Made by a program: the position numbers and the translations under genes
Shown here: in pieces, positions 1 through 64,000 of the stretch
How positions within the stretch are numbered: the stretch's first letter is position 1
Layout: each line of letters starts with the position of its first letter
The notes under the pieces: model-generated
Told to the model about the DNA's origin: nothing
What the model saw: only the letters and a program-made list of their open reading frames with translations
The model's database searches: none
Source: Patescibacteria group bacterium
GTDB taxonomy: Bacteria > Patescibacteriota > Saccharimonadia > UBA4664
Length of the DNA stretch: 64,000 nucleotides
Reading direction: 5' to 3'
Assembly (NCBI GenBank): GCA_028288925.1
Contig: JAQGHG010000003.1
Coordinates: 30,500-94,499 of the forward strand

Positions 1-1456
1 ACGGGTAGTACTTTTGGATTTCGGCCAAAACAGTCGTGTTGTAGGAACCATAAGGAGTCGCGAAGTCGTCGATCGCCAGGCCCGGGAACCAACCCTGCAG
101 CGCGGTCTGAGCGCCACCCAGCTCGGCGTCCATTTGGGCAACCGTGAGGGTCGCGAGGTCGGGGTGAGTAATGGTGTGCGAAGCGATCTCACTGCCCTGA
201 GCGGCAAATGCCTGCATCATCGCTACCGTCATGTAGTCGGGCGAGCTGGTCATACCGGTCAGCAGGTACTGCGTGGAGTGGATGCCGTACTGCGAGAGCA
301 GCGGCAGGCCGTTGGTGTAAATATTGGCCCAAGCGTCGTCAAAGGTGAAGCTCACCATGCCCGAGCTGAACCCGGCGGGAGTGTAAGCGCTCAAGGCGTA
401 GTCGTCGGTGGTCAGGCTGCCCTTGGCGGCCAAGATGTGGTAAATGGTCACCGCCGTGGCGCCGGCCGGAGCCGTGAACTGGGCGGAGTACTGGGCCCAG
501 CTGCTACTGGCCGATGCCTTGGAAAGCACCTCCCACTGAGCGCCGGCTACACCATTAACGGTGTAAGCTACATCTACTTCGGTATCAACATCGGACTGGT
601 ACCAGTCGCTAAACTGATACGTGCTGCCGGCCGTCACAGGAGCAGCCGTCTGGCCCCACTTGGCGTCGCCGCCGTTGGTCGCGTCGGGCGTGTAGTTGGC
701 GTAGCTCACCTTAATGGCACGGCCGGTGTGGCCGGGAACGGTAGGCTCGTAGCCAAAAGCCGCCACGTTGTTGCCCCAGGTGTCCTGGGTCCAGCCGGTC
801 GGCACGGCGCCATTGGCCGTCTCGACCGAAGGGTTGCTGATCAAGTTGATACCAGGAGTGGGGGTCGGGCTCGGACTGGGCGAAGGACTCGCTGATGGGC
901 TAGGGGTGGGTGAAGCTACGGACGAGCTAGTCACGCTATAGAAGGCCGTACCTTCGCTTACCCAGCCACTTAAATGCTGCACAGCGTTATCGCGCTCAGC
1001 CGCATTAGTGGTAAAGAGACGCTCGTGCGTCATCCAGTTTGCTAGACGATACACCGGCACAGCCGATGTGTTGGCGGCGGGGACAGTGTAGAAAGCCGTA
1101 CCCTCGCTCACCCAACCAGCCAAGTGCTGAGCGGCGTTGTCGCGCTCAGCTGCGCTAGTGGTAAAGAGACGCTCATGCGTCATCCAGTTCGCCAGGCGGT
1201 ACACCGGCACTGCTTGCGGCTCAGAGGCCTGCACGCTATCAAAGGCCGTACCCTCGCTTACCCAACCAGCCAAATGCTGCACAGCGTTATCCCGCTCGGC
1301 CGCATTAGTGGTAAAGAGACGCTCGTGCGTCATAAAGTTAGCCAGCCGGTACACCGGAACAGTGCTGGTAGCTGCCTGCGCCGGCATAATGCTCGACAAC
1401 ACGCTGAAAGTTAATAGTGATACTGCCGCCAGTGCTGCGGTAATGCGATGCTTCAT
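1..1456 (-). CDS. Secreted polysaccharide deacetylase (NodB/CE4 domain) with signal peptide, three 50-aa tandem repeats, PT-rich linker and a carbohydrate-binding-like domain. Partial: the C-terminus lies beyond the window start.
   Basis: Minus-strand translation from ATG 1454-1456 gives MKHRITAALAAVSLLTFSVLSSIMPAQA (signal peptide). Three repeats follow (VPVYRLANxMTHERLFTTxAAERDNAVQHLAGWVSEGTAF), then PTPSPSASPSPSPTPTP. NodB motifs appear in order: FTFDDAW, SHTITHP, ATPYG. The ORF is absent from the ORF track because no stop lies in the window. Confidence 0.7.
   Translation of the reverse strand, partial: MKHRITAALAAVSLLTFSVLSSIMPAQAATSTVPVYRLANFMTHERLFTTNAAERDNAVQHLAGWVSEGTAFDSVQASEPQAVPVYRLANWMTHERLFTTSAAERDNAAQHLAGWVSEGTAFYTVPAANTSAVPVYRLANWMTHERLFTTNAAERDNAVQHLSGWVSEGTAFYSVTSSSVASPTPSPSASPSPSPSPTPTPGINLISNPSVETANGAVPTGWTQDTWGNNVAAFGYEPTVPGHTGRAIKVSYANYTPDATNGGDAKWGQTAAPVTAGSTYQFSDWYQSDVDTEVDVAYTVNGVAGAQWEVLSKASASSSWAQYSAQFTAPAGATAVTIYHILAAKGSLTTDDYALSAYTPAGFSSGMVSFTFDDAWANIYTNGLPLLSQYGIHSTQYLLTGMTSSPDYMTVAMMQAFAAQGSEIASHTITHPDLATLTVAQMDAELGGAQTALQGWFPGLAIDDFATPYGSYNTTVLAEIQKYYP
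920..1369 (-). repeat. 3 x 150-bp in-frame tandem repeat inside the deacetylase gene, encoding three 50-aa cell-wall-binding-like repeats.
   Basis: Near-identical 150-nt units are visible at about 942, 1092 and 1242 (gaaggccgtaccttcgcttacccagcc...). Confidence 0.75.
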
Positions 1457-1474
1457 AGTTTGGACCATTCGGGT

Positions 1475-1558
1475 TAAAAATAAAAAGAGGCATAATGCCT
1501 CCGTTTCGATCTTGCGATCGTATATCCAGACTATAGCACATTCGTACAGGGCAGTCAA
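1475..1558 (-). promoter_or_regulatory. Sigma70-like promoter for the deacetylase gene (TTGACT-N17-TATAGT), followed in the leader by a hairpin plus U-run.
   Basis: Minus strand: TTGACT (plus 1553-1558) and TATAGT (plus 1530-1535). Leader hairpin GAGGCAT-A-ATGCCTC at 1487-1501 is followed on the minus strand by CTTTTTATTTTT. Confidence 0.5.
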
Positions 1559-1594
1559 CAGTTTGAGTAACAATCTCCAGTCAGCGGGCTTAGA

Positions 1595-1623
1595 TTGACA
1601 AAACACCCATGAATATGTAGAGT
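1595..1623 (+). promoter_or_regulatory. Sigma70-like promoter, TTGACA-N17-TAGAGT, for the YdcF-like gene.
   Basis: ttgaca at 1595-1600, tagagt at 1618-1623, spacer 17 nt. Confidence 0.5.
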
Positions 1624-1675
1624 ACTCACGTCCTGCTCAACCCTCAACCAACCCTCAATCCAGGAGGTGGTTCGG

Positions 1676-2356
1676 GTGGAATCCCCGGATCTCAGCACGA
1701 CCGAAGAGATGTTCAACTACGTCTCGCAGGGCACCCCTGCTCCGCTCACTCCCACCGCTGTGGCCTTCACCTTCGGCCGCCTCGACCCGCTGGTACCGAA
1801 GAAGGCCGCCGAGCTCTACCGCAGGCGCCTCGTCTCCAAGGTGCTCTTCACGGGCGGTGTGGGCAAGGACTCGGGAGCTCTGGCCGAACACGGCATCCCC
1901 GAGGCCGTCTACTGCGCGATCGTCGCGAACACCCGGGGGGTCCTCTTCGAGGACATCCTCATCGAGAAGAAGGCCCACAACGGAGCCGAGAACTGCGAGT
2001 ATGGCCTGAAGACACTCCTTCATGCCCTTCCTCAGGCCACCCGCCTCACCGTGGTGAGCCACGCCCTCTCGGCGCGGCGGCTCACCGCCCAGCTCGAGAC
2101 GGCCGCTCGCCGAATCGAGAGGGAGTTCGACAAAATCCAGGTGGTCCCGACCGACTACGAACCCAACCCGCAGAACCTCGCAGACGTCAGGGAGGCGGCC
2201 GAGGAGCTCGCCCGTCTGGTCACGTGGCCGCACAAGCGCGGCGGCGACGGCTTCGTCTGGATCACCGGGCACCTGCAGACCCTGCCCGACCCCGTTCCGG
2301 CGCACCTCGTCGCGCTGGCCGAACGCATCCTCGGCAGGCAGCTCGTCGGGGCGTAA
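1676..2356 (+). CDS. YdcF/DUF218 (SanA/ElyC-like) family protein.
   Basis: LFTGGVGKDSG and HNGAENCEYGL (S-N-T-E-N-A type) motifs. AGGAGG at 1662-1667 sits 8 nt before GTG 1676; the ORF-track start at 1667 directly abuts the SD. Very high GC. Confidence 0.6.
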   Translation: MESPDLSTTEEMFNYVSQGTPAPLTPTAVAFTFGRLDPLVPKKAAELYRRRLVSKVLFTGGVGKDSGALAEHGIPEAVYCAIVANTRGVLFEDILIEKKAHNGAENCEYGLKTLLHALPQATRLTVVSHALSARRLTAQLETAARRIEREFDKIQVVPTDYEPNPQNLADVREAAEELARLVTWPHKRGGDGFVWITGHLQTLPDPVPAHLVALAERILGRQLVGA

Positions 2357-2384
2357 CCCGCGCCCCGTCCCATCCACCACGACC

Positions 2385-2409
2385 CGGCGGGAAGTTCCCG
2401 CCGGGTCTT
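2385..2409. terminator. GC-rich hairpin between convergent genes (CCCGGCGGGA-agt-TCCCGCCGGG).
   Basis: Perfect 10-bp stem seen directly between the YdcF-like stop (2356) and the GtrA stop (2418). Confidence 0.5.
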
Positions 2410-2417
2410 CCTACGTC

Positions 2418-2903
2418 TTAACCTTTTTGCGCGTCTTTGCCCGGTTCCGGATCAAAAAAAATATACTTCTTCCGGTACCAAAAGTTCCAAAAAAACGTCA
2501 CACAAATCGCGATCAACTTACCCACCAGCGGCATGGTCTTCATTACTTCCACCACAAACACCGTCACTGCCGTTTGCAATATCAGCCCGATCACACTAGC
2601 GAACACTACCAGCATAAATTCCTTGCGCGCCGCGTGTGGGCGGTGGTTGAACACAAACGCCTGACTCAAATACCAGTTCAAGATGATCGCGATGATCATA
2701 CTCACAGGTGTCGCGACCACGTAGGAAATTCCGGCCATCACCATGAGTTGGAAGGTCGCCACTTCCACGCCCACCAAGACCACCGCCATCGCCAAATACC
2801 GCCACAATTCCGGCGTCAAATGCCGGGCAACCAGCCTCTTAGTGAGGCTCAACATGATGGCCCACGTACTTATCGAGCTCTTCCGGCGTGCCAAACGAGC
2901 CAA
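2418..2903 (-). CDS. GtrA-family membrane protein (polysaccharide synthesis or translocation).
   Basis: About 160 aa with four predicted TM helices and GtrA-like hydrophobic pattern. Lower GC. The start may be the internal Met (about 2855), which would reduce the overlap with the upstream gene. Confidence 0.6.
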   Translation of the reverse strand: MARLARRKSSISTWAIMLSLTKRLVARHLTPELWRYLAMAVVLVGVEVATFQLMVMAGISYVVATPVSMIIAIILNWYLSQAFVFNHRPHAARKEFMLVVFASVIGLILQTAVTVFVVEVMKTMPLVGKLIAICVTFFWNFWYRKKYIFFDPEPGKDAQKG

Positions 2904-3588
2904 ACTCGCCCACCGGCGCGGTCTGCACCTGGCCGCCTCCCTGCAAAATCATATTAAAGAGGGGAGAAATGTAGTATTCCTTCAGCTCCGCCGTTAACGG
3001 CTGGGCCAGGAGCTTATTGGCCGCATCCACAAACACCGATGCCCTACCAAAGTAGTAGGCGCCCCAGATAGCGCGGTTCGATATCGCCACCTTTTCGGCG
3101 GTGCGGATCGCAAAGCCCTGGTCATCTGTCTGCACGAAGCTATACCGCGGGTCGGTCGATTCAAACGTCAGCAGCCCAGCTGCGATATCAGCCTTTCCGC
3201 TCAGAGAATCCTCGACCATGTGGTTGTAGGCCTGGCTGGCAAACCAAAAGTCGCAGTCCATGAAGATCACGCCGTCGTCGGCCTCCAAGTGTGGCTCGGC
3301 CCGCAATGCATCGCGTGTAGCCCCGATCGGCTCCTCGTCGGTCATCACAATATTGGCCTCAGGTAGCTTCGCCTTGAGCTGCTTCTGCAGATCATACTGC
3401 TCGTCGTGCTCCTTACGGATGATGATGGTATAAGCCTTGGGCGCCTCAATCGCGTCAAAGCTGCTCAGAGCCTTCAGAAACATCGGCTGGCCGTCTACTT
3501 CGATTAACGGCTTGGGAGTCTTGTAGCCAATCTTGGCAAACCGCGAACCACGTCCCGCCATGGGCATTACGATATGGAGCCGTCTCAT
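2839..3588 (-). CDS. Sugar-phosphate nucleotidyltransferase (MobA-like NTP-transferase fold).
   Basis: MPMAGRGSRF, the G-x-G-x-R NTP-transferase motif, near the N-terminus. Abuts the GT2 gene. Confidence 0.65.
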   Translation of the reverse strand: MRRLHIVMPMAGRGSRFAKIGYKTPKPLIEVDGQPMFLKALSSFDAIEAPKAYTIIIRKEHDEQYDLQKQLKAKLPEANIVMTDEEPIGATRDALRAEPHLEADDGVIFMDCDFWFASQAYNHMVEDSLSGKADIAAGLLTFESTDPRYSFVQTDDQGFAIRTAEKVAISNRAIWGAYYFGRASVFVDAANKLLAQPLTAELKEYYISPLFNMILQGGGQVQTAPVGEFGSFGTPEELDKYVGHHVEPH

Positions 3589-4374
3589 TTATGCTTTCTC
3601 CTTAATATAGGGGGATGATGTATACTTCCCGGCCGGCTGAGGGCTAAACTTGAGCGCGCCAAACCGCCACAGCAGTAATTGCTGGATCGCCCGCTTGCCT
3701 ACCGCCACATTGCGCGCGTTCGTCACTTGATCTTCTTCGGTCCACGTAATCGGCACGAACTTGAGCTTGGTATTCTTGCTGTAATAATCCAGCAGCAAGT
3801 CAAAATTAAACGTCATGCGGTCATCGAAGCCCAGGTACCGGTGATCGGCCAAATTCTTGAGCCGGAAGAGATTCAGGCCCGAGCCCAAATCCAGCGTGCG
3901 GTGGAAGGTGAGTAAGGTATACATCAGGTTAAACACCCGGTTGCCCCAAATGCGTTCCCAAGCATAGCCCCGAAGCGTCGAGCCGCGCATAAACCGCGAA
4001 CCCAATACGGCGCCCAGTTCGGGATCCTTCTCGGCGGCGTCCAATAGGTTGTTTAGCTCGGGCGCCTTGGCCTGGTCATCACCATGCAAGATCGCCACGT
4101 AGTCCGCGCCGATCTTCTCGCCGTACAGAAACGCCATCTTGTGTGACCCACCCAGGCCCAGGTTGACGTCGTTGCGTACCACCTTAATCTTAGAGTGGTC
4201 GAACGGTAGCTTCTTGAGCTCCGCTAGCGCGGCCGCACCCGTATCGTCTTTACCTTGGTCATCAATTACGATCACCTCTGTCACTCTTGCCAATAACTTC
4301 TCATCAAAGCCGGCCAGTACCCGGCCGATCTGTGGCGCACAATTGTACGACGGAATCGCCACTAAAACCTTCAT
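3589..4374 (-). CDS. Family 2 glycosyltransferase (Dpm1-like).
   Basis: N-terminal VAIPSYNCAPQIGRVL...VIDDQGKDDT pattern typical of GT2 enzymes. Confidence 0.75.
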   Translation of the reverse strand: MKVLVAIPSYNCAPQIGRVLAGFDEKLLARVTEVIVIDDQGKDDTGAAALAELKKLPFDHSKIKVVRNDVNLGLGGSHKMAFLYGEKIGADYVAILHGDDQAKAPELNNLLDAAEKDPELGAVLGSRFMRGSTLRGYAWERIWGNRVFNLMYTLLTFHRTLDLGSGLNLFRLKNLADHRYLGFDDRMTFNFDLLLDYYSKNTKLKFVPITWTEEDQVTNARNVAVGKRAIQQLLLWRFGALKFSPQPAGKYTSSPYIKEKA

Positions 4375-4424
4375 AACTACTCCTTTGCTTGCCCCCTAGC
4401 TTAATACATCCCTTTTAAATGGAA

Positions 4425-4452
4425 CAGCCCACCCTCCGAAGAGGGTGGGCTG
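4425..4452 (-). terminator. Stem-loop downstream of IMPase-family gene 1 (CAGCCCACCCTC-cgaa-GAGGGTGGGCTG).
   Basis: Perfect 12-bp inverted repeat about 50 nt past the stop at 4502. Only a short U tract follows on the minus strand. Confidence 0.4.
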
Positions 4453-4501
4453 GCCGCTCGAGTGAGCGGCGGTTGTGGGCGAATGGGCCGGACGCGTTTC
4501 G

Positions 4502-5401
4502 TCAGCCGAAGGCGCGCATGATGGCTCCCCGGAGGAAGTCGAACCCGTCCCCCGTGCCGGCGGTGAGGAGGAAGTCGTAGCCGAAGGGATCGAGGGGGTC
4601 GCACTCGACGAGCCGGCGGTCGTCCGTGACGAGGAAGCCGGCGGCCATTCCGCCGGACCGAACCACATGGAGCGCCCCGGCGCAGTCGTACGGGCCACCC
4701 ATGGCCAGCGTGAGTGTGCCGGCCACGCCTGTCGGGGACGGGTGACCGAGCGTACTTCCGTCGGCACCCCTGGCATGATGCATGCCGTTGGAGCCGAAGC
4801 AGTTGATCTTCACCCGGCCGACCAGTTCGGAGACGAGGCGTTTGATGCCATCGTTGTCCCACACGAGCTTGGTGCCTCCATGGGCCCTGAACTCGCCGAG
4901 CAGGTCGATCAGGACGACGCCCTTCTCGAACGGCCCCTCCCAGACCCGGCAGGTCTTGGGCGGGCGGCCATCGACGAGCAGTGTGCAGTCGGTGGCGTCG
5001 GCCACCCAGATCCGGCCGGTGCCGGGATCGCCGATGACGGTGCAGACGATTTGCTTGTACCGCCGGTCGTACAGCGCGATGATCACGGTGCATGAGGCTA
5101 TGCCCAGCGCGAGGGCCAGCGTACCGTCGACCGGATCGATCAGTACGCAGTACCGCACCGATTCCTTGAGGCCCAGCCAGCCGGCCTCCTCGCGGAGGAT
5201 GGGCAGTCCGAGCGTCCTCAGCTCGTTGGTCGCGGCATCCTCGCTCGCGCGGTCTGCTGCGGTCACGACGGTCTGGTCGGCGGACTTGCGCCGGATGTCG
5301 TTCAGGTCGACAGCGCCGGTCTGGTACGGTCTGATGACGGCCATCGAGGCGCGAACGCCTTTGATGGCCTGCTGCCGGAAACCGGCAACGATGCTAGACA
5401 T
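4502..5401 (-). CDS. Inositol-monophosphatase family protein (IMPase / CysQ-like phosphatase), paralog 1.
   Basis: LIDPVDGT (DPIDGT motif) and WDxxAG-like region. Very high GC. Confidence 0.8.
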   Translation of the reverse strand: MSSIVAGFRQQAIKGVRASMAVIRPYQTGAVDLNDIRRKSADQTVVTAADRASEDAATNELRTLGLPILREEAGWLGLKESVRYCVLIDPVDGTLALALGIASCTVIIALYDRRYKQIVCTVIGDPGTGRIWVADATDCTLLVDGRPPKTCRVWEGPFEKGVVLIDLLGEFRAHGGTKLVWDNDGIKRLVSELVGRVKINCFGSNGMHHARGADGSTLGHPSPTGVAGTLTLAMGGPYDCAGALHVVRSGGMAAGFLVTDDRRLVECDPLDPFGYDFLLTAGTGDGFDFLRGAIMRAFG

Positions 5402-5491
5402 GCAGAATCAACTCCAGGGGTGTAGGAACGGGGGAGAGGAACAGGGGGCAGAACTGCTATACGATAACACAATCAACAAAAATTACAAGTC

Positions 5492-6421
5492 CTATGCAAA
5501 CGTCCGTACCAAAACCTCGCTCAAAGCCTCCAATGTCCGCTCATTGTTAGCTACCAAGAGCATGTCGTAAGCGGTGGGGTCGAGCGGATCACGCTGCTCC
5601 AACTGGCGCTGCTCGGTTACCCAAAACCCACGGGCCGCGCCGCCGGCCCTCAGCACCAAGAGAGCCCCGGCGCAGTCCCACCAGCTACCCATGCCCAGCG
5701 TCAATCCCGCTGCCACCCCAATGGTTGCATCGGTCGAATACGCCCCGTCCGCCACCATTGCCTGGTGAAAACCGTTGGAGCCATATGATTGAATAACTAC
5801 CTGGTCAAACAGCGCCTCGTACAGCTTCAAGCAGCCCTCTGCGCACAGCACCTGCTTGGTGCCCGAATGGGCCTTAAACGGCCGGAACTTATCAATCAGT
5901 ACCGTAGTAGTCCGGGAGAGCTCACCCGGCCAGGTCCGGCATTCCACTGTCTGCTGTGGCGTATCGGCAAGATCGCTTCCATGAACCAATCGCCGGCAGC
6001 CGGCGTTGTCGGCCACCCATACTCGTCCCGTCGCTGGGTGCCCAATCGCCGCGCCTACCAGCTGCCGTGCGTCACGCGAGTACAGCGCCACCATGGTGGT
6101 CGAAGTAGCGGTGCCGGTCGCGAACGATCGGGTGCCGTCGATCGGGTCAATGATTATAAAATACGGCGCATCAACCTGTTCGCCCGTCCAGCCGTCCTCT
6201 TCGCCCAAGATTGGCACGTTCGGCAGCGCGGCTCGCAGCATTGTCACCATCACGGCCTCACATGCATGATCAGCCTCAGTCACCAGCGAGGCATCTGCCT
6301 GCTTCATCTCTGAAGCGCTCACTATCTGGGCGCCCCGCTGATAAGCTGCGACAACCCGCATCGCCTCCAGTACCGCCTTGGGCGCAATCTCACCAAAGGT
6401 AGCAAGCGGCGATTCCCGCAA
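5492..6421 (-). CDS. Inositol-monophosphatase family protein, paralog 2.
   Basis: IIDPIDGT motif and EEDGW upstream motif. Tandem with paralog 1. Confidence 0.8.
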   Translation of the reverse strand: MRESPLATFGEIAPKAVLEAMRVVAAYQRGAQIVSASEMKQADASLVTEADHACEAVMVTMLRAALPNVPILGEEDGWTGEQVDAPYFIIIDPIDGTRSFATGTATSTTMVALYSRDARQLVGAAIGHPATGRVWVADNAGCRRLVHGSDLADTPQQTVECRTWPGELSRTTTVLIDKFRPFKAHSGTKQVLCAEGCLKLYEALFDQVVIQSYGSNGFHQAMVADGAYSTDATIGVAAGLTLGMGSWWDCAGALLVLRAGGAARGFWVTEQRQLEQRDPLDPTAYDMLLVANNERTLEALSEVLVRTFA

Positions 6422-6427
6422 GGTAAC

Positions 6428-7297
6428 CTACCCGCGCCCTTCCAGCAGCCCCTTCAAATACTTCCCGTATCCACTTTTCACCAGCGGCGCCGCCAGCGCC
6501 TCCAATTGCTCATCAGTAATAAACTTCTCTCGCCAGGCCACTTCCTCGATACAACCAATCTTAAATGCCATACGCTCCTCGATGATCTGCACAAAGGTCG
6601 CCGCGTCCATCATCGATTGGAAGGTGCCGGTATCCAGCCAGGCCGTGCCGCGGTCCAGCAGCGACACTTTGAGGTTGCCCTGGCGCCGGTACGCGTCCAG
6701 TACTTCGGTGATCTCCACCTCGCCACGCGGGCTCGGCTTCACATTGCGGGCAATCTCCACAACATCGTTATCGGTAAAGTACAGCCCTGCGTTAGCGTAG
6801 TTCGATCTTGGCTTCTCCGGCTTCTCTTCGATCGAGATCACCTTCATGTCTTTATCAAACTCGTACACCCCATACCGCTCCGGGTCCTTCACCGGCGCGG
6901 CAAAACCTACTGCGCCGTCGATGTCGGTGTACTTCTTGAGCTTCTCGCCCATTTGCGTGCCGTAAAACAGGTTATCGCCCAAGATCATAGCGACTTTATC
7001 GTTGCCAATAAAGTCCGCTCCTACCAGATAAGCATCGGCCAATCCGCGCGGCTTCTCCTGCACCTTGTAGGTAAAGTTGCAGCCAATCTGCTCGCCGCTT
7101 CCCAGCAGCTCCTCGAACCGCGGCAGGTCCTTGGGCGTCGAGATGATCAGAACATCACGAATCCCCGCGCTCATCAGCGTACTCAGCGGATAGTAAATCA
7201 TCGGCTTGTCATACACCGGCACTAATTGCTTAATAACACCCTTGGTGATTGGATACAGACGCGTTCCCGAACCACCTGCCAGAATAATGCCTCTCAT
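6428..7297 (-). CDS. rfbA: Glucose-1-phosphate thymidylyltransferase.
   Basis: MRGIILAGGSGTRLYPIT... is a classic RmlA N-terminus. ATG at 7295-7297 with AGGTAGG 7 nt upstream. The ORF-track TTG start at 7318 is probably too long. Confidence 0.9.
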   Translation of the reverse strand: MRGIILAGGSGTRLYPITKGVIKQLVPVYDKPMIYYPLSTLMSAGIRDVLIISTPKDLPRFEELLGSGEQIGCNFTYKVQEKPRGLADAYLVGADFIGNDKVAMILGDNLFYGTQMGEKLKKYTDIDGAVGFAAPVKDPERYGVYEFDKDMKVISIEEKPEKPRSNYANAGLYFTDNDVVEIARNVKPSPRGEVEITEVLDAYRRQGNLKVSLLDRGTAWLDTGTFQSMMDAATFVQIIEERMAFKIGCIEEVAWREKFITDEQLEALAAPLVKSGYGKYLKGLLEGRG

Positions 7298-7373
7298 AAA
7301 AGAAAACCTACCTATCAATTACCGGTCCATGATAACAGATGGGCCACCCGTAAGGATAGGCGGCCCATCTACC

Positions 7374-8234
7374 TTACCGGGCGCGTGTCTCATTCTTAAT
7401 ATACTCAGCCAAATCCTGGCGCCAATCCCGCGGCTTCACGCCTTCGGCTTCAATCTTGCTCAGGTCCATCGCGCTCTGTAGCGGCCGGGGCGCCGCCTCG
7501 GGCTTGTCTTGGAAGTACTCTTTGGTACTAATGCCCGTCACGGTCAAATCGTCCCGCCCCAGCTCCCCAAATATGGCTCGGGTGATCTCTGCCCAATCCG
7601 CCGGCTCACCACCGTTTGATAAGTTATAAATACCATAACCACTCTTGGACTCCAGCAGCTTCTCGATCCCGTCCACCAGTGTCTTGGTGAACGTCAGCCG
7701 GCCCACCTGGTCGTTCACTACCTTGGGCGAAATGTTCTTCGCCGCCAGACCCATCATCGTGCGCACGAAGTTGGGCCCGTCGCCGATCAGCCAGCTCACC
7801 CGCGCTACATAGTGCTTGGGTACGGCGCCCACCACGATATCGCCCGCCGCCTTGGTCTGCGCGTATACCCCGAGCGGCGACACCGGCTCGTCCTCGGTGT
7901 GCGGAACTTTGGTGCCGTCGAAGACGTACTCGCTCGACACATGCACCATCGTCAGATCGCGCTTGGTCGCCACGCGCGCCAAGTTTGCCACCGCCTGAGC
8001 ATTAATCTGCCAAGCCGCCACCCGGCCTTCGGGCTTCTCAGCGCCGTCTACATTGGTATAAGCAGCCGCATTCAAGACCACGTCAACCTTCGACCAATCA
8101 AAGGCCTCCAGCGCGGCGGCGTTCGTAATATCCAGTCCGTCCCTATCTACCGCGATAGCTTTGGGAAAGCGCTCTTGCAAGGCCTTGCCCAGCTGCCCGT
8201 AGGCGCCGATTATCAGAAATCGCGATGAGTCCAC
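7374..8234 (-). CDS. rfbD: dTDP-4-dehydrorhamnose reductase.
   Basis: FLIIGAYGQLG Rossmann motif and RmlD-like length. Operon position between rfbC and rfbA. Confidence 0.85.
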   Translation of the reverse strand: MDSSRFLIIGAYGQLGKALQERFPKAIAVDRDGLDITNAAALEAFDWSKVDVVLNAAAYTNVDGAEKPEGRVAAWQINAQAVANLARVATKRDLTMVHVSSEYVFDGTKVPHTEDEPVSPLGVYAQTKAAGDIVVGAVPKHYVARVSWLIGDGPNFVRTMMGLAAKNISPKVVNDQVGRLTFTKTLVDGIEKLLESKSGYGIYNLSNGGEPADWAEITRAIFGELGRDDLTVTGISTKEYFQDKPEAAPRPLQSAMDLSKIEAEGVKPRDWRQDLAEYIKNETRAR

Positions 8235-8801
8235 TTATACCTCCATCGGTTTAACGTCTTTGAGCACGGGGTGGTTGCGGTCTTTCTCGGACAAGATGGC
8301 TTCATCGAGCGGAATAGGCCATCGCACGTTGAGCGTCGGGTCGGCCAGGTTCACAAATGAATACTTCTCGTAGGCGTCCGGCGTCCAGTGCTTGTTAACG
8401 CTATACAAGTAATAAAGATCATCGGTCAGGCACTGGTACGAATTGCCTACGCCGGCCGGCACAAACACCGCTTTCTCGGGTGTCAGCTCCAGCGTCACCA
8501 GCTTGCCGAAGCTCTCGCCCTGGCGCAGGTCGGCGTACGCCACAAACGCCTTGCCGTTCACGACCGACACATACTTGTCCCATGGCTCGGCATGAAAGCC
8601 GCGCGTCACGCCCTTCTTATTGAAGGCCAAACTATTCTGGACCACATTAAAGGCTTCCGGCAGACCGGCGGCCACCAATTTGCCCTTGTGAAACTTCTCC
8701 TGAAAATAGCCCCGCTCATCGCCCACCAGGGTCACATCAAAAATCAACAAACCCGGAATATCTGTTTGGTGGCCGGTTACTTCGGTGGTTGGTACTGCCA
8801 T
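8235..8801 (-). CDS. rfbC: dTDP-4-dehydrorhamnose 3,5-epimerase.
   Basis: RmlC cupin pattern (RGFHAEPW..., YYLYS...) and about 188 aa. Confidence 0.85.
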   Translation of the reverse strand: MAVPTTEVTGHQTDIPGLLIFDVTLVGDERGYFQEKFHKGKLVAAGLPEAFNVVQNSLAFNKKGVTRGFHAEPWDKYVSVVNGKAFVAYADLRQGESFGKLVTLELTPEKAVFVPAGVGNSYQCLTDDLYYLYSVNKHWTPDAYEKYSFVNLADPTLNVRWPIPLDEAILSEKDRNHPVLKDVKPMEV

Positions 8802-8826
8802 TAGTTCTTCACTCCCTTAAGTATCG

Positions 8827-9849
8827 TTAGCGTTCCTGCTTTAAGCGCTTAGCGTCTTCCTGCATAAACTTTGGAATATAGAATTTCTTCATATAGGGCT
8901 TCCACCACTCTGGGTTGCTCCGATACCATTCTATGGTCTGGCGCAAGCCTTCCTCAAAGGTAACACTTGGCTTGTATCCAAGCTCCCGGCTAAGCTTGCC
9001 GTAGTCTATGGCGTAGCGGCGGTCGTGGCCGGGGCGGTCAGTGACGAACTTCTTTAGCCCGGCCGGTTTACCAGTGACCTTGAGGATAGCGTCGGCAATC
9101 TCGATACCATTCTGTTCCTCGCCGCCACCGACACAGTAAGTCTCGCCTGTCTTACCTTCATGCAATATAAGGTCGATAGCGCGGCAGTGATCGAGCACGA
9201 ACAAATAATCTCGCACGCTCTTGCCATCACCATAAATAGTGAGCGGCCCATCGTTGAGCGCCATAAGCGCGAATACCGGAACAATGTTTTCCGGCACCTG
9301 GTGCGGACCGTAGTTGTTGGAGCAGTTGGAAATAGTAACGTCGAGCCCGTAAGTGTGGAAGTAGGAGCGTACCAGGTGATCGCTACTGGCCTTGGTGGCA
9401 GAGTAGGGGCTGCGCGGATCGTACGGCGTATCCTCATTGAACCGCTCATTACTACCGAGCTCAAGACTGCCGAACACCTCGTCGGTCGAGACATGGTGGA
9501 AGCGCTTCACCGAGAAGTCGCGCGAAAGCCGTAGTAGAATATTAGTCGCCAGCACATTGCTGCTCACGAAACTATCAGGATCTTCGATGGAGCGGTCGAC
9601 ATTCGTCTCGGCGGCAAAATGTACCACGTAGTCCAAGCCGGACTCAAAGATTGGCCGGAGCTTATCCTCTTCGACCAAATCAAATTGGTGGAACTCAATA
9701 TCATCAATTACTCCGTCTAAGTTGGCTTTATTGCCTTGCTGGTTGAGTTTATCGACGACAATTATTTCGTATTCGGGGTGATTTTTAGCGGTATAGTGAA
9801 CAAAGTTGGCCCCAATAAACCCTGCCCCACCGGTTATAAGCATCTTCAT
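8827..9849 (-). CDS. rfbB: dTDP-glucose 4,6-dehydratase.
   Basis: MKMLITGGAGFIGANFVHY... and YSATKASSDHLVRSY (YxxxK) as in RmlB. Confidence 0.9.
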   Translation of the reverse strand: MKMLITGGAGFIGANFVHYTAKNHPEYEIIVVDKLNQQGNKANLDGVIDDIEFHQFDLVEEDKLRPIFESGLDYVVHFAAETNVDRSIEDPDSFVSSNVLATNILLRLSRDFSVKRFHHVSTDEVFGSLELGSNERFNEDTPYDPRSPYSATKASSDHLVRSYFHTYGLDVTISNCSNNYGPHQVPENIVPVFALMALNDGPLTIYGDGKSVRDYLFVLDHCRAIDLILHEGKTGETYCVGGGEEQNGIEIADAILKVTGKPAGLKKFVTDRPGHDRRYAIDYGKLSRELGYKPSVTFEEGLRQTIEWYRSNPEWWKPYMKKFYIPKFMQEDAKRLKQER

Positions 9850-9889
9850 GGCTCCATGATACCAGATTTAAAAGTGCTAAAATGGCTGC

Positions 9890-10969
9890 ATGAAGATTAT
9901 AGTCACTACCGGCGGCCAAGGTACTAAACTATGGCCCTATTCCCGCGAACACCAGCCCAAGCAGTTCCAGCCCATTCTCGGCGACAAATCGCTCTTCACC
10001 TACACCATCGAGACGCTCCTCCAAGCCTTTACGGCCGAGGACATTTTTATCTCCACCAAGCGCAGATTCATTAAATACGTCTCCGAGCAAGCTCCTCAGA
10101 TTCCCCTCCGCAATTACATCATCGAGCCCGATATCGCCAAAGACCGCGGGCCCGGCGAAGGCCTGGCCTTTCTGCGGTTGAGCGTCCAGCACCCCGGCGA
10201 GCCGTTCTTCATCGTCCAGGTCGACTGCGTGCGCAAGCCCGAAGCCGCTTTCCTGGGCATGATCGAGCAAGCCGGCAAGATCGTCGCCAAGGACAAAAAG
10301 TTCATCACCGGCGGCATCAAGGCCACCGAGCCCAACATGGGCGTCGACTACCTCAAGCTCGGCGACCGCACCCACAGCGATTCCGGCCTACAGGTCTACA
10401 AAGTCGATGAGTTCGTCGGCCGCAAGGCCAGCTTCGCCGAGACCAAAGACCTCATCGAGAGCTTCCACATCGTCACCCACTGCAACCATTCCTGCTGGTA
10501 CCCCGACCTCATGCTCGATGCCTACCAGAAGTACCGGCCCGACTGGCATGAAGCTCTCCTGCGCATCCGCGATACCTTCGACAAGCCCGGTGAAGACGCC
10601 GAGATCGAAAAAATCTACGCTGCCATGGAAAAAGGCGCCACCGAAGAAGTCACCAAGCACGTCATGAAGGACGGCCACATCGTCCTGCTCGACTTCAAGT
10701 GGACCGACATCGGCACATGGGGCTCCGTCTACGACTTTTTCTCCGGCGACGAGAGCAATTACCAAGACGGGCGGGTTGTGACGGTCGACTCCTCCGGCCT
10801 GCTGGTCAAAACCAACAATCCCAACAAACTCGTCGCTGTCGCCGGTGTCGAAGACTTGATCATCGTCGACACCGATGATATTCTACTCGTCATCCCCAAG
10901 AATAAGATCGAGAAGATCAAAGATATTCAAAAGGCTCTGGCGCAAGACGAGAATAAGCGCTACCTGTAA
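9890..10969 (+). CDS. Mannose-1-phosphate guanylyltransferase-like sugar nucleotidyltransferase.
   Basis: MKIIVTTGGQGTKLWPYSRE... (GxGxRLWP motif) and a C-terminal left-handed beta-helix-like region. Confidence 0.7.
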   Translation: MKIIVTTGGQGTKLWPYSREHQPKQFQPILGDKSLFTYTIETLLQAFTAEDIFISTKRRFIKYVSEQAPQIPLRNYIIEPDIAKDRGPGEGLAFLRLSVQHPGEPFFIVQVDCVRKPEAAFLGMIEQAGKIVAKDKKFITGGIKATEPNMGVDYLKLGDRTHSDSGLQVYKVDEFVGRKASFAETKDLIESFHIVTHCNHSCWYPDLMLDAYQKYRPDWHEALLRIRDTFDKPGEDAEIEKIYAAMEKGATEEVTKHVMKDGHIVLLDFKWTDIGTWGSVYDFFSGDESNYQDGRVVTVDSSGLLVKTNNPNKLVAVAGVEDLIIVDTDDILLVIPKNKIEKIKDIQKALAQDENKRYL

Positions 10970-10978
10970 GGAGGCCCT

Positions 10979-12805
10979 ATGTGCGGCATCATCGGATACA
11001 TCGGAAAAGATAAGGCGCTCCCCGTGCTCTTGGACGGCCTGCGCCGCATGGAATACCGTGGCTATGATTCGGCCGGCGTAGCGCTGTTGGATGAGGGCAA
11101 AACCACCGTAGTCAAGCGCCAAGGCAAAATCGTCAATCTCGCCGTCGCCCTCAAGGAGCACCCACCCGCCGGCCACCTCGGTATCGGCCACACCCGCTGG
11201 GCCACCCACGGTGTCCCCAACGAGCTCAACGCCCACCCGCATCAGGCCGGCCGTATTACCATCGTGCACAATGGCATCATCGAAAACTACGCCGAACTCA
11301 AGGCCGAACTCAAGGCCAAACACCATCGCACCTTCCTCAGCGACACCGACACCGAAGTGCTAGCCCACCTCATCGCCGTGGAGCGCGATACCACCAAATC
11401 CCTCGAAGCCGCCGTTTTGGCCGCCTTACTCCAAGTGGAAGGGACCTTTGGCGTCCTCGTACTCGACGACCAGGAGCCCGGCAAGCTCGTCGCCGCCCGC
11501 CGTGGCAGCCCATTACTACTCGGCATCTCCGCAGATGCTATCTACCTGGCCTCCGACGCCACCGCCGTCATCGGCCACACCGACCGCGTAGTGTACTTAG
11601 ACGACGACGAAATCGCCGTCTGCACTCCAGGCAAGTACGACATCATCGACTTCGAAGCCCAAGCCAGACAGCACGAAGAGCACAAGATCGAGCTCGAGCT
11701 GGGTGCCATCGAGAAGGCCGGCTACGACCACTTCCTCCTCAAAGAAATCATGGAACAGCCCCGCACCATCGCCGATATCCTGCGTGGCCGCCTGGACCTT
11801 GAGGCCGGGACCAGTCGCCTCGGGGGCTTAAGCGACCCTCAGATCTACCACGACATCACCCGCTTTCTTACCATCGGCTGCGGCACTGCCTACTACGCCG
11901 GTCTCCTGGGCCAATATCTGCTCGAGCGCCTCACCGGCTTGCCGGTCGACATCGAGTTCGCTTCCGAATTCCGCTACCGCGAGCCAATTGTCGACGGCCG
12001 CGCCCTTGGCCTCATCATCACCCAGTCCGGCGAGACCGCCGACACCCTGGCCTCCCTGCGCGAGCTCAAACGCCGCGACATCCGCACCTTCGGCCTCGTC
12101 AACGTCATCGGTTCCAGCGTGGCGCGCGAAGTCGACGGGGGAATGTACCTCCACGCCGGCCCAGAGATCTCGGTGGCCTCCACCAAGGCCTTCACCGCGC
12201 AAGTCATCGGCCACCTCCTAGTCGGTCTCCAGATCGGCCGCGGCCGCCAGCTTCCCATCACCGAAGGCCAAGCCGTCGTTAAAGCCCTCCAGGCCCTGCC
12301 CGCCCAGGTGCAGTCCATCCTCGACCAGCGCGTTCATATCCAAAAGCTCGCCAAAAAATTCGCTCGCCACAAAAACGTCATGTATCTCGGCCGCGACACC
12401 CTCTACCCTGTCGCCCTCGAAGCCGCCCTCAAGCTCAAAGAAATTTCCTACATCCACGCCGAAGCCTATGCCTCAGGCGAGATGAAGCACGGCCCCGTCG
12501 CCCTCATCGACCCAGATCTGCTCGTAATTTTCTTTAACCCCAAAAACAGCCTCTACGACAAAACCCGCTCCAATCTCGAAGAAGTCCGGGCTCGCGGCGG
12601 CCGCCTACTCCTGGTGGGCACCGAAGGCGACGAATCGCTCAAAGCCTTTTCCGAAGACATCATCTACATCCCCGACAGCTCCCCTTATACTCAGCCCATC
12701 CTAGCCAATATCCCCATGCAGCTTTTCGCCTACTACGTAGCGGTCGAGCGGGGGACCGATGTCGATCAACCGCGCAACCTCGCCAAGTCTGTCACGGTCG
12801 AATAA
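10979..12805 (+). CDS. glmS: Glutamine--fructose-6-phosphate aminotransferase.
   Basis: MCGIIGYIG (N-terminal Cys nucleophile), two SIS domains, length 608 aa. AAGGAGG SD upstream. Confidence 0.95.
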   Translation: MCGIIGYIGKDKALPVLLDGLRRMEYRGYDSAGVALLDEGKTTVVKRQGKIVNLAVALKEHPPAGHLGIGHTRWATHGVPNELNAHPHQAGRITIVHNGIIENYAELKAELKAKHHRTFLSDTDTEVLAHLIAVERDTTKSLEAAVLAALLQVEGTFGVLVLDDQEPGKLVAARRGSPLLLGISADAIYLASDATAVIGHTDRVVYLDDDEIAVCTPGKYDIIDFEAQARQHEEHKIELELGAIEKAGYDHFLLKEIMEQPRTIADILRGRLDLEAGTSRLGGLSDPQIYHDITRFLTIGCGTAYYAGLLGQYLLERLTGLPVDIEFASEFRYREPIVDGRALGLIITQSGETADTLASLRELKRRDIRTFGLVNVIGSSVAREVDGGMYLHAGPEISVASTKAFTAQVIGHLLVGLQIGRGRQLPITEGQAVVKALQALPAQVQSILDQRVHIQKLAKKFARHKNVMYLGRDTLYPVALEAALKLKEISYIHAEAYASGEMKHGPVALIDPDLLVIFFNPKNSLYDKTRSNLEEVRARGGRLLLVGTEGDESLKAFSEDIIYIPDSSPYTQPILANIPMQLFAYYVAVERGTDVDQPRNLAKSVTVE

Positions 12806-12935
12806 TCCATCGCTGTCATCCCGGGCCGCTCTTTACAAAAAGTCTTCATGCTCGTGCTTGCCTTTCGTTTTTTGTTCGCTTATCTTAGAAATTGTTGAGA
12901 GAGAGCCAAGAAAAACGAACGGAAGGAGCGTCACG

Positions 12936-15236
12936 GTGAGGCAGAAGAAGATTCGAACGATCATGGGTGTGGGACTGATTTTAGTAGGGATCGCGGCCTC
13001 GGCGCCAGGGACATCCAAGGCGATCGCGGCCCCTAGCGTGCAAATAATCGCGGGGACCGGCGTCGACGGCTTTAGCGGCGATGGTGGCCCAGCCGCGTCA
13101 GCTCAATTGTTCGCTCCCGCGGCGGTATCCACCGACGCTGCGGGCAATGTATACGTCATGGACCGTGGCAACCGCCGCGTCCGCCAGATCGATACGCAGA
13201 ACAAAATGCACACAGCCGTTGGAGACGGCAGCTCTTGTGGAAACGTCACCGACCCCGCTCTACCCCTCACGGGCATGTGTCCGGTCGGAGGATTAGCACT
13301 CGCTCCCGATGGTAGCAGTTACTTTAGTCAAAACGGCGCCATAGTCCGTGTTGCTCCGGACGGTCTCATGTACCACTACGCCGGAAAATACACCGGCTTC
13401 TTTGGTCCGTATGACGACGGTCCCAAATATGGCGTGAGTTTCAGCCCTACGGCCGTTGCCTACGACGATACTACCGGGAACGTGCTGTTTGCTGAGCAGC
13501 GGGCAATCCGGGCGGTCACTCCGGCCGGCCAAATCGTGACTGTCGCCGGTAAGATCACTCCCGGCGACAGTGGCGCCTGTAATAGCCCGTCAGATGATGT
13601 CACTCCGGCACTTGGATCCTGCTTCTACCCCCGGGGCCTGGCCGCGAAGAACGGCAAAATTTACTTTACTGAGCAGAGTTCTTGGAACGGACCGCGAGCT
13701 CGGGTCATCGACGGTGGCACGGTACGCACAATAGCCGGCAATGGTAGCCGGATCGATCCAGCAGATGGCGCCGCGGCCACGGCCTCCGGCTTCTCCGATA
13801 TGGGCGGGATCGCCGTGGACAATACCGGCAACGTCTACCTGAGCGGCCTATCCCGGGGCCAGGTCTGGAAAGTTTCGGCCGCCGATCAGACCATCACCAA
13901 GGTCACCGAATTCGAAGGCGGCGCTGGATGGCTCGCGACCGACGCGGGTGGCAACCTCTACGTCAGCCTCCAATATAAGCACTCCATAGCCAAGATAAGC
14001 GGCTTACAGCCGCCCAAACCACTACCCATGATCGCTGATATAGCCCCCGACGCGCCATCTTCGCAGGATCCATTACTGACTCGTGGCGTCACCATCACCC
14101 CCTCAGACAACGGCGTCCCGTCCAGCCACTTCGAGTACGGCTGGGCCTCGAGTTCCACGGCCACTGAGCCTTCCGCGCCCCTGCAGCGCTCAGACACCAC
14201 CCAGGCACGTCTTCGCTATCACGACACCACGCCGGACCAAGATTGGTACCTCCTGGCCCGCGGCTTCAACGCCGCTGGCGAGGCCGGCCCTTGGTCCACG
14301 CCCCACCTCGTTCATACGCCCAAAGCCCCCAGTCTTATCATCCTAGGCGACTCCATCTCCTCCGGCCACCACAACGGCTACGGCGACAATGGCAAAACCA
14401 AATGCGACGATGAAAACTACGGTTATGCTTTTGAATTCTCCAACAAATGGCGGGCCGAGTTGCCTGTGGCTTGGCGGCAAAGCGGGAACTATCATAATTT
14501 CGCTCATAGTGGCTTCGCGACTCAAAAACGAGCAAATTTGAACATTAAAGGATCTGTTATTGACGGCGGAACAAACGCCTGCCAAGAAGGAGTTATAACT
14601 AAGCCCTTAGCGGACGCCAAAGACATATTAGGTGGTAGCGATTCCTGGAACCGTATCGTCATCTCCGCCGGCATCGACGATACGAACTGGGACAGCGCGG
14701 TAAGACAAGTCATTGGCGTGCAGGTTGCCAGCGATATCGCGAGTCAATTCATCACCTCGTTTCTTCACCTCCCTGGCGTGAACATCAGCCCTATGAAGGA
14801 AGATGCCTGCCGGGCGCTCATCAAAGGGGCTTGGAACGGCCGTACTGCTTCGGTCCAAAGCAGTATCACGAGTGGGGCAAGTCAAATCACCTCCGGCTTA
14901 CATTCAACCGACCCGACTGCCAAGATCACCTGGCTCGGATACTACAATATCGCTGGTACCGGTACGAACGAGCTTCGGTCGACCCCTTACTTCCCGGAAG
15001 GTTGTAGTAACCCGGTCAGCGAGTCGATGGTCGTAGTACACAATGCCATACGATCCGGCTTGCCGGCGGATGTGCACTTTGTTTCCGCTGACCCTGTCAT
15101 GCATCAGGACAACAGCAAGATTCAACCGCTATACCTCGGCCAGGCGATCGCTAATGGCAACGGTCCCAACCCGGCGGGCTGGCCCCACCCGAATCGCGAT
15201 GGTGCACAGGCAATCGCTACACTCCTCATACCATAG
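12936..15236 (+). CDS. Secreted multidomain protein: signal peptide, NHL-repeat beta-propeller, Fn3-like linker and a C-terminal SGNH/GDSL hydrolase domain.
   Basis: GTG at 12936 lies 7 nt after GGAAGGAG. MRQKKIRTIMGVGLILVGIAASAPGTSKA signal peptide. Repeated DxxGNVYVxDrgNxRVr NHL units. LIILGDSISSG (GDS(L) block I) and DGAHPN-like block V near the C-terminus. Confidence 0.75.
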   Translation: MRQKKIRTIMGVGLILVGIAASAPGTSKAIAAPSVQIIAGTGVDGFSGDGGPAASAQLFAPAAVSTDAAGNVYVMDRGNRRVRQIDTQNKMHTAVGDGSSCGNVTDPALPLTGMCPVGGLALAPDGSSYFSQNGAIVRVAPDGLMYHYAGKYTGFFGPYDDGPKYGVSFSPTAVAYDDTTGNVLFAEQRAIRAVTPAGQIVTVAGKITPGDSGACNSPSDDVTPALGSCFYPRGLAAKNGKIYFTEQSSWNGPRARVIDGGTVRTIAGNGSRIDPADGAAATASGFSDMGGIAVDNTGNVYLSGLSRGQVWKVSAADQTITKVTEFEGGAGWLATDAGGNLYVSLQYKHSIAKISGLQPPKPLPMIADIAPDAPSSQDPLLTRGVTITPSDNGVPSSHFEYGWASSSTATEPSAPLQRSDTTQARLRYHDTTPDQDWYLLARGFNAAGEAGPWSTPHLVHTPKAPSLIILGDSISSGHHNGYGDNGKTKCDDENYGYAFEFSNKWRAELPVAWRQSGNYHNFAHSGFATQKRANLNIKGSVIDGGTNACQEGVITKPLADAKDILGGSDSWNRIVISAGIDDTNWDSAVRQVIGVQVASDIASQFITSFLHLPGVNISPMKEDACRALIKGAWNGRTASVQSSITSGASQITSGLHSTDPTAKITWLGYYNIAGTGTNELRSTPYFPEGCSNPVSESMVVVHNAIRSGLPADVHFVSADPVMHQDNSKIQPLYLGQAIANGNGPNPAGWPHPNRDGAQAIATLLIP

Positions 15237-15290
15237 CCTTATTGTGACGTCCTTACAGGCATGCAATAATTGCTCTAACAAGAGGATCCT

Positions 15291-15854
15291 ATGGCAGACA
15301 AACCAATGACCCATCTCTGGAAAAAATGGCCGGTACTCATCCTGGCTGCCGTCATAGCCCTGGTGCTGGGGGTAACAACCTGGGCCAATCTGAGCCTAGA
15401 GAGCGCCCAATACACCTACGCATCCCAGACAGCCTACGTGTATCGGTATGAGCTCACGCAGACTCCCGGCAAATCGATATCAGGAAGAACTACTGTTTAC
15501 CGCTTCAGGATCTCTGAAGATGGTAAGCCGGTGAGCAACCACAAAGTAAAGGTTGGTGTCTCTCATGCATATGGCATCGGAGTGCAAGATCGTAATGGTG
15601 ATGTATATGAGCGGGAATCAGTGACTGACGCTAACGGTTTTGTGGAGGTGACACACGCACCTAAGTTCTGGTCATTATTGGCTGACAAAGGGTTTGGGGT
15701 GTATGCCGCGCCACTGTTAACTCCGGCTGAGGCGGAGATTAGAAGACAAAAACTAGTATCTGGTGACCTTAAAAACAGTGATATTAATTGGGCGTCCACC
15801 TTTAGCATCCCCGCCATCTACCCCCGCTGGCTCAGCTGGTTCATCTGGCGATAA
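15291..15854 (+). CDS. Hypothetical membrane-anchored protein.
   Basis: N-terminal TM helix (WPVLILAAVIALVLGV). No recognised domain. Confidence 0.5.
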   Translation: MADKPMTHLWKKWPVLILAAVIALVLGVTTWANLSLESAQYTYASQTAYVYRYELTQTPGKSISGRTTVYRFRISEDGKPVSNHKVKVGVSHAYGIGVQDRNGDVYERESVTDANGFVEVTHAPKFWSLLADKGFGVYAAPLLTPAEAEIRRQKLVSGDLKNSDINWASTFSIPAIYPRWLSWFIWR

Positions 15855-15963
15855 ATCAAACATGAGGGAGCCACCCACGCAGTACCATTTTATGTAGATA
15901 ATCTACGCAAAACGGCTGCCTCTATCCCCGCAAACCCCACATCTTATGCCATAATAGCCATAC

Positions 15964-17883
15964 ATGGCCAAACGCAAAGCCCCATCAGTTAAAACCCTGG
16001 ATCTTCGGATTAAGCCCACGAGCGCACCCGCGCCCAAGCCTCAGCCCGACCCTACCCCCGTACCCGAGGAAGACGCCCAAGATATCCTCGAGCTTGAGGA
16101 TTTTCAGGATGACCCACACAACCCGGATTCCGGCCAGCACGCTGCCGTGGCCACCTGGCATCGCGCACCGTTTTGGGCCCGGGCTCTCGGCAGTCTCGTC
16201 GTATTTGCCGTGCTAGCGGTTGCTAGCTTCGAGCTCGTCTATGCCGGCAAGGTCTTCCCTGGTGTCACGGCCAACGGCGCCGACCTCGGCGGCCACTCGC
16301 TCAAAGGCTCCCAAGCCTTGCTCGAAGACAAAGCCACTCAATTCAACCAACAAGTCATCACCATTACGGACGGCGACACCAATCTTCGCATCCCCGTGAT
16401 CAGCCTAGCGCCGCAGTATGGCGCCGCCCGCGCCGCCCAGCTCGCCTACCATTACGGCCGGGAGGGGAGCCTGACTAACCGCGCGCGCCAGCAACTTCGG
16501 GCGCTGTTGGGCCGTGCCACCAATTTCTCGGTGTACAGCTATAATGACGCCCGCCTCATTCCCTACGTGGTGGGCCTCGACGACGACCTCATTACGCCCG
16601 TCCAGAACGCCTCCCTCAACTTTAATGACAGCCACGCCCAAGTCACCCCAGCCCAAACCGGCACGCGTCTGGACCTCGGTCGCCTCACCCAGCTCGTCAA
16701 CGAACGTCTCGCGCAGACCTCGGTCGAGCCTATCCACGCGCCGGTGTACCAGCTCCAGCCCGACCTCGGCACCGAGCCCCTTCAGGCCGCCGTCCGTCAG
16801 ATCGACGGCTACGTCTCGGGCCCCATCCCCCTCACCTACAACGGGATTGAGCGGCAAATCGACCAAAAAACCATCATCTCTTGGATCCAAGTCGGCGCCA
16901 AGCTCAACAAACCATTCCTCCAAACCCTCAAGTTGGACGATCTCTACCCGCCGTCCGCCGCCGCCGATCTCGGCTTGAGCAACGCCGCGGTCCAGGCCTA
17001 TGTGGCCGACCTCGCCAGGGGTATCGACCAGACCGCCCAGAACGCCGGCCTCGCTATGCAGGACGGCCATTTGGCCGTAGTCCAACCCAGCCGCACCGGC
17101 GCCAAGCTCGATCAGCCGGCCGCGGTCACAGCCATTCTGGCCGCCCTCAAGCAGCCCAGCAACCAACGCACCACCACCCTCAAGCTCGCCACTACCGCCG
17201 CCGAAGTCAACGAAAACAACCTCGAAAGCCTCGGCATCAAAGAGCAAATATCCGAGGGCGAGACCTATTTCCCCGGCTCGCCCAGCACCCGTCTCACCAA
17301 CGTCCGCGCCGGCGCCAACCGGTTCAACGGCGTATTGCTCAAGCCCGGCGAAGTCTTCTCGTTTGGCAAGCTGCTCGGCGCCGTCGGCCCCGAGACCGGC
17401 TATGTGCCCGAGCTCGTCATATTGGGCGACCATGAGGAGAAACAGTACGGCGGCGGCCTCTGCCAAGTCAGCTCCACGGCCTTCCGCGCCGCCCTGGCCG
17501 CCGGCCTGCCCATCCTGGAGCGTGTCAACCACGCCTTCGCCATTAGTTACTACACCTGGCCCTACAGCGCGCCCGGCGTCGACGCCACCATCTATTACCC
17601 CGCCGTCGACTTCAAATTCAAAAACGACACCGGCAGCTATATCTTGATGCAGACCATCATGAAGGGCACCGATCTCAAGTTCGAATTCTTCGGCACCAAG
17701 ACCAAAACCGGCGTACTCCGTGGACCGGACTTCGTCACCGGCAACAGCGATCCCACCCAGCCCTCGCACACCGTCTTCTATCGTGACGTCCTCGATCTGA
17801 CCGGAGCCGTTACCAAGACCGACACGTTCAACACCTACTACAAGTCCAGCAAAGACTTTCCCATCACCAAGCAGTTCAATTAA
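15964..17883 (+). CDS. VanW-family protein, membrane-anchored.
   Basis: YGGGLCQVSSTAFRAALAAGLPI is the VanW hallmark. N-terminal TM segment. Confidence 0.85.
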   Translation: MAKRKAPSVKTLDLRIKPTSAPAPKPQPDPTPVPEEDAQDILELEDFQDDPHNPDSGQHAAVATWHRAPFWARALGSLVVFAVLAVASFELVYAGKVFPGVTANGADLGGHSLKGSQALLEDKATQFNQQVITITDGDTNLRIPVISLAPQYGAARAAQLAYHYGREGSLTNRARQQLRALLGRATNFSVYSYNDARLIPYVVGLDDDLITPVQNASLNFNDSHAQVTPAQTGTRLDLGRLTQLVNERLAQTSVEPIHAPVYQLQPDLGTEPLQAAVRQIDGYVSGPIPLTYNGIERQIDQKTIISWIQVGAKLNKPFLQTLKLDDLYPPSAAADLGLSNAAVQAYVADLARGIDQTAQNAGLAMQDGHLAVVQPSRTGAKLDQPAAVTAILAALKQPSNQRTTTLKLATTAAEVNENNLESLGIKEQISEGETYFPGSPSTRLTNVRAGANRFNGVLLKPGEVFSFGKLLGAVGPETGYVPELVILGDHEEKQYGGGLCQVSSTAFRAALAAGLPILERVNHAFAISYYTWPYSAPGVDATIYYPAVDFKFKNDTGSYILMQTIMKGTDLKFEFFGTKTKTGVLRGPDFVTGNSDPTQPSHTVFYRDVLDLTGAVTKTDTFNTYYKSSKDFPITKQFN

Positions 17884-17888
17884 TATTG

Positions 17889-17917
17889 TTGACACTTCGG
17901 GTTTTGTTCGGTAAACT
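17889..17917 (+). promoter_or_regulatory. Sigma70-like promoter, TTGACA-N17-TAAACT, upstream of lexA, flanked by an inverted repeat ATTGTTGAC...GTTAACAAT.
   Basis: ttgaca at 17889-17894, taaact at 17912-17917. Inverted-repeat arms at 17885-17893 and 17940-17948. Confidence 0.5.
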
Positions 17918-17948
17918 GTGGATAAAGTAAATCTAGAGGGTTAACAAT

Positions 17949-18569
17949 ATGGCAGAGCCACTTACCAAACGTCAGAAAGAAGTCCTAAATTTCGTCACCC
18001 AATATCTCGAGCTCAACGGCTACGCGCCAAGCTACCGCGAGATCGCCGCGCACTTTAAATACGGCTCGGTAGCCACGGTCGCTGAGCACATCGAATCGCT
18101 CGTCGCCAAAGGCATGCTCCAAAAAGGCGACAATGAAGCCCGGTCTATCCAGCTCGTCCGAGCCGAGGATGTAGATGCCACCCCCAGCATCAGTCTCCCC
18201 ATCCTGGGGCTAGTCGCGGCCGGACAGCCCATCGAGACCCTGGGCCGGCACACCGAGACGCTCGAAGTTCCGCCCTTTATGGTCGGGCGCCGCAACTCTT
18301 ATGTGCTTCAAGTCAAAGGCGACTCCATGATCGACGAAGGCATCCATACGGGCGACTATGTGGTAGTCACCGAGAAGTCGGTTCCTTCTAATGGCGAGAT
18401 GGTCATCGCGCTTATCAACGGCGGCGAAGCCACCCTCAAGCGCTATTACAAAGAAAAAGGCCACATCCGCTTGCAGCCCTCCAATTCTGCCATGGAGCCC
18501 ATCATTATTGAGGCCGGTACCCCGATCGAGATCCAAGGCATCGTCATCGGCCTCATTCGGAAATACTAG
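17949..18569 (+). CDS. lexA: LexA repressor (SOS regulator, S24 peptidase).
   Basis: N-terminal winged HTH (LTKRQKEVLNFV...YAPSYREIA), AAG cleavage site (LVAAGQP) and the Ser/Lys dyad region (GDSM...K). Confidence 0.9.
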   Translation: MAEPLTKRQKEVLNFVTQYLELNGYAPSYREIAAHFKYGSVATVAEHIESLVAKGMLQKGDNEARSIQLVRAEDVDATPSISLPILGLVAAGQPIETLGRHTETLEVPPFMVGRRNSYVLQVKGDSMIDEGIHTGDYVVVTEKSVPSNGEMVIALINGGEATLKRYYKEKGHIRLQPSNSAMEPIIIEAGTPIEIQGIVIGLIRKY

Positions 18570-18577
18570 GCAAAACG

Positions 18578-18784
18578 ATGGCATACTCTCCGATCACTTT
18601 TGAATGCCAAATGTACGTCTCGCCCCGAGGTCTCATGGCGTTCCGCCTGCCATCCGAGTCTGGCCCAAAACGCGTCGCCCGCTTCCGTACTCTCGAGTAC
18701 GACGAGCTCATCAATCCAGACTTCCGCCGTCTGCTGGCGACCTTCGAATCCCTTCCCCAGCCGCTCCAAACTGTGCAGGTCTAA
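18578..18784 (+). CDS. Small hypothetical protein (68 aa).
   Basis: ORF only, convergent with the bla-like gene. No recognised motif. Confidence 0.25.
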   Translation: MAYSPITFECQMYVSPRGLMAFRLPSESGPKRVARFRTLEYDELINPDFRRLLATFESLPQPLQTVQV

Positions 18785-19836
18785 GCGGCCAGAACCACAT
18801 CGGCCAACGCACGCCGCACAGCGTTAATCTCGTCGCGATTCTCGGGTCGGTGTGGCCAGGTTAGGTTTGAAAGGTGTACGAGCGCCGCCTGCCTCTTGGG
18901 GTCAATCACCACGAGGCAGCCGGTAAAACCAGTTTTGCCAAACTTCTGGTCGCTGCCGGCGCCGCCCATTACCTTGGCAAAGTTCAGCTCCCAGCCCAGA
19001 CCGGTACTCTCGCCAAGCCGGGCAATTTGGTTCGTGTGCATTAGGATAATTGTCTCGGGCGTAAAGATCCGCCGGCCGTCCCAGCTACCCTCGTTGAGCA
19101 ATAATTATTCAAACTTCAAAACATCTCCAGTCGTCGAAAACAAGCCCGCGTGACCAGGCGGTTTACCCGATTCCCGTAATGCCCATCCAGCCTCATCGTG
19201 CACGCTCCCCCGTACCTCGCCACGCCAATCTACCTCAGTGGGAGCAACCGCTTCGGCGGGGAGGCCAGGGTGGAACGTCGTGTTCTTCATGCCGAGAGGC
19301 TTAAAAAACAGCTCCTGGGCGACTTCATCAAGGGGCCTGCCGCAAATCCGCTCAACTATCAAGCCCAGCAAGATAGCGGGGGAGTTAGTATAGTGGTAGC
19401 GCTCACCGGGTGGTGCCAGGAGTGGGCAAGTGAATAGTCGCTCTAATAGTTGGTCCGGTGTCTCCCTCGCCACCTTCGCCAACCCTCCTGGTAGGTCAAA
19501 AATCACAGTATAAGTCAGCAGGTGCCGGATCAGTATCCGCTCACGGAATTCATTCTGCAGCTCCGGCACATAGGCAATCGCCTGGTCGTCCAAGGCGACC
19601 CGGCCGTCCTCGAGCAGCTTGAGTATAATCGAGCTAGTCGGTATTGACTTCGTAATAGAAGCCACATCGTATGTCGTCTCCGCGGTGACTGCCGGCGCGC
19701 CCGCTTCGTAGGTGAGGCGCCCAAAGGCTCGCACCTCCGTCTTGCCTCGTCGGATCCATCCCACCGTGCAGCCGGGGAACACCCGCTCGCGGATCGCTCG
19801 CTCACAGATCTGTTCGACCTGAGCGGTTACGCTCAA
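18781..19836 (-). pseudogene. Class-C beta-lactamase / serine-hydrolase family gene interrupted by a single in-frame TAA stop (at 19105-19107).
   Basis: Upstream ORF 19105..19836 carries SITKS (SxxK) and YHYTNS (YxN). The in-frame downstream ORF 18781..19101 carries the KTG box (FGKTGFTG). The two ORFs share one frame and are separated only by TAA. Confidence 0.7.
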
Positions 19837-20819
19837 ACTACCGCGCCCATCGGCCGGGAGCCGCTCTGCCGCTGCCAGGTCGCCGCCGAATCAAACTGCA
19901 GCAGCGCCCGCGCCACACGCGTACGGCCGGCCGCTTGATGCCGGGCCACGGCCTCGGCCAGCGATTCGTGCGACAGCTCCATGTCGTGCAAAAAGAAAGC
20001 GTCGTCGCCGTAAGTACGCAAGAACTGCGCCGAGAAACCACCCGGGCTCAAGGCCTGCACGCGGTGCGCCAGCAGCACTAGAGCCTCGTATTGATCACGC
20101 TGAAGCTTTGAGATACCCTGGAGCGGCCGCGCTGTGTCCAGCGTCCGCTGAAAGCTGCTAGCCAACGTCAAGAATTCCGCGTCCACCCCCAGCAACACAT
20201 CCAGCGCGTCATCCATAGCCTCCGTCTGGGTGGGGGAGACGGTGGCGCGCGCCAGCCGCCGCATATCAACCTCGTGCTTGGCCAAAAACGCTTCCATCGA
20301 CTGCCAGCTCGCCGCCACGCGGTCCTCCAATTCCGTCTTGGGTTTAAGGCCGAAATCTCCCGGCGCCACCTGGCCGGTGTAGTCCACCAATAAGCTCGAC
20401 GGGGGGAGCTCCGCTACCAATGCCCCCACAGCCGTCTCGCTCAGCTCAGAAGTCAGGTAAAGGCTGAAGCAGTTGGCCGGAATCATGCCTAGCTGCTTTG
20501 GCCGCACCAAAAAAGCCGTCGCCTCAGGATCATCATGCGGGGCCTCCGCGGCCAGATTCATGTGCTGCATTTGCGTAATGGTATAGGTATACTTCAAAAT
20601 CTCGACGGCGTTCGTGGAAAATGCCCGCCGGCGCTGCAATGTCCGGGAGAGCTTGAGCCACTGCTTTTGAGCCAAAGGCAGCATAGCCGCGGGTTGGTCG
20701 CATACAATGATAGCCTTCCCCAAATGCTGCCGCGCCTGCAGATGGCGCATTACATCCGCCATCATATTTGCCGCTGCGTTTCGGACGCGCCGCCGGTTCT
20801 CCAGATAATGTACAGCCAT
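19833..20819 (-). CDS. Uncharacterised 328-aa protein, co-operonic with radC and the bla-like gene.
   Basis: No recognisable motif. 4-nt overlap with the downstream gene, 38-nt gap to radC. Confidence 0.5.
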   Translation of the reverse strand: MAVHYLENRRRVRNAAANMMADVMRHLQARQHLGKAIIVCDQPAAMLPLAQKQWLKLSRTLQRRRAFSTNAVEILKYTYTITQMQHMNLAAEAPHDDPEATAFLVRPKQLGMIPANCFSLYLTSELSETAVGALVAELPPSSLLVDYTGQVAPGDFGLKPKTELEDRVAASWQSMEAFLAKHEVDMRRLARATVSPTQTEAMDDALDVLLGVDAEFLTLASSFQRTLDTARPLQGISKLQRDQYEALVLLAHRVQALSPGGFSAQFLRTYGDDAFFLHDMELSHESLAEAVARHQAAGRTRVARALLQFDSAATWQRQSGSRPMGAVV

Positions 20820-20856
20820 AAACCCAACCCTTCTCTCTTAATCCAACGAAGTCCTT

Positions 20857-21528
20857 CTATAGTAAGTGGTGCTGGCGAAAACTAAAATAGTCCGTTTTCG
20901 TCAAAATAATATGATCTCGCAGTGATACTCCCAACAAAAGTCCGGAAGCCACCAGCTGTTGGGTCAGGGTAATATCGTGCTGGCTGGGCTGCAGATCACC
21001 CGACGGATGATTGTGCGCCACGATCACGCTCGCCGCCCGGTCCATCAGGGCGTCAGCGAACACCTCACGGGGATGTGCCAAGACCGCGTCAAGGGTGCCG
21101 ATAGTGATGATGCGCTGAGTGATCAAGCGCTGGCCGCCGTCCAGCGACAGCGCCACCAAATACTCCTGCTGCTTGGAGCGGATGTCATCGAGATGAGCCA
21201 CGATCTCGCTCATGGTGCGCAACGGCATGGCGCCCTTCACCAGGTGGCGCTTAGCCAGCTCTAGAGCGGCCAGGATCTTGCCTGCCCGCGCCATGCTCAC
21301 GCCATGCAAACTCACTAGGGATTCGTAGGTCACGGCCTGCATGCCCTTTTGCATGAGCTTTTGAATCTGGCGGGCAATCTGGCCTACATCCGCGCCCGGC
21401 GTCCCATTGCCCAATATCACCTCCAGCAACTCGAAATCTGAAAGCGCGGCCGCCCCCTTGCGCCGCAACTTCTCACGCGGACGGTCAAGGGCTGGAATCT
21501 GGGAAATGCGTCGACGGTTTGGCATCAC
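20857..21528 (-). CDS. radC: RadC-family JAB/MPN-domain protein.
   Basis: HNHPSG JAMM motif and N-terminal HhH-like region. Confidence 0.85.
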   Translation of the reverse strand: MMPNRRRISQIPALDRPREKLRRKGAAALSDFELLEVILGNGTPGADVGQIARQIQKLMQKGMQAVTYESLVSLHGVSMARAGKILAALELAKRHLVKGAMPLRTMSEIVAHLDDIRSKQQEYLVALSLDGGQRLITQRIITIGTLDAVLAHPREVFADALMDRAASVIVAHNHPSGDLQPSQHDITLTQQLVASGLLLGVSLRDHIILTKTDYFSFRQHHLL

Positions 21529-21566
21529 TTCAGATTGTAGCAGAGCCGAGCCAAAATCCGAGACCT

Positions 21567-22073
21567 TTAGCCCTGCGGCCGCAAATGCACCGGCTGATGA
21601 TATCGCGGCACTACTCGTAGAGGTAGCTGGATACCATCAAACGCCGTCTTGGCCTCTTGGCGAAGTACGCCGCCCACCACCTCCGGTCGGTAGTCCCAAT
21701 CCTGAGCCAGCTGCGCGATCCGGACCTTGCGTTGACGAAAGATATGCGGCAAATCATCGCGCGACAACGCGTAGACTATTCGCGGAATATTCGAAAAAAA
21801 GATCGCGGCCGAGCACATCGGGCAAGGCTCCATCGAAGAATAAATGATGCAGTCGCTCAAGTCGCGCCGTTCAAGCATGCGGCAGGCCGCGCTCACCGCG
21901 ATCGTCTCCGCGTGAGCGGTGACGTCCGCGAGCTGCCCTTCGCTGTTCTCGGCCGACACCAACACCGTACCCTCGCGTACGATCACCGCCCCAAACGGCA
22001 GGTCGCCATGCTCCCTCGCAAGCCGGGCTTGCTCCAGGGCCAATCGCATGTACTCTTCCTTGATCCAATTCAT
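21567..22073 (-). CDS. Nucleoside/tRNA adenosine deaminase (CDA fold, TadA-like).
   Basis: HAETIA ... PCPMCSAAI zinc-binding motifs. Confidence 0.8.
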   Translation of the reverse strand: MNWIKEEYMRLALEQARLAREHGDLPFGAVIVREGTVLVSAENSEGQLADVTAHAETIAVSAACRMLERRDLSDCIIYSSMEPCPMCSAAIFFSNIPRIVYALSRDDLPHIFRQRKVRIAQLAQDWDYRPEVVGGVLRQEAKTAFDGIQLPLRVVPRYHQPVHLRPQG

Positions 22074-22185
22074 GATACAGATTACTGTACTGCGGATCTT
22101 TCAACAGCACAAGCGTAATGATCCTGAGCCCCGGTCGCTTCCTCAGCCGGCAGGACCCCGCGCGATTCCCAAAAAGGCGGCGTCG

Positions 22186-23229
22186 CTAATCCTCCGGCTG
22201 CTCCTCGTCCAGCCGCTCCCGAAAAGCCAACTCCCGCTCGGCCGCGTATGTCTCCTCGGCTTCCGCCCCGGCCTTCACCTGCGGCAACACCTCGCGCTCA
22301 TAAAACCGCAAAAACTCGGCTTGGCGCGGCCCGATCTGGTGCACGTATACGTGGTCATAACCAGCATCAATGAATGCCTGAATCGCCCCGATGTGGCGTT
22401 GCGGATCCGGGCCCAGTGCCACATGCTCCGTAGCCGCCTCGGGCGTAAGCATCTTGGCTAACTGTTCAAAGTAGGCCGGCAGCCTCAGCTCCGAAGCCGC
22501 CTGCCCCGGTATTCCCGCGTTCGGCCAGTACCGGAAAGCTATCTCGCGGGCCTCCTCCTCGGTTTCGGCGTAGCAGACATTTACCTGACCGTACTTTGGT
22601 TTACCCCGGCCGCCACCTTCCTCAAACGCCTGGACGAGCTCCCGCTCCGGCGCCACCGATACGAAGCCGTCACCCACCATCCCGGCCATCCCCGCCGAGG
22701 TCACGCCGAATCCGGACACCACAATCTCCGGCAGTTGCCGGGGCAAGGTGTAAAGCTTAGCCTTCTCCACGCTAAAGTAGCCGCCCATGTAGTTCACCCA
22801 ATCGCCCCGCCACAGCTCGCGGATAATATCTATGGCCTCCATCAGCATCTCTCGCCGGACATCAATATGCGGCCACACTTCGCCGGTAATATGCTCATTC
22901 AAATACTCACCCGTGCCCACACCTAGCACAAAGCGTCCCTCCAGAAGCGCCGCCGAAGTCGCCGCCGCCTGGGCCACAATCGCCGGGTGCAGCCGCCCAA
23001 TCGGGCACACTACCTCCACCAGCACTTCAATCCGCTCAGTCACCTGCGCGATACCCCCCAGCACCGACCACACGAAAGGGCTCTGCCCCTGTTGCTCTAC
23101 CCATGGGTGGAAGTGGTCCGAGATTCCCACAAAATCAAACCCCACTTGCTCCGCCCGCCGGGCGTTATCTATCAAGACCTGCGGCGGGTGTTCCTCGCTC
23201 GATAACGTATAACCAATCCTTGCCGTCAT
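22186..23229 (-). CDS. LLM-class (luciferase-like) flavin/F420-dependent oxidoreductase.
   Basis: TIM-barrel LLM pattern (GFDFVGISDHFHPW, LGVGTGEYLNE). Length 347 aa. Confidence 0.65.
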   Translation of the reverse strand: MTARIGYTLSSEEHPPQVLIDNARRAEQVGFDFVGISDHFHPWVEQQGQSPFVWSVLGGIAQVTERIEVLVEVVCPIGRLHPAIVAQAAATSAALLEGRFVLGVGTGEYLNEHITGEVWPHIDVRREMLMEAIDIIRELWRGDWVNYMGGYFSVEKAKLYTLPRQLPEIVVSGFGVTSAGMAGMVGDGFVSVAPERELVQAFEEGGGRGKPKYGQVNVCYAETEEEAREIAFRYWPNAGIPGQAASELRLPAYFEQLAKMLTPEAATEHVALGPDPQRHIGAIQAFIDAGYDHVYVHQIGPRQAEFLRFYEREVLPQVKAGAEAEETYAAERELAFRERLDEEQPED

Positions 23230-23378
23230 AATGATGCCCTCCGGTAAATCTCATTACCGGTGTTATATACCCGGAATATCCGGATATCCATGGGCAGACT
23301 GACAGCTTAAGCGGCAATAGTTACCATCTAACTCAACATAAAGCATTATGGTAAAGTAGCCTCAAAAGGGAGAATTCT

Positions 23379-24563
23379 TTGAATGGCATGATCGAAAAAC
23401 GTATAATCCATCAAATCTTCCGCCAAATCCACCATGGCGCCATGACTGTCAGCTACTGGGACGGCACCAGTGTCGCGTACGGCCGGGGCGAGCCTTATTT
23501 CCAGATGGCCATCAAGACCCCGGCCGCCGTCCGGGCCATCTTGCGCAATATGACGCTCGGCTTCTGCGAGAGTTACATGAACGGGCGCATCGACATCGAC
23601 GGCCCGCTCGAAAACATTGGCCGGCTCGTCTCCGAAAACAACCGCGCCTTCAGCAAGCTCTCCTTCAACCGCTTCACCAGGCTGCGCGCGCCAAACTCAC
23701 GCCGCCGGCAACCGCGCCAAATCCAGCACCACTACGATCTGGGAAACGATTTCTACAAACTCTGGCTTGACCGCTCCATGACTTACAGCTGCGCCTACTT
23801 TCATACGCCCGAAGATACCTTGGAGGCCGCCCAGCAGCAAAAAGTCGGCCACATCCTGCGCAAACTTCAGCTCTCTCCGGGCCAGCGCCTGCTCGATATC
23901 GGCTCCGGCTGGGGCGCGCTGCTCATCACCGCGGCCCAGCGCTACGGCGTCACCGGCCACGGCATCACCCTCAGCAAGGAGCAATACGCGCATTCCCAGG
24001 CCGCCGCCGAGCAAGCCGGCGTGGCCGGGCAGGTCACCTTTGAGCTCACCAACTACCAGGACCTGGCCGAGCAGCCCGTAGAATTCGACCGTATCGTCAG
24101 CGTAGGCATGTACGAGCACGTCGGCCGCCACAACCAAGACAACTACTTTTCGGCCGTCGGACGCCTACTCGCACCCGGCGGGCTCTCCGTCCTGCACACC
24201 ATCACCAATCAATTCGAAACCACTCCCGACCCCTGGATCGACAAATACATCTTCCCCGGCGGCTACATTCCGGCCGTCCGCGAAGTCGTCCACAAACTTC
24301 CCCGGCACAATTTCCACCTCACCGACTACGAAAACCTCCGCCTCCACTACGCCCTCACGCTCGAGGAGTGGCTACGCCGCTTCGAACGCCAAGAGCCCGC
24401 CATTCTCCAGATGTACGACGAACGCTTCTGCCGGATGTGGCGCATGTACCTAGCCAGCTCGGCCGCCGGCTTCCGCTACGGCGACCTCAGTCTGTCGCAA
24501 TTCACCTTTACCAAGGGCCTCGGCAACGACCTACCCCTCACGCGCGAGTATCTCTACCGCTAG
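23379..24563 (+). CDS. cfa: Cyclopropane-fatty-acyl-phospholipid synthase family SAM-dependent methyltransferase.
   Basis: HYDLGNDFYKLWLD and LLDIGSGWG (SAM motif I). CFA-synthase-like length. Confidence 0.85.
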   Translation: MNGMIEKRIIHQIFRQIHHGAMTVSYWDGTSVAYGRGEPYFQMAIKTPAAVRAILRNMTLGFCESYMNGRIDIDGPLENIGRLVSENNRAFSKLSFNRFTRLRAPNSRRRQPRQIQHHYDLGNDFYKLWLDRSMTYSCAYFHTPEDTLEAAQQQKVGHILRKLQLSPGQRLLDIGSGWGALLITAAQRYGVTGHGITLSKEQYAHSQAAAEQAGVAGQVTFELTNYQDLAEQPVEFDRIVSVGMYEHVGRHNQDNYFSAVGRLLAPGGLSVLHTITNQFETTPDPWIDKYIFPGGYIPAVREVVHKLPRHNFHLTDYENLRLHYALTLEEWLRRFERQEPAILQMYDERFCRMWRMYLASSAAGFRYGDLSLSQFTFTKGLGNDLPLTREYLYR

Positions 24564-24644
24564 GTGATACAAAAGCGCCTCTTCCGTCCGCTAATCCGAT
24601 GGAGTATGCTACTCGCATTGTCTAAAGCGAGCGCGGGAGGGTAG

Positions 24645-25253
24645 GTGATGGAGGAACTCCAACAACTCAAAGTCCTTGCCGAACGGCGTGCGCCCGGCGC
24701 CTTGCCGTTTATCGAGGTTTACCTTATCTTGCTCGCGAACCTCGAAACCGGCCTCGGCCAAGGTATATTCGAAGATCCGGCTAGTATCGCGGCCCTATCG
24801 GAAGACTTTCTCCTGTACTTCATCGTCCCGCTCAAGGCCACCCTGGAAGGCGAACGGCCCGAGACCCCCTGGAGCTATTTCGTCCGTGCCTCGCGAGGTT
24901 TGCCGTCCCAGCCCCTCCTTATCGTACTCACTGGGATGTACATCCATATTCTCCTCGATCTACCCCGGGCTCTCGACCGGGCCGCCGGCCTCAGGCCGGC
25001 CGACTACCGCCGCTTCAACCATGTTATCCAAGCCTCAGTCGGTCCTAGCCTCGCGCTCCTGGCACACCAGCATCACAGTATCGCGGCGCGCATACTGAGC
25101 CGGGCGTCGCTTCCGGGCGCTGCTCTCGCCCACCACGTTATCAAATCAATGCGCCGTATCGCGTGGCACCGGCATATTCTCGGCAGCTACGCGGGAACAT
25201 CCGTCTTGAGCCCCACGGCTAAGCGCCCAAAGAACTCCTTCGAATATTCATAA
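24645..25253 (+). CDS. Hypothetical protein (202 aa).
   Basis: ORF only. The 3' 67 nt overlap the convergent HD-domain gene. Confidence 0.3.
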   Translation: MMEELQQLKVLAERRAPGALPFIEVYLILLANLETGLGQGIFEDPASIAALSEDFLLYFIVPLKATLEGERPETPWSYFVRASRGLPSQPLLIVLTGMYIHILLDLPRALDRAAGLRPADYRRFNHVIQASVGPSLALLAHQHHSIAARILSRASLPGAALAHHVIKSMRRIAWHRHILGSYAGTSVLSPTAKRPKNSFEYS

Positions 25254-25807
25254 TCATCCTTTGCCAGTTCGCGCGCTTCCGGCGTCGAAATCGACTCCCA
25301 TTTGCGCCGCAGGTGGCCACCCGTGTAGAAATCTGCCACGATCTCGTCCAAGGTGTCGCCCTTGAGCGTCCGCACCATGATGATCCGCGCGACGCCCATG
25401 GGCCCAAAAACATCGAGTTTGTCAGCGTCGCGCAGCAGCGTAGTCTCGACCGGCTCGCCGGTCTTTTTGAATTTCGGATCCGAGCCATGATTGGCGATCG
25501 AATCCAAAACCGCCTCGATCTTCGCCGCCGGAAAATCAATCTCGCGCAGCACTTCGCTCGCGATTTTGTGATCGAAGTCGTGATAATCCTCGCCCGTCCG
25601 CTCCGGGTAGTAGGCGGCCATATCGTGCAGCAACGCCGCACCCGCCAAAACTTCCGCGTCATACGTCGCATCCAGCTTAGCAGCGAGCTTCACGGCGTAC
25701 TGGTAAACCCGCCAATGATGGTCCGGTCCGTGGCTCTTGAGCGGGCCGGCCGCTTCCGCATACCGGCGTTTGTTGGCTTCCAAAAGGGCTTGTTCGAGCT
25801 TATTCAT
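25187..25807 (-). CDS. HD-domain phosphohydrolase.
   Basis: H...HD metal-binding motif (HHWRV ... LLHDM). Confidence 0.7.
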   Translation of the reverse strand: MNKLEQALLEANKRRYAEAAGPLKSHGPDHHWRVYQYAVKLAAKLDATYDAEVLAGAALLHDMAAYYPERTGEDYHDFDHKIASEVLREIDFPAAKIEAVLDSIANHGSDPKFKKTGEPVETTLLRDADKLDVFGPMGVARIIMVRTLKGDTLDEIVADFYTGGHLRRKWESISTPEARELAKDDYEYSKEFFGRLAVGLKTDVPA

Positions 25808-26727
25808 ACCCTTAACCGCTCCAAATCACGCTTAATAATCTCCTTGCGCAGCCACACCCGGTCCGCAACGGTGACGGAGCCGTCAAACTTTACCTCCAGA
25901 AGCTCCTCTAGCCACACTTGAACCGCCGGACTACTCGTCACGAAATAGCTCTTCTTCTCGCCAATGCTAATAAGGTTGATAACCCTCTCCGGCTGCTCCG
26001 GCGCGAAATCATTGATGAAGCTCTCTCTATATTGCTCCAGCAAAGCCTTGCCATTCCATACGGCCACCTGTCCGGCCAAAATAGGGGAGGCAAACGTTTG
26101 GAAAGAAATCACCTTCGAATCATCCCGCACCGCCGCCACAGCGTCCTTCACGATGCCCGCCTCGCAAGCCTCAAAATATCGCGCCGGCCAGCCATCATCC
26201 AACCCGCCCCGCTTCATGAGGTCGGCGTAAGCCTCCTTGTCGCGCTGCGACGTCACTTGCGCGCTAAGGTTGAGCGTGTTATCCAAGATCCCGCATACGA
26301 GCAGCTTGGCGCTCACCTGGGTCATCTTGTCGAGCAGTCCGGCCCGCTTCCATGCTTCGTACACCAAGGTGCAGGCGGCGCCGATGAAGTCGATATGCGC
26401 AGCTTCGCCAATCCGCCCGTGCCAGTACTCCTCGAAGCCGGGATGATGATCGAGCACGCCCTCAACCCGCTCCGGATCTACAAACGTCTCGAAAAATTCA
26501 GGATTCGAGAGGTCGATCAGAATATAGCTGTCGCTAGCCGAAGGCGTATAAGCCCGCTCCAATGCCACCGGCCAAGCCTGCACCAACGCCGGCACGCTCG
26601 CGTTAAGCGTAGCCGTGGTAACGGCCACAGCCTCATGGCCCTGCGCCCGGAGTAGCTCGGCATAAGCAATAATGCCGACGTAAACATCGATATCAGCATA
26701 GCGTTTGCCGGCGGTTACAACCTTCAT
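25804..26727 (-). CDS. DHH-family phosphoesterase (NrnA-like).
   Basis: VLDHHPG DHH motif and a DHHA1-like C-terminus. ATG at 26725-26727 is preceded by a TATAAT -10-like element 7 nt upstream (possibly a leaderless transcript). The ORF-track TTG start at 26757 is likely spurious. Confidence 0.7.
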   Translation of the reverse strand: MKVVTAGKRYADIDVYVGIIAYAELLRAQGHEAVAVTTATLNASVPALVQAWPVALERAYTPSASDSYILIDLSNPEFFETFVDPERVEGVLDHHPGFEEYWHGRIGEAAHIDFIGAACTLVYEAWKRAGLLDKMTQVSAKLLVCGILDNTLNLSAQVTSQRDKEAYADLMKRGGLDDGWPARYFEACEAGIVKDAVAAVRDDSKVISFQTFASPILAGQVAVWNGKALLEQYRESFINDFAPEQPERVINLISIGEKKSYFVTSSPAVQVWLEELLEVKFDGSVTVADRVWLRKEIIKRDLERLRV

Positions 26728-26855
26728 GATGTCATTATATCTCACCAAAAGTAACAATAATGTCCGCCAGCGCCCAAAATAATTGTGACATCGCCAGCAG
26801 ACCTGCCCGGCCGTCTCTGGTTAGCTAAGGGCCAGCTAATGCAAAGCGAGGGATT

Positions 26856-27431
26856 ATGCCGGTATCATTAAAGGACATGAAAGTCGCCATTCTGGCCACC
26901 AATATGGTGGAAGAGTCAGAACTAGTGGAGCCCCGCAAAGCCCTTGAGGAAGCCGGCGCCACCACCGAGCTCATTTCGCTCAAAAGCGGCGAGATCACCT
27001 GCGCCAAACATCTCGAGAAGGGCATTAAGCTCAAAGTTGACCGGTCGCTCGCCGACGCCGACACCTACGAATACGACGCCCTGTTACTGCCCGGCGGTGC
27101 CCTCAACGCCGACGCCCTGCGCATGGACGTGGCCGCCCAAAACTTCGCGCGTTCCTTCGACCTCGACGGCCGGCCTATCGCCGTGATCTGCCATGGCCCA
27201 TGGCTGCTGGTATCGGCCGGCCTCGTGCGCGAGCGCCGCCTCACCTCCTATCACGCCCTCCAAGACGACATCCGCAACGCCGGCGGTTACTGGGTGGACG
27301 CACCGTTCATCCGCGACATCAACTGGGTGAGCAGCCGTCACCCCGGCGACCTCCCCGTGTTCAACCAGGCCATGCTGGCCCTCTTCGCCGATCATACCTT
27401 CGAAGAGCCCATAATCGGCGCCGAAGACTAA
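26856..27431 (+). CDS. DJ-1/PfpI family protein (class-I glutamine amidotransferase-like).
   Basis: AVICHGP nucleophile elbow and PfpI-like length. Confidence 0.8.
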   Translation: MPVSLKDMKVAILATNMVEESELVEPRKALEEAGATTELISLKSGEITCAKHLEKGIKLKVDRSLADADTYEYDALLLPGGALNADALRMDVAAQNFARSFDLDGRPIAVICHGPWLLVSAGLVRERRLTSYHALQDDIRNAGGYWVDAPFIRDINWVSSRHPGDLPVFNQAMLALFADHTFEEPIIGAED

Positions 27432-27847
27432 GCCGGCAACACGCTTAATCGCGAATACGACAACTCGCCCCAACTATCGACCGTAAGCGCCGCTCCTTTG
27501 AGAGGTCGCTTATCATTATTGAACCGCGTAAAACCAATCACGGCACAACCGGCCGCTTTGCCAGCCGCCACACCAGCGGCAGAATCCTCTATAACAACAC
27601 ACTTTTTGCCATCTACACCTAGGCGCTCAGCGGCGAGTAAGTAAGCTTCCGGATCCGGCTTATGGTGAGCCACGTCCTGCCCTGTCACAAGCTGAGCGAA
27701 GTAGTCGCGAAGGCCCAGGGCTTCGAGCTTAATGCGCACTCCTTCTGCTTGGCCGGTGCTGGCGATAGCGCAGGGTATATTATGTCTCCTCAGCTCATCC
27801 AATAGCTCAATCAGGCTTGGGCTTGGTCCCAATAATGACCGTGGCAT
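27428..27847 (-). pseudogene. C-terminal fragment of a HAD-IA hydrolase. The N-terminal DxD and cap region are missing.
   Basis: Only motifs II-IV are present (ASTG, KPDPEAY, VVIEDSAAGVAAGKAAG). A stop codon sits immediately upstream of the first Met, and the region is occupied in another frame by the PrmC-like gene. Confidence 0.55.
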
Positions 27848-28613
27848 TTAGCTCGTCAGAGCTGGCTACTTGAGGGATTAGGCCGCTCTTGGCCAAGATT
27901 GCCGTGGCCTGAGACGCCTGGCGTTCGCTCACCTCCACCAGCAGGTGGCCGCCCAGAGCTAGCCACAGGGGAGCCGAGGCGGCTACTCGACGCAAGACGT
28001 CCAGCCCATCCTCGCCGCCGTCGAGAGCCACCTTTGGCTCATGTATGCGAGCCTCCGATGGCAAAAACTCAATCGCCGACGTAGGCACGTAAGGCACATT
28101 TGCTAGCAAGATATCGACACGCCCCTGCAACGTCGCTGGTAAGGGTTCAAAAAGGTCGCCTTCGTATACCTGGCCATTGACGGCAGACACATTCCGACGA
28201 GCGCATTCAACCTCGGTGGGATCAATGTCTGAAGCATGCAACTCAATAGTCCCCACCTTCGCGGCCAGCGCCACGCCCAGCGCGCCCGACCCGCAGCATA
28301 GGTCCACGACGACGGCTTCGGGGCGCGCCAGGCGCGCGGCCTGCTGCACAAGGAACTCGGTGCGATGGCGGGGGACGAATACCCCGGCTCCCACTGCTAT
28401 GCGGAGGCCGTCAAATTCCGCCCATCCCACGATATGCTCCAGGGGTAAGCCGGTAATGCGCCGCTCTACCATATCGGCCAGTTCTGACTCGCTCCGCGCC
28501 TCGCCCAGGAGCAGCTGAGCCTCCTCCTCGGCAAACACACAGCCTGCCTTGCGGAGCTGAGCGGTAATGAGGGCGTGGGTTGATGGTGTTTGGGAAGCTG
28601 GCATCGCCGGCAA
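27807..28613 (-). CDS. Protein N5-glutamine methyltransferase (PrmC/HemK)-like SAM-dependent methyltransferase.
   Basis: VDLCCGSGALG (motif I) and LANVPYVP (an NPPY variant). Confidence 0.7.
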   Translation of the reverse strand: MPAMPASQTPSTHALITAQLRKAGCVFAEEEAQLLLGEARSESELADMVERRITGLPLEHIVGWAEFDGLRIAVGAGVFVPRHRTEFLVQQAARLARPEAVVVDLCCGSGALGVALAAKVGTIELHASDIDPTEVECARRNVSAVNGQVYEGDLFEPLPATLQGRVDILLANVPYVPTSAIEFLPSEARIHEPKVALDGGEDGLDVLRRVAASAPLWLALGGHLLVEVSERQASQATAILAKSGLIPQVASSDELNATVIIGTKPKPD

Positions 28614-29054
28614 TTATATCAAATCGCCAAAAATTACGTCGACAAGCTTCGCCTTGTCATAAGAAGGGTTCATAGCTAGCTCCAAAAACTCATCTTTAGT
28701 AAACCACTCCCATGTCGCAACATGGGCAGTTTTCTCAAGTAGCTCTTCTGGCAGTGACACTTTGTAGAATAAGTTCATTCGTGGGATGCCATTCACTACC
28801 TTTCCGATATTGTAATAGGCGATCTGGAAGTCAGATGAAACGTCTTTGGCCGACACACCAAGCTCCTCCTCTATTTCACGAGCTAGGCATGACTCAACTG
28901 TTTCGCCATGATCCACTCCGCCGCCAGGAAACGCCCACCACATCTCCGGGGTTTCTTGAACCAATAGTACTTTGTTGTCGTGAACAATCAGCACTCTTGC
29001 CGCGACGCGATACAGGCAATCGTCGACGTCGTTGAGTCGTGGGTCTATGTGCAC
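28614..29054 (-). CDS. NUDIX hydrolase.
   Basis: Nudix box GGGVDHGETVESCLAREIEEELG. Lower GC (about 48% by eye). Confidence 0.85.
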   Translation of the reverse strand: MHIDPRLNDVDDCLYRVAARVLIVHDNKVLLVQETPEMWWAFPGGGVDHGETVESCLAREIEEELGVSAKDVSSDFQIAYYNIGKVVNGIPRMNLFYKVSLPEELLEKTAHVATWEWFTKDEFLELAMNPSYDKAKLVDVIFGDLI

Positions 29055-29070
29055 TACTGCGTACTCCCCA

Positions 29071-29652
29071 TCATCGAGAAAACAGCTCCTTAATCATTCG
29101 GTAGTCTGGCATCACGTCCTCGCGCACATCGTCAAAGAAGATCTTGTTGTTCAAGTCGCGCTCAATTTTGTTGAGCGCCCACTGTTTGATGTCTTCAAGC
29201 TTCATATCGCGTCCAAATGCCCAAATCGCGAATACATAAAAATCCGTCTTCAAATGAGCCAAAGAATCAGCAGTAGATAATATCTTACCCTCGACCGATT
29301 CGGGATGCTCGTCGCCGTGGCAACTGTGATAACGAATAGCGTCATCAACCACTAGCTTAATCTCACGCTCTAAAAAGCTCGATTCCCGCATGAGTTCGCG
29401 GGCCATGCGTAGGCTTTCTTGCTCATGGCCATCAGTGCTGCGCTTCATCCGGACATCAGCAATGTCGTGCAGCAGTGCCGCCGCGCGTGCTAGCTCCTCA
29501 TTGGCGCCATGTTTCTTTGCGAGTTCCGTAGCGTAGTCCGCCACAACAAAAACGTGATTATCTCCATACCAAGTTGCCCATTGATCCCGGCCGGGATCAA
29601 TGCCTTCATATAAGACCTTAACTTTTGCCTCAAGTATGTCGATATGCTCCAC
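29071..29652 (-). CDS. HD-domain protein.
   Basis: LLHDIAD motif and a downstream H..D pair. Lower GC. Confidence 0.7.
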   Translation of the reverse strand: MEHIDILEAKVKVLYEGIDPGRDQWATWYGDNHVFVVADYATELAKKHGANEELARAAALLHDIADVRMKRSTDGHEQESLRMARELMRESSFLEREIKLVVDDAIRYHSCHGDEHPESVEGKILSTADSLAHLKTDFYVFAIWAFGRDMKLEDIKQWALNKIERDLNNKIFFDDVREDVMPDYRMIKELFSR

Positions 29653-29734
29653 TTTTGCTTCATCCTTCTCGTCGTTAGCATCTTATCAGGCTTACCGCGT
29701 TTCGGGCTCAAACGTGCGTGATGTTAGAACCCGG

Positions 29735-30352
29735 CTAGAAAATTAAAACCCTTCCATCCTCGATAGCCTCATACTTCATGCCGTGCTGCTTGCAATATTC
29801 GATGCCGCGTTCGATAGCCTTGCTTTCTGGGTGATCGGAGCGCCAATGAGGCATAAAAGCAAAATCCACCAATCCCAGGCCTTCCCAGATGGTATGGTCT
29901 AACTGCTCGTAAGGCATTATGGTCGGGTCGCCTACTACAGCGTAAGGTTTGAGCGACGGAGCCAAAACACACCCGGCTGCGCTATAGCCCGAGTATAGAA
30001 AGTCTGGGTTTGTCGCCTGGCGAATGATGATGTCATCCAGGCCGCTCAGAAACATAGCTTGTCGAAGCACGAACACATTGCCGCCGAGAACAAATACCGC
30101 ACCCTTCGACTCTATTGCCGTTTTCAGACTAGCTTTATCGTCAAAGAAATCACGCAGGTCAATTACTTCCGCATCTAGGCCAAGGTCATCCAAACGTTCG
30201 ATTTTATTCTTGATACTTCTAATTGTGGTTTCATCATCTCTAGGACGGAAATCTAAGGCGTTGGGTATTATTGCGATCTCAGTTCCGGGCGCCAATTGCG
30301 CAAGCTCATCGCTCTTATCGCCAAATTTGAAGGAAGATAAGTAAAACTTCAT
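29735..30352 (-). CDS. Peptidase S51 (dipeptidase E-like) family protein.
   Basis: VLGGNVFVL and the S51-like spacing of Ser/His. Lower GC. Confidence 0.65.
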   Translation of the reverse strand: MKFYLSSFKFGDKSDELAQLAPGTEIAIIPNALDFRPRDDETTIRSIKNKIERLDDLGLDAEVIDLRDFFDDKASLKTAIESKGAVFVLGGNVFVLRQAMFLSGLDDIIIRQATNPDFLYSGYSAAGCVLAPSLKPYAVVGDPTIMPYEQLDHTIWEGLGLVDFAFMPHWRSDHPESKAIERGIEYCKQHGMKYEAIEDGRVLIF

Positions 30353-30430
30353 GCTCTCATCATAACAAAAACGAGGCTGTGATTAGCCTTGCTTTAAGAA
30401 TAATTTCCTGGCTCCGGGTCATATTGGAAA

Positions 30431-30907
30431 TTAGAACTCGGATACTACTTCAGACCGTGAGAATACTTTGAAGCCGGCCTTCATTGCTTCATCTACAAAG
30501 GCTTCATTAAACGAACCATCTCCATGAGATAGATAGAGTATCTTTACTCGTTTTCGCTCGCTCGCTTTGGCGCCATTTAGCCAGTCTTTGATTAGCATCG
30601 GCGATAACTGTGCTCCTTCGATCACGGTGGGCAAGTCAACTTTGTTGAGCCGATCTTCTATTAAGGATTTAATATGAGGCCAATAAGTATGCGCTTCAAT
30701 CTTGTAATCACTAAAGCTGGGCGTGCGCCGATCATGCTTAGCTTGCCAGACGGGGAGTTTAGCGGAGAAATCTTCTTTTGATATAGAGGCATTGTAGGCG
30801 GGCATCAGCCCATCTAGCTCAACGATCTCGGCATGATGCTTGTTGCCAATATGCTTAGCTAGGAAACTTTTTCCTACACCCGGGGCGCCACCGATGAGAT
30901 ATAACAT
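30431..30907 (-). CDS. Small P-loop NTPase / kinase-like protein.
   Basis: Walker A GGAPGVGKS at the N-terminus, 158 aa. Lower GC. Confidence 0.6.
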   Translation of the reverse strand: MLYLIGGAPGVGKSFLAKHIGNKHHAEIVELDGLMPAYNASISKEDFSAKLPVWQAKHDRRTPSFSDYKIEAHTYWPHIKSLIEDRLNKVDLPTVIEGAQLSPMLIKDWLNGAKASERKRVKILYLSHGDGSFNEAFVDEAMKAGFKVFSRSEVVSEF

Positions 30908-30961
30908 AAAGACATGATAACAAAATAAGGCTAAACAGCCTCGTTCTAAAGGGATAATAAC

Positions 30962-31036
30962 TGGCTCCGGAGGTCGGGCTCGAACCGACGACCAATTCGT
31001 TAACAGCGAACTGCTCTACCACTGAGCTACTCCGGA
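30962..31036 (-). tRNA. tRNA-Asn (GTT), with encoded CCA.
   Basis: Reverse complement folds as a cloverleaf: TCCGGAG/CTCCGGA acceptor, GCTC/GAGC D-arm, anticodon loop CTGTTAA, TTCGAGC T-loop, 3' GGAGCCA. Closely resembles E. coli tRNA-Asn. Confidence 0.9.
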
Positions 31037-31230
31037 ACATGGTACTCGCGAATTATATCGAGACAGCCTCGCTTGGTCAATGATTTAGCTCGCCGTGGTA
31101 GGCCAAAACTGTTATGATACGCGCATGAACTATCGCCGCGCCAACCTCTGTGCGTGTACCTGCCACCCTCACGGGAGGTCGGTTTAGCGTAGTCTTGTAA
31201 CAACAGCCAAAGATTAAGCATAAGCAGTAT

Positions 31231-31257
31231 CCTCCCCACCGGGAGGTTTTTTGTTTT
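31231..31257 (+). terminator. Strong intrinsic terminator (CCUCCC-cacc-GGGAGG followed by UUUUUUGUUUU) in the leader just upstream of the SD of the ilvA-like gene.
   Basis: The hairpin ends 14 nt before the AGGAAGGA SD. A second GGGAGG at 31184-31189 could pair alternatively with the 5' arm, giving an attenuator-like architecture. Confidence 0.6.
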
Positions 31258-31270
31258 AGGAAGGAATATC

Positions 31271-32164
31271 ATGCTTACAACCTCAGAACCCATCATCACC
31301 ATGAGCGAAATCGAGCAAGCAGCCGACCGCCTGGCCGGAGTCGCCCGCCGCACGTCGCTGGAATACTCCGCGCCGCTTTCGGAGCGCTATGGAGCCAAAA
31401 TCTACCTCAAACGCGAGGACTTGCAGCTCGGCGGTTCGTACAAGATCCGCGGCGCCTACAACCTCATGGCCGGCCTGAGCGCCGCCGAACAACAACTCGG
31501 CGTAGTCGCGGCCAGCTCGGGCAATCATGGGCTGGCCGTGGCACTGGCAGCCGCGCGGCTGCAGATCCACGCCACCATCTACCTCCCCTTCGCCACGCCG
31601 CTAGCCAAGGCCACTCAGCTGCGCCGGCTCGGTGGCGGCTGGGTGACGGTGCGGCTAGCCGGCCGCGACCTCGACGCCAGCCTGATCGCCGCCCGCCATG
31701 CCGCCGTCATCTCCGGCGCCACCTTGGTGCACCCGTTCGACGACGCCCGCATCATCGCCGGGCAGGGGACTATCGCCCCCGAAATCCTGGCGCAGTTGCC
31801 GGCCGCCCCTCAGCTGGTGGTGGCGCCCATTGGCGGCGGCGGCCTCATCGGCGGGCTCGGCGCGTACTTCCAGGCCGCCGCCCCCGGCTTGCGGCTCATC
31901 GGCGTGCGCCCTGCGGCCGGCGATACCATCGCATCGAGCGTGGTCATCAAAACGCGCGGCCGCCTCACTTCCCAGCTCGCCGCGCTCATTCATCAAGAGC
32001 TCACCGTCTCAGACACCCACATTCGCCGCGCCCAAGCCGAGCTAGAGCACCATCATGGCATCGCTGCCGAACCCGCCGGTGCGCTTGCTACAGCCGCGCT
32101 ATTCCAGCTTGCCGAATCTGCCGCCGGCCAAACTATTGTGGTTATCATTAGCGGCCGAGGCTAG
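31271..32164 (+). CDS. Threonine ammonia-lyase (threonine dehydratase)-like PLP-dependent enzyme.
   Basis: KREDLQLGGSYKIRGAYNLM (PLP-lysine motif as in IlvA/TdcB), glycine-rich loop GGGGLIGG. About 297 aa with no ACT domains. Very high GC. Confidence 0.8.
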   Translation: MLTTSEPIITMSEIEQAADRLAGVARRTSLEYSAPLSERYGAKIYLKREDLQLGGSYKIRGAYNLMAGLSAAEQQLGVVAASSGNHGLAVALAAARLQIHATIYLPFATPLAKATQLRRLGGGWVTVRLAGRDLDASLIAARHAAVISGATLVHPFDDARIIAGQGTIAPEILAQLPAAPQLVVAPIGGGGLIGGLGAYFQAAAPGLRLIGVRPAAGDTIASSVVIKTRGRLTSQLAALIHQELTVSDTHIRRAQAELEHHHGIAAEPAGALATAALFQLAESAAGQTIVVIISGRG

Positions 32165-32344
32165 GTATTTGTCATATGTCGTCAAACGGCTTATACAAAC
32201 TTACAGCTACGCTCGAAGAAAGCAATTCCTATATACCGTTTGGCGACATATAGGATCGGCTCAACACCTCGCTCCGGCGCCGCATTGTGCCAAGACCACA
32301 CCTTTTCAGCCCCTTCTCAGGTATTTCAGGCTACAATACCAGAC

Positions 32345-33028
32345 ATGAGAATCCTAGTTGTAGAAGACGAGCACAAAATCGCCAGCGCCATCAAGCGCGG
32401 CCTAGAGCAAGAATCCTATGCGGTCGACGTAGCCTATGACGGCGACGAAGGCCTCAGCAGCGCGCTCACCGACGAGTACGACGTCATGATCTTCGACCGC
32501 ATGCTCCCCGGCCTCCTCGACGGCGCCGATATCTGCAAAGAAGTCCGCGCCAACGGCATCCGCACGCCCATCCTCATGCTCACCGCCAAAGACAAGATCG
32601 GCGACCGCGTCGAGGGCCTCAACGCTGGCGCCGACGATTACCTGATCAAACCTTTTGCCTTCGAGGAGCTGCTAGCCCGTATCCGTGCCCTCCTGCGCCG
32701 CCCCCAAGACCACGTCGGCAATGTCCTTACCTTGGACGATCTCAGCCTCGACACCGAAAACTACGAGGTCAAACGCGCCGGCCGCAAAATCCAGCTCTCC
32801 CAACGCGAATACGCCCTCCTCGAGTATCTCCTGCGCAACCAAAACCGCATTCTCTCCAAGTCCAACATCATCGGCCACGTCTGGGACTACGACGCCGACA
32901 TTTTGCCCAACACGCTTGAAGTCTATATTGGCTACCTGCGTGGTAAAATTGAGCGGCCCTTTACCGGCCCGGAACTCATCCACACAGTGCGCGGGTTTGG
33001 CTATAAACTCAGCGTCGAAAGCAAATAA
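32345..33028 (+). CDS. OmpR-family response regulator.
   Basis: MRILVVEDE...D...MLPGL...LMLTAKD receiver domain, plus a winged-helix C-terminus (VRGFGYKL). Confidence 0.9.
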   Translation: MRILVVEDEHKIASAIKRGLEQESYAVDVAYDGDEGLSSALTDEYDVMIFDRMLPGLLDGADICKEVRANGIRTPILMLTAKDKIGDRVEGLNAGADDYLIKPFAFEELLARIRALLRRPQDHVGNVLTLDDLSLDTENYEVKRAGRKIQLSQREYALLEYLLRNQNRILSKSNIIGHVWDYDADILPNTLEVYIGYLRGKIERPFTGPELIHTVRGFGYKLSVESK

Positions 33029-33045
33029 TACCTAAGGGCACACCC

Positions 33046-34086
33046 ATGTTCCGCTCCGCCATCGCCAAACTCACCCTGTCGTACCTGGGCATCATTATGG
33101 TGCTCAGCCTGCTTTTTAGTTTCGCGCTCTACCGCGAATCCTCGAACCAGCTCATCGAAACCGCCAACCGTCAACACAACGCCGTCAACCGCTTCGCCCT
33201 CCCTATCGGGTTCAATGCTCAGCGCGACGCCTACAGCCAGCTCATCGACGACCAGCTCGCCGCCGCCCAGCATCAGCTGCAAATCCGCCTACTTATTCTC
33301 GATCTGGCTACCCTGATGATCGGCGGGGGCGCCTCATACTTCCTGGCCCGCCGCACGCTGCGCCCCATCCAGAACGCCATGGAGGCCCAGGGCCGGTTCA
33401 CCGCCGACGCCTCGCACGAACTGCGCACCCCCCTCACGGCCATGCGCACCGAGATCGAGGTCGCGCTGCGGGGCAAAGAACTCACGCCCAAGGAAGCCCG
33501 CGAACTACTCCAGAGCAACCTCGAAGAGATCGCCAAGCTCGAGTCGCTCTCGGCCGGCCTGCTGCGGCTGGCCCAGTTTGAACGTGGCATCGCCCCCGAT
33601 GCCCTCGCCAAAGTGCCTGTCAAAGACATCTTTGCCGAAGCCGCCGCTCGCTTCCAGCCCCAGCTCAAAGCCCGCGACATCACGCTCCAACAGACCGCCG
33701 GCGCTCACACCATCGAAGGCGACCGCGCCAGCCTCACCGAGCTCGTGGCTATCCTGCTCGATAATGCGATCAAATATAGTCCGCCCAAATCGGAAGTATC
33801 GCTTCGCGGAGCCAAGAACGGCAACTTCGTCTCTCTCAGCGTCACCGACCACGGCGTCGGCATGAAAGCCTCCGATATCCCCTACATCTTCAACCGCTTC
33901 TACCGCGCCGACCGCTCGCGGTCCAAAGAGCAAATCCACGGCTACGGCCTCGGCCTCTCCATTGCCAAACGCATCGCCGACCTCCACCACGGCGCCGTCA
34001 CCGTCACCAGCGCCCCTGGCAAGGGCAGCACCTTCACCGTCAAACTCCCTGCCGAGTACGAGGACAAAAAGTCCCTCCTTGGCTAA
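33046..34086 (+). CDS. Sensor histidine kinase.
   Basis: Two N-terminal TM segments, H-box FTADASHELRTPLTAM, and N/G1/G2 boxes (DHGVGM, GYGLGLSI). Confidence 0.9.
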   Translation: MFRSAIAKLTLSYLGIIMVLSLLFSFALYRESSNQLIETANRQHNAVNRFALPIGFNAQRDAYSQLIDDQLAAAQHQLQIRLLILDLATLMIGGGASYFLARRTLRPIQNAMEAQGRFTADASHELRTPLTAMRTEIEVALRGKELTPKEARELLQSNLEEIAKLESLSAGLLRLAQFERGIAPDALAKVPVKDIFAEAAARFQPQLKARDITLQQTAGAHTIEGDRASLTELVAILLDNAIKYSPPKSEVSLRGAKNGNFVSLSVTDHGVGMKASDIPYIFNRFYRADRSRSKEQIHGYGLGLSIAKRIADLHHGAVTVTSAPGKGSTFTVKLPAEYEDKKSLLG

Positions 34087-34299
34087 CGAAGCAGAAAAAG
34101 CGTAGAGCGAAGGGAATTCATTCAAAAATCTCAAAGCAGCGCCTGACAGCACAACGGCTCCCGTAACCAAAAAGGGGAGAGTTCGCTGCTGGATTTTTGA
34201 ATGAATACCCGCAGCAAACGTAAAAGTTTGATTTCACCTAAGCCAAACCTCAGATATTCCCCTTACAGTAGCCTCAAACAACTAAGGAGTAATAATTAT

Positions 34300-35646
34300 A
34301 TGAGCACCATTGTGCGGGGCGTGCGCAACGCCTTCCGCAACACTATCCGGACCGGTGGCGTCACCGTGATCCTGGCGCTGAGCATCGGCTTGGCGCTGGT
34401 CATGCTGCTGTCGCTCAAGACCGTCCAGGCCCGTATCCAGACCGTCAAGCAATCGATTGGCAATACTATTAGCGTGTCGCCGGCCGGCGCGCGCGGATTC
34501 GACGGCGGGGGTGAGCCGCTCACCCAGACCGACCTCGACGCGGTAAAGAGTCTGCCACACGTCAGCGGCGTCGTAGCCTCGCTCAACGACCGCCTCACGC
34601 CCATCACCGATACCTCGCTGGCCTCGGCCATCGACCCTGGCACACTCGGCAATCGTTTCCGCAGCCGCGGCGGTGATGCCGCCCCTGCCCCCGCCGGCAA
34701 TTCCTCGGGTGGTGCTACCCGCACCTTCACCATCCCGATCATGGTCAGCGGCGTAGGCCAAGTAACGGCCGCCGCCGTCAATGCCACCAGCCTCAAGTTC
34801 ACCTCGGGTAGCGCCGTCGACGCGTCGGGCAAGGCCAACGTAGCCGATATCGGCACCGAGCTAGCCACCAAGAACAACCTTAAAGTTGGCAGCACCTTCA
34901 CCTACGGCACCACCACCGTTACTGTCAGCGGCATCTTCGACGCCGGCAACAAATTTGCCAACGCCGGCGTTATCATGCCCATCGCCACGGTGCAAACGCT
35001 CTCGGCCCAGCCCGGCCAGATCAGCACTGCCACCATTACGGCCGACGACATCACAAACGTACCCGCTGCCGTCACAGCCATTAAGGCTAAGCTCGGCACC
35101 AAAGCCGACGTCGTTAGCCAGCAAGACACAGCGACTAATGCCATCGCGCCGCTCGAAAACATCAAGACCGTCAGCCTCTACAGCCTCATCGGCGCGCTCA
35201 CGGCCGGCGCGGTCATCACCTTCCTGACCATGCTCATGATCGTCCGCGAGCGCCGCCGCGAAATCGGTGTGCTCAAGGCCATCGGCGCCTCCAATGTCAA
35301 GATCGTCGTCCAATTCGTAGCCGAGGCCGTCACGCTCACCAGTATGGGCGCCGTGGTCGGCGTCATCGGCGGGCTGCTGCTAAGTAATCCCGTCCTCAAG
35401 CTGCTCGTCACCACGAGCACCTCCACCAGCACTACCGGCGCGGGCCCAGGCGGCGGTGGCCGCGGCTTCGCCCGCATCATCGGCGGCTTTGGTGGGCAGA
35501 GCCTCCAGAACCTCCAGGCCGTCATAGGCTATGACATCCTGCTCTATGGCCTGCTCGCCGCGCTCATTATCGCCGTGGTCGGCAGTGCTCTGCCCGCCTG
35601 GCTCATCGCTAAAGTTCGCCCCGCCGAAGTTATGAGAGGAGAATAA
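34300..35646 (+). CDS. ABC transporter permease, FtsX/MacB-like.
   Basis: N-terminal TM helix, a large extracytoplasmic domain, and the C-terminal FtsX four-TM region (RRREIGVLKAIGAS). Confidence 0.8.
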   Translation: MSTIVRGVRNAFRNTIRTGGVTVILALSIGLALVMLLSLKTVQARIQTVKQSIGNTISVSPAGARGFDGGGEPLTQTDLDAVKSLPHVSGVVASLNDRLTPITDTSLASAIDPGTLGNRFRSRGGDAAPAPAGNSSGGATRTFTIPIMVSGVGQVTAAAVNATSLKFTSGSAVDASGKANVADIGTELATKNNLKVGSTFTYGTTTVTVSGIFDAGNKFANAGVIMPIATVQTLSAQPGQISTATITADDITNVPAAVTAIKAKLGTKADVVSQQDTATNAIAPLENIKTVSLYSLIGALTAGAVITFLTMLMIVRERRREIGVLKAIGASNVKIVVQFVAEAVTLTSMGAVVGVIGGLLLSNPVLKLLVTTSTSTSTTGAGPGGGGRGFARIIGGFGGQSLQNLQAVIGYDILLYGLLAALIIAVVGSALPAWLIAKVRPAEVMRGE

Positions 35647-35648
35647 TC

Positions 35649-36359
35649 ATGCTTATCGTCGAAAATCTCAGCAAAGAGTTCAATTCCGGCGCCGGCCCCG
35701 TCCAGGCCGTCGACAGCATCAGCTTTGAAGTCCCAGAAGGCAAGTTTGCCGCCATCATCGGCAAGAGCGGCTCGGGCAAGAGTACCCTGCTCGCCCTCCT
35801 CGGCGCCCTCGACAAACCCACCTCCGGCGCTATCAAAGTAGGGGATCAGGACATCACCAAGCTCGGCGACCAGGATCTCATCAAGTATCGCCGCAACCGT
35901 ATCGGCTTCGTCTTCCAAGGTTACAACTTGGTCCCGAACCTCACGGCGCTCGAGAATGTCATGCTGCCCATGGAATTTGCCGGGGTCCGCGGCGCCGAGC
36001 GTAAAGCCCGGGCCGCTAGCCTGCTCGACCAAGTCGGCATCACCGTGGAGGAACAGTCGCGCAAACCCAGCCGGCTCTCCGGCGGTCAGCAGCAGCGTGT
36101 CGCCATCGCCCGCGCTCTAGCTAACCGTCCCCAGCTCATCCTAGCCGATGAGCCCACCGGTAACCTCGACAGCACCACCGGCAAGCTCATCGTCGACCTG
36201 CTCCGCCACCTGGCACGCACCGAGAAGACCACCATCCTGGCCGTCACCCACGATCTGGAAATCGCCCGTCAGACCGATCTCACCTTCCGCCTGGCCGACG
36301 GCAAATTAGTAGGGGAGGAGCGCCACGCCCGCGCCCAGCGCCCCGCGGTAGCAGCATGA
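35649..36359 (+). CDS. ABC transporter ATP-binding protein.
   Basis: Walker A GKSGSGKST, signature LSGGQQQRVAIARAL, Walker B ILADEPT. Confidence 0.9.
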   Translation: MLIVENLSKEFNSGAGPVQAVDSISFEVPEGKFAAIIGKSGSGKSTLLALLGALDKPTSGAIKVGDQDITKLGDQDLIKYRRNRIGFVFQGYNLVPNLTALENVMLPMEFAGVRGAERKARAASLLDQVGITVEEQSRKPSRLSGGQQQRVAIARALANRPQLILADEPTGNLDSTTGKLIVDLLRHLARTEKTTILAVTHDLEIARQTDLTFRLADGKLVGEERHARAQRPAVAA

Positions 36360-36820
36360 GCAGCTTACAGACCATCAAGCGTTTCGATCTGGCCATCCTG
36401 CTAGTGGCGGTTGCCGTCATTACCGGCGGAGCAGGGTTCGCCCTGGGTCACGCCGGCGCTCCCAAGACCACCGCTGCCCCCGGCCAGTCTGCCACCGGCA
36501 ACAGCCCATCAGGCTTCGGTGGTGGTGGCGGACGCCGCTTCGGTGGCCGTCCCACCTTCGGCACCGTCTCCAGCCTCTCCGGCACTATCCTCACTATCAC
36601 CGACACCAGTGGCACGGCCCACGCCGTCACCCTCACCGCCGACACCACCTACACCAATGGCGACCGCACCGCCGCCACCCAGGCCGACCTCAAGGCCGGC
36701 ACGAGTGTCGCGGCCATCGGCCAAGCCGGCTCCGACGGCGCCATCACCGCCACGCGCATTCTCATCAACCCGCAGATGCCCAGCGGGGGAGGCGGTTCCA
36801 GCGGTGCGCCCGCTAATTAA
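36356..36820 (+). CDS. Exported Gly-rich protein resembling the DUF5666 family.
   Basis: N-terminal TM anchor, GGGGG tracts, and a GTVSSLSGTILTITDTSGTAHAVTLTADTTYT beta-rich repeat. Confidence 0.55.
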   Translation: MSSLQTIKRFDLAILLVAVAVITGGAGFALGHAGAPKTTAAPGQSATGNSPSGFGGGGGRRFGGRPTFGTVSSLSGTILTITDTSGTAHAVTLTADTTYTNGDRTAATQADLKAGTSVAAIGQAGSDGAITATRILINPQMPSGGGGSSGAPAN

Positions 36821-36832
36821 CCGCGCGATATC

Positions 36833-38635
36833 CTAAGTCCCGTTTGTTGTCTGCTTCCGCCACAGCCCCGCGTACCGTCCGCCCAGCGCCAGTAACTCTT
36901 CATGCGCGCCCTGCTCCACGATCCGCCCCTCGTGCATCACGATAATCCGGTCCAGCCCCGCCACCGTACTCAACCGGTGCGCGATCACAATTGCCGTATG
37001 CTTCCCAATAATCTTCGGCAGCGCGCGCTGAATAATCTGCTCGCTCTCGCTGTCGAGCGCGCTCGTGGCTTCGTCAAAAATCATAATCGGCGCGTTCTTC
37101 AGAATCGCCCGCGCGATCACCACCCGCTGCTTCTGGCCGCCGCTCAACTTCACGCCGCGCTCGCCCACTATCGTGCCGTAGCCGTCGGGCAGCCGGGCGA
37201 TAAATTCATGAGCGTGCGCCGCCTCGGCTGCCCGCTCTATTTCCGCCCCACTCGCGCCTTCATCAAAATAGGCGATATTATCGCGAATACTCCGGTGAAA
37301 CAACAAGGGTTCTTGCGGAACGTAGGCAATGCTGCGGCGCAGCTCGCTCTGGCGCACCGCGCGGATATCGGTGCCGTCTACCCGGATCGCGCCGCCCGTC
37401 ACATCATCAAACCGCATCAGCAGGCTCGCCAATGTACTCTTGCCGGCGCCGCTCAGGCCCACGATGCCAATCTGCTCTCCGCCGGCGATCGCGATATTCA
37501 GCCCCTCGAACACCTCAATCCGCCTACCCGTCCCCGAGTGCGATGGGTAGCTAAAGTTCACATTCTCAATCGTAATAGCGCCCTTCGGCACCTCAAGGTT
37601 CTGTGGCTCATCAGGATCGCGTATCGTCTCCCGCTCATTCCCCAAGTAGGCGAGCGTCGGATAGGTCTTGGTGATTAAATCGTCGTGCTTCAAGATAAGG
37701 TTGGGAATCTGGGCCACATTTCGGACAATCTGGAACATGTAGCTCAGCGTCAGGACGATTAACCCGACCGAATCCGGGCGGTGCTTCGCGCTGGCCACCA
37801 CCACAAAGAATGCGGCTGTTACCCCGGCTGCCGTCAAAATACTCCGGGGCATATCCAGGAACGTAGCCGTTTTACGCCGCAGCCAAAACGTCTCTACCTC
37901 TTCTTGGGCTAGCGCGTTCATCTTACTGCGGGATTCCTTCTCTAGACCTCCCGATTTAAGAGCCACGATATTAGTTATCTCATCGGCCACTTCTCCTGTA
38001 ACCTTGCGGAGAATCTCATGCGCCGCCTTGCGGTAGGCGTTTGATTTCGACGACGCCCACATTACATACAAAAATTGCACCAATACGATACCAAAAGCCA
38101 CCAAGCCCAGCCGCCAGTCGGCCGCCAAGAGCACAAACACCGGCACCACGAGCGCCAGCACAATTCCTACGCCATCGCTGCGCAGGAGCCGCACCAGGTC
38201 CATGGTGCCGTCCAAATGCTGCCGGAAGAGGCCGGCCAGGTAGCCGGTTTGGTGGTCACGGTAGAAGGCCATATCCTTCCCGGTCAGCCGGCCGTGGAAG
38301 GAAGGCATGAGCCGGCCATATTCTTTATTCTCGGACCGGGTCGCCACTAGGTCGCCAATCGAGCCAAGCATCGTACCAAACACATACGACCAGAAAAAAT
38401 ACACAATGTTGCGCTTGGCGCTCTCTAAGTCTCCGGCCGCTAGGCTGGACGCGGCCTGCGCCATTAAAACGGTGACATAAATCCGCGTTAGGAACACCCG
38501 TACAATTTCGGTGGCAAACCCAAACCACACCCCCGGCTGCCGACCGTAAGTGGATAGTAAATGACGATAAACAGCTTTATTCACAGCCTCCATAGTACCA
38601 TCCACGAAAAGTCTTGACGTGCTTCCGAGGCGCAC
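36833..38635 (-). CDS. ABC exporter, fused permease and ATPase (MsbA-like).
   Basis: Six-TM N-terminal domain. Walker A GLSGAGKST, signature LSGGQKQRVVIARA, Walker B IMIFDEATSALD. Confidence 0.9.
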   Translation of the reverse strand: MRLGSTSRLFVDGTMEAVNKAVYRHLLSTYGRQPGVWFGFATEIVRVFLTRIYVTVLMAQAASSLAAGDLESAKRNIVYFFWSYVFGTMLGSIGDLVATRSENKEYGRLMPSFHGRLTGKDMAFYRDHQTGYLAGLFRQHLDGTMDLVRLLRSDGVGIVLALVVPVFVLLAADWRLGLVAFGIVLVQFLYVMWASSKSNAYRKAAHEILRKVTGEVADEITNIVALKSGGLEKESRSKMNALAQEEVETFWLRRKTATFLDMPRSILTAAGVTAAFFVVVASAKHRPDSVGLIVLTLSYMFQIVRNVAQIPNLILKHDDLITKTYPTLAYLGNERETIRDPDEPQNLEVPKGAITIENVNFSYPSHSGTGRRIEVFEGLNIAIAGGEQIGIVGLSGAGKSTLASLLMRFDDVTGGAIRVDGTDIRAVRQSELRRSIAYVPQEPLLFHRSIRDNIAYFDEGASGAEIERAAEAAHAHEFIARLPDGYGTIVGERGVKLSGGQKQRVVIARAILKNAPIMIFDEATSALDSESEQIIQRALPKIIGKHTAIVIAHRLSTVAGLDRIIVMHEGRIVEQGAHEELLALGGRYAGLWRKQTTNGT

Positions 38636-38676
38636 TGTTACAATCCAAGCAACACGCAGTAACAGAAGGGGACAAT

Positions 38677-39990
38677 ATGAAAGAGGATACCTATGAGCTC
38701 CTAACGGCTCCCGAGATCGAAGACCGGCTTGGTTCCAAATACTTCTACCGTCAAAAGATCTACCGGTTAGCCGAAGCCGGTCGCGTCCGCAAGTACGCCT
38801 TCCGCGATCAAACCTGCTTTCTGACTTCCGATATCGTCAAAGCCTTTCTCGAGGATCTAGAACAGGCCATCCATAGCCAGCACCCTGATATCGACATGAG
38901 TATGGTACAAGTCATGTACGAGCCCGTAACACGCCGGATAGTGGTGGACGGGTTATTTGGCAAAGGAATCTCCGCCGACACCTCCCGTGAAACCCAAGAA
39001 GACACCCTGCGTAAAATCGCCACCATTAAGGAATGGGAGGCTGATTCGGTTGTTGGAGCCGTTTCGACACAATCAGATCAAGGAGCTGTAACACCCTCTC
39101 TGGATGTCTCCGGTTCGCTCCCGGAAGAGCTGATGTACATCAAAGTCGAAACCGGAGTCGTGGAGGGGGTTGAGGTAAAAAGCTTCATTCTCATTAGCCT
39201 GCCGAGCCTGGCTCAATTCATCGGCGTAAGAACCGATAACTTCAGCCGGTGGATAGCGGGCTCCACATTTAGCGGCTTCATATTAAGCGCCAACGTTCGG
39301 CATCTGAACGGTCCTCAACATAGCGGACCGTGGAAAAAAGGCTTAGAACAGGGGTATGTTCCGCTCCTACCCATGGAGCTGATTCCGGAAGTGCTCATCG
39401 CCGTGAAGCAAGCAAACTTCAAGCCCCAGTTCCCCCAAAAAGCTGAAGTGCTCTATGAACTCGCCAAAACCGCCCTCGAAGCCGTCGGTTTGGGGATCAG
39501 CGGCAACAAACAACAAGCCGCCGAGGCTCTAGCCAAGGTCGGTGAGGGCCTGGGGCTCCAGGAAGCCGACCAAATCATCGCGCTGCTTCGTCAGTACGCC
39601 AACCGGGATTTTCAGGTTCAAACTCACAAAGGCTTTGTCCATAAAGTCAGAAGCACCGGCGGGGATTACCTCATAACCACCGGCACCATCACCGTCGGCG
39701 TTACGGGCAAAAATGCCGCCACTTGGATGAAAATTGGCCAAAAAGAAGGTCTAAAGTCACGCGAACGCCAATCCGCCCGCGAGGTTATGCGGCACGTAGC
39801 GCCGGCCGACAGCGTAGGCATGACCTTCGCCGAAGGCCACTATACTAAGAACCCTGACACTACCGAAGCCATCAAGACCGGTAGACAGGGCAAAAGTTTC
39901 TACCGGCGCCTTAAGGAAGTAGGGCTGCTCGAAGAACCCCGCGATGAAGACAAGCCGGTTACCCTAGAAGTAAGAGGAAAGGTACGGTAA
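38677..39990 (+). CDS. HTH (excisionase/MerR-like HTH_17) DNA-binding domain fused to a roughly 380-aa domain of unknown function.
   Basis: ATG at 38677 with GAAGGGGA SD. N-terminal YELLTAPEIEDRLG...YRLAEAGRVRKYAFRDQTCFLTSDIVKAFL matches the excisionase-family HTH pattern. No recognisable motif in the rest. Slightly lower GC. Confidence 0.55.
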   Translation: MKEDTYELLTAPEIEDRLGSKYFYRQKIYRLAEAGRVRKYAFRDQTCFLTSDIVKAFLEDLEQAIHSQHPDIDMSMVQVMYEPVTRRIVVDGLFGKGISADTSRETQEDTLRKIATIKEWEADSVVGAVSTQSDQGAVTPSLDVSGSLPEELMYIKVETGVVEGVEVKSFILISLPSLAQFIGVRTDNFSRWIAGSTFSGFILSANVRHLNGPQHSGPWKKGLEQGYVPLLPMELIPEVLIAVKQANFKPQFPQKAEVLYELAKTALEAVGLGISGNKQQAAEALAKVGEGLGLQEADQIIALLRQYANRDFQVQTHKGFVHKVRSTGGDYLITTGTITVGVTGKNAATWMKIGQKEGLKSRERQSAREVMRHVAPADSVGMTFAEGHYTKNPDTTEAIKTGRQGKSFYRRLKEVGLLEEPRDEDKPVTLEVRGKVR

Positions 39991-39995
39991 CCCCC

Positions 39996-41156
39996 ATGAC
40001 AAACGCACAATCCCACCCCGACCCTATCGAAGCCCACCGCCGGCTCGGTGGCAAGATCGCTGTCCAGGCTAAGGCCGAGCTCACCGCCGAAGCCCTGGCC
40101 GCGCTGTATACGCCCGGTGTCGGCCAGGCCTCCTCGTACCTGGCCGAGCACCCCGAGGCTGCCCGCGAGCTCACCATCAAGCGCAACAGCTTGGCCGTCA
40201 TCTCCGACGGCTCGGCCGTGCTCGGCCTCGGCAACATCGGCCCTTACGGCGCGCTGCCCGTGATGGAAGGCAAGGCCATGCTCTTCAAGCAGCTCGCCGA
40301 TATCGACGCTTGGCCGCTCGTGCTCGATACCCAAGACACCGAGGGCATCATCGCGGCCGTCAAGGCCGTAGCGCCGGTGTTCGGCGCCATCAACCTGGAA
40401 GACATCGCCGCGCCCGCCTGCTACGAGATCGAGGAGCGCCTCCAGGAAGCCTTGGACATCCCCGTAATGCACGACGACCAACATGCCACCGCCATCATCG
40501 CGCTGGCCGGGCTCATAAATGCTTTCAAGGTGGTAGGCAAGGACCTCCGCGCCGCCCGCGTCGTCATCGTCGGCGCCGGGGCGGCCGGCAGCGCCCTGCT
40601 ACGGTTACTGCTGGATTACGGTCTGAGCGACGTCGTGCTCACCGACTCCAGGGGCATCGTCGAGCCTTCGCGCACCAATCTTGATCCCTACAAGCAGCAG
40701 TGGGCCCGGCTCGGCAACCCCCGTCACCTCACCGGCGATGCCGGCGTAGCGCTGCGAGGCGCCGATGCCGTGGTGGCCGTCTCGGTGCCCGGCGCCGTCA
40801 CGGCCGCGCAGGTCAAAACCATGGCCAAGGACCCGGTGGTTTTCGCGCTGGCCAACCCCACACCCGAAATCATGCCCGAAGACGCCAAAGCGGCCGGCGC
40901 CGCCGTCATCGCCACCGGCCGTTCCGACTTCCCCAATCAGATCAACAACGTACTCGTGTTTCCGGGCATATTCCGCGGCATGCTCGATTCGGGCGTGCGC
41001 GAAGTCACCCCGGCCATCAAACTCCGGGCGGCCCAAGCCCTGGCCGGTCTCGTGCCACATCCTACGGCCGGGCGCATCGTGCCCTCGGCCCTCGATCGCG
41101 AAGTCGCTCTAGCAGTCGCCGCCGCCGTCCAGGAAGTCACCGGGGCTAAGGCTTAG
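39996..41156 (+). CDS. NAD(P)-dependent malic enzyme (short form).
   Basis: ISDGSAVLGLGNIG and VVIVGAGAAG dinucleotide motifs. About 386 aa. Confidence 0.85.
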   Translation: MTNAQSHPDPIEAHRRLGGKIAVQAKAELTAEALAALYTPGVGQASSYLAEHPEAARELTIKRNSLAVISDGSAVLGLGNIGPYGALPVMEGKAMLFKQLADIDAWPLVLDTQDTEGIIAAVKAVAPVFGAINLEDIAAPACYEIEERLQEALDIPVMHDDQHATAIIALAGLINAFKVVGKDLRAARVVIVGAGAAGSALLRLLLDYGLSDVVLTDSRGIVEPSRTNLDPYKQQWARLGNPRHLTGDAGVALRGADAVVAVSVPGAVTAAQVKTMAKDPVVFALANPTPEIMPEDAKAAGAAVIATGRSDFPNQINNVLVFPGIFRGMLDSGVREVTPAIKLRAAQALAGLVPHPTAGRIVPSALDREVALAVAAAVQEVTGAKA

Positions 41157-41364
41157 ACCGCCGGATCTTGCGCTCGGCGCGGCGGATCCTGTCGCGAACC
41201 TTCTCGAGGGCCCGGTGAGCCCAGGCATATTCGGTCGCCAGCACGCCCAGGCCGGCCGCGATGACCAATAGCCCCGGTCCGGGTGTCACGAGCATAATAG
41301 TCCCGACTAGGATCAGAAACCCCCCGGCGATTGATATTGCTGGTTTGCGCAAAAACTTACTCAT
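41146..41364 (-). CDS. PGPGW-domain small membrane protein.
   Basis: LVTPGPGLLVIAAGLGVLATEYAW. Confidence 0.7.
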   Translation of the reverse strand: MSKFLRKPAISIAGGFLILVGTIMLVTPGPGLLVIAAGLGVLATEYAWAHRALEKVRDRIRRAERKIRRSKP

Positions 41365-41426
41365 ACCCTTAGTCTAACCCGGTTAGGCGCTTTACAGATA
41401 ATAGCCCCGCGCGATAGTCTGTATTT

Positions 41427-41957
41427 ATGTCAAAGCGTATCCTTTTCATCGTGGCCGCCCTAATACTTGCCACCGCCGGCTTCTATGCCCGGGCTCAGAA
41501 CACCCGCGTAGCTCGCGCCCAAGCCGCCCAGATCGTCCAACAAGACAGCGCCGGCAGCGATACCTCGGCGGCCATAGCCGGCCTCAAACAGTACTTCAAG
41601 ACTCATCTCAGCACATCGGTCGGCCTTACCCTCAATGGCGCTTACACCCGAGCCCTAGCCGCCGCTCGTGCCGCGGCTAGCACCTCGGTCACCAACGCGC
41701 AAATCTACGCCGATGCCCAGCGAGCCTGCGGCGGCAAGAGCGATTCCATCACACAGGCCCGCTGCAACCAAGACTACCTTTCCAAGCATCTTGTGAATGT
41801 TCCTCCCCCCACTCCGGTAAAAGAACCCAAGCTGTCCGATTACCAATACTTTTTTAGCTCCCCGGTGTGGGCGCCCGATCTACCCGGCGCTCTCCTGTTG
41901 GGGTCCGCCGCCGCTTTCATCTTGGGAGCCGCCGGCTTTCTGCGGAGGCCGCGATAA
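41427..41957 (+). CDS. Hypothetical membrane protein.
   Basis: N- and C-terminal hydrophobic helices. TAATG-coupled to the next ORF. Confidence 0.45.
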   Translation: MSKRILFIVAALILATAGFYARAQNTRVARAQAAQIVQQDSAGSDTSAAIAGLKQYFKTHLSTSVGLTLNGAYTRALAAARAAASTSVTNAQIYADAQRACGGKSDSITQARCNQDYLSKHLVNVPPPTPVKEPKLSDYQYFFSSPVWAPDLPGALLLGSAAAFILGAAGFLRRPR

Positions 41958-42568
41958 TGTCGGGTCAAGTTAACTTCTGGGAACGCTTTCGGGCGACGCT
42001 CCTCCCCACCGTCAATCAGACCCTGGGCGCGCTTGGCCTCTCGGCCGCCTTGCTGGCGCTTGCCCAGAGCCAGTCCCTTATGCACCGGCTCGGCATCAGC
42101 TCGGCCGCCATCACCACTAGCCAGATTCAGTTTCACGACCGCTTCGACGTTATCCTGCGGTCATCCATCGCCTCACACATCGCGTTGGTGACGTTTTGGG
42201 CCACTATCGGCTTGATCGCCTACCTCATTTGCTGGGGAGCCTACAATATACTCATCGAGGCCCGCAACGAGGTCACATTGGCCACCGAATACACCAACCG
42301 CGGCCACTGGCGGGGCCCTTACGAAACCCTGGCCCTCAAGGCCGCTGCCGCTACCGGATTGGCGCTCATCATTGGATCGTTGTGGTTCGGCCTGTCATTC
42401 TGGATGGCGCTCTCGGGCCGCGTCATTAGTCACCCCGACCCTTCTAGTGTTACTGGGGCCGTCATCGCCGTAGTAGGCCTGGCGCTCCAACTTTACCTCC
42501 TACTGGCCTTTGTCCAATTCACCTTCACGCCCTGGTACCGGATGCAGACATTTACAGACCTTGCGTAG
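41957..42568 (+). CDS. Hypothetical polytopic membrane protein.
   Basis: ATG at 41957 overlaps the upstream stop. Several hydrophobic helices. Confidence 0.45.
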   Translation: MSGQVNFWERFRATLLPTVNQTLGALGLSAALLALAQSQSLMHRLGISSAAITTSQIQFHDRFDVILRSSIASHIALVTFWATIGLIAYLICWGAYNILIEARNEVTLATEYTNRGHWRGPYETLALKAAAATGLALIIGSLWFGLSFWMALSGRVISHPDPSSVTGAVIAVVGLALQLYLLLAFVQFTFTPWYRMQTFTDLA

Positions 42569-42661
42569 TGCGCTATGATGCCCTCGTTAACGTTAAACCG
42601 CCCCGAAGGCGGAATTGTCGTCCCGGCCGCAAGCTTGGCGATGTAAGTGGAGCCAAGTTAA

Positions 42662-42931
42662 GTGGCCAAGAAACTATTTATCGGCAACCTGCCGTACACA
42701 GCAACAAATGACAGCCTGGGTGAATTTTTCGCCGAGTTCGGTGAAGTCCTCAGCGCGGCCGTAATCATGGACCGCGCCACCGGCCGTTCCAAAGGTTTCG
42801 GTTTCGTCGAAATGACCAACGACGCCGAAGCTGACGCCGTCATCGCCCGCGCCGACGAGGCCGCTGGTCTCGAGCTCGAAGGCCGCAAGCTTACCGTCAG
42901 CGAAGCCCGTCCCAAAGCCGAAGCTCGCTAA
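42662..42931 (+). CDS. RRM-type RNA-binding protein.
   Basis: RNP-2 LFIGNL and RNP-1 KGFGFVEM. Confidence 0.9.
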   Translation: MAKKLFIGNLPYTATNDSLGEFFAEFGEVLSAAVIMDRATGRSKGFGFVEMTNDAEADAVIARADEAAGLELEGRKLTVSEARPKAEAR

Positions 42932-42954
42932 GTCTAGCTAAAGCACAAAAAAAG

Positions 42955-42976
42955 AGCCCTCCGGGGCTTTTTTTTG
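42955..42976. terminator. Bidirectional intrinsic terminator (A-run, AGCCC-tccg-GGGCT, then nine T).
   Basis: Between the convergent rbp gene and the MazG-like gene. Confidence 0.8.
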
Positions 42977-42988
42977 TTGGGCTAGGGC

Positions 42989-43303
42989 TTACGACCAGGT
43001 ACGTTTGTGGTTAATAGCCTCCTTCCCCCGAAAGGCCTGCTCCAGATCGATGTCATACATATTGGCGATAGCCGATGTCACCCACAAGACATCAGCCAAC
43101 TCATGCGCGATATTTCCAACATGAGAATCAGGATCGGTAGTCACACCACTCTCTTTGCGAATTGCCTTGGCTAGTTCGCCCACCTCCTCGATGAGAAGCA
43201 GACACTCCTGGGTGGGCGTCGTCCGAAACCCCCGCTCTTTGAAGTGGACGGTTGTATACTCTTGAAGATCGCGCAGCGTCGCGCCAGCCTTAATGTGAGC
43301 CAT
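42989..43303 (-). CDS. MazG-like nucleotide pyrophosphohydrolase domain protein.
   Basis: EEVGELAKAI ... ELADVL (EExxE...D) motifs. 104 aa. Confidence 0.75.
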   Translation of the reverse strand: MAHIKAGATLRDLQEYTTVHFKERGFRTTPTQECLLLIEEVGELAKAIRKESGVTTDPDSHVGNIAHELADVLWVTSAIANMYDIDLEQAFRGKEAINHKRTWS

Positions 43304-43412
43304 GAAGCATCCCCCTTATCGTCTCTATAGTAATCCGAACAATGGCCGAACACAAGTTTCAAAAAAAGAACCCCCAACCGGGAGTTCTTTCAGGCCGTGA
43401 GCGGGAAAGCGC

Positions 43413-43913
43413 TTACTTGCCGCTAGCCTTGTAGTCCTTGATCGCCTTGGCGACCTTGCCGTCGTCCTTCAGATTCTCCCAGAAGAGCACCTGCTGGCGG
43501 CTGACGTACATTACGTCCTCGGGACCGTGGAGTTCGCCACCAAGCTTGGCCAACGAGACCTGCGGCTGCTGCCCCGCACTCTGATCTTTGGGCTGGACCT
43601 GCTGCTGCACCTGTAGATAGTAAATGTCGGTGAGCTTGACGTAGCTATTATCAACTCTTGAGGCCTTGCCGAAGTAAACCTGGCCGTTCGTCAGGAAGAC
43701 TGCCTGGTACTGCTTAGCCTTCACGGCGCCGTCGGCCGTCATGGCGCTATAGGCCTTATTGCCAAACCAGCCCAGCGTCACGACCGACACCAAGATCAGC
43801 AAAATTGCCAGAACCTTACTTAATGGGTTGCTCGTACCGGCTTGGGCCTTTGGGGCCGCCGGAATATCGGCAAAACTATTGTCGTGCGCTTGCGCTTGTC
43901 TGCGTACATCCAT
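43413..43913 (-). CDS. Hypothetical membrane-anchored protein.
   Basis: One TM helix (VLAILLILVSVVTLGW). A terminator hairpin plus T-run follows on the minus strand at about 43365-43395. Confidence 0.5.
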   Translation of the reverse strand: MDVRRQAQAHDNSFADIPAAPKAQAGTSNPLSKVLAILLILVSVVTLGWFGNKAYSAMTADGAVKAKQYQAVFLTNGQVYFGKASRVDNSYVKLTDIYYLQVQQQVQPKDQSAGQQPQVSLAKLGGELHGPEDVMYVSRQQVLFWENLKDDGKVAKAIKDYKASGK

Positions 43914-44063
43914 ACGAAATTAAACTCCAACTATACTTAGCATTGGGCTTATGGTAGCAGCCGTCTTCCTCAGTGTCTACCCAATCTGGTAGTGTCATAA
44001 GCCCGTGCCACTGTTATAATCATAACCAGTATAAGAGGTGGGATAGGAAGGCGTGTTGCCGCA

Positions 44064-44882
44064 ATGAGACTTCGCAGTAAGCTCGGGTTAATGGTAGGCA
44101 TCATGTTGGCGCTGGTAGCGAGCGCGCCGGCCTGGGCGAGCTTGTCCCAGGGCTTTGCCACCACCACGCCCATCGCCTCCGGCAGTCTGGTGGCGCTCGA
44201 CGAAAAATCCAGCGGCAGCGTTGTGGTGGCGGACACCACCAATACCGGCCGCCTCTTCGGTGTCGCGGTGCCGCCGTCCTCGGCCTCAATCTCCCTGTCG
44301 GGCACCGGTGACGGCCAGATCCAGGTAGTCACGAGCGGCACCGCCAGCGTACTCGTCACCACGGCCGGCGGCGATATTAAGGTGGGTGATTACATCACCG
44401 TCTCATCGATCGCCGGCGTGGGCCAGAAAGTCGGCGAGGGGAGCAGCCGCGTCATCGGCACCGCCCAGGCCGGCTTCAATGCCTCCAGCGACGGCGCCAC
44501 CAAGCGCGGCATCGACGACGGCACCTCCAAGCGCGAGGTCGCCATCGGCCAGATTCCCGTGGTTATCTCCGTCTCCACCTACACCGCCACCGATGGCAAA
44601 CAACCCTACGCCATCCCCAACTGGCTCCAGAGCTTCTCCAACACTTTGGCCGGCAAAGCCGTTTCGCCTATTCGCGTTATCATGGCAGGTCTCATTCTGA
44701 TGGTCGCCCTCGTGAGCATAACCGTCTTGCTCTATGCCGCCGTTCGCAATAGCATTATTTCTATCGGGCGTAATCCGCTCTCGCGCGGTCCGGTGCTGCG
44801 GGGACTGCTCCAGGTCGTGGCCATCGCGGCCGGTATTCTAGCCCTCGCGACCGGTGGGATATATTTGGTGATAGCGAGGTAG
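44064..44882 (+). CDS. Hypothetical exported protein with a C-terminal two-helix membrane hairpin.
   Basis: Signal peptide (MRLRSKLGLMVGIMLALVASAPAWA), S/T/G-rich domain, C-terminal hairpin with a GRNP loop. Confidence 0.5.
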   Translation: MRLRSKLGLMVGIMLALVASAPAWASLSQGFATTTPIASGSLVALDEKSSGSVVVADTTNTGRLFGVAVPPSSASISLSGTGDGQIQVVTSGTASVLVTTAGGDIKVGDYITVSSIAGVGQKVGEGSSRVIGTAQAGFNASSDGATKRGIDDGTSKREVAIGQIPVVISVSTYTATDGKQPYAIPNWLQSFSNTLAGKAVSPIRVIMAGLILMVALVSITVLLYAAVRNSIISIGRNPLSRGPVLRGLLQVVAIAAGILALATGGIYLVIAR

Positions 44883-44883
44883 T

Positions 44884-45480
44884 ATGGAAATTGGACTAAT
44901 TATTCTAGCCGGGGCCGTTGTTCTCCTCACGCTAATCGTGGTGGCGCAAAATCTTCAGTTGCAAAAAGCCCTGCGAAAGCAGCACGAATACGAAGCTAAA
45001 CCTACGTCGGTGCACGTCAGCGAGCCCACCGTAGCCCAGCTCGAAACCAGTCTCAAGGCCGCTTACGAAGCCAAGATCGAAGAAGCCACCGGCACCTTTG
45101 GCACCGACCTGCAGACCACCTCGGAGCGCCTCAGCGAGCAAGTCTCGCGCCTTACCACCACGGTCATCGAGGAAGAGCTCGAGGCCTACCAGCAGACGCT
45201 CGAAGAAGTCCGTCACGTCGCCACCCAAGCCATGGAGCAAATCCACCAGGCCGTCGAGCACCAGCGCGTCGAGCTGCGCCAGGGCATGGAAGCCGAGCTG
45301 GTCGAAGAAAAGAAGCAACTCGCCGCCAAATTCGACGCCAAGCTGGGCGACGTAGTATCGAGCTACATTTCCGAGTCCCTTGGCAGTGGCGTCGACCTGG
45401 GCGCCCAGATGCAATTCATCCTTCAGAGCCTCGAGAAGCACAAAGACGAAATTCGAAAGGACCTCATCGGTGACCTTTGA
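44884..45480 (+). CDS. atpF: F-type ATP synthase subunit b-like (single N-terminal TM plus long coiled coil).
   Basis: Topology and position immediately upstream of delta/alpha/gamma/beta/epsilon. Confidence 0.55.
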   Translation: MEIGLIILAGAVVLLTLIVVAQNLQLQKALRKQHEYEAKPTSVHVSEPTVAQLETSLKAAYEAKIEEATGTFGTDLQTTSERLSEQVSRLTTTVIEEELEAYQQTLEEVRHVATQAMEQIHQAVEHQRVELRQGMEAELVEEKKQLAAKFDAKLGDVVSSYISESLGSGVDLGAQMQFILQSLEKHKDEIRKDLIGDL

Positions 45481-45946
45481 ACTCCCCGCCGCCGTTTATA
45501 GCCCTCAGTTGCTGGAGTCAGTCGTGTACGACATCCAGTATTACCTGGATTGGATCCGTCAAAATCAGATCCGCAAAAAAGTCGGCGCCCAGCCCAAGGA
45601 AGAGCCCAACCACTCCGCCGAGACCGTGCTCGTGATCGAAGCGTGGCTAGCCGGTAAACCCGCCACGCTCGAATCTATCGAAGCTCTGCTCAAGTATCTT
45701 AAAGAGCTTGAGCTTCCCGAGGTTCACATTATGCTGGCCGCCCTACCCAACCATGCCCAGCGCGAAGTCTTCGTGACCTGGTTTCGCAACAACACCACGC
45801 CCCACCTCATGCTCTCCTTTGTGGCCGATCGCAACCTTGGCGGCGGGATCGTGGTACGCACGCCCAACCGCATCTTCGATTACACCTGGAAGCAGGAGCT
45901 GGTAGCCGGGCGCGATAAATTAGCGGGGATCGTGCGCCGTGTTTGA
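45470..45946 (+). CDS. atpH: F-type ATP synthase delta (OSCP) subunit.
   Basis: GTG 45470 overlaps the atpF end. C-terminal GGGIVVRTPNRIFDYTWK resembles the delta C-terminus. Confidence 0.6.
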   Translation: MTFELPAAVYSPQLLESVVYDIQYYLDWIRQNQIRKKVGAQPKEEPNHSAETVLVIEAWLAGKPATLESIEALLKYLKELELPEVHIMLAALPNHAQREVFVTWFRNNTTPHLMLSFVADRNLGGGIVVRTPNRIFDYTWKQELVAGRDKLAGIVRRV

Positions 45947-47432
45947 TAATCCCAAATTCGCCAAACTCGTCGCCGACGGCCGCCCTACCGGCGAAGTCAT
46001 CGGCATCGACCGCTTCCTCGTGACCATCCAGGGCCTCGGCGAGGTAGCTATAAATGCCCTTATTTACTTCGCCAACGGCCACCAAGGTCTCGTTCGCGAA
46101 GTCCGCGAAGACACCGTAATGGTGCTCAACATGACCGCCGAATCCATCGCCCTCGGCACCCTGGCTGTCCTGGAGGCCGAAGAACTTGTGACCGGAGTGG
46201 GGGAGAACGTCATTGGCCGTGTCTTTAGCGTTACCGGCACGCCGCTTGACGGCAAAGGCCCCATTACTTTTTCCCGCTACGATCCGGTATTCAAGGTGGC
46301 CCCCGGCATCATCGAGCGCCAAATGCTCACCGACCCGCTCACCACCGGCGTCGCCATCGCCGACCAGCTCTTTCCGCTCGTCAAAGGCCAGCGCATCGCC
46401 ATTCTGGGCGACAACAAAGTGGGGAAGTCGGCCTTCACTATGCAGCTTACCCTTGCCCAAAAAGACACCGGCCGCATTGTCATCCATGTGCTCATCGCCA
46501 AGCGCAAAGCCGATGTCGACCGCCTTATCACCAAGCTCAATGAGACCGGCGCCATCGCCTACACGGTAGTCATCGTGGCCTCGGTCTTCGACTCGCTCAC
46601 GCAGTCGTATCTGGCGCCGTACATTGGAGCTACCGTCGCCGAGTACCTCTGGCATGGCGGCAAAGATGGCATCATCATCTACGACGACCTCTCCAACCAC
46701 GCCAAGGTCTACCGCGAACTTTCGCTCTTGCTCAAAGTCAGCCCCGGCCGCGCCTCCTATCCCGGCGACATGTTCTACGCCCACTCCAGCCTGCTCGAAC
46801 GCGCCGGCCGGCTGGCCGAAAACGGCGCCACCTTGGCCGCTATTCCCGTGGTGCTCACTCCTAACAACGACATTACCGCGCCGCTCCCCACCGCCATTAT
46901 GTCCATCACCGACGGCCAGCTCATCTTCGACACGGAGGCTTTCCGCGCCGGCATTCGTCCGGCCGTGTCAGTCGGCTTGTCGGTCTCCCGCGTGGGTGGT
47001 GTGGGGCAAAATAAGCGCCAAAAACAGCTCACAGCCTCGCTCTTCAAAAAGCTGGCCGCTTACCGCCAAGCCGCCGAATTCTCACACTTCGGCTCCGAGC
47101 TCGCCCTCGAATCCAAGGCCGACCTGGAGCTCGGCAAAAAGATTTACGAAGCCGTCAAACAGCCGCCCGACACCATTTACACCGCCAACGAGCAAGACCT
47201 CATCCTGGGCACGGTCATGAAGACCGAGGGCAAAATTACCATCAACATCGACAGTCTCAAGCGCAAGGCCAAAGAAGTAGCGCCCACTATGACCGCCGAA
47301 TCCGACTGGGAGGCCGCTATTAACAAACTTCTCTCCGAAGTCACTGTCCAGGCGCCCGCCGCCCCCGCTCCGACGCCTGCCGCATCGGCCGCCCCTCCGG
47401 CGCCCGCCCAAAACGACAAATCGAAAAAATAA
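45939..47432 (+). CDS. atpA: F-type ATP synthase alpha subunit with a Pro/Ala-rich C-terminal extension.
   Basis: Divergent P-loop GDNKVGKS, alpha-like length, position in the operon. C-terminal tail QAPAAPAPTPAASAAPPAPAQ. Confidence 0.8.
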   Translation: MFDNPKFAKLVADGRPTGEVIGIDRFLVTIQGLGEVAINALIYFANGHQGLVREVREDTVMVLNMTAESIALGTLAVLEAEELVTGVGENVIGRVFSVTGTPLDGKGPITFSRYDPVFKVAPGIIERQMLTDPLTTGVAIADQLFPLVKGQRIAILGDNKVGKSAFTMQLTLAQKDTGRIVIHVLIAKRKADVDRLITKLNETGAIAYTVVIVASVFDSLTQSYLAPYIGATVAEYLWHGGKDGIIIYDDLSNHAKVYRELSLLLKVSPGRASYPGDMFYAHSSLLERAGRLAENGATLAAIPVVLTPNNDITAPLPTAIMSITDGQLIFDTEAFRAGIRPAVSVGLSVSRVGGVGQNKRQKQLTASLFKKLAAYRQAAEFSHFGSELALESKADLELGKKIYEAVKQPPDTIYTANEQDLILGTVMKTEGKITINIDSLKRKAKEVAPTMTAESDWEAAINKLLSEVTVQAPAAPAPTPAASAAPPAPAQNDKSKK

Positions 47433-47483
47433 CCGATGTATAATCATAAGTAATATCGCCAACGAGAAAAGTAAGGTCATCCT

Positions 47484-48350
47484 ATGAGCAGCAGCTCACT
47501 CGGCATTGAACAAGAAGCCAGCCAGGTCGGTACCGTCACCGAGCTTACCGGCATATTCGAATCTATCGCGTCGATGCGTATCGGCAAGATTAAAGACCGC
47601 GTCACCAGGAGCCAGACCTTCTTTGCTGAGCTCTGGAAGATCTATAGCCAGTTGCGCATCGACCCAAACGAGCGCCTCACCGGCAAAAACGGCCCCAAGC
47701 GCGACAAACCCAATGTCTTCCTGGTGCTTACCTCCGAGGGCGGTCTCTCCGGCGACATCGACGCCCGCATTGTCCGTACCGTCATGGAAAGCTTCGATCC
47801 CAAGACCACCGACCTCATCGTCATTGGCGCGCACGGTGCCACCCAATTTGTACAGCAGCACGCGCACATCAAGCGCTACTTCCGTCTGCCCGACCTCGAC
47901 CAGGCCATCGATGTTTCACCGATCGTCGATGAACTCATCGGCTACAAGCAGCCCACCGTCTGGTTCCAGCGCTACATCTCGCTCTCGGTGCAAGAGGTCG
48001 GCCGCATCGACCTGCTCGGCCGCGTGCGCTCACTCGGCACCGGCTCGGCCGGTTCCAAAGCCGACGAGGGCGAAATCATCAGCCCCCGCGAATACCTCTT
48101 CGAGCCCAGCGTCGACGACGTCGTGCGCTACCTCGAATCCGTCATGATGGAAATCGCCCTCTCGCAGGTCATCCTCGAATCCCGACTAGCTCAGTACGCC
48201 TCACGCTTCACCGCCATGTCCGCGGCCAAGAAACGCGCGCGTGAGCTGCAAATCAGCCTTGTCATGGCCTTCAACCGCGCCAAACGCGGCGAGGCCGACG
48301 ACCGCATCAAAGAAATCGTTAATGCCATGAATGCCTTAAACCCAAGTTAG
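47484..48350 (+). CDS. atpG: F-type ATP synthase gamma subunit.
   Basis: C-terminal IKEIVNAMNAL resembles the gamma C-terminus. Length 288 aa. Confidence 0.8.
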   Translation: MSSSSLGIEQEASQVGTVTELTGIFESIASMRIGKIKDRVTRSQTFFAELWKIYSQLRIDPNERLTGKNGPKRDKPNVFLVLTSEGGLSGDIDARIVRTVMESFDPKTTDLIVIGAHGATQFVQQHAHIKRYFRLPDLDQAIDVSPIVDELIGYKQPTVWFQRYISLSVQEVGRIDLLGRVRSLGTGSAGSKADEGEIISPREYLFEPSVDDVVRYLESVMMEIALSQVILESRLAQYASRFTAMSAAKKRARELQISLVMAFNRAKRGEADDRIKEIVNAMNALNPS

Positions 48351-48355
48351 AATAA

Positions 48356-49852
<1,497 letters not shown>

Positions 49853-49917
49853 TGCTAGTACAGGATACAGGTAGGGAGTGGTGAATTCTCGGACCCAAAG
49901 CAGAGGGGGAGATACGC

Positions 49918-50229
49918 ATGGCGCTTAGCCAAGGCGGCACCTACCAAGCCGCCCAATCTGCCCAATCCGGCGGCCCCGCCGCCAAAAACCGCTTCAAGGT
50001 GCGCATCCTCAGCCCTTACCAAACGTACTATCAGGGCGAAGCGGTGAGCCTCAGCGCCACCAACCGCACCGGCCCTTTCGACATCCTGGCCGGCCACATC
50101 AACTTCTTCTCGCTCCTCACCGGCGGCACCGTGGTGCTCAACACCGGCTTTCAACGCCTCGAATTCGAAATCGGCCGCGGTGTCATCCGCGTCAACCACG
50201 ACGAAGTTACGCTCTTCGCCGACGTTTAG
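49918..50229 (+). CDS. atpC: F-type ATP synthase epsilon subunit.
   Basis: Beta-sandwich pattern (VRILSPYQTYYQGEAVSLSATNRTGPFDILAGH). A perfect palindrome AAAACGCGTTTT (50238-50249) follows the stop. Confidence 0.7.
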   Translation: MALSQGGTYQAAQSAQSGGPAAKNRFKVRILSPYQTYYQGEAVSLSATNRTGPFDILAGHINFFSLLTGGTVVLNTGFQRLEFEIGRGVIRVNHDEVTLFADV

Positions 50230-50332
50230 CCGTTTAAAAAACGCGTTTTACCCTCACAACACACCTACGCCAAAAACCCTGCCTAAACCCGAGCATTCGC
50301 TCGAAATTATGCCTAGGTTAAGATTAAAAGTC

Positions 50333-50362
50333 GTTGACAGCAGATACAGCATAAGCATAATA
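50333..50362 (+). promoter_or_regulatory. Sigma70-like promoter, TTGACA-N18-TAATAC.
   Basis: In the AT-rich gap downstream of atpC, ahead of the small ORF at 50393. Confidence 0.45.
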
Positions 50363-50392
50363 CAGGGTAAGAACATTAAAACAGGAATCCAT

Positions 50393-50632
50393 ATGGCTTA
50401 TTCCAAGACCAATTCTAAAGGGCAGGTGTATTACTTACACATGAAAGACGTAACTCTCAAAGGCGGCCGCCTCCAGCGCATCTATTTCTTTGCCCGCGAC
50501 GTACGCGAAGGCGCCGTCGAAGCTCTGCCGGCCGGCTACATTGAAGTGGAAAATCCCCGCACCGGGCTCTTAGTCCTCAAAAAAGAGGTCAATCAGGCTC
50601 CCGCCAAGCAGTCCGATGGTGTAGCCGCCTAG
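50393..50632 (+). CDS. Small hypothetical protein (79 aa).
   Basis: ATG 50393 with an AGGA SD, own promoter and a downstream terminator. Confidence 0.45.
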   Translation: MAYSKTNSKGQVYYLHMKDVTLKGGRLQRIYFFARDVREGAVEALPAGYIEVENPRTGLLVLKKEVNQAPAKQSDGVAA

Positions 50633-50654
50633 TCCGCTCGAACCAAACTCAAAA

Positions 50655-50681
50655 AGACCCATCGCTTAAACGGGTCTTTTT
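50655..50681. terminator. Bidirectional intrinsic terminator (AAAAAG AGACCC ... GGGTCT TTTTT).
   Basis: 6-bp stem with an 11-nt loop, flanked by an A-run and a T-run. Confidence 0.7.
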
Positions 50682-50733
50682 GCTAATGCTCTATTGTGAG
50701 CAATTACTCACCCGTGATAAGCTAAAATCCACT

Positions 50734-51495
50734 ATGGCACAAGCACTACTCGAAGTTAATGATCTCCGCAAAACCTACGCCGGCGGCTTTGAAGCCGTCA
50801 AAGGCGTCAGTTTCTCCGTCAAAAAAGGCGAAGTCTTCGGCATCCTCGGCCCCAACGGCGCCGGCAAAACCACCACGCTCGAAATGATCGAAGGCATGCG
50901 CCCCATCACCAGCGGCACCGCCATCCTCGACGGCATCGATGTCCAAAAGGACACCTACGCCGTCAAAGAACGCATCGGCATCCAGCTCCAGAGCTCGTCA
51001 TTCTTCCAAAATCTCAACCTGCTCGAGCTGCTCAAACTCTTCAACGACCTCTACCTAGAATCCGCCGACCCCATGACCCTCCTCAAAGAAGTCGGTCTCG
51101 AAGAAAAAGCCAAGGCGCAGGTCAAAGAGCTCTCCGGCGGCCAAAAGCAGCGCTTCAGCATCGCCACCACGCTCGTCAACAACCCCGTCGCCATCTTCCT
51201 GGACGAGCCCACCACCGGCCTTGATCCGCAGGCTCGCCGCAACCTCTGGGACCTCGTGCAGCAGATCCAAAAGAAGGGGACCACCGTCATCATCACCACC
51301 CATTACATGGAAGAGGCCCAAATCCTCTGCGACCGCGTAGCCATCATGGACGAGGGTAAAATTATCGCCCTCGACACCCCCGACCAACTCATCCAGGCGC
51401 TGCTCAAGCGCGGCTTCAAGCCCCAGACCAAAGTCGCCCCGGCCACCCTCGAGGACGTCTTCATCGACCTCACCGGAAAGGACCTCAGGGACTAA
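50734..51495 (+). CDS. ABC transporter ATP-binding protein (ABC-2 type).
   Basis: Walker A GPNGAGKTT, signature LSGGQKQRFSIA, Walker B IFLDEPTTGLD. Confidence 0.9.
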   Translation: MAQALLEVNDLRKTYAGGFEAVKGVSFSVKKGEVFGILGPNGAGKTTTLEMIEGMRPITSGTAILDGIDVQKDTYAVKERIGIQLQSSSFFQNLNLLELLKLFNDLYLESADPMTLLKEVGLEEKAKAQVKELSGGQKQRFSIATTLVNNPVAIFLDEPTTGLDPQARRNLWDLVQQIQKKGTTVIITTHYMEEAQILCDRVAIMDEGKIIALDTPDQLIQALLKRGFKPQTKVAPATLEDVFIDLTGKDLRD

Positions 51496-51498
51496 ATC

Positions 51499-52599
51499 AT
51501 GAAGCGCATCCTCACCTCGCTCTGGAGCCTCACCGTCGCGTCTACCAAAATGTACTTCCGCAACAAAGCGGCCGTCTTCTTCACCATGTTCATCCCGCTG
51601 GCCTTCATCGGCATCTTCGGCCTCCTGAGCCAGAGCGGCAATAGTAAGCTCACACTGGACATCACGAACCAATCCAAGACTCCGCTCTCGCGCGGCGTCG
51701 TCGATGCCCTTAAGAAGATCGACGCCTTCAAGATCAAGGAAGTCGCGCAATCCGAGGCCTCCGACCAGCTCAACAAGGGCAAAATCGACCTGCAAATCGT
51801 TATCCCGCCGGAATTCGGCCAGACCGGCGCCGACGGCCGCCCGCGACCTAGTGATCTCAAAACCTTCTACAACAAAGCCAAACCCCAGAACGGCCAGACC
51901 GCTAACCTCATCCTGGGCCAAGTAGTCTCGGGTCTCAACGCCGGTATCAGCCACACGCCCCAGATCATCGCCCTCAAATCGCAAGGCGTGCAGACCAATA
52001 ACCTCGGCGTCATCGATTTTCTGTTGCCCGGCATCCTCGCCATGAGCATCATGCAGCTCGGTATCTTTAGCGTAGCCTTCGCCTTTGTATCCCTCAAGAC
52101 CACCGGCGCCCTGCGCCGCATCCAGGCCACGCCCACGCACCCCGTCAACTTTGTGATCGCTCAAGCCATCACCCGCCTCATCATCGGTGTCATTCAGGTC
52201 CTGCTGCTCACCGGTCTAGGCATCTGGTTCTTGGACTTCCATCTGCTCGGCAATTTCTTCGAATTCATGTTTGTGGCCCTCCTCGGCGTCATCATCTTCC
52301 TGGCCTTCGGCTTCACCGTCGCCGGCTGGGCCAAGGATGAGAACTCCGCCGCCCCCATCGCCAACCTCTTCACCTTCCCCATGCTCTTCCTGTCCGGCGT
52401 GTTCTTCCCCCGCGACGGCTTCCCCGGCTGGCTCAAGACCATCACCGATTTCTTCCCCCTCACCTACGTCGCCGACGCCCTCCGTGCCATCGCCAACGAA
52501 GGCGCCCACCTCACCCAGATCATGCCCGAGATTCTCGGTATGGTCGTCTGGGGTATCGTCATGTTCGTCGTCGCCGTTCGCGTTTTTCGCTGGGAGTAA
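51499..52599 (+). CDS. ABC-2 family transporter permease.
   Basis: Six predicted TM helices. 4-nt gap from the ATPase gene. Confidence 0.8.
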   Translation: MKRILTSLWSLTVASTKMYFRNKAAVFFTMFIPLAFIGIFGLLSQSGNSKLTLDITNQSKTPLSRGVVDALKKIDAFKIKEVAQSEASDQLNKGKIDLQIVIPPEFGQTGADGRPRPSDLKTFYNKAKPQNGQTANLILGQVVSGLNAGISHTPQIIALKSQGVQTNNLGVIDFLLPGILAMSIMQLGIFSVAFAFVSLKTTGALRRIQATPTHPVNFVIAQAITRLIIGVIQVLLLTGLGIWFLDFHLLGNFFEFMFVALLGVIIFLAFGFTVAGWAKDENSAAPIANLFTFPMLFLSGVFFPRDGFPGWLKTITDFFPLTYVADALRAIANEGAHLTQIMPEILGMVVWGIVMFVVAVRVFRWE

Positions 52600-52663
52600 A
52601 TGCAGGGGTCCTGTCAGCCGCGGAATATTCCTGCGCTGCCACCCGTAGGCTTGGCTGCGCAGC

Positions 52664-53677
52664 TTAGGCGTATTTCTCCAAAATAGCTAAGTTTTGATAA
52701 GCCATCTCGAGGGTGCAAAACCGCGGGTCCAATTGGTTTCGGCGGACGGAATCAATAAAGCCCTTTGCGGCAAACTTCATCGACTTCGTGAGGAGCGAAT
52801 TACCGTACTTAATGTGCCGCAACGGATCATCGACCGCGATCAGCTCAAGCGGCTGGTCATTCGCGAAGCTCGTGCGCAGACCCTGAGTGTCGCTATAGAG
52901 CGCTATGCCCTGGCTGCCGATCACTTCGATCAACAAATCCTTATACCCAAAACAATAGGTGTCACTAAACATATCAATACTGGCGCCCTCTTCGGTAATG
53001 AACTGGGCCGCGAATTGAGACTCCGCATCTACCGGACGGGCGAACCGTGGATCCTGAAACCGCTTTGTTTGGACCGAACCGCCAACAATCTCCGGCATAC
53101 CCAACAAATGCCGCGCGAGATCGATTTGGTGCGTGCCAATGGCGTTCAGCTGCCCGCCGCCATGCTCCCTATAGTTGTACCAGGAGCCTTGATAATCGGG
53201 GCTCGAAAAAAGGTTCAGGTGAGTGCCGATCCGCACGGTCAGAATAGTCCCGAGGAGCCCCTCCTCAATAAGGTTCCTTAGGTACCCAACCACCGGATGA
53301 AACCGCGCCTCATGATTAATCGCGATCAGGCGGGGATAGCCTTTGACGAGCCGTCGCATATCCGCGACATCGGCCGCCGACAAAGCCGCCGGCTTCTCCA
53401 GGAGAATGTGCTTCTTCGCCCGGACAGCAGCTTCAAACATTGCCTTATGCAAGTGGTTTGGCGAGGCAATTACGACCACATCAATCTTGGGGTCGCCAAT
53501 CAGCTCCTGCCATGTCGCGTAAGTGCCGGCCGCGCCTATCTCTCGCGCGATACGTTTCGTCTTCTCAGGGTCGTGTCCGTTGAGATACAGCTTGCAATCC
53601 GGGTCCAACGCCCGCCACACCTGACCAATAACCTTGCCGAACCCCGTACCAATAATGCCAATAGTAAGATTCTTCAT
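52664..53677 (-). CDS. Gfo/Idh/MocA family oxidoreductase.
   Basis: IGIIGTGFG Rossmann motif and the EKP motif (LLEKPAAL). Confidence 0.85.
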   Translation of the reverse strand: MKNLTIGIIGTGFGKVIGQVWRALDPDCKLYLNGHDPEKTKRIAREIGAAGTYATWQELIGDPKIDVVVIASPNHLHKAMFEAAVRAKKHILLEKPAALSAADVADMRRLVKGYPRLIAINHEARFHPVVGYLRNLIEEGLLGTILTVRIGTHLNLFSSPDYQGSWYNYREHGGGQLNAIGTHQIDLARHLLGMPEIVGGSVQTKRFQDPRFARPVDAESQFAAQFITEEGASIDMFSDTYCFGYKDLLIEVIGSQGIALYSDTQGLRTSFANDQPLELIAVDDPLRHIKYGNSLLTKSMKFAAKGFIDSVRRNQLDPRFCTLEMAYQNLAILEKYA

Positions 53678-53928
53678 ACGCCTGATTATACTATGCCCGG
53701 GCTATGGGCTCCGGGGTTAGAACCAAGGGTAGAGGCGCAGGAATACCTCCAGATTGTAAGCCGGCGTGGTTACTGATAGTGGGCACGGCGGAAGAGATGG
53801 TCCACGTTCGTCGGCACAATCAGGAGGTATTCCGCAGCCAAATAGGTAACGGTGTCTCTCAGAATAGCGCTACCCGGCCCTTCATCTGGTAAAGTAAGTG
53901 ATATCACATTCTGCAAAAGGAGCCTGCC

Positions 53929-54576
53929 GTGTCGCGTGAAGCCAAAATCCTAACCGCCATCCTCGTCGTTGTAGCCGGAGGCATGATCGGCCTCTTTGCT
54001 ATCGCCAACAAAAGTCCCGATACCGGCCCCGCCCCGGTCGGAGACAAAACCAAAATCATCCGCGACAATAGTCACAAAGAAGGCACCGGCGCCATCCAGC
54101 TGGTCGAGTTTGGCGACTATCAGTGCCCGGCCTGTGGGGCGGCCTATCCTAACGTTAAGCAGGTCATGAAGGAATACGACGGCAAGGTCACCCTGTACTT
54201 CCGCAACTTCCCGCTCACGCAGATTCACAAAAATGCCATGACGGGCGCCGAAGCCGCCGAAGCCGCCGCCGATCAGGGCAAATTCTGGGAAATGCACGAC
54301 AAACTCTACGAAAAGCAAACCGACTGGAGCGAAGAATCCGATCCCACCACCAAGCTCGCCGGCTACGCCAAAGACCTCGGTCTCGACGTCGACAAGTTCA
54401 AGAAGGCCCTCAGCAACGAGCAATTCAAGAATCTCATCGGCCAAGACACCGCCGATGCCAACGCCCTAAACGTCCAGGCCACTCCTACTTTCTTCATCAA
54501 CGGCACGCAGTACCAGGGCAAGAACGATTACCCCTCGCTCCGCGACGCCATCGAAGCCCAGCTCAGCAAGAAGTAA
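53929..54576 (+). CDS. DsbA-like thioredoxin-fold thiol:disulfide oxidoreductase, membrane-anchored.
   Basis: GTG start with an AAGGAG SD. N-terminal TM helix. CPAC active site (FGDYQCPACGAAYP). Confidence 0.8.
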   Translation: MSREAKILTAILVVVAGGMIGLFAIANKSPDTGPAPVGDKTKIIRDNSHKEGTGAIQLVEFGDYQCPACGAAYPNVKQVMKEYDGKVTLYFRNFPLTQIHKNAMTGAEAAEAAADQGKFWEMHDKLYEKQTDWSEESDPTTKLAGYAKDLGLDVDKFKKALSNEQFKNLIGQDTADANALNVQATPTFFINGTQYQGKNDYPSLRDAIEAQLSKK

Positions 54577-54586
54577 GACCTAGCCT

Positions 54587-55129
54587 CTAAACGTCGAGCA
54601 AGCGCTCGGATTCCCGCACACAAATTTCCCACAGCCCGATATCATTCAGCTTAAATTCGTGCTCCCGGTACGTCAGCGACAGCCACTCGTGAGCCGAATT
54701 ATGCTCAATCACGCAAGTCGCGTCAGCCGATTCCAGCGCCTTTTCTACCTCAGCCAGCTCCGGCACGCCATGAGGCACCACGAAATCCAGGCTATCCGGA
54801 CCGAGGGCGTCTTCGGGCCGGCTCGGCCGCCGCTGCAAAATCTTGATATGCTGAAGCGTATCCAGCGCCAGGGAACGGGGCTTGCGAATGGTAAGAATGG
54901 CCCGCTCGCCGTTCACCGGCGCCATGTGCAGGTAGTCGCCTAGCTCGTACATCCGCTCGGCCGCCTCCAGGGGCGCCACATCGCCCTCCACCTTCCAGCC
55001 CAGGGCGTCGGGTGAGTGCGGACCGATCACCTTCCGCAACTTGGGGGCCTTGGCCAGAAGTTGTTCCCAGACGAGCCAGTAATCGTCGGCCGCCGCCTTA
55101 AACTCGTGGAGGGTGGGGTACGAAGCCAT
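54587..55129 (-). CDS. Hypothetical protein (possibly a VOC/glyoxalase-like fold).
   Basis: ORF only. No confident motif. Confidence 0.4.
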   Translation of the reverse strand: MASYPTLHEFKAAADDYWLVWEQLLAKAPKLRKVIGPHSPDALGWKVEGDVAPLEAAERMYELGDYLHMAPVNGERAILTIRKPRSLALDTLQHIKILQRRPSRPEDALGPDSLDFVVPHGVPELAEVEKALESADATCVIEHNSAHEWLSLTYREHEFKLNDIGLWEICVRESERLLDV

Positions 55130-55764
55130 TACAGCAGCACCTCGCCCCGCTCGGGCTGGCTCAAGCCTCGCGAGCGGATTTCGTAGTGCATGCGGGTGTT
55201 TGGGTCGCCATGCAGGTACAGGACCTTTCGCACCAGTTCGGCGCTATCATGCGCGTCCAGCCGCGAAAACTCCACATCGATACTCTCATCGGCTATCTTA
55301 ATACCCTTCCGCATGAAGCCGTTCAGATGGGGGAGCGCGAACGGTACCTTCTCCGTGGGCTTGCTCCCATCGATACGCTTAGGGCGTTTCGGCGGCTTCT
55401 TGTCGCTCACCATGCCGCCGTCCACCGTCACATGGATCTTGATGGTCTTGTCATCCTCGTCGCTCAAATTGCTCACATAGAGATGGAACGGCAGAAATTC
55501 TTCCTTCAAGCCCTTCTCGTGCTTGTCGAGCTCCCGGCCGTACTCGTCGAGCGCGTGATCGTACCGCTTCCAGTCGATCGGACGGAAAATATTCAAACCG
55601 GGGTACGAGAAAAACGGCCAAATCCGATTGCCCAAAGCCACTAATTGTCGCTTCACAAAGTCTTTCTCGGCCACGATAAAGCGGCGCTCTTTGCCGAGTT
55701 GCAGCTCCGGTGCTGTCTGGAGAGTCACGACGTATTTTGGTTCAGATGATTGCATATTATTCAT
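55129..55764 (-). CDS. Hypothetical protein (211 aa).
   Basis: ORF with a preceding AT-rich promoter region. No recognised domain. Confidence 0.45.
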   Translation of the reverse strand: MNNMQSSEPKYVVTLQTAPELQLGKERRFIVAEKDFVKRQLVALGNRIWPFFSYPGLNIFRPIDWKRYDHALDEYGRELDKHEKGLKEEFLPFHLYVSNLSDEDDKTIKIHVTVDGGMVSDKKPPKRPKRIDGSKPTEKVPFALPHLNGFMRKGIKIADESIDVEFSRLDAHDSAELVRKVLYLHGDPNTRMHYEIRSRGLSQPERGEVLL

Positions 55765-55832
55765 TCTATCAAAATAACTACAAATCAGCTTTACAAATAT
55801 CGAGAGAACAAGGATTATTGCGGAAGAAATAA

Positions 55833-58022
55833 ATGCAATTACTTATCGTATCCAATCGCTTACCGATCAGCGTCACCAAGGCTGGCGGAAAGCTGTCGTT
55901 CAAGCCAAGCCCTGGTGGACTGGCTACCGCTATGTCGTCGCTCGGCAAGGGGTGGAATTATTCCTGGATCGGCTGGCCCGGCATTGCCTCGGACGAGCTC
56001 ACCGCGCAAGACAAACTCCAGATCACACAGGAGCTCCAAGCCCACAATTGCTATCCGGTCTTCCTGACCGCCAAACAAATCGCCAACTTCTACGAAGGTT
56101 ACTCCAACACCACCATTTGGCCGCTGTTCCACTACTTTCAGTCTCTCACCAAATACCGCTCCGGTTTCTGGGAAGAATACCAAAAAGTCGCCAAGCTCTT
56201 TCGCAAAGAAGTCCTCAAGCACGCTACCGAGAAATCCCTCATCTGGGTGCACGATTACCAGCTCATGACCCTGCCGCGTCTGCTGCGGGACGCCCTGCCT
56301 CACAATTTAATCGGGTTCTTCTTACACATTCCCTTCCCATCCTACGAAATCTACCGGCTGCTGCCCGAGCGCAAAGCCGTTCTGGAGGGCCTGCTCGGTG
56401 CCGATCTGGTCGGCTTCCATACCTACGACTACGCCGATCACTTCATGAGCAGCACCCTGCGCATTCTCGGCCGGGACAACAAACTCTCCGGCGTCATCCT
56501 CAAGGACCGCATCGTCCGCGCGGACGTCTTCCCTATTGGCATTGATTATCGTAAGTTTGCCAACGCCCACAAATCCCCGGCGGTCAAAAAAGAAGCCGCC
56601 GCCCTCCGAAACCACTTTGGCTCCCGGCGCATCATCCTCTCGGTCGACCGCCTCGATTACTCCAAGGGCATTCTGGAGCGGCTGGAGGCCTTCGAGCTGT
56701 TCTTGGAGAACAACCCCGGCTATCACAAAAAGATCGTGCTAGTGGTCATCGCGGTGCCTTCTCGCGCCGAGGTCGACGCCTACCGCCAGCTGCGCGAAAA
56801 CACCGAGCAAGCCGTGAGCCGGATCAACGGCAAGTTTGGTTCGGTCGACTGGACGCCCATCTCGTACCAGTACAAGAACCTGCCGTTCGAGCAGCTCGTA
56901 GCGCTCTATGGCGAGGCCGACGTCGCCCTCATCACGCCACTGCGCGACGGCATGAACCTAGTAGCCAAGGAATACATCGCCACCAAGGGGCGCCGCAGCG
57001 GCGTGCTCATCGTCAGCGAGATGGCCGGCGTCGCCGACGAGCTGCCCGAAGCCACGCGGGTGAACCCCAGCGACAAAGTCGGCATCGCCGGAGCCCTAGA
57101 GACGGCTCTCCAGCTCCCTTCGGTCGAGCAAAAACGCCGGCTTCACGTCATGCAGACCCGCCTCTCCAAGTACAACGTCGTGCGCTGGGCCGAGGACTTC
57201 ATCGAGCAGCTCTCCGACACCCAGACCAAAAAAACCGCCCGCGACATCGACACCCTCACACCGCAGATCCAAGAGCAGCTCATCGCCGACTTCCGCAAAG
57301 CCAAGCGCCGGCTCCTCCTGTTTGACTACGACGGCACGCTCACCAACTTTGTCTCCAACCCCCGGCCGGCCTCGGCCAAGCCGTCGCCGGCGCTCCTCGG
57401 GATGCTCACCAAACTCTCCGGCGCGCCCGGCACCAAGCTCGCTATCGTTAGCGGCCGCCCCAAGACGGCGCTCGAAGGGTGGTTTGGCAAACTGCCATTC
57501 TCACTCGTGGCCGAGCATGGCGGCTGGACCAAGGTGGACGGCGCCTGGACACCCGCGGGCACGGCCGCCCAAGATTGGAAAGCCGGCCTGCGCCTGGTAC
57601 TAGAGCAGGCCACCGAGCGTACTCCGGGCGCCCTCATCGAAGAAAAAGATTATTCGCTCGTCTGGCATTATCGCAACGTCACCCCGCACTTGGCCTATGT
57701 CCGCAAAGCCAGCCTCCTACACGATACCCAAAAGCAGCTCAAAAATTCCGAAATCGAAACCTTTGAAGGCAGCAAGACCCTCGAATTCAAACCCCGCGCT
57801 ATCAACAAAAAGACCGCCGCCGCCAAGCTCATCGGCAAGACTAAGTACGACTTCATCCTCTCCATCGGCGACGATAACACCGACGAAGACATGTTCGCGG
57901 CGCTTCCGGAATCGGCCTACACCATCCGGGTCGGCCGGGGCGCTTCGCAGGCCCGCTACCACCTGGCCTCCGTTGAGCAAGTACTAATGCTTGTATCTGA
58001 GCTTTCAGCGGTGTTACCGTGA
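55833..58022 (+). CDS. otsAB: Bifunctional trehalose-6-phosphate synthase / trehalose-6-phosphate phosphatase (OtsA-OtsB fusion).
   Basis: GT20 N-terminus (LIVSNRLP..., WVHDYQLM) and a HAD-type C-terminus (LLLFDYDGTLT, SGRP, GDDNTDEDMF). Confidence 0.9.
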   Translation: MQLLIVSNRLPISVTKAGGKLSFKPSPGGLATAMSSLGKGWNYSWIGWPGIASDELTAQDKLQITQELQAHNCYPVFLTAKQIANFYEGYSNTTIWPLFHYFQSLTKYRSGFWEEYQKVAKLFRKEVLKHATEKSLIWVHDYQLMTLPRLLRDALPHNLIGFFLHIPFPSYEIYRLLPERKAVLEGLLGADLVGFHTYDYADHFMSSTLRILGRDNKLSGVILKDRIVRADVFPIGIDYRKFANAHKSPAVKKEAAALRNHFGSRRIILSVDRLDYSKGILERLEAFELFLENNPGYHKKIVLVVIAVPSRAEVDAYRQLRENTEQAVSRINGKFGSVDWTPISYQYKNLPFEQLVALYGEADVALITPLRDGMNLVAKEYIATKGRRSGVLIVSEMAGVADELPEATRVNPSDKVGIAGALETALQLPSVEQKRRLHVMQTRLSKYNVVRWAEDFIEQLSDTQTKKTARDIDTLTPQIQEQLIADFRKAKRRLLLFDYDGTLTNFVSNPRPASAKPSPALLGMLTKLSGAPGTKLAIVSGRPKTALEGWFGKLPFSLVAEHGGWTKVDGAWTPAGTAAQDWKAGLRLVLEQATERTPGALIEEKDYSLVWHYRNVTPHLAYVRKASLLHDTQKQLKNSEIETFEGSKTLEFKPRAINKKTAAAKLIGKTKYDFILSIGDDNTDEDMFAALPESAYTIRVGRGASQARYHLASVEQVLMLVSELSAVLP

Positions 58023-58036
58023 GCTAACACAAAACG

Positions 58037-58657
58037 ATGTCACCAGATATGTCACCCCACTTCCTCGCGCCAAACAACCCCCTCCTGGCATCAGTTGCAC
58101 CGGCAATATCGCCAGGTGAGATTAGTGGTGGGGAAGTGCGCGGTATCATCGAACGCCTACTATCCATAGCCTACGGCGAGCAGTCGGACCGGGCCAAGCC
58201 GATTCTGGTAGGCCTGGCCGCGCCGCAGGTCGGCATCGCCCGGCGCATCATCCTGGTAGACGTAGCCGCCGAGGGCCACGGTAGCGTCGGCGACTTAAGG
58301 GTATACATCAACCCCGAAATCATCTGGCAATCCCCGGAAGAGGCCGAGTGGTACGAGGGCTGCTACTCCACCGGCCGGGTGTGCGGCGTGGTATCGCGCC
58401 CCACCAAGATCCGCATCAAAGCTCTAAGCCCCAGTGGCGAGCCGGTCGAAGAAACTCACAGCGGCTACACCGCCCGAATCTTCCAGCACGAAATCGACCA
58501 TCTCAACGGCGCCGAATTTGTCTCGCGCATCACCGACGACGCCAAACTCCACTGGGTAGAACCCAGCCAATTCCCCGAATACCGCGACAACGAAGGCTGG
58601 CGCCATTGGCCCCACAAATGCTCGCGCGAACGCTGGAATAGCATCAAAGGCGCTTAA
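58037..58657 (+). CDS. def: Peptide deformylase with an N-terminal extension.
   Basis: GLAAPQVG, EGCYS and HEIDHLNG motifs. Confidence 0.85.
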   Translation: MSPDMSPHFLAPNNPLLASVAPAISPGEISGGEVRGIIERLLSIAYGEQSDRAKPILVGLAAPQVGIARRIILVDVAAEGHGSVGDLRVYINPEIIWQSPEEAEWYEGCYSTGRVCGVVSRPTKIRIKALSPSGEPVEETHSGYTARIFQHEIDHLNGAEFVSRITDDAKLHWVEPSQFPEYRDNEGWRHWPHKCSRERWNSIKGA

Positions 58658-58671
58658 AAAACTTTACGATA

Positions 58672-58698
58672 TAAAAAGAAGCCCGGGATCGTCCCGGG
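58672..58698 (-). terminator. Intrinsic terminator for the minus-strand tRNA transcript (CCCGGGA-tcg-TCCCGGG, then a U-run on the minus strand).
   Basis: Hairpin at 58682-58698. The plus-strand A-run at 58673-58680 becomes the U-run on the minus strand. Confidence 0.6.
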
Positions 58699-58822
58699 TA
58701 CCGCCTAGCCGAACCCTTCAAAGCCGTGGATTGTTTAAAGAACGTAAGCCTACGATGCCATTAGATAAAGTGCTCACAATGGCATTTCACAATAAGAGCG
58801 GTTTTAAAAACCAAATAATTCC

Positions 58823-58899
58823 TGGTGGGCCCGGCAGGACTTGAACCTGCGACCAAGCGGTTATGAGCCGCCTGCTCTAACCAACTGAGCTACGGGCCC
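58823..58899 (-). tRNA. tRNA with anticodon CAT, most like tRNA-Ile2 (lysidine type, ileX-like).
   Basis: Reverse complement GGGCCCGTAGCTCAGTTGGTTAGAGCAGGCGGCTCATAACCGCTTGGTCGCAGGTTCAAGTCCTGCCGGGCCCACCA. Strong resemblance to E. coli ileX through the anticodon and T arms. Confidence 0.85.
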
Positions 58900-58934
58900 C
58901 CATAATGCGGGGCAAGTATATTATACTTACGACA

Positions 58935-59741
58935 ATGAAGCTGCGCCATCTGATAATACCACTAGCTCTCGGGGCTTTCCTGAGCCTCGCGCCGCGTCCG
59001 GCCGCCGCTGCTAGCGAAGCCGTTGCCAATATAGCCGTTACGGCGCATCTAGACAAGGCCGGCTCCCTCGACATCACCGAGGCGATCGATTACGACTTCG
59101 GCGATACCGCTCCCCACGACGTCATCCACGGCGTGCCTTTGTCCTACCACGATGATCAGGGCAACAACTTCAACCTCACCTTTAAGCTGCTCTCCGCCAC
59201 CCGGGACGGCGCGCCCCTGCGTGATGCCGCGGCCGCCGACTCAAACGCCGTTCACTTCAATCTCCCCTCCGGATCAGCCGCGGGCACGCGCCACTACGAG
59301 CTGCACTATACGCTCGCCCCAGTGGTCTTCCATGGCGACACGCACGACATCTTCAAACACAACATCACCGGGCTGAGCTGGGCCGTGCCGGTCAACCAGG
59401 TTTCGTTCAAGCTCGACAGCCCCGGCCTCGTATCGGCCGACCTCACCTGCCTCACCGGCGCTCAGGGATCCACCTCTAGCAGCTGCCAGACGTCCCAGGA
59501 CGGAGATCTGCTCACTGTCACGGCCACCGCCCCCATCCCAGCCGGCGAGACCCTCAGTGCCTACTGCAGCTTCCCTCACGATTCCTTCGGTCGTTATCTT
59601 GAGCTAGCCAGGAACCCGCTGGCCTGGCTGCCTTTGGCGCTTGTAGGCCTCGTAGCCGCCGCCTTCCTAGCTATCATCATCACCGGCATCGTCTTCCTGA
59701 TCCGCCGTCATATGCAGCCGCCGGCGCCCCCCGAGTCCTGA
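58935..59741 (+). CDS. Hypothetical exported protein with a C-terminal TM anchor.
   Basis: Signal peptide MKLRHLIIPLALGAFLSLAPRPAAA and a C-terminal helix LVGLVAAAFLAIIITGIVFLI. Confidence 0.5.
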   Translation: MKLRHLIIPLALGAFLSLAPRPAAAASEAVANIAVTAHLDKAGSLDITEAIDYDFGDTAPHDVIHGVPLSYHDDQGNNFNLTFKLLSATRDGAPLRDAAAADSNAVHFNLPSGSAAGTRHYELHYTLAPVVFHGDTHDIFKHNITGLSWAVPVNQVSFKLDSPGLVSADLTCLTGAQGSTSSSCQTSQDGDLLTVTATAPIPAGETLSAYCSFPHDSFGRYLELARNPLAWLPLALVGLVAAAFLAIIITGIVFLIRRHMQPPAPPES

Positions 59742-59754
59742 TATACTAAAACCA

Positions 59755-60156
59755 ATGAAGATCCCCAAACTCCCCCAGCTCAGGCTCACCCTCTCGAGCG
59801 TCGTAAATGTCGTGGGCGTGGCTATCATTGCCTACCTGCTGGTCGTCTTGGCCCAGACCGTCAAGCACAACTACGACATGGGCCGCCAGATCGAAGACCT
59901 CAAGTCGCAAATCACCCTGCTCCAGGATCAAAAAGATTCCCTGGCCTACAGCATCCAGTACTACAAGACCGACTCCTTCCGCGAACGCGAAGCCCGCTCC
60001 AAGCTCGGCCTCCAGCTCCCGGGCGAAAACGTCGTAATCGTGCCCCACGCCAGCTCCACCCCGGCTCTCAATCCCTCCGACACCACCAAACGGCCGCTCG
60101 GTCCACGCTCAAATTTTCAGCAATGGCTCGACTTCCTCACCGGCCGCGACAGCTAG
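59755..60156 (+). CDS. FtsB/DivIC-like septum-formation initiator.
   Basis: Single TM helix plus a coiled coil (IEDLKSQITLLQDQKDSL). Confidence 0.6.
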   Translation: MKIPKLPQLRLTLSSVVNVVGVAIIAYLLVVLAQTVKHNYDMGRQIEDLKSQITLLQDQKDSLAYSIQYYKTDSFREREARSKLGLQLPGENVVIVPHASSTPALNPSDTTKRPLGPRSNFQQWLDFLTGRDS

Positions 60157-60170
60157 CGATCCCGTCAACA

Positions 60171-60199
60171 GTTGACCGGGGCCTCCCAATCTGGTAAAT
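60171..60199 (+). promoter_or_regulatory. Promoter TTGACC-N17-TAAATT for the initiator tRNA.
   Basis: ttgacc at 60171-60176, taaatt about 12 nt upstream of the tRNA 5' end. Confidence 0.4.
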
Positions 60200-60211
60200 T
60201 ATAGCTTGTTG

Positions 60212-60289
60212 CCGCGGGGTGGAGCAGATGGATTAGCTCGCTGGGCTCATAACCCAGAGGTCGTAGGTTCAAGTCCTACCCCCGCTACC
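60212..60289 (+). tRNA. Initiator tRNA-fMet (CAT).
   Basis: CGCGGGGTGGAGCAG...CTGGGCTCATAACCCAG... closely parallels E. coli tRNA-fMet. Three G-C pairs in the anticodon stem, a C1-U72 mismatch, and encoded CCA. Confidence 0.9.
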
Positions 60290-60311
60290 AGAAATTATCC
60301 ACACACAAAAG

Positions 60312-60359
60312 GAGGCCCCTGCGGCCTCCTTTGCATAGGTGCCTCGTACCGTTATAATA
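60312..60359 (+). promoter_or_regulatory. Terminator hairpin (GGAGGCC-cctgc-GGCCTCC-TTT) immediately followed by promoter TTGCAT-N16-TATAAT for the next tRNA.
   Basis: Hairpin at 60312-60333. ttgcat at 60332-60337 and tataat at 60354-60359. Confidence 0.55.
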
Positions 60360-60375
60360 CTCAAAGTCAAAGCCT

Positions 60376-60450
60376 GGCTGCGTAGCTCAGTGGTAGAGCA
60401 GGAGACTCATAAGCTCTTGGTCGGTAGTTCGAATCTACCCGTAGCCACCA
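60376..60450 (+). tRNA. Elongator tRNA-Met (CAT).
   Basis: GGCTGCG...CGTAGCCACCA acceptor as in E. coli elongator tRNA-Met. Anticodon loop CTCATAA. An A31-G39 mismatch is noted in the anticodon stem. Confidence 0.85.
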
Positions 60451-61945
60451 TTTTGGATTTATCACCCGCCACATCGGCGGAAAGTTGGAAGTTAAGCCCT
60501 AAAGTGGCAGTTCTAAAACCATTCCCGAAGTCATAGGTAATACCGTCCGGGAAAACCATTTTTTGGAACCGCTGCTTGTCCTCGACCGTCGCCTCACGCC
60601 AAAAGCGGACCGGATCAGCCATAAAACCGATCGCCATATCGACAATCTGCCGCTTGTTGGCTTCGTCGTTTTTAAGCTCGCGTTTTTCTTCTTCAAGCTG
60701 CTCTCGCTGGCGTTTTAGGCGTTGGTGTTTGTCGCGCCCCATTTGGGCATCTAGCTTGTTATCGACAATCATATCCGTAACCGTAATGGCCGTAGCGTCG
60801 ATGCCGTCCAGCTCACGGTCAATCGCCTTGCGGCGCTCAAACGCTTCTCGGTATTCCTGGTTCCAGCGCCGTAGAACTACCTCACGGTAGAGCCTCAGTG
60901 AGCCTTCGGTGGGTGTAGCGGCCGCAAGTTGTGCTTCAAACTGCTCGTGCATAACATCGTTGGCGATGCTTGTTATCTTGCCGGTTACAGATTTGCGGCA
61001 CTTTGGGCAGTTATAGCGCATATAGTAGGCACCTGAACTGCCTCGTGGTGCCGAGCCGGTAATACTGCTGTCGCAGTCGCCGCACCGCAACGCCTTACCG
61101 CGTAGAGGCCAGTGCTCGTTACGCTTGGCATATGGCGTTATAGCTTTCTTGCGGCCGCTCAAGATGGCTTGTATCGCCTTGTGATCGCCAACACTAATTA
61201 ACGGCGGGTGAATGCCGTCTACGTCCCCATCGACCATCGAGGAGCGTACTATTCCGGCATAAATGGGGTTGCGCAACATATTGCAGATTGTCTGCTGGGT
61301 AAACGGCTTGCCGGTTCGACCGACCAGTCCTATGGACGCCGCCAGCTTTGCAGCATCTTTCTGAGTATATTTTCCGGTTCGGAACTCTAGCAGGAGCTTT
61401 TTAACCAGGCCCGCCTGCTCGTTTGGCTCCAACGTAGCACGCTTCTGAGGGTCTTTTACGGCCCGGTAGCCGGTGGGCGGGGAGAAGGGCCAGCAACCTT
61501 CCTCAACGCTGGCTGTCATACCAGCCGAACAGCGCAACGATCTAATATCATTATCAAACTCGGCGAATATTGCCAGAGTGCCTTCAATGAGCTTGCCGGT
61601 TGGCGTTTCATCAATCTGCTCCGTCGCGGAGCGGAGCTTGACCCCATAACCAGCAAGCAACTTCCTTACCGCAAAGTGATCCCCGGCATTGCGGGCGAAT
61701 CGGTCAAGCTTCCAAACAATGACCACATCAAGGTCACGACGATGCTTAATGGAATGCAGGATCATTTTCTGGAATTGTGAGCGTTGATCGGTCTTAGCCG
61801 ACTCACCTTCTTCGACGAACACCGCCTGCACCAAGAGCCCCTTGCCCTCTGCGTAGGCCTGGCAATCCTTGAGCTGGTTTTCAAGGCTATACCCGTCAAC
61901 CTGCTCTTTGCTGGAAACTCTCGTGTAAATAACTGCGGTTCTCAT
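60407..61945 (-). CDS. Large serine recombinase (resolvase catalytic domain, recombinase domain and zinc ribbon).
   Basis: MRTAVIYTRVSSKEQ (catalytic Ser), CGDCDS...CPKC zinc ribbon, and a C-terminal coiled coil. The 3' end overlaps the tRNA-Met gene. Confidence 0.85.
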   Translation of the reverse strand: MRTAVIYTRVSSKEQVDGYSLENQLKDCQAYAEGKGLLVQAVFVEEGESAKTDQRSQFQKMILHSIKHRRDLDVVIVWKLDRFARNAGDHFAVRKLLAGYGVKLRSATEQIDETPTGKLIEGTLAIFAEFDNDIRSLRCSAGMTASVEEGCWPFSPPTGYRAVKDPQKRATLEPNEQAGLVKKLLLEFRTGKYTQKDAAKLAASIGLVGRTGKPFTQQTICNMLRNPIYAGIVRSSMVDGDVDGIHPPLISVGDHKAIQAILSGRKKAITPYAKRNEHWPLRGKALRCGDCDSSITGSAPRGSSGAYYMRYNCPKCRKSVTGKITSIANDVMHEQFEAQLAAATPTEGSLRLYREVVLRRWNQEYREAFERRKAIDRELDGIDATAITVTDMIVDNKLDAQMGRDKHQRLKRQREQLEEEKRELKNDEANKRQIVDMAIGFMADPVRFWREATVEDKQRFQKMVFPDGITYDFGNGFRTATLGLNFQLSADVAGDKSKMVATGRFELPTKSL

Positions 61946-61986
61946 AGAAGCCTCGGACTCAATTTTCCCACGTGTATCTGTAGCCA

Positions 61987-62211
61987 TCAAGAAACCTTCG
62001 TGGATTTTAGAACTGCGTCTGCCCGCCGCAAGTTAACGCCTGCTACGAAGTCTAGCTCTATGATCTGGCGTTCAACTTCCTCATCAGTACGACCCTCGGC
62101 TTCTTTGCCAAGCAGCTTCCGAGCTTCTTTAATGGTAATGATTAACCCACCGTCTCTAACCGAACTCGCCATAACAGTTATTCCGGGCCAGACCCGCTGA
62201 CTGCTCAACAA
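61987..62211 (-). CDS. Small hypothetical protein (74 aa) immediately upstream of the serine recombinase; possible accessory or regulatory factor.
   Basis: ORF with a 4-nt overlap to the recombinase ORF. No recognised motif. Confidence 0.35.
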   Translation of the reverse strand: MLSSQRVWPGITVMASSVRDGGLIITIKEARKLLGKEAEGRTDEEVERQIIELDFVAGVNLRRADAVLKSTKVS

Positions 62212-62312
62212 AAAAATACGCTGAAACAGCCAGTAAGTACCTGGCGGCCGGGTTTACCCAGCTCTGTTTCAGCGTTAGATCGCTTTGGTTAATACTTTAG
62301 ATGTACGAGCCA

Positions 62313-62723
62313 TTATAAACCGAGACGGGGCTGATGCCCAACCTCATACCTAATGTGCTCCACGGCAGCACCCAATTGCTCTAATGCGGGCGTTAGCACT
62401 GTGAGCCTATGGCATTTCTCGGGTGCCGCCTCGGAACACAGCAGCACGATCCGCTCGGCCGCTGCCAGCTCGTATACGGCCGCGAGCGTCTCCTCGTATT
62501 CGACATTCTCGCCCAGCCCACCCAAGTTTGCCCCGCGCCAGTCGTAATTGATGTCGTGGTCAGCAAGGAACTGTGCCAGCCGATCACGGTTGAAGTGCGG
62601 GTGCCATCGTGAGTACGGCTTGGTGCGTACGTCTACAAGCCGGTCGATGCCGTAAGATTGCAGCCGCTCCAACACTTCCTCGGCCGAGCGTACGCTGTGG
62701 CCGATAGTCCAAATCGTCCTCAC
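62313..62723 (-). CDS. DUF488-family protein.
   Basis: N-terminal MRTIWTIGHSVRSAEE... pattern typical of DUF488. Confidence 0.65.
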   Translation of the reverse strand: MRTIWTIGHSVRSAEEVLERLQSYGIDRLVDVRTKPYSRWHPHFNRDRLAQFLADHDINYDWRGANLGGLGENVEYEETLAAVYELAAAERIVLLCSEAAPEKCHRLTVLTPALEQLGAAVEHIRYEVGHQPRLGL

Positions 62724-62982
62724 AACGCTAGTTCCTGTAATGATGATTTTAGGAAGTTGGCGCCGTTTTTAACTGTATGGGTACAACCGATACACTGACG
62801 AAGTGACACCGAACGCAATCTTGGCAAACTACCACTTTTACGCTGCACAGTGCAGGGTTTTTGCAACCATATCTGCCTTAAAAAGACCCGAACACCCTGC
62901 ACGATTCCCCGTGTCTTCTGGTTGCATACAGCAATACTTTTGCAGCTTTTTACCCTGGGCAGCCGCCCGAACACCGCCGCCA

Positions 62983-63897
62983 TTAGAAGTTCACTCCTGC
63001 AAACGTTCTGTAATACCGTGGTAAATCGTCTGTATGCTTCACCCCGTCCCAATACACCTGCAACGTTTCGATATTACGGTGGCGCGTGTATCTTGCCACC
63101 TCTAGTAGATCGCCCTTGTACTCCTTGATGAGCTGGGTGGTGAAGTAGTGGCGTAGGCCGTGGGTGGTTTTCTCTATCCCTAGCTCGGCTAAACACAGCT
63201 GCACGAGATTGCGGACTGAGCGCGTCGTTAGCCGGCAATTTAAGCTGTTATGGCTGCGGCTAGTAAATAGGGGGCCATCAGCCACTCGGTTGGCTTTGAG
63301 GTGCTCTCTAAGCGAGCGTACCGTTTCCGGGTGCAGATAGACGGGTTCGGTATCGTCCCGGCCCTTACCGCGCACGTGAGCTATGCCACGCGCAAGCTCC
63401 AAATCTTTTACGTCTAGTCGGGTAACTTCGATCTGGCGCAAGCCCTGCAGCGCGAGCAGGCTGATGATGGCCTTCAAGCGAGCATTCTCGACCGTATCTG
63501 GCAGCTGGCGTAGCATATCGGCTAGCTCTTGCACCTCGACCTTCGTTAATCCGTCGCGCTTGTGTCGCTTGCCCTGGGCGAACCCTTTGACGTTCTGGGT
63601 GATGTCGGCCGGCAGTACGCCTTGGCGGTTCAGCTCCTTGAGCCAGATACGAGCAACGGCAAGATGCTTATTCTTGGTGCTCGCAGCGAGGTCGGTGCGG
63701 TTGGCTAGCCACCGCTTGTAGTCAAGAAAACTATTCCGGTTCAGGCCGCCACCTTCGATGAAGTGCAGGAATGAACCTATACGAGCCTGGTAGTCGGCAC
63801 GGGTGGCTTCACTCACGTCCAGACGCTCGAAGATGGCTTCTGTCGCCCAGCTGGACTGGGCCGCGAGGTGCATATTGGGGGACTGCATTAATTGCAT
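62983..63897 (-). CDS. Tyrosine-type site-specific recombinase / integrase.
   Basis: ATG at 63895-63897 with GGGAG 7 nt upstream. C-terminal catalytic residues HGLRHYF...RYTRH...LQVYWD (R-H-R-Y). Confidence 0.85.
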   Translation of the reverse strand: MQLMQSPNMHLAAQSSWATEAIFERLDVSEATRADYQARIGSFLHFIEGGGLNRNSFLDYKRWLANRTDLAASTKNKHLAVARIWLKELNRQGVLPADITQNVKGFAQGKRHKRDGLTKVEVQELADMLRQLPDTVENARLKAIISLLALQGLRQIEVTRLDVKDLELARGIAHVRGKGRDDTEPVYLHPETVRSLREHLKANRVADGPLFTSRSHNSLNCRLTTRSVRNLVQLCLAELGIEKTTHGLRHYFTTQLIKEYKGDLLEVARYTRHRNIETLQVYWDGVKHTDDLPRYYRTFAGVNF

Positions 63898-63915
63898 TTT
63901 GTGGCTCCCTAAAGC

Positions 63916-63968
63916 CAAATAACTGTACTTATATTTTATCAGACGAGCTACCTTTGTACAGTTATTTG
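63916..63968. repeat. Perfect 13-bp inverted repeat CAAATAACTGTAC...GTACAGTTATTTG with a 27-nt AT-rich spacer, 20-70 nt upstream of the integrase start.
   Basis: Read directly: 63916-63928 and 63956-63968 are exact reverse complements. Confidence 0.8.
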
Positions 63969-64000
63969 AGGCCGGAGTATACTTACCCCGGAGGCGTTAT

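Follow-up and report, generated by a model that had tools for sequence, protein, structure and literature searches.

Does a serine hydrolase gene that is interrupted by a single in-frame TAA represent a pseudogene, a sequencing error, a stop that is read as an amino acid, or an enzyme made in two pieces? A locus on the minus strand of a 64-kb stretch of Patescibacteria DNA (64,000 nucleotides, hereafter the window) raises this question, and we followed it from the reading frame itself through other assemblies, orthologs and neighbouring genes.

A hydrolase gene divided by an in-frame TAA

The list of open reading frames (ORFs) contains the gene as two entries, 19105..19836 (243 aa) and 18781..19101 (106 aa, TTG start), which share one frame (Table 1). 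The codons around the stop read GAT GTT TTG AAG TTT GAA TAA TTA TTG CTC AAC GAG GGT AGC TGG. The preliminary description of this DNA had placed SxxK and YxN in the upstream ORF and KTG in the downstream ORF of the same frame, with the TAA as the sole separator. Sequence and ORF list agree on this arrangement, with SITKS and YHYTN in the upstream part and FGKTGFTG, the third motif, located downstream of the premature stop. The peptide following the stop, given there as LLNEGSW, is in fact LLLNEGSW. Direct reading of the downstream part revealed no additional stops or frameshifts. In an alignment with orthologs (see below) SxxK, YxN and KTG, in that order, all fall into invariant or nearly invariant columns of the family.

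Compared with the Pfam profile PF00144, residues 13-242 of the N part matched profile positions 7-231 with 141 bits, above the gathering score (cutoff 27), while the C part alone matched positions 258-323 with 23.2 bits, under the cutoff of 27. Given that the two matches occupy consecutive positions of the profile, the parts are pieces of a single domain that has been cut, and their juxtaposition is not due to chance. The TAA parts KTG from SxxK and YxN, and the three motifs of a PF00144 hydrolase are therefore not found on one polypeptide. By descent the gene is a disrupted member of PF00144 (MEROPS S12-like), presumably a non-functional one. Its 243-aa product is identical to NCBI MDB5178170.1, a hypothetical protein (JWN01_113) of a metagenome-assembled genome (MAG) labelled Patescibacteria group bacterium. 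A tblastn search detected no PF00144 paralog elsewhere in the 64-kb window.

Table 1. Positions of the interrupted hydrolase gene and of surrounding features in the window.
Feature	Position	Strand	Remarks
Hydrolase, N part with premature TAA	19105..19836	-	243 codons; TTG start; SxxK (S60, K63); YxN (Y149, N151)
In-frame TAA (ochre)	19107..19105	-	Following base T (TAAT); direct sequence reading
Hydrolase, C part with natural TAG stop	18781..19104	-	107 codons; KTG box K301-T302-G303; conserved LSN..P motif
Conserved ORF, 328 aa	19833..20819	-	Directly upstream of hydrolase; no Pfam or NCBIfam match
radC	20857..21528	-	PF04002 (RadC-like JAB domain), 127 bits; PF20582 (UPF0758 N-terminal), 62 bits; 37 nt upstream of 328-aa ORF
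68-aa ORF	18578..18784	+	Convergent with hydrolase, 4-nt overlap with its 3' end; starts 9 nt after lexA
lexA	17949..18569	+	LexA_DNA_bind and Peptidase_S24 on the identical gene of contig L002; same place in contigs L013 and L014
Luciferase-like gene	22186-23229		
Deaminase	21567-22073		
VanW	15964-17883		
Perfect 10-bp palindrome AATAATTATT	19100..19109	.	Spans the premature stop; unique in the 64-kb window

The stop in other assemblies and the use of TAA in the window

The source is a metagenome-assembled genome, in which a sequencing or assembly error could have replaced a sense codon, and a sequencing error was among the options offered by the preliminary description. Further assemblies of the locus were located by exact look-up of the gene products. 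The 106-aa TTG-start fragment gave no match in this look-up, while the 86-aa ATG-start call for the downstream part matched a contig. A Logan contig (L001, SRR29932559, 1152 bp) is 99.65% identical to window positions 19065-20216 and displays the same GAA TAA TTA TTG. Its 4 mismatches, 3 of them nonsynonymous, lie between 19859 and 19983, all within the last ~45 codons of the 328-aa ORF. A JGI contig (L002, metagenome 3300059325, 2209 bp) is 100% identical to positions 17806-20014 and has the same TAA, and its gene calls are split identically, into 243 aa and 86 aa. The same stop was thus obtained from three pipelines (NCBI MAG, Logan and JGI) and in at least two distinct consensus sequences, given the 4 mismatches of the Logan contig elsewhere, which makes an assembly or base-calling error very unlikely. 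We regard a sense codon in the true sequence as a negligible prospect, and the option of a sequencing error is effectively excluded. The TAA allele is common to at least two strains or samples.

No intact allele at 66-100% identity was present among 5.8 billion protein clusters. A degenerate DNA pattern of the stop context, with any first base allowed, had no match in a metagenome contig collection, which evidently does not include the identical JGI contig. On the Logan contig, the 770 nt of the hydrolase gene that are covered are free of SNPs relative to the window; all 4 SNPs fall into the first third of the contig, a distribution with a chance of ~0.012 under an even spread.

A genuine TAA may still be decoded as an amino acid, site-specifically or throughout the organism, and this would yield low or regulated amounts of the complete enzyme of 351 aa. 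The frame beyond the stop is indeed open and conserved, and lineages with an altered code exist within the Patescibacteria, namely Gracilibacteria and Absconditabacteria, which read UGA as Gly. Against such decoding stands the ordinary use of TAA in the window, where it is the commonest terminator: the 49 long ORFs with high GC3 end in TAA in 24 cases (7 of them as TAAT), in TAG in 15 and in TGA in 10. To our knowledge, no ochre reassignment has been recorded in bacteria. The stop also stands in the context TAAT, the strongest termination context in E. coli.

For a recurrence of in-frame stops we collected all same-frame pairs of stop-to-stop segments of at least 60 codons each and compared the coding-like ones with Pfam. 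Apart from the hydrolase, no conserved domain in the 64-kb window is cut by an in-frame stop. The other same-frame pairs are complete and unrelated genes (NTP-transferase/inositol monophosphatase, NUDIX/methyltransferase, RmlC/RmlD, GT2/NTP-transferase and PALP enzyme/response regulator), and complete RmlC, NUDIX and GT2 domains terminate at TAA. A reassigned stop is expected to be a rare terminator that recurs in frame within other genes, and TAA shows neither property within the 64 kb. Genome-wide recoding of TAA is therefore excluded at the scale of the window, and we consider decoding of this TAA as an amino acid in any form, including the stop-codon readthrough named earlier as conceivable, to be highly improbable.

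Orthologs of the hydrolase and predicted effect of the truncation

A search with the repaired protein retrieved more than 1500 relatives, the best of which are full-length proteins of 342-384 aa with 50-66% identity and 97-100% query coverage; the named sources of these best relatives are mostly Candidatus Saccharimonadia or Saccharibacteria. All 28 aligned orthologs are single, uninterrupted polypeptides, colinear across the position of the stop. In this column they have Q (13 sequences), E (6), A (3), K (2), R (2) or D (2). The repaired protein was also compared with genome contigs, a search that returned only distant relatives from other phyla (24-30% identity) and reached neither the source MAG nor close relatives. 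Ortholog DNA was therefore taken from two contigs encoding ortholog proteins, L013 (66% identity) and L014 (61% identity), and the codon at the stop position is CAG (Gln) in both.

The gene order on L013 is luciferase-like gene, deaminase, MASE1, radC, 328-aa unknown ORF, hydrolase (349 aa), small convergent ORF and lexA. On L014 it is radC, 316-aa unknown ORF, two citrate-lyase-like genes, hydrolase (352 aa), small ORF and lexA, with VanW and GlmS beyond. Membership in the same sequence family together with the same gene neighbourhood establishes orthology. The preliminary description had proposed aligning orthologs to see which sense codon occupies the position, and had noted that its interpretation would fall if the two halves were separate genes in relatives. 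The alignment gives mostly Gln, and the syntenic orthologs on both contigs are intact and uninterrupted.

A sense codon in uninterrupted syntenic orthologs, together with the recurrence of the TAA in the Logan and JGI contigs, supports the nonsense lesion that had been claimed. Its proposed origin in one step from CAA, AAA or GAA may be correct as well, but the two closest orthologs use CAG and not CAA. The stop would most simply derive from a Gln codon CAA, one step from the CAG of the relatives, and less likely from a Glu or Lys codon; the route could plausibly have been CAG > CAA > TAA, or a single change from GAA or AAA.

The effect of the stop on the protein was assessed on an AlphaFold2 model of the closest intact ortholog, P0002, and not of the window product itself (mean pLDDT 96.5, pTM 0.94). 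In this model the residue equivalent to the stop, Q242, lies inside the helix 234-245, and downstream of it follow the strands 297-301 (KTG), 305-310 and 315-321 and the C-terminal helix 333-347. Judged by this model, the 243-aa product would retain the nucleophile Ser60, the general base Lys63 and Tyr149, but the active site would lose one of its walls and the central sheet three strands, and the C-terminal helix would be missing as well. Translation would end with residue 243, within the helix located before the KTG strand, and the truncated hydrolase would be unable to form an active site in the absence of that strand. The model thus strongly suggests that both folding and activity would be lost.

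In sequence comparison with solved structures by phmmer, the best match was the family VIII carboxylesterase EstU1 (4IVI, E = 1.8e-24), in which a Gln aligns with the stop position, followed by EstG (7UDA/7U1B). Foldseek searches with the P0002 model returned EstG, EstU1, ClbP, EH7 and EstB and then AmpC enzymes, with TM scores of 0.7-0.8 at 18-24% identity, and place this closest intact ortholog in the class C beta-lactamase/PBP fold. EstU1 (4IVI), Caulobacter EstG (7U1C/7UDA) and EstB (1CI8) are the best matches in sequence and fold (TM 0.80-0.81). These family VIII or EstG-type esterases have the same SxxK/YxN/K-T/S-G triad and a similar size, and the hydrolase and its orthologs are without a signal peptide; the identity is just 22-24%, however, and the gene in the window is interrupted.

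The catalytic motifs and the fold are also common to PBP4B (E. coli YfeW), AmpH and AmpC, but the hydrolase scores far under the curated NCBIfam cutoffs for such proteins: the best model, PBP4B, gave E = 5.5e-36 and 124 bits against a cutoff of 385, the class C beta-lactamase model (bla_class_C) 59.3 bits against 415, and AmpH 51 bits against 266. Neither the hydrolase nor its orthologs have a signal-like N-terminal extension, as they start directly at the first helix, which makes a role in the envelope doubtful. Given the absent signal peptide, sequence and model favour a cytoplasmic esterase or amidase as more likely than an envelope PBP. By every test applied, the hydrolase is not a resistance beta-lactamase.

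Age of the lesion, fate of the fragments and gene neighbourhood

To evaluate the state of the gene after the stop, both parts were compared with the intact orthologs. At columns conserved to at least 90%, the window sequence departs from the majority residue at 1 of 51 positions upstream of the stop and at 1 of 21 downstream (2/72), with intact orthologs showing 0-5 deviations per part. With the closest ortholog it shares 64% identity before and 67% after the stop, a level similar to that of the flanking genes with their counterparts on L013 (68% for the 328-aa ORF, 72% for the 68-aa ORF). Tajima-type relative-rate tests against P0002 with five outgroups revealed no excess of lineage-specific change in either half (p = 0.27-1.0; C part alone, p = 0.30-1.0). 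Relaxed selection and secondary lesions, as expected of an older pseudogene, are thus not seen. Such a result agrees with a very recent event and does not refute the reading as a pseudogene.

The stop-bearing strains differ by 0-0.35% and are identical within the gene; at the distance of the nearest ortholog (66% amino acid identity), synonymous sites are saturated. Either the lesion would be young relative to the divergence of the lineage, or the downstream part may still be under selection; these sequences fit both equally, and the two readings are inseparable among strains so close to each other. A possibly recent inactivation had also been suggested in the preliminary description.

Continued selection would be expected if the gene were functionally split, with termination at the TAA, reinitiation at TTG 19101 or ATG 19041, and non-covalent association of the 243-aa and 106-aa (or 86-aa) fragments to an active enzyme. 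Reinitiation is physically possible, with a TTG codon 3 nt beyond the TAA (TAA TTA TTG). Every invariant residue is kept downstream without rate acceleration, and the TAA allele occurs in more than one sample; the absence of decay is, however, expected for a recent mutation anyway, with strains 0-0.35% apart. Neither TTG 19101 nor ATG 19041 (66 nt downstream of the stop) is preceded by a Shine-Dalgarno-like site. In contrast, GGAGG or AGGAG is present at -8 to -14 of several other window genes, among them rmlD, glmS and the luciferase-like gene. The orthologs, moreover, are single polypeptides in 28 of 28 cases, and the break interrupts a helix rather than a loop or a domain boundary.

Beta-lactamase fragments are also known to reassemble inefficiently without help. 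Engineered split TEM-1 beta-lactamase, as used in protein-fragment assays, requires fused interaction partners. These assays show a beta-lactamase-fold enzyme working as two polypeptides and are relevant to a split hydrolase only; in contrast to them, the break in the window lies within a helix and a two-fragment state is hypothetical here. We consider a functional split unlikely. If true, it would constitute a naturally split beta-lactamase-fold enzyme retained by selection in a Saccharimonadia population.

Together, these data point to a real nonsense mutation in a lineage-conserved serine hydrolase gene of a Saccharimonadia-like Patescibacteria population; the gene is most likely an ordinary, recently inactivated pseudogene. 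The data show the stop and its recurrence across assemblies, the orthology, the normal role of TAA as a terminator and the lack of decay, while the codon that was replaced, the lost activity and the young age of the lesion are what we infer. The nonsense event would have been recent enough that neither half shows detectable damage. Young nonsense pseudogenes of reduced or host-dependent bacterial genomes likewise display a single premature stop, as the only lesion, in a syntenic and conserved gene with intact flanks. We see no substantive difference from them, and the hydrolase appears to be one more instance, in a Saccharimonadia-like MAG. A literature search on pseudogenes and stop codons in Saccharibacteria returned nothing relevant. 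For annotation, the 243-aa 'hypothetical protein' and the 86- or 106-aa fragment (NCBI/IMG) are better joined into a single entry marked as a pseudogene. Across Saccharimonadia the gene is otherwise well preserved and syntenic, beside lexA and close to radC. A recent loss in one soil-type lineage would add a minor observation on the gene loss that continues in Patescibacteria, and hints that in this niche the organism can do without the substrate of the hydrolase.

The gene had further been described as translationally coupled to an upstream unknown ORF and to radC. The overlap behind the first part of this claim is real in the window, where the TTG start of the hydrolase (19836) overlaps the TGA stop (19835..19833) of the 328-aa ORF in a TTGA at 19836..19833. 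radC, located further upstream, is not overlapped, and the coupling is not conserved in relatives. The 328-aa ORF is 68% and 56% identical to ORFs beside radC in L013 (4998-5984) and L014 (749-1699), respectively, and the position of radC is the same in both contigs. In the window, L013 and L014 alike, this ORF is always directly downstream of radC. Given that the citrate-lyase-like genes of L014 lie between its homolog and the hydrolase, it is radC, rather than the hydrolase, that the ORF accompanies.

On the other side of the gene, the 68-aa ORF has counterparts in L013 (7211-7423; 72% identity) and L014 (5782-5970; 67% identity), with 35 invariant residues, and matched no Pfam or NCBIfam family. 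From its position it may encode a small protein cotranscribed with lexA. A Pup-ligase gene (PF03136) adjoins lexA in L013 (8176-9573) and L014 (6729-8183), the place taken in the window by the VanW-domain gene.

The premature stop itself lies in an AT-rich patch, GAATAATTATTG, in a genome of 58% GC. Among the coding 12-mers of the window, 0.5% contain at least 10 A/T, and TTA, at 4.1 per 1000, is the least used Leu codon. We considered the patch as a binding site or as the footprint of a mobile element and rejected both, since there is no length change relative to the orthologs and the palindrome within it occurs once in the window. It was also rejected as a LexA box, being unlike known LexA boxes. 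The palindrome in the AT-rich patch is probably incidental.

Elsewhere in the window, positions 2839-8816 of the minus strand contain a dTDP-rhamnose/sugar-nucleotide cluster with RmlC, RmlD, NTP-transferases, GT2 and an inositol-monophosphatase-family gene, in which adjacent genes are often in one frame and start directly after the preceding stop.

Follow-up and report, generated by a model that had tools for sequence, protein, structure and literature searches.

The window analyzed in this study is a 64,000-nucleotide stretch of DNA from a Patescibacteria group bacterium. The locus of interest begins with a tRNA-Asn(GTT) gene on the minus strand (30962-31036) and continues with two divergent promoters, a short leader open reading frame (ORF), an intrinsic terminator, a Shine-Dalgarno (SD) sequence, and a plus-strand gene for a 297-amino-acid IlvA-like protein (31271..32164). 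As stated in a first-pass annotation of this DNA, no plus-strand gene is present 5′ of the leader; the neighbor on that side is the minus-strand tRNA gene. An additional ARAGORN prediction in the window ("tRNA-???" at 19874-19968) was rejected on inspection.

The tRNA gene carries a sigma-70-type promoter on the minus strand (31052..31080), with a −35 element TTGACC (31080-31075) and a −10 element TATAAT (31057-31052) that together match 11 of 12 consensus positions. The leader transcript has its own promoter on the plus strand, an extended −10 element (TGTTATGAT, 31110..31118) that ends 6 nt 5′ of the leader AUG. These two divergent promoters take up the first ~85 nt of the interval (31039-31270) that had been annotated as a leader of about 190 nt. 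Because the 5′ third of this interval is promoter DNA, the leader is instead ~146 nt in length (31125-31270). A TGnTAnnnT box lies 6-7 nt 5′ of the leader AUG at all ten loci considered here, which are the window and nine others described below (nine loci were examined together, and the box of the tenth, L095, is TGTTATGGT). An SD 5′ of the leader AUG was found at none of the ten. Because the −10 box is this close to the AUG and no SD precedes it, we predict that transcription starts at or next to A31125, and thus that the leader ORF is probably leaderless.

The leader ORF (31125..31187, plus strand) has 20 codons, encodes MNYRRANLCACTCHPHGRSV, and ends with a UAG stop codon at 31185-31187; homologous ORFs are present at the nine other loci. 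Codons 8-13 (31146..31163) are CTC TGT GCG TGT ACC TGC, which specify LCACTC and occupy the position of an Ile cluster (I-I-C-A-I-I-C) in the relatives. Region 1 (ACCUGCCACCC, 31158-31168) and region 2 (GGGAGGUCGGU, 31173-31183) are joined by a UCAC loop (31169-31172) to form the 1:2 hairpin (31158..31183, −11.6 kcal/mol), a predicted anti-antiterminator for which 97% of the cells are paired in an alignment of 8 sequences. Region 2 includes GGGAGG (31173-31178), which can also pair with CCUCCC (31231-31236) in region 3. The resulting 2:3 antiterminator (31173..31236) encloses an inner helix formed by 31182-31196 and 31210-31225, and it is the minimum free energy (MFE) structure whenever region 1 is masked. 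The first-pass annotation had noted both the 20-codon ORF and the upstream GGGAGG, but had placed the latter at 31184-31189, exactly where the ORF ends. Both features are present, but the GGGAGG motif corresponds to codons 17-18 and lies 9 nt before the ORF end.

Region 3 pairs with region 4 to form the 3:4 helix of an intrinsic terminator (31231..31257), which consists of CCUCCC (31231-31236), a CACC loop (31237-31240), GGGAGG (31241-31246), and the tract U6GU4 (31247-31257). A scan of positions 30000-33000 revealed no other terminator-like site on the plus strand between the tRNA and the IlvA-like gene, and the terminator is kept at all ten loci. The first-pass annotation correctly identified this hairpin and T-tract just before the SD. 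Its description as "very strong" does not hold, as the structure is an ordinary one with 6 bp and −10.6 kcal/mol and is the weakest of the leader family. The SD of the IlvA-like gene (AGGAAGGA, 31258..31265) is followed by a 5-nt spacer (rather than 6 nt) and the ATG at 31271, and the terminator stem ends 11 nt (rather than 14 nt) before the SD. SD-like purine runs are found before ilvA in most of the relatives too.

A block of conserved nucleotides (CGGTTTAGCGTAG, 31180..31192) provides stop codons in two frames and is nearly invariant among eight aligned leaders, where the only departures are one T-to-C change in L087 and an indel in L088. One part of it, GCGUAG (31187-31192), is complementary to a segment close to the 5′ end of the transcript, CUAUCGC (31130-31136), and the two may form a closing stem, called P0, whose function is presumed.

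Homologous leaders are located directly 5′ of ilvA at seven loci (L081, L082, L085, L086, L087, L088, and L094), where the leader of L082 is identical to those of L083 and L084 and where L085 is a complete 1.32-Mb genome (CP064960.1). More distant versions are present at L061, a low-GC "Candidatus Saccharibacteria" metagenome-assembled genome (MAG), and at L095, where the leader precedes the gene for a protein called P0055. The conservation check proposed in the first-pass annotation therefore yielded a positive result, with the leader conserved at nine loci besides the window. A covariance model built from eight leaders of the family produced a single match in the window (31125-31258, 94.6 bits, E = 3e-18), whereas the next best match had an E value of 2.7. 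The same model detects the L095 leader (E = 1e-4) and, in a search of 94 loci, the L061 leader (E = 0.022), which has the common design with a different sequence.

The covariance model found no match at L090, which encodes a 46% identical IlvA without the leader, or at 79 of 80 more distant ilvA loci, with L061 being the exception. L061 was also the only locus recovered when the regions upstream of the 80 distant ilvA loci were searched generically for Ile-rich short ORFs. A search of genome contigs with the window protein returned only relatives of at most 43% identity, and none of them except L061 carries the leader motif. The sequence of L093 ends inside the terminator. Scans of metagenome contigs for the leader motif gave 0 matches and then 2 (L091 and L092) that lack a leader context and were attributed to chance. 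Likewise, scans of viral contigs gave 0 matches and then 29 that were judged to be chance, and the covariance model confirmed none of them.

The leader ORFs of the family range from 20 to 26 codons, and conservation at the peptide level is limited to the start (MNY) and the codon cluster. Because the reading frame after the cluster varies between loci via 1-nt indels, the conserved 3′ block must be a feature of the RNA and not of the peptide. Throughout the family, regions 1 (CUGCCACCC) and 2 (GGGAGGCCGG) form a hairpin of −10 to −13 kcal/mol, region 2 also pairs with region 3 (CCUCCC) in an antiterminator that is extended by a GGUUU:AAACC helix, and the terminators have stems of 6-11 bp followed by a U-tract. 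P0 takes the form of a 5′ CUACGC paired with GCGUAG, for which 85.7% of the cells are paired compared to 8-37% in slid controls, with no covariation. L061 has an equivalent closing stem made from another sequence (GCUAAGG:CCUUAGC).

A tRNA-Asn gene lies on the minus strand 5′ of the leader, at a variable distance, in the window and at L081, L082, L085-L088, L094, and L095. A response regulator gene and a histidine kinase gene are located downstream in the window and at L085, L086, and L088. Regardless of these neighbors, the element is always immediately 5′ of ilvA or of its truncated derivative (ilvA′), with the terminator abutting the SD of that gene. This arrangement is relevant to the possibility that the locus encodes a free-standing sRNA of ~130 nt (31125 to ~31255) that acts in trans, with its proximity to the gene being incidental or with the RNA serving both roles. 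The element does have its own promoter and terminator, and terminated attenuator RNAs of other bacteria, namely rnTrpL of Sinorhizobium, have been reported to act in trans. We nevertheless consider this explanation improbable given the fixed position of the element, the conservation of the ORF and its codon cluster at the codon level, and the presence of only one copy in the window. A trans role for the 130-nt RNA could, however, coexist with attenuation.

We also evaluated whether the locus matches any known class of regulatory RNA. At gathering thresholds, the only matches to Rfam families over the whole window were tRNAs. When the locus was searched with E values up to 10, the best sub-threshold match was to Phe_leader (17.6 bits compared to a gathering threshold of 55, E = 2.6), and this match covers only the terminator hairpin. 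Weak matches to Phe_leader, snoR28, YrlA, and anti-hemB were all judged to be chance. Furthermore, none of the Rfam leader families (Thr_leader, Trp_leader, Leu_leader, His_leader, and Phe_leader) or the T-box family matched at the nine related loci. These searches agree with the earlier remark that no riboswitch class could be matched by eye, and they leave without Rfam support the riboswitch half of the original "attenuator or riboswitch candidate" proposal.

A leader of another type (a T-box, a riboswitch that binds a metabolite, or a leader bound by a protein in the style of TRAP or PyrR) could in principle operate the same terminator with no need for translation of the ORF. Such a device might explain why the block CGGUUUAGCGUAG is conserved beyond the apparent need of pairing and stop codons, and two alternative structures are indeed present. 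This explanation seems very improbable, however, because it is at odds with the lack of any Rfam family at threshold in the window or at the nine related loci. In addition, a T-box would require a longer conserved segment, and the Ile codons of the relatives are kept, with synonymous ATT/ATC/ATA variation, at precisely the site from which a stalled ribosome would cover region 1.

To assess the leader-peptide mechanism, we used ribosome-masked folding, in which covered nucleotides are made unavailable for pairing. For a stalled ribosome, the mask extends to 10 nt past the A-site codon and thereby covers region 1. When the ribosome is stalled at the last codon of the cluster and region 4 is not yet made, the 2:3 antiterminator forms in all eight aligned leaders as well as in L061 and L095. 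The antiterminator remains the MFE structure in five of the eight when region 4 is present. With the ribosome at the stop codon, the terminator forms in all eight aligned leaders and in L061. The computed fold for L095, whose 1:2 hairpin is poor and whose ORF is longer, retains the 2:3 pairing and has no clean terminator under this condition, because the mask falls short of region 2. It can be argued on steric grounds that a ribosome located between regions 2 and 3 would block their pairing.

In the absence of a ribosome, the 1:2 hairpin and the terminator form together in six of the eight aligned leaders. In the free MFE folds of the window and L086, a nested structure (1:4 plus 2:3) competes with or is preferred to the 1:2 plus 3:4 combination, and therefore the model depends on cotranscriptional kinetics for these two leaders. 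The constrained folding proposed earlier thus gave the expected antiterminator and terminator outcomes in eight of eight leaders, but the unconstrained fold of the window itself is the nested one.

Comparative evidence for the helices came from hand alignments padded with N (A2 and A3), which replaced a MAFFT alignment (A1) that had misaligned the terminator arms. In A3, 95.7% of the cells for the 1:2 hairpin plus the terminator are paired, compared to 34-66% for slid controls (34-67% when the controls for the antiterminator are included); A3 was aligned with structure in mind, and its pair counts are consequently biased upwards. The antiterminator is 87.8% paired in the same alignment, with GGGAGG:CCUCCC at 100% and the inner GGUUU:AAACC helix at 75%. 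Three compensatory AU/GC pairs are found at the base of the terminator stem, and one compensatory change (U-A to C-G in L087) is found in the inner helix of the antiterminator. Covariation is weak overall because the GGGAGG and CCUCCC cores do not vary, which is the pattern expected of a segment that has to form helices with two different partners. Constrained folding and pair counts together indicate computationally that the 1:2 and 2:3 helices are mutually exclusive. They also support the original suggestion that the upstream GGGAGG serves as an antiterminator by pairing with the 5′ arm of the terminator.

These findings lead us to propose that 31110-31270 is most likely a ribosome-mediated leader-peptide transcription attenuator that controls the IlvA-like gene at 31271. 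Transcription from the extended −10 promoter (31110-31118) would begin at the first nucleotide of the leader AUG (A31125) or immediately beside it, and the 20-codon ORF would be translated without a leader. If a ribosome never loads, region 1 (31158-31168) would pair with region 2 (31173-31183), the terminator at 31231-31257 would form, and the transcript would end before the SD. A ribosome that reaches the stop codon would have the same consequence, either because the 1:2 pairing occurs or because region 2 is covered by the ribosome itself. A ribosome stalled at codons 9-13, by comparison, would cover region 1, allowing GGGAGG to pair with CCUCCC and RNA polymerase to read through into the gene. 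This model is well supported by the sequence features, the conservation, and the masked folds presented above, from which the transcript start, the choice between termination and readthrough, and the amino acid being sensed are predicted. The leader-peptide architecture recognized in the first-pass annotation is therefore supported by both the nine other loci and the ribosome-masked folds.

The codon cluster of the leader ORF differs between two types of loci. Eight loci, all located 5′ of full-length IlvA, have Ile-type leader peptides with 3-7 Ile codons per cluster (MNYAQAIICAITCHPNGRPV, MNYRVAIICEIICHPSREAGLA, MTYARTIICAIICHPLGRPV, MNYQVATICAIICRPSREAGLA, MNYASVIIMGIIRISPREVGLA, MNYASMIICEIICHPHREAV, MNYVPATIICEIICHPSREAGLA, and MAKGIISIIGIIITSFGGALA). 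Peptide positions 7, 8, 11, and 12 of the seven close relatives comprise 28 codons, of which 26 are Ile codons (ATT/ATC). The L061 peptide has seven Ile residues among 21 and uses ATA, ATT, and ATC codons. Judging from their sequences, these clusters are what one would look for in an attenuator that responds to Ile and controls the enzyme at the head of the isoleucine pathway.

The window leader has zero Ile codons. The homologous positions are AAC, CTC, TGT, and ACC, and Cys is found at peptide positions 9, 11, and 13, whereas the background frequencies in the ORFs of the window are 6.2% for Ile and 0.5% for Cys. Relative to the consensus of the relatives, 7 of 12 Ile-codon nucleotides have changed, whereas the 32-nt switch block, which we defined as starting with region 1, including region 2, and ending with GCGTAG, has a single change (hypergeometric P = 4e-4). 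Because the changes are concentrated in the Ile codons, the RNA switch appears to have been maintained while the sensor was rewritten.

Two leaders, those of the window and L095, are of the Cys type, and both encode LCACTC. L095 adjoins a tRNA-Asn gene and has promoter spacing and a terminator like those of the window, and its leader encodes MFSTFSQLCACTCCSPSGRKLECSLT with the cluster CTC TGT GCT TGT ACT TGT TGT. Over LCACTC, the two loci differ only by three synonymous third positions (GCG/GCT, ACC/ACT, and TGC/TGT), whereas the remainder of the peptide is unrelated. The earlier remark on three Cys among six residues thus gains support, because L095 preserves LCACTC through synonymous changes only. 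However, two of the three Cys codons in the window (positions 9 and 13) occur in most Ile-type leaders, and one (UGC) is inside region 1 and therefore may be kept for RNA reasons. On the basis of these two leaders, it is plausible, at about even odds, that the window leader senses Cys-tRNA charging. Against this idea, one would expect the product of a gene switched on by a lack of Cys to be a source of Cys, and such a role for the window enzyme is purely hypothetical.

The regulated gene encodes a pyridoxal phosphate (PLP) enzyme that is derived from IlvA and retains the catalytic fold only. Its 297-amino-acid sequence is identical to that of a deposited protein named "ilvA [Patescibacteria group bacterium]." The best NCBIfam IlvA score is 260 bits compared to a cutoff of 421, and the match covers profile positions 6-312 of 418, such that the protein falls short of the equivalog assignment. 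The C-terminal regulatory domain (Thr_dehydrat_C, PF00585) is missing from the window protein but is present in nearly all of the 120 homologs listed, which are about 415-430 amino acids in length. A tblastn search 3′ of the stop codon found no remnant of this domain. The gene labeled earlier as "threonine-dehydratase-like" thus encodes a truncated, diverged IlvA derivative that is devoid of the regulatory domain. It also has an internal deletion of ~18 amino acids and several altered motifs (GNHAQG to GNHGLA, IGVEP to IGVRP, SGGN to SGRG followed by the stop, and an altered DGAAV).

P0055, the 311-amino-acid protein encoded at L095, is truncated in the same way as the window enzyme and shares its derived motifs, and an exhaustive search uncovered a third truncated protein, P0121, which has 312 amino acids and is encoded by eight Logan contigs. 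The three proteins have derived motifs in common and are grouped in 142 of 200 bootstraps. This truncated enzyme type is therefore represented by open frames in three lineages at 46-50% identity, and the truncated enzymes retain the PLP-binding Lys, the Asn, the GGGG loop, and the Ser. We considered whether the IlvA-like gene is a pseudogene, and this is unlikely because the three truncated homologs keep open frames and PLP-binding residues. The window IlvA′ protein is 51-58% identical to its relatives, which are 71-86% identical among themselves. The response regulator (84-91%) and kinase (55-62%) of the window, in comparison, are no more diverged than they are among the relatives. Because these neighbors are not unusually diverged, IlvA′ appears to have evolved rapidly in place. 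The ancestral Ile-codon sensor, the probably leaderless ORF, the promoter DNA, and the truncated nature of the IlvA derivative are all observations that go beyond the first-pass annotation.

If the attenuator operates as proposed, the most likely signal in the window would be a shortage of charged tRNA-Cys rather than tRNA-Ile, because a Cys-rich cluster now stands in place of the Ile codons, as it does in L095, and because the regulatory domain is gone from the diverged enzyme. An evolutionary extension of this idea, which we offer only tentatively and would not presume to be correct, is that an Ile sensor was rewritten to a Cys sensor in one sublineage while the enzyme lost its Ile-binding domain and was remodeled to form a new PLP enzyme. 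For example, the remodeled enzyme might supply or salvage cysteine by aminoacrylate chemistry. A preprint that reports cysteine desulfuration by a threonine dehydratase (10.1101/2020.12.23.424250) provides only a lead for the chemistry of the enzyme.

A contrasting view is that the window carries a relic attenuator that senses no specific amino acid. A constitutive or leaky terminator would then hold the expression of a decaying or seldom-needed gene at a low level, and the leader would respond at most to a general arrest of translation. Several of the observations above are compatible with decay: the leader retains no Ile codons, the gene is truncated, internally deleted, and fast-evolving, no other leader of the family has so weak a terminator, and only one of the three Cys codons is not ancestral. 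Decay does not readily account for the retention of structural blocks as in the relatives (1 of 32 nucleotides differing) while changes are concentrated in the sensor codons, or for the maintenance of LCACTC in L095 via synonymous changes only when the rest of the peptide is different. Moreover, the truncated ORFs that persist in three lineages with PLP-binding residues intact argue against pseudogenes. We therefore judge a relic to be unlikely and favor a functioning attenuator.

The element is real and conserved, and although its mechanism is of a known kind, it represents a new sequence family in a new phylum, with an unusual change of sensor codons that accompanies the remodeling of the regulated enzyme. 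Although leader-peptide attenuation is a textbook mechanism, a family of this type is absent from Rfam, and our search of the literature found no attenuator described in Patescibacteria/CPR bacteria, whose gene regulation and amino acid metabolism are poorly known. The leader family suggests that leaderless translation is used for sensing in these bacteria and that ilvA responds to the charging of Ile-tRNA. Such regulation would imply that these organisms have a functional isoleucine pathway or a requirement for this amino acid. The window leader also provides a lead to the function of an uncharacterized subfamily of IlvA-derived enzymes. If confirmed, the change from Ile to Cys with an intact RNA switch and a remodeled enzyme would illustrate, in a small natural system, the evolution of specificity in an attenuator. 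If true, the locus would reveal a traceable coevolution of leader and enzyme toward a new function in bacteria that are thought to be nearly without amino acid biosynthesis.

In the enterobacterial attenuators (trpL, thrL, ilvL of ilvGMEDA, and pheL), the position of the ribosome selects among the 1:2, 2:3, and 3:4 helices. The window element resembles these systems in having a short ORF, a codon cluster, three overlapping helices, and an intrinsic terminator before the first structural gene. Unlike them, it has an apparently leaderless ORF without an SD, lies before one gene and not before an operon, resides in a Patescibacteria/CPR host, and has a cluster that encodes Cys instead of the end product of the pathway. 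Furthermore, there is no sequence or covariance-model similarity between the window element and the enterobacterial families.

Clustered Cys codons are a feature of the mycobacterial "Cys ribulon," a set of polycysteine leaderless short ORFs where ribosome stalling at Cys codons reportedly remodels the RNA and raises expression when Cys is scarce (10.1101/834739). The window has in common with these elements a putative leaderless short ORF with clustered Cys codons 5′ of a regulated gene. In contrast to them, the window gene is not a recognized Cys-metabolism gene, and its Cys codons are interspersed (C-A-C-T-C) rather than arranged in a run. The mycobacterial mechanism is translational and frees a sequestered ribosome binding site, whereas the alternative structure in the window is an intrinsic terminator. 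Sequestration of this type was not found at the window locus, where the SD (31258-31265) lies outside all of the switch helices.

The attenuator of the Corynebacterium glutamicum ilvBNC operon uses a leader peptide (IlvL) and a three-hairpin model, and its mRNA has been treated as leaderless (PMC11857589; PMC1262725). This system and the predicted actinobacterial ilvB leaders are similar to the family described here in that a short ORF (containing Ile/Val/Leu codons in their case) and a terminator lie 5′ of a gene of the branched-chain pathway. The differences are that the gene is ilvA rather than ilvB, that the sequences are unrelated, that the phylum is not the same, and that the present case is computational only. 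In addition, the sensor codons specify only Ile (in the relatives) or Cys (in the window) rather than a mixture of Ile, Val, and Leu. The 5′ hairpin of the C. glutamicum leader acts as an anti-antiterminator and can block initiation (PMC11857589; PMC1262725), and this is the role that the P0 and 1:2 helices would play in the window.

A low-GC Saccharibacteria metagenome-assembled genome carries a candidate attenuator upstream of ilvA (locus L061, positions 2811-2928) whose design matches that of the candidate leader-peptide attenuator in the window (31110-31270), although its sequence is different. The leader reads MAKGIISIIGIIITSFGGALA, the anti-antiterminator hairpin is formed by ACCUCC-UUCG-GGAGGU, and the terminator is ACCUCCCG-UA-CGGGAGGU-U6. 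Therefore, the attenuator family covers a wide range of GC content.

A third truncated IlvA-like protein (P0121), which is 312 aa long and present on eight Logan contigs, has the derived motifs seen in the enzyme encoded downstream of the window's candidate attenuator.

Two gene starts near these leaders probably need to be revised. In the related locus L087, the called ilvA start (MKGPFMPTA...; 3001-3018) lies directly 3′ of the terminator and has no Shine-Dalgarno (SD) sequence. This start was probably mis-called, because the second ATG (residue 6), which follows AAAGGA, lines up with the MPT start in the related proteins. In the window, the response-regulator ORF that follows the IlvA-like gene is listed from a TTG at 32240 (32240-33028), but its true start is probably the ATG at 32345 (MRILVVEDE...). 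When read from this ATG, the protein is 84-91% identical to the regulators located downstream of ilvA in three related loci (L085, L086, and L088).

On the other side of the leader, the GC content between 29000 and 31000 falls to 0.45-0.50, compared to approximately 0.58 elsewhere in the window. This stretch directly adjoins the tRNA-Asn(GTT) gene and includes three minus-strand genes, which are HD-domain (29071-29652), PepE-like peptidase (29735-30352), and P-loop kinase-like (30431-30907) genes. A small island may have been inserted here, beside the tRNA gene.

Elsewhere in the window, a span of under 1.7 kb (58823-60450) contains three tRNA-Met(CAT) genes. Two are plus-strand genes and the third is on the minus strand, and they presumably represent the initiator, elongator, and tRNA-Ile2-type species. 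ARAGORN also reported a 95-nt “tRNA-???” with the four-base anticodon caag on the minus strand (19874-19968). We rejected this candidate as most likely a false positive, because it is located within a 328-codon ORF on the same strand (19833-20819) and Rfam provides no tRNA support for it.

Finally, regions 2 (31173-31178) and 4 (31241-31246) of the window's proposed switch, both GGGAGG, are similar to SD sequences, and region 3 (CCUCCC, 31231-31236) is similar to the anti-SD sequence of 16S rRNA.

What the first reader, a model, noticed from the sequence alone, without database searches (positions are those of the whole stretch)
38677..39990. Excisionase-type HTH fused to a roughly 380-aa domain with no recognisable motifs
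The N-terminal 60 aa match the MerR/excisionase HTH_17 pattern (LLTAPEIEDRLG...YRLAEAGRVRKYAFRDQ...). The remaining 380 aa are unrecognisable to me. The gene has its own strong SD, slightly lower GC than its neighbours, and sits between a convergent ABC exporter and the malic enzyme. This architecture (small phage-like DNA-binding head on a large unknown body) is typical of poorly characterised regulators, antirepressor-like or abortive-infection proteins.
Basis: inference. Interest (0 to 1): 0.55.

Follow-up and report, generated by a model that had tools for sequence, protein, structure and literature searches.

The report
Self-regulated CPR regulator with phage-derived body
This gene of an uncultured Saccharibacteria-type bacterium encodes a DNA-binding protein that most likely switches off its own promoter; its large "unknown" part comes partly from phage antirepressor-type proteins, so it is an uncharacterised but fairly ordinary kind of regulator with a directly testable binding site.

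Summary
The ORF is real: 38677-39990 (+), 437 aa, identical to an NCBI "hypothetical protein" of a Patescibacteria MAG. About 50 full-length orthologues (45-57% identity) lie in non-syntenic chromosomal contexts.

The N-terminal head is a divergent MerR/Xis-type winged helix. It falls below the Pfam HTH_17 threshold. Its nearest solved relative by sequence is the repressor TraN/AM32 (E 3e-4).

The "380-aa unknown body" has no Pfam, NCBIfam, PHROG or PADLOC match, but it splits into parts:
- a disordered linker;
- an alpha/beta module with KilA-N-like topology (weak fold evidence only);
- a conserved helical hairpin;
- a ~125-aa C-terminal domain homologous to the C-termini of rare prophage proteins whose N-termini are AntA, Bro-N, Rha or ORF6N modules.

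The proposed HEPN Rx4-6H motif is not conserved.

New finding: an inverted repeat, TGTTACA-N14/15-TGTAACA, overlaps the -10 region and abuts the SD of this gene. Paired half-sites occur upstream of 20/20 evaluated orthologues. They also occur upstream of 6/6 short proteins that share only the N-terminal head.

Best reading: the head binds this operator and represses its own promoter, and the phage-derived body is a partner-binding or sensor part. This is a new variant of a known kind, of moderate interest.

The parts
38614..38619 (+). -35-like hexamer TTGACG of the gene's putative promoter
   Evidence: Read directly from the sequence. It lies 19 nt upstream of TACAAT (38639-38644). TTGACA-like hexamers sit 16-19 nt upstream of the first half-site in many orthologous and head-only loci. 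The consensus scanner allows only 16-18-nt spacers and so missed it.
38636..38664 (.). Operator-like inverted repeat TGTTACA-N15-AGTAACA. The first half-site doubles as an extended -10 (TGtTACAAT). The second half-site ends 1 nt before the SD.
   Evidence: It is the only GTTAC-N12-22-GTAAC in the 64-kb window (0.19 expected). In 21 non-redundant orthologue loci (216 kb), GTTAC-N15-17-GTAAC occurs 15 times, always 23-63 nt upstream of the gene start, against 0.55 expected from shuffles. Paired half-sites occur in 20/20 evaluated full-length loci and in 6/6 head-only loci.
38666..38671 (+). Shine-Dalgarno AAGGGG, 5 nt before the ATG
   Evidence: Orthologues have GGAG or AAGG at the same place, directly after the second half-site.
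38677..39990 (+). CDS, 437 aa plus stop
   Evidence: Orthologue N-termini align to this ATG.
38677..39051 (+). Residues 1-125: MerR/Xis-type winged helix (about 1-65, invariant recognition helix K-Y-F-Y-R-Q-x-x-Y-R), then a three-stranded sheet and a helix. pLDDT is above 90.
   Evidence: The same domain occurs alone in ~175-190-aa proteins.
39052..39117 (+). Residues 126-147: variable, acidic, disordered linker
   Evidence: pLDDT is below 50. Length and sequence vary among orthologues.
39118..39426 (+). Residues 148-250: alpha/beta module (beta-beta-beta, alpha-alpha-alpha, beta-beta, alpha) with KilA-N/Bro-N/AntA-like topology
   Evidence: AF2 models. The best BFVD match is a KilA-N protein of a Nodularia phage (E 0.011, prob 0.84), and Pfam KilA-N was confirmed on its sister-phage copy. 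There is no sequence-level support.
39427..39558 (+). Residues 251-294: strongly conserved Gly/Ala-rich helical hairpin (…LEAVGLxISGNK…AAxxLAxVGxGLGL…)
   Evidence: Many invariant columns but low model confidence (pLDDT 40-67). Its function is unknown.
39559..39936 (+). Residues 295-420: basic (pI 9.4) all-helical C-terminal domain shared with rare phage antirepressor-type proteins
   Evidence: phmmer hits to P0069, P0073, P0074, P0076, P0077 and P0078. Alignments A2, A3 and A5 show invariant Q313, R372 and P376. pLDDT is above 90. pI. No Pfam, PHROG or PDB match for the domain.

Best explanation
The gene encodes a lineage-restricted DNA-binding regulator of the candidate phyla radiation (CPR), mostly found in Saccharimonadia.

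Mechanism proposed:
- The N-terminal MerR/Xis-type winged-helix head is probably a dimer. It recognises two TGTTACA half-sites in inverted orientation, 21-22 bp centre to centre, which is two helical turns. In some orthologues the half-sites are everted at 11 bp, one turn.
- These sites overlap the -10/transcription-start region and abut the ribosome-binding site of the gene's own promoter. The protein would therefore repress its own synthesis.
- The body was acquired from the pool of modular phage 'antirepressor-type' proteins. It is a KilA-N-like alpha/beta module, a conserved helical hairpin and a ~125-aa basic helical C-domain. It most likely provides a second DNA contact or a partner-binding/sensor function that modulates the head.

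Shown:
- gene reality and domain boundaries;
- homology of the C-domain to phage proteins;
- the conserved inverted repeat and its strict association with the head domain.

Inferred:
- that the head itself binds the repeat;
- that binding represses;
- that the middle module is KilA-N-like;
- what the body does.
For: Head is a DNA-binding winged helix:
- The family profile hits TraN/AM32 at E 3.4e-4. TraN is a MerR-like winged-helix repressor solved with DNA (PMC6158623).
- HTH_17 is the commonest sub-threshold Pfam hit among orthologues, and one head-only relative carries PF12728.
- Foldseek matches BldC, Xis, SoxR and GlnR.
- The recognition helix KYFYRQxxYR is invariant over 32 orthologues and in head-only proteins.

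Operator:
- The window has a single GTTAC-N17-GTAAC, at 38637-38663.
- There are 15 perfect repeats in 216 kb of orthologue loci, all just upstream of the gene, against 0.55 expected.
- Half-site density is 24.9 per kb in -80..+10 against 1.27 per kb elsewhere.
- Half-sites are paired in 20/20 evaluated loci.
- Spacer sequences and flanking genes are unrelated between loci.

Link between head and operator:
- Six of six loci encoding proteins that share only residues 1-120 carry a perfect TGTTACA-N14-TGTAACA 2-4 nt before their ATG. No other convergent repeat of this kind occurs in the three 19-20-kb loci; L055 has one everted pair 7.7 kb upstream.

Promoter overlap:
- TTGACA-like -35 hexamers lie 16-19 nt before TACAAT/TACATT inside the first half-site, for example in the window, L018, L021, L023, L051 and L053-55.

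Body is phage-derived:
- C-domain hits have E 7e-8 to 9e-4 against 1.8 billion proteins.
- Those proteins carry AntA, Bro-N, Rha or ORF6N N-termini and match PHROG anti-repressor families.
- They sit in prophage-like contexts. One locus has Bro-N and the C-domain as two adjacent genes.

Chromosomal and stand-alone:
- Flanks are housekeeping genes in the six neighbourhoods read.
- There are no relatives on IMG/VR contigs or in cultured phages.
Against: - No binding experiment exists, so another factor could bind the repeat.
- The repeat could also act as an RNA hairpin in loci where the palindrome is long (L018: -12.7 kcal/mol, z -5.8).
- Promoter hexamers are predictions only. The window's spacer is 19 nt.
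- The middle module's KilA-N assignment rests on one Foldseek hit at E 0.011 with low TM-score and on topology. hhalign and hmmscan give nothing.
- No other target site was found in the 64-kb window, so a wider regulatory role is undemonstrated.
- AF2 gives no information on oligomeric state.
Confidence: 0.6

Rival explanations
1. The inverted repeat is not this protein's operator. It is either an RNA leader hairpin that controls translation or stability next to the SD, or the site of another conserved CPR regulator. The protein's own target would then lie elsewhere.
For: The repeat is palindromic and can fold. In L018 the hairpin is very stable (z -5.8) and in L001 moderately stable (z -1.6). 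The second arm abuts the SD.
Against: - In the window the hairpin is no better than shuffles (-6.4 kcal/mol, z -0.31), and L010 has z +0.58.
- The stem sequence is invariant rather than covarying across genomes of 35-58% GC, while the loop is free.
- The best promoter hexamers put the -10 inside or after the first arm, so that arm would not be transcribed.
- The repeat follows the head domain into a different protein family and different CPR lineages, as expected for autoregulation.
Confidence: 0.15
2. A stand-alone anti-phage or abortive-infection sensor. The phage-derived body would recognise a phage component and the head would trigger a response.
For: The body shares a domain with prophage antirepressor-type proteins. 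Gene GC is lower than its flanks in this genome. Neighbourhoods vary.
Against: - No PADLOC hit.
- No nuclease, NTPase, TIR, HEPN or transmembrane effector. The HEPN motif is not conserved.
- No conserved partner gene.
- In other genomes the gene's GC is within 1-2 points of the flanks, except L009 (35% against 43%).
- One copy in the window.
Confidence: 0.1
3. An antirepressor or regulator of a cryptic prophage or other mobile element integrated here.
For: C-domain relatives are prophage-borne. There is a local GC dip. An IS1595 transposase lies next to one orthologue (L005).
Against: - There is no integrase, phage structural or replication gene, or tRNA target next to the gene in the window.
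- The same holds in L001, L003, L005 and L009.
- The GC dip covers only this one gene.
- No relative was found in 2.9 million IMG/VR contigs or 50,697 phage genomes.
Confidence: 0.05

Closest known systems
TraN (pIP501) / AM32 (pAMbeta1), MerR-like winged-helix repressors (PDB 4p0y, 6g1t)
   Same: They are the only solved structures that the family profile finds by sequence (E 3.4e-4; residues 4-65 align to each of TraN's two winged-helix repeats). TraN is a sequence-specific DNA-binding repressor whose recognition helices enter adjacent major grooves (PMC6158623).
   Different: - TraN is a 120-aa monomer with two fused winged helices that binds an asymmetric site. It is plasmid-borne and part of a T4SS operon.
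- This protein has one winged helix, a symmetric operator that implies a dimer, and a ~310-aa unrelated body. It is chromosomal.
HTH_17 / excisionase-MerR superfamily small DNA binders (BldC, phage Xis)
   Same: The sequence pattern of helix, recognition helix, beta-wing and helix is shared. Foldseek superposes ~50 residues on BldC (6amk, rmsd 2.3-2.8, TMt 0.6) and Pukovnik Xis (4j2n). HTH_17 hits are sub-threshold.
   Different: - It does not reach the Pfam HTH_17 threshold.
- Xis and BldC bind direct repeats head-to-tail and have no large body.
- No integrase partner is present.
- Canonical MerR regulators bind between -35 and -10 of a 19-20-nt spacer promoter and carry a coiled-coil plus effector domain. 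Here the repeat lies from the -10 to the SD.
Modular phage 'antirepressor-type' proteins (AntA, Bro-N, Rha/pRha, ORF6N or KilA-N N-terminal module plus a variable C-terminal module)
   Same: Residues 295-420 are homologous to the C-terminal module of a small set of such proteins. The layout is the same: an alpha/beta module, then a helical C-domain. The best viral fold match over the whole 146-425 model is a KilA-N protein of a Nodularia phage.
   Different: - The middle module has no detectable sequence similarity to AntA, Bro-N, Rha, ORF6N or KilA-N.
- An extra winged-helix head and linker precede it.
- The gene is chromosomal and conserved in CPR genomes, not phage-borne.
- The shared C-domain itself is in no Pfam or PHROG family, and no cultured phage or IMG/VR contig was found to encode it.
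Head-only relatives (~175-190 aa; two are named as Candidatus Gottesmanbacteria hypothetical proteins)
   Same: They share the N-terminal domain (28-38% identity to the window protein's residues 1-125), the invariant FYRQxxYR helix, and an identical TGTTACA-N14-TGTAACA repeat on a TTGACA-N16/17-TACAAT/TACAAA promoter.
   Different: In place of the phage-derived body they have a His/Pro-rich low-complexity stretch and a short C-terminal coiled coil. Two of them head glycosyltransferase clusters.

Membership tests
Pfam HTH_17 (PF12728), excisionase/MerR-type HTH | Score above the Pfam gathering threshold against the HTH_17 model | tested here: not met
   The window protein has no hit at E<=10. 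Four of 32 orthologues hit below threshold, best E 0.0093. One head-only relative carries a precomputed PF12728 hit.
Pfam HTH_17 (PF12728), excisionase/MerR-type HTH | Winged-helix fold: helix, recognition helix, beta-hairpin wing, helix | tested here: met
   The AF2 model has pLDDT above 90 for residues 8-68. Foldseek superposes it on BldC, Xis, SoxR and GlnR. The profile hits the TraN winged-helix domains.
Excisionase (recombination directionality factor) | Small protein encoded next to an integrase in a mobile element | tested here: not met
   The protein is 437 aa. No integrase is present in the window flanks or in L001, L003, L005 or L009.
MerR-family transcription activators | Dyad operator located inside a 19-20-nt -35/-10 spacer, plus a C-terminal coiled-coil and effector-binding domain | tested here: not met
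   The repeat runs from the -10 to the SD, not between -35 and -10. No MerR or MerR_1 Pfam hit. The window promoter does have a 19-nt spacer.
KilA-N / Bro-N / AntA / Rha / ORF6N phage DNA-binding modules | Profile match of residues 148-250 to one of these families | tested here: not met
   hmmscan of 23 members against Pfam and PHROGs found nothing consistent. hhalign against small AntA, Bro-N, Rha and ORF6N profiles and against the Nodularia KilA-N protein gave probabilities below 1%.
KilA-N / Bro-N / AntA / Rha / ORF6N phage DNA-binding modules | alpha+beta fold with N-terminal strands, a helix pair, a beta-hairpin and a C-terminal helix | tested here: inconclusive
   The model's topology fits. 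The top BFVD hit is a KilA-N protein at E 0.011, prob 0.84, but TM-score is only 0.22-0.24. There are no PDB hits.
Phage antirepressor-type proteins carrying the new C-domain (P0069, P0073, P0074, P0076-P0082) | Significant sequence homology over the whole ~125-aa C-terminal domain | tested here: met
   E 7.3e-8 to 8.5e-4 against 1.84 billion proteins. The alignment is nearly gap-free with invariant Q, R and P. A profile built from the window protein's C-domain together with six phage-type ones retrieves further Rha-type and stand-alone members.
HEPN RNases | Conserved Rx4-6H motif in a four-helix domain | tested here: not met
   The H after R372 is Q, K, E, A, T or N in orthologues and the upstream R residues vary. 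There are no HEPN hits by Pfam, PADLOC or Foldseek.
Known anti-phage defence systems (PADLOC) | Match to a defence-system protein model and a conserved system neighbourhood | tested here: not met
   No PADLOC hits at E<=10. The neighbourhood is not conserved.
Autoregulated transcription repressors (functional class) | Sequence-specific binding of the protein to a site overlapping its own promoter | not testable with these tools
   There is comparative evidence only: the repeat is present at every orthologue and follows the head domain into another protein family. It needs EMSA, footprinting or a reporter assay.

The most novel reading that the evidence does not exclude
A phage antirepressor-type module has been domesticated by CPR bacteria and wired to a CPR-specific, self-repressing winged-helix head. 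This would form a one-protein switch. The body would bind a phage or host-derived partner (or DNA) and release the head from the TGTTACA operator. That would couple infection or an episymbiotic signal to transcription of the gene and, in this genome, the directly following malic-enzyme gene. The ~125-aa C-domain would then be a new partner-recognition fold of phage regulatory proteins.
Probability: 0.15. Interest if true: 0.7.

Novelty: new variant of a known kind. Interest (0 to 1): 0.45.

Why it matters
Almost no transcription factor of the candidate phyla radiation has a known binding site. This work yields three things:
- an uncharacterised head domain with an invariant recognition helix;
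- an invariant 7-bp half-site paired with it across at least two CPR lineages. This prediction can be tested in vitro with synthetic DNA and recombinant protein, without cultivating the organism;
- an unannotated ~125-aa domain shared by rare phage antirepressor-type proteins and a chromosomal CPR family, which is a candidate case of domestication of a phage regulatory module.

It is not a new kind of system. Autoregulated winged-helix regulators and modular phage antirepressors are both familiar.

Tried and rejected
**Profile libraries on the window protein**
- Pfam, NCBIfam, PADLOC and PHROGs gave nothing usable. ICEA (E 0.26) and phrog_4970 (E 0.01, unknown function) were discarded as noise.

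**Per-member scans of the body**
- Pfam and PHROGs gave nothing consistent. The AbiEi_3 (0.16), HARP and P22_Cro hits are single or insignificant.

**Structure searches**
- Foldseek against the PDB with the full model and with the 146-425 model returned only spurious long-helix matches for the body: F-BAR, TRPV and designed repeat proteins.
- PDB sequence search with the C-domain profile gave nothing below E 0.5.

**Profile-profile comparison**
- hhalign of the middle module against AntA, Bro-N, Rha and ORF6N N-termini and against the Nodularia KilA-N protein found nothing.

**Phage and viral collections**
- tblastn of the protein and of a phage-type C-domain against 50,697 phage genomes found no match.
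- IMG/VR scans with the family alignment and with the phage-type C-domain alignment found no confirmed relatives.

**Other checks**
- HEPN Rx4-6H: not conserved.
- Paralogues in the window: none.
- Further operator copies in the window: none at 1 mismatch or fewer apart from the promoter site.
- Literature search for a Saccharibacteria antirepressor found nothing relevant.

**Untested lead**
- The Gly-rich hairpin at residues 251-294 might be a tandem helix-hairpin-helix motif. It resembles GhGxxxAxxhh from memory, but no HhH profile hit supports this, so it is left as a lead only.
Full report
**1. The observation**

The longest ORF runs from 38614 to 39990. The real start is the ATG at 38677, which is preceded by AAGGGG (38666-38671). 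All orthologue N-termini align to this start. The product is 437 aa and is identical to the NCBI MAG protein 'hypothetical protein JWN01_136 [Patescibacteria group bacterium]'.

Gene GC is 53.8%, against 60.5% for the 5-kb flanks. GC3 is 60%, against 82% for the next gene. The ABC exporter upstream is on the minus strand with its 5' end towards this gene, so the two are divergent, not convergent. The malic-enzyme gene starts 5 nt after the stop codon on the same strand. No tRNA, integrase or phage gene lies nearby.

**2. The family**

The word-indexed search found 52 clusters. Nearly all are full-length (412-462 aa) at 44-57% identity, and all are unnamed or 'hypothetical'. Their names point to Saccharibacteria and Chromulinivoraceae.

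An exhaustive phmmer search of 1.84 billion representatives found only 27 clusters at E<=1e-3. The family is therefore small.

The GTDB species scan confirmed 8 loci. Most are labelled Saccharibacteria or Saccharimonadales. Three are in MAGs labelled Pacebacteria, Beckwithbacteria and WWE3. The metagenome scan gave 31 further loci.

Neighbouring genes differ in every locus read and are housekeeping genes: Nramp, HAD hydrolase, ValRS, TsaD, Mur ligases, G6PD, S41 peptidase and others. No relative lies on IMG/VR viral contigs or in cultured phages. The window holds one copy. This is a real, selected, chromosomal, stand-alone gene.

**3. Anatomy**

The alignment and two AF2 models divide the protein as follows.

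- **(a) Residues 1-125.** pLDDT is above 90. This is a winged helix followed by a long helix, a three-stranded sheet and another helix.
- **(b) Residues 126-147.** A variable, acidic, disordered linker.
- **(c) Residues 148-250.** An alpha/beta module.
- **(d) Residues 251-294.** A Gly/Ala-rich helical hairpin. Its sequence is very conserved but it is modelled poorly.
- **(e) Residues 295-420.** A confident all-helical domain with pI 9.4.
- **(f) Tail.** A variable tail follows.

**4. The head**

The window protein does not reach Pfam HTH_17. Several weaker lines agree that it belongs to the same superfamily:
- HTH_17 is the family hit by most orthologues, 4 of 32, best E 0.0093.
- One head-only relative carries a precomputed PF12728 hit.
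- The family profile finds both winged-helix repeats of TraN/AM32 in the PDB at E 3.4e-4. TraN is a MerR-like winged-helix repressor solved on its DNA site (PMC6158623).
- Foldseek superposes ~50 residues on BldC and Pukovnik Xis with TMt about 0.6, and ~70-130 alignment columns on SoxR and GlnR with TMt about 0.4. These hits are individually non-significant.

The recognition helix, K-[YF]-F-Y-R-Q-x-x-Y-R, is invariant in every orthologue.

**5. The body**

Pfam, NCBIfam, PHROGs, PADLOC and PDB sequence and fold searches do not recognise it. The exhaustive search did reveal two things.

*First, the C-domain is shared with phage-type proteins.* Residues ~295-420 match the C-termini of six ~240-256-aa proteins, at E 7e-8 to 9e-4 library-wide. 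Their N-termini are bona fide AntA, Bro-N, Phage_pRha or ORF6N domains, and these proteins match PHROG 'anti-repressor' or Rha families. Their C-termini match no Pfam or PHROG family.

The alignment is nearly gap-free over ~125 residues and has invariant Q313, R372 and P376. The contigs of these proteins look like prophages:
- one has an integrase, a pyocin-activator-like gene and tail-like genes;
- one has a phage lysozyme;
- one has SLT, UDG and dCTP deaminase genes.

In one locus, Bro-N and the C-domain are two adjacent genes. The C-domain is therefore an autonomous, rare, unannotated module of phage antirepressor-type proteins.

*Second, the middle module sits where those proteins carry their alpha/beta DNA-binding module.* Its predicted topology fits that class: strands, a helix pair, a hairpin and a helix. 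The best BFVD match of the 146-425 model, over its full length, is a KilA-N protein of a Nodularia phage (E 0.011, prob 0.84). I confirmed Pfam KilA-N on the sister-phage copy. Sequence methods give no support, so this assignment stays inconclusive.

The HEPN-like 'RERQSAREVMRH' is not conserved as Rx4-6H.

**6. The cis element**

Aligning upstream regions by eye showed TGTTACA and TGTAACA in every orthologue.

*In the window.* The repeat is TGTTACA-N15-AGTAACA at 38636-38664. It is the only GTTAC-N12-22-GTAAC in 64 kb, against 0.19 expected.

*Across orthologues.*
- In 21 non-redundant orthologue loci (216 kb), GTTAC-N15-17-GTAAC occurs 15 times. Every occurrence is 23-63 nt before the gene's start. 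Block shuffles give 0.55, with a maximum of 4.
- Half-site density is 24.9 per kb in -80..+10 and 1.27 per kb elsewhere.
- The remaining loci carry an everted pair, GTAAC-N6-GTTAC. All 20 loci with a usable start therefore have paired half-sites.
- Spacer sequences are unrelated between loci, and genome GC ranges from 35 to 58%. The half-sites are thus conserved by selection, not by recent common ancestry.

*Geometry.* Centre-to-centre distances are 21-22 bp or 11 bp, which is two helical turns or one.

*Promoter overlap.* The first half-site reads as an extended -10 (TGtTACAAT or TACATT). A TTGACA-like hexamer lies 16-19 nt upstream in many loci. The second half-site abuts the SD.

**7. Linking the element to the head**

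The exhaustive search also found ~170-190-aa proteins that share only residues 1-120, including the FYRQxxYR helix. They continue into a His/Pro-rich stretch and a short coiled coil. A profile search found about 40 clusters of them, two of which are named as Candidatus Gottesmanbacteria.

All six loci I could read carry a perfect TGTTACA-N14-TGTAACA 2-4 nt before the ATG. In most of them it sits on a near-consensus TTGACA-N16/17-TACAAT/TACAAA promoter. No second convergent repeat of this kind occurs in the three 19-20-kb loci, although L055 has one everted GTAAC-N8-GTTAC pair 7.7 kb upstream.

The repeat thus travels with the head domain, whatever the body, the neighbours or the CPR lineage. 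The simplest explanation is that the head binds it, which is negative autoregulation.

An RNA-hairpin reading is weaker for three reasons:
- hairpin stability is inconsistent (window z -0.31, L010 z +0.58, L018 z -5.8);
- the stem does not covary;
- the predicted -10 lies within the first arm.

**8. Mechanism and confidence**

I put 0.6 on this reading: a self-repressing winged-helix regulator whose phage-derived body adds a partner-binding, sensor or second DNA-binding function.

- *Shown:* domain structure, C-domain homology, and the operator-like repeat with its association to the head.
- *Inferred:* direct binding, repression, a dimeric state, and the role of the body.

The rivals are:
- an RNA hairpin or another factor's binding site (0.15);
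- a defence sensor (0.1);
- a prophage remnant (0.05);
- HEPN (rejected).

**9. Novelty**

The protein cannot be filed as a member of HTH_17, MerR, excisionase, KilA-N/Bro-N/AntA, HEPN or any PADLOC system, because defining features were tested and not met or were inconclusive. It works like an autoregulated MerR/Xis-superfamily DNA binder fused to a phage antirepressor-type module.

That makes it a new variant of a known kind. It has an unannotated head subfamily, an unannotated C-domain and a concrete operator prediction. Interest is moderate (0.45). It is useful for CPR regulatory biology but not surprising in kind.

Noticed in passing
L018 766-1323; L051 674-1222; L052 240-788; L053, L054, L055 10001-~10535: A separate family of ~175-190-aa proteins, two of them named as Candidatus Gottesmanbacteria, shares only the N-terminal head. 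The rest is a His/Pro-rich tract (e.g. HGPHHPPHHGPHDPHHGPPP) and a short C-terminal coiled coil. All six loci carry the same TGTTACA-N14-TGTAACA repeat. In L054 and L055 the gene heads a glycosyltransferase / sugar-nucleotidyltransferase cluster, possibly as an operon.
   Followed up: partly
L014 6311-7075 (also L015 291-1055): In a prophage-like contig, a 112-aa Bro-N protein and a 126-aa stand-alone copy of the new C-domain (P0082) are adjacent separate genes. This is the split form of the fused Bro-N plus C-domain proteins.
   Followed up: partly
window 38903-38931 and 39063-39093: The next-best matches to the 14-nt operator consensus in the whole 64-kb window lie inside the gene's own coding region: TGGTACA-N15-CGTAACA (2 mismatches) and two overlapping 3-mismatch sites. 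They could be auxiliary sites or chance.
   Followed up: no
window 39988-41156: The NAD(P)-malic-enzyme-like gene starts 5 nt after the stop codon on the same strand, with no terminator-like site between. It may be co-transcribed from the autoregulated promoter in this genome. This linkage is absent in the other loci read.
   Followed up: no
window 38593-38635: The longest ORF of the divergent ABC exporter (GTG at 38635) would overlap the -35 hexamer of the neighbouring promoter. An internal Met (MEAVNK…, about 38593) is a more likely start. The two genes share an intergenic region of at most ~80 bp.
   Followed up: no
window 19874-19968 (-): ARAGORN calls a 95-nt 'tRNA-???' with a four-base anticodon (caag). 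It lies within the span of the ORF at 19833-20819. It may be a false positive, a long-variable-arm tRNA or a tRNA-like element.
   Followed up: no
window 58823-60450: Three tRNA-Met(CAT) genes lie within 1.6 kb, one on the minus strand and two on the plus strand. They are presumably the initiator, elongator and tRNA-Ile2(CAT) set.
   Followed up: no
window 30000-31000: A low-GC stretch (45% against a 58% window mean) lies next to tRNA-Asn (30962-31036). It could be an island boundary.
   Followed up: no
L044 170-1159: This orthologue has several in-frame stop codons around residue 73-78 (…FPELS***D*Y…) but keeps a perfect upstream operator. It is either a pseudogene or an assembly error.
   Followed up: no
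L009, L010, L012 (GTDB scan): Full-length orthologues at ~45% identity occur in MAGs labelled Pacebacteria, Beckwithbacteria and WWE3. This suggests transfer among CPR classes, mis-binning or mislabelling. The L009 context is chromosomal (G6PD, GNAT, S41 peptidase, CobW), but there the gene's GC is 35% against 43% for the flanks.
   Followed up: partly

Follow-up and report, generated by a model that had tools for sequence, protein, structure and literature searches.

Serine integrases are the main tools for the one-way insertion of large DNA, and their directionality is normally controlled through a separate factor. In classical serine integrase systems, attP is not known to lie inside the int ORF. 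The SSV1-type (fusellovirus) integrases of archaea carry attP within their own gene, which becomes partitioned upon insertion into a tRNA gene. In mycobacteriophages of the BPs/Brujita type, attP is located in a coding region, so that the gene acquires a new 3' end on integration and its product new properties, with a stop codon supplied at attL. Integration-dependent immunity of these mycobacteriophages is mentioned in PMC8092301. Large serine recombinases at tRNA genes have been called rare or unreported (PMC3218068; PMC7192596); a bioinformatic report placed Mycobacterium AICE serine recombinases in tRNA-Leu (PMC3218068), and TIGER yielded 14 S-Int/t(m)RNA islands (PMC7192596). The phiRSM filamentous phages of Ralstonia use a small serine recombinase to integrate at tRNA-Ser; the core measures 13 nt and is assigned to the 3' end in the table of that paper and to the 5' end in its text (PMC4471427).

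We analyzed a 64,000-nucleotide stretch of a Patescibacteria genome (hereafter, the window). Comparison with homologous loci makes it very probable that a large serine recombinase (LSR) encoded near the right end of the window is the integrase of an element that has entered a tRNA-Met gene at its 3' end, and that the attP of this enzyme is located in the 3' end of its own ORF.

The LSR resembles Bxb1, PhiC31, and the Listeria A118/LI and SPbeta SprA integrases in its catalytic domain, recombinase domain, zinc ribbon, and long coiled coil. It further shares with phage-type serine integrases a zinc-ribbon motif placed 5 bp further out in attP than in attB; its predicted common core would likewise be short, and the small adjacent ORF could correspond to a directionality factor. 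In contrast to the phage-type systems, attP here appears to lie in the integrase ORF, so that integration would alter the C-terminus, and the elements of this clade span 3–12 kb and carry no phage genes. Identity amounts to only 15–18% for the solved structures and to less than 35%, over partial coverage, for any phage or plasmid record. The likeness to SSV1, namely attP in the integrase gene and a gene split by tRNA insertion, holds in principle only: the SSV1-type enzymes are tyrosine recombinases of archaeal viruses, whereas the present enzyme is a bacterial serine recombinase, and the SSV1 gene is cut into two large parts, while only ~25–40 terminal codons are exchanged here. The BPs/Brujita systems similarly replace the 3' end of the gene that holds attP, but the gene encodes a repressor, the integrase is a tyrosine recombinase, and the exchange concerns an ssrA-like degradation tag. 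phiRSM is comparable as a serine recombinase that integrates at a tRNA gene; however, its enzyme is of the resolvase/invertase type without recombinase, zinc-ribbon, and coiled-coil domains, and its attP lies between orf14 and orf15, not in the recombinase gene (PMC4471427). The AICE and TIGER reports likewise concern large serine recombinases at tRNA genes; they mention no attP inside the recombinase gene, no exchange of tails, no mimicry of the T-loop, and no clade that spans phyla (PMC3218068; PMC7192596).

Results

The following features were assigned in the window:

58823-58899, minus strand: second host tRNA-CAT, unoccupied here, whose counterpart in the relative L081 holds a related element (ARAGORN and synteny)
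60330-60358, plus strand: promoter-like site of the tRNA-Met gene, TTTGCA-17-TATAAT (consensus scan, 10/12 positions)
60376-60450, plus strand: tRNA-Met(CAT), the putative integration target (ARAGORN; Rfam RF00005, 66.2 bits)
60407-61945, minus strand: LSR, 512 aa, the putative integrase of the element (Pfam domains, PHROG, homologues)
60443-60450, unstranded: predicted common core, AGCCACCA on the plus and TGGTGGCT on the minus strand (from the attL/attR pairs of relatives)
61987-62211, minus strand: conserved small ORF, 74 aa, directly upstream of the LSR gene (jackhmmer homologues)
62312-62340, minus strand: weak promoter-like site, TGGGCA-17-TATAAT, upstream of the small ORF and LSR gene (consensus scan only)
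62313-62723, minus strand: DUF488 protein, element cargo (Pfam PF04343, E 1e-18)
62983-63918, minus strand: Xer-like tyrosine recombinase, 311 aa, inside the LSR-bounded element (Pfam Phage_integrase, E 1e-18)
63916-63968, unstranded: perfect 13-nt inverted repeat, CAAATAACTGTAC / GTACAGTTATTTG, with a 27-nt spacer (repeat search)

The LSR ORF extends over 60407-61990 (minus strand) with an alternative TTG start at 61990, while the database protein of 100% identity (P0001, 512 aa), which is present on one contig only, a 97,610-bp contig of a Patescibacteria MAG, starts at the ATG at 61945. The protein matched Pfam Resolvase (PF00239, E 4e-32), Recombinase (PF07508, E 1.2e-9), and, below the gathering score, Zn_ribbon_recom (PF13408, E 3.6e-4), as well as the PHROG 95 integrase family (E 4e-80), and 844 homologues were found. 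In the LSR alignment, Y7, R9, S11, and Q15 of the N-terminal resolvase-type catalytic domain were invariant, and the cysteines C288, C291, C313, and C316 were invariant or nearly so. An AF2 model of the homologue P0085 showed long helices at 346–427 and matched the full-length structures of Bxb1, PhiC31, and SPbeta-type integrases (E 1e-15 to 2e-19). The Pfam matches, the cysteines, and this model together assign to the enzyme the recombinase domain and the zinc ribbon with inserted coiled coil that characterize LSRs.

The LSR frame overlaps the tRNA gene by 44 nt and terminates within the anticodon loop (...MVATGRFELPTKSL*). Its final 14 codons (ATG GTG GCT ACG GGT AGA TTC GAA CTA CCG ACC AAG AGC TTA) and the following TGA correspond in reverse complement to tRNA nucleotides 76 to 33, with the stop antisense to U33-C34-A35; the terminal 11 codons and the stop (60442-60407) are host tRNA sequence in antisense. 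A previous sequence-only reading of this DNA had described a minus-strand cluster of LSR, 74-aa ORF, DUF488, and tyrosine integrase, and an LSR frame that enters the antisense tRNA (...GRFELPTKSL). All four genes were located where it had placed them, and the ORF and tRNA coordinates and the reverse-complement match verified the overlap. It missed that the overlap would be the signature of an LSR clade with attP inside the recombinase gene, and that the enzyme tied to the tRNA appears to be the LSR, not the tyrosine integrase.

The tRNA-Met gene, intact in the integrated state, represents the host-derived (B') side of attL, and it is identical at 75/75 positions to the tRNA held by a 48%-identical LSR in another locus (L082). 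The consensus scan recovered the TATAAT promoter attributed to this tRNA earlier, and transcription from this promoter-like site converges on the 3' end of the LSR gene. The GC content drops at the tRNA-Met gene from ~0.59–0.64 to 0.51–0.56. Three tRNA-CAT genes are present in the neighborhood; judging from their resemblance to E. coli sequences, the one at 60213-60290 is presumably the initiator and the one at 58823-58899 tRNA-Ile2.

The closest relative with a long contig (L081; LSR 55% identical) has the same gene order as the window, tyrosine recombinase–DUF488–small ORF–LSR, and the same host order, def / tRNA / DUF2207 / DivIC / tRNA / tRNA. Its LSR-bounded element of 6.65 kb, with a stub of the LSR tail at 266-343, occupies a different tRNA-CAT of the equivalent host neighborhood, and each of the two genomes has the other's tRNA site empty. 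The GC drop and the unoccupied homologous tRNA of this syntenic host support the earlier proposal of an integrative element at the tRNA 3' end, for which a comparison with related genomes had been suggested. The window, which ends at 64000, contained no second att site, in agreement with the view that the right boundary lies beyond it. In this view, the window covers attL and the leftmost 3.6 kb of a small integrative element whose right end falls beyond 64000; if intact and similar to its relatives, the whole element probably measures ~6–7 kb.

A tRNA-antisense tail was present in 102 of the 120 best LSR homologues, in the window frame in 95 and in other frames in 7. A minority, at least 9 of the same 120, have a native tail of the form [LMV]-V-x6-W-N-helix; these tails align gap-free as LV-x6-WN, and AF2 predicts the helix with low confidence (pLDDT 50–63). 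We fetched 80 loci from species-representative genomes of many phyla. In most of them, a tRNA on the other strand is positioned exactly where the LSR gene ends, giving ~53 LSR/tRNA overlap junctions in many phyla with 11 tRNA isotypes (Met, Glu, Ala, Lys, Ser, Gln, Leu, Asn, Ile, Arg, and Phe), and LSRs 69–78% identical to one another use different tRNAs. Since the overlap recurs in ~53 independent junctions, it is not a chance arrangement. A native-tail HMM detected orphan tail stubs on the LSR strand, 3.3–11.6 kb upstream, in at least 17 integrated loci, with almost no matches on the opposite strand; in 16–17 relatives, the stub adjoins an ~8-nt repeat of the tRNA 3' end.

Two closed circular contigs (5.07 and 6.51 kb) encode native-tail LSRs and no tyrosine recombinase. 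L164 closes by a 141-nt terminal overlap to a 5,071-bp circle, of which L163 is an independent assembly in circular permutation, and L165 has a 30-nt terminal overlap; all three carry the native-tail LSR with TGGTGGAC...TGGAA(C/A)C at position 24. The intact ORF across attP with its native tail on these circles, and the orphan stubs at attR beside the repeat of the tRNA 3' end, place attP inside the LSR ORF. Therefore, integration would swap the native tail for one coded by antisense tRNA. Native-tail LSR genes also occur away from tRNAs on large chromosomal contigs (L071, L046, and L050), which we tentatively explain by tandem arrays or nesting.

To delimit the core, 16 attL/attR pairs of relatives were aligned, the T-loop motif serving as the anchor in attL and TGGAA, which lies five positions further out, as the anchor in attR. 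Identity was confined to positions 1–8 from the tRNA 3' end, each identical in 12–16 of the 16 pairs, and fell to background elsewhere; 15 of the pairs have a common core of ~8 nt. The core in the window, predicted to comprise CCA, the discriminator, and the top 4 nt of the acceptor stem, is extrapolated to 60443-60450 from these pairs, the attR of the window lying outside it, and the crossover dinucleotide should fall within these 8 nt. The earlier suggestion that the tRNA junction is an att core was supported by this comparison with relatives. In contrast, a search for the 28-nt repeat of the tRNA 3' segment proposed at that time would mislead, as only ~8 nt are repeated in relatives.

TGGAACC occupies position 24 of the element arm and TCGAACC position 19 of the tRNA arm, without exception among the resolved pairs and the circular attP forms; the motif of the attP arm is thus exactly 5 bp further out than that of the tRNA T-loop. 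A zinc-ribbon motif shifted by 5 bp, closer to the center in attB than in attP, is the rule for LSRs (Rutherford 2013, PMC3783163), and the present sites conform to it. This suggests recognition of the T-loop motif by the zinc-ribbon domain. The other half-sites yielded no symmetric counterpart of the T-loop-like motif.

Homologues of the small ORF were found by local jackhmmer in the equivalent position in at least 38 of 73 loci, circular forms included, with the alignment motif I[ST]IxEARKLLG...[ST]DEE[VI]; the small ORF had no matches in Pfam, NCBIfam, or PHROG.

Discussion

We propose the following mechanism. On the free circle, the LSR ORF would read ...S-x-[L/M/V]-V, six residues, W-N, and an amphipathic helix of ~20 aa. 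The DNA of the attP region would mimic the tRNA 3' end with its ~8-nt copy of CCA, discriminator, and acceptor top (TGGTGGCT in the window), and a second time with TGGAACC, offset outward by 5 bp relative to TCGAACC in the T-loop of the real tRNA, the geometry by which LSRs distinguish attP from attB via the zinc-ribbon domain. Recombination in the 8-nt core would insert the element just inside the tRNA 3' end and leave the tRNA intact, after which the LSR ORF would run antisense into the tRNA to a stop in the anticodon loop, gaining TGRFELPTKSL* in the window. The stub that codes for the native tail would remain orphaned at attR, the far end of the element, expected here beyond 64000. The small ORF upstream of the LSR gene is a candidate accessory or directionality factor, and DUF488 and the Xer-like tyrosine recombinase would be passengers of the LSR-bounded element. 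Within this scheme, sequence comparison shows the architecture, the circular forms, the orphan stubs, the 5-bp offset, and the change of tRNA targets, and we infer the exchanged nucleotides, the reading of the T-loop motif by the zinc-ribbon domain, the activity of either protein form, and the attR position of the window.

The tail swap might in addition act as a built-in directionality or regulatory switch and, combined with T-loop reading and the acceptor-end copy, make the clade retargetable to any tRNA, a reading that we consider possible but rather unlikely. If so, the free circle would encode the complete integrase, W-N helix included, which could carry out attP x attB recombination, while the integrated copy would have the helix replaced by ~11 tRNA-encoded residues, with its transcription converging on an active tRNA gene, and its protein would be altered in activity, for example excision-competent together with the small upstream ORF, or silenced.

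Three features of the clade would be important if they are confirmed. Rewriting of the C-terminus at integration offers a self-contained and testable discrimination between the free and integrated states. The targets are tRNA genes, which are conserved in every genome, including those of uncultivated and hard-to-engineer Patescibacteria, and retargeting appears to need universal T-loop recognition and a short element-borne copy of the acceptor end; isotype switching covers at least 11 tRNA isotypes and occurs in some cases between enzymes 70–78% identical. For annotation, hundreds of database "recombinase family proteins" have tRNA-derived tails, and such elements will escape island finders that rely on long tRNA repeats.

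An ancestral immobile locus, in which the ORF enters the tRNA by a chance missing stop or an annotation artefact, would accord with the lack of a second att site in the window and the presence of the exact LSR protein on one contig only. However, the overlap recurs in dozens of unrelated genomes with 11 tRNA isotypes, the sites are empty in the syntenic relative, free circular forms exist, and the GC content drops at the junction; this explanation is effectively refuted. The classical form of a tRNA island, with the tyrosine recombinase as the tRNA-Met integrase and the serine recombinase as an accessory resolvase or invertase merely abutting the tRNA, also seems very improbable. Tyrosine integrases are the usual enzymes at tRNAs (t(m)RNA use by 44.5% of Y-Int elements vs 4.9% of S-Ints; PMC7192596), and the tyrosine recombinase lies 2.5 kb from the tRNA; yet the LSR–tRNA junction occurs in ~53 cases, most without any tyrosine recombinase, the element ends are set by the split ORF of the LSR itself, and the repeat, at ~8 nt, falls short of the long cores that tyrosine integrases typically use. 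Moreover, the tyrosine recombinase is Xer-like, lacks an arm-binding domain, is not adjacent to the tRNA, and has its close relatives on circles without a link to tRNA.

The best NCBIfam matches of the tyrosine recombinase scored far below the cut-offs for XerA (108.6 vs 220 bits), XerC (86 vs 335), and XerD (73 vs 330), placing it outside these equivalogs with an Xer-like architecture, and it probably serves in multimer resolution or as a second recombination route. Its homologues recur within the LSR-bounded elements of L081, L002, and L006, and relatives of 55–65% identity are encoded on at least 12 circular contigs of 7.3–10.3 kb without an LSR, one of which also codes a DnaG-like primase and a DnaB-like helicase. 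Because of this distribution, a composite origin of the element is likely, as the sequence-only reading had considered; the nested element that it offered as an alternative was not seen, in that none with boundaries of its own was found. A specific version, to which we give somewhat less than even credence and which refines the LSR-integrase explanation, is that an LSR module (small ORF, LSR, and intragenic attP) captured a portion of a small circular replicon bearing an Xer-like tyrosine recombinase, or became fused to it, the two enzymes catalyzing separate reactions, tRNA integration on the one hand and multimer resolution or a second integration route on the other. The LSR-less circles, the lack of a tyrosine recombinase on the LSR circles L164 and L165, and the restriction of the pairing to a few Saccharibacteria-type elements (the window, L081, L002, L006, and L224) argue for it. 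In contrast, no internal att-like boundaries were identified around the tyrosine-recombinase module, and the module order is kept between the window and L081 although their LSRs are only 55% identical, which points to a stable partnership rather than a recent capture. DUF488 is linked to a tyrosine recombinase in L224 and L232 as well. The 13-nt inverted repeat sits at the 5' end of the tyrosine recombinase gene and may be an operator or a recombination site.

The tRNA junction in the window

The large serine recombinase (LSR) of the window shares its 3' end with a tRNA gene on the opposite strand. The sequence-only reading had described this locus as an element at tRNA-Met in which the LSR frame runs into the tRNA, with a 74-aa ORF, DUF488, a tyrosine integrase and a promoter for the tRNA. 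The gene calls were as follows.

60376-60450, +, tRNA with anticodon CAT (ARAGORN and Rfam)
60213-60290, +, further tRNA-CAT near the 60376-60450 tRNA
58823-58899, -, further tRNA-CAT near the 60376-60450 tRNA
60407-61990, -, LSR ORF with Resolvase, Recombinase and zinc-ribbon domains

A database protein identical to the window LSR (P0001; source "MAG Patescibacteria group bacterium", on a contig of 97,610 bp) has 512 aa and starts at the ATG at 61945. Direct reading of the sequence revealed that the LSR takes its last 14 codons (M V A T G R F E L P T K S L) and its TGA stop from the antisense strand of the tRNA, over the stretch between the CCA end and U33-C34-A35. The 74-aa ORF, DUF488 and the tyrosine recombinase lie upstream of the LSR on the same (-) strand, a promoter-like TATAAT-type site is located 5' of the tRNA-CAT, def, DUF2207 and DivIC occupy the host side of the junction, and the GC content drops at the tRNA from about 0.6 to about 0.53. 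Taken together, these data show that the earlier description was accurate, since all the components it named are present.

The three tRNA-CAT genes of the window, which we take to be probably of the Ile2, initiator and elongator types, are grouped around DivIC. This trio is also kept in the host of the related locus L081, and two of its members are LSR targets in different genomes. Elsewhere in the window (19874-19968, -), ARAGORN called a "tRNA-???" of 95 nt whose anticodon has four bases (caag), perhaps an unusual tRNA or a tRNA-Leu that was modelled wrongly.

Antisense tRNA tails among LSR homologues

A C-terminal tail of the form [L/M/V]-V-x3-G-[F/I/L]-E-P-x-T was found in 95 of the 120 closest LSR homologues (35-55% identity). 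This tail results when the CCA (xTG GTx), acceptor stem and T arm (GGn TTC GAA CCn) are translated in antisense; in a further seven of the 120, a tRNA is read in another frame. A scan of species-representative genomes, a set that does not contain the window contig, yielded 80 LSR loci in Saccharibacteria, other Patescibacteria, Acidobacteriota, Gammaproteobacteria, Myxococcota, Verrucomicrobiota, Planctomycetota and others. ARAGORN placed an opposite-strand tRNA right at the 3' end of the LSR gene in most of them, with a typical overlap of 38-44 nt and 11 tRNA isotypes in use; with the window and extra loci included, the LSR/tRNA junctions total about 53. Judging from these comparisons, the overlap of ORF and tRNA is a property of the LSR family. 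Only three near-full-length relatives appeared in a scan of viral contigs, all integrated at tRNAs, and no close relatives were found in deposited phages and plasmids.

Closely related LSRs occupy different tRNAs: pairs with 77-78% identity are at tRNA-Lys and tRNA-Glu, pairs with about 70% identity at tRNA-Ala and tRNA-Lys, and a pair with 69% identity at tRNA-Arg and tRNA-Glu. Such target switching fits recognition of generic tRNA features together with a core that changes along with the target.

Two further observations concern the tRNA side of these loci. A second, distant LSR (24% identity to that of the window) in locus L008 (17286-18883) ends at an opposite-strand tRNA-Gln, and therefore tRNA targeting may reach beyond the studied clade. 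At five loci (L002, L004, L006, L034 and L078), the last LSR codons before the core, approximately 30 nt at the LSR/tRNA junction, form a hairpin between runs of A and T. Read on the tRNA strand, it would be a terminator-like structure directly after the CCA, and thus the element may provide the terminator of the tRNA out of coding sequence. The window counterpart is only a weak CCGCC...GGCGG hairpin at about 60467-60481.

An attachment site within the recombinase gene

A minority of LSR homologues have no tRNA at the 3' end. In a gapless alignment, their sequence after S-x-[LMV]-V continues with six residues, W-N and an amphipathic segment, which we term the native tail. A profile of this tail detected orphan copies in the tRNA-type loci. 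They are on the LSR strand, 3.3-11.6 kb upstream of the stop codon of the LSR, and the opposite strand gave hardly any matches. In the DNA sequence, every orphan stub follows host flank and a short repeated copy of the tRNA 3' end. Joining the LSR ORF to the stub restores a complete native-tail protein, which in L081 reads MV-GMTWSV-WNQIKEELLGWYQVL.... The native tail is also found on free circles: the ends of L164 overlap by 141 nt, as those of MEGAHIT contigs of circular molecules should, and its circle measures 5,071 bp; L163, from an independent assembly, is its circular permutation. A third native-tail contig, L165, has a terminal overlap of 30 nt.

The orphan stubs, the restored proteins and the native tail on circles indicate that attP, the site in the free circle, lies within the LSR ORF, the tRNA-tailed genes being attL junctions and the stubs attR. 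The alternative that native-tail genes form a separate subfamily with another target was rejected on the basis of the orphan stubs and circular contigs. Native-tail genes also occur in large chromosomal contigs (L071, L046 and L050). In the AF2 model the native tail is a helix of low confidence, so that no docking site for it could be inferred from the model.

In locus L065, stub- or att-like repeats with a tRNA 3' fragment occur at 648-759, 2059-2170, 5835-5892, 11270-11378 and 14503-14578, upstream of one tRNA-Ala, and a native-tail LSR lies in their midst. The array looks like a tandem accretion of elements, and such arrays may account for the native-tail genes in large chromosomal contigs. 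In L071, a 1.36-Mb contig, a P4-type tyrosine integrase with an arm-binding domain (15429-16649, -) is located 4 kb from the native-tail LSR, and the LSR element may sit inside another island.

Geometry of the attachment sites

For comparison of the junctions, the antisense strand was numbered starting at the tRNA 3' end; the anchor was the T-loop motif TCGAACC (position 19) for attL and TGGAA (position 24) for attR. The two junctions are identical at positions 1-8 only, where 12-16 of the 16 pairs agree per position, with background agreement elsewhere, indicating that the common core comprises the CCA together with the discriminator and four nucleotides of the acceptor stem. A T-loop-like TGGAACC is present in the element arm, shifted outwards by exactly 5 bp relative to the real T loop, as it is in the circular attP forms. 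This offset exactly matches the rule of Rutherford et al. (PMC3783163), by which the zinc-ribbon motif of LSRs is 5 bp nearer the crossover in attB than in attP. We infer that the zinc ribbon reads the T-loop-like motif in this clade. No symmetric or palindromic partner of this motif was seen in the other two half-sites.

The use of tRNAs by serine recombinases has been called rare or unreported in published work. Known cases are phiRSM, with a small serine recombinase targeting tRNA-Ser, eight Mycobacterium AICEs with serine recombinases in tRNA-Leu, and 14 of 297 S-Int islands at t(m)RNA. No description of an intragenic attP or of a tail swap in serine integrases was found in the literature searched. 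The principle resembles that of SSV1-type integrases and of integration-dependent immunity, both of which involve tyrosine recombinases.

Extent of the window element

Neither a repeat of the tRNA 3' end nor an orphan stub was found in 60451-64000, so attR of the window element lies outside the window, which bears out the earlier placement of the right boundary. An exact 29-mer taken from the end of the window had no match in the metagenome collection. The closest relative with a long contig, L081 (55% identity), has the same order of tyrosine recombinase, DUF488, small ORF, LSR and tRNA-CAT, and further upstream a 176-aa ORF, an HTH protein, a UvrD-like helicase and the stub at 266-343, giving an element of 6.65 kb. 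By analogy, the window element should end about 1-4 kb past position 64000. The predicted attR would read GTTCCA-N15-AGCCACCA on the plus strand, about 1-5 kb past 64000, and then pass into host DNA; on the minus strand, it would read TGGTGGCT-N15-TGGAAC in frame with x6-W-N, a helix of ~20 aa and a stop. The host neighbourhoods of the window and L081 are syntenic, and the two elements occupy different tRNA-CAT genes, the site of each being empty in the other. A second relative, L082 (LSR 48% identity), occupies a tRNA identical to that of the window.

Accessory genes and the tyrosine recombinase

The small ORF directly 5' of the LSR gene recurs in at least 38 of 73 loci, circles included, and is a candidate directionality factor. 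The cargo genes of small elements mostly gave no matches to Pfam and PHROG, and genes for replication, conjugation or virions were not recognised in any of the LSR elements. Recognised cargo consists of restriction-modification systems (L002 and L006), an OLD-family nuclease (L040) and a SocA/Panacea domain (L163/L164).

The tyrosine recombinase of the window is a simple two-domain, Xer-like protein that scores far below the XerA, XerC and XerD cut-offs. Its homologues lie within the LSR-bounded elements of L081, L002 and L006; none occurs on the LSR circles or in the majority of LSR elements. Relatives with 55-65% identity are abundant on small contigs, of which at least 12 are circular, measure 7.3-10.3 kb and lack an LSR (metagenomic contigs L169, L175, L176, L179, L183, L189, L196, L198, L200, L205, L208 and L237; terminal overlaps between 55 and 127 nt). 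Further genes on L175 code for a DnaG-like primase, a DnaB-like helicase and an ORF6N protein. The circles look like members of a widespread small-replicon family. Given the relatives on LSR-less circles and the absence from most LSR elements, the pairing of the two recombinases looks composite, joining a module for LSR integration to one from small circular replicons. The tyrosine recombinase may resolve multimers or offer a second route of integration. At the start of its gene lies a perfect 13-nt inverted repeat (63916-63928 / 63956-63968, 27-nt spacer), and a second inverted repeat of 12 nt with 92% complementarity (62850-62902) lies between DUF488 and the tyrosine recombinase.
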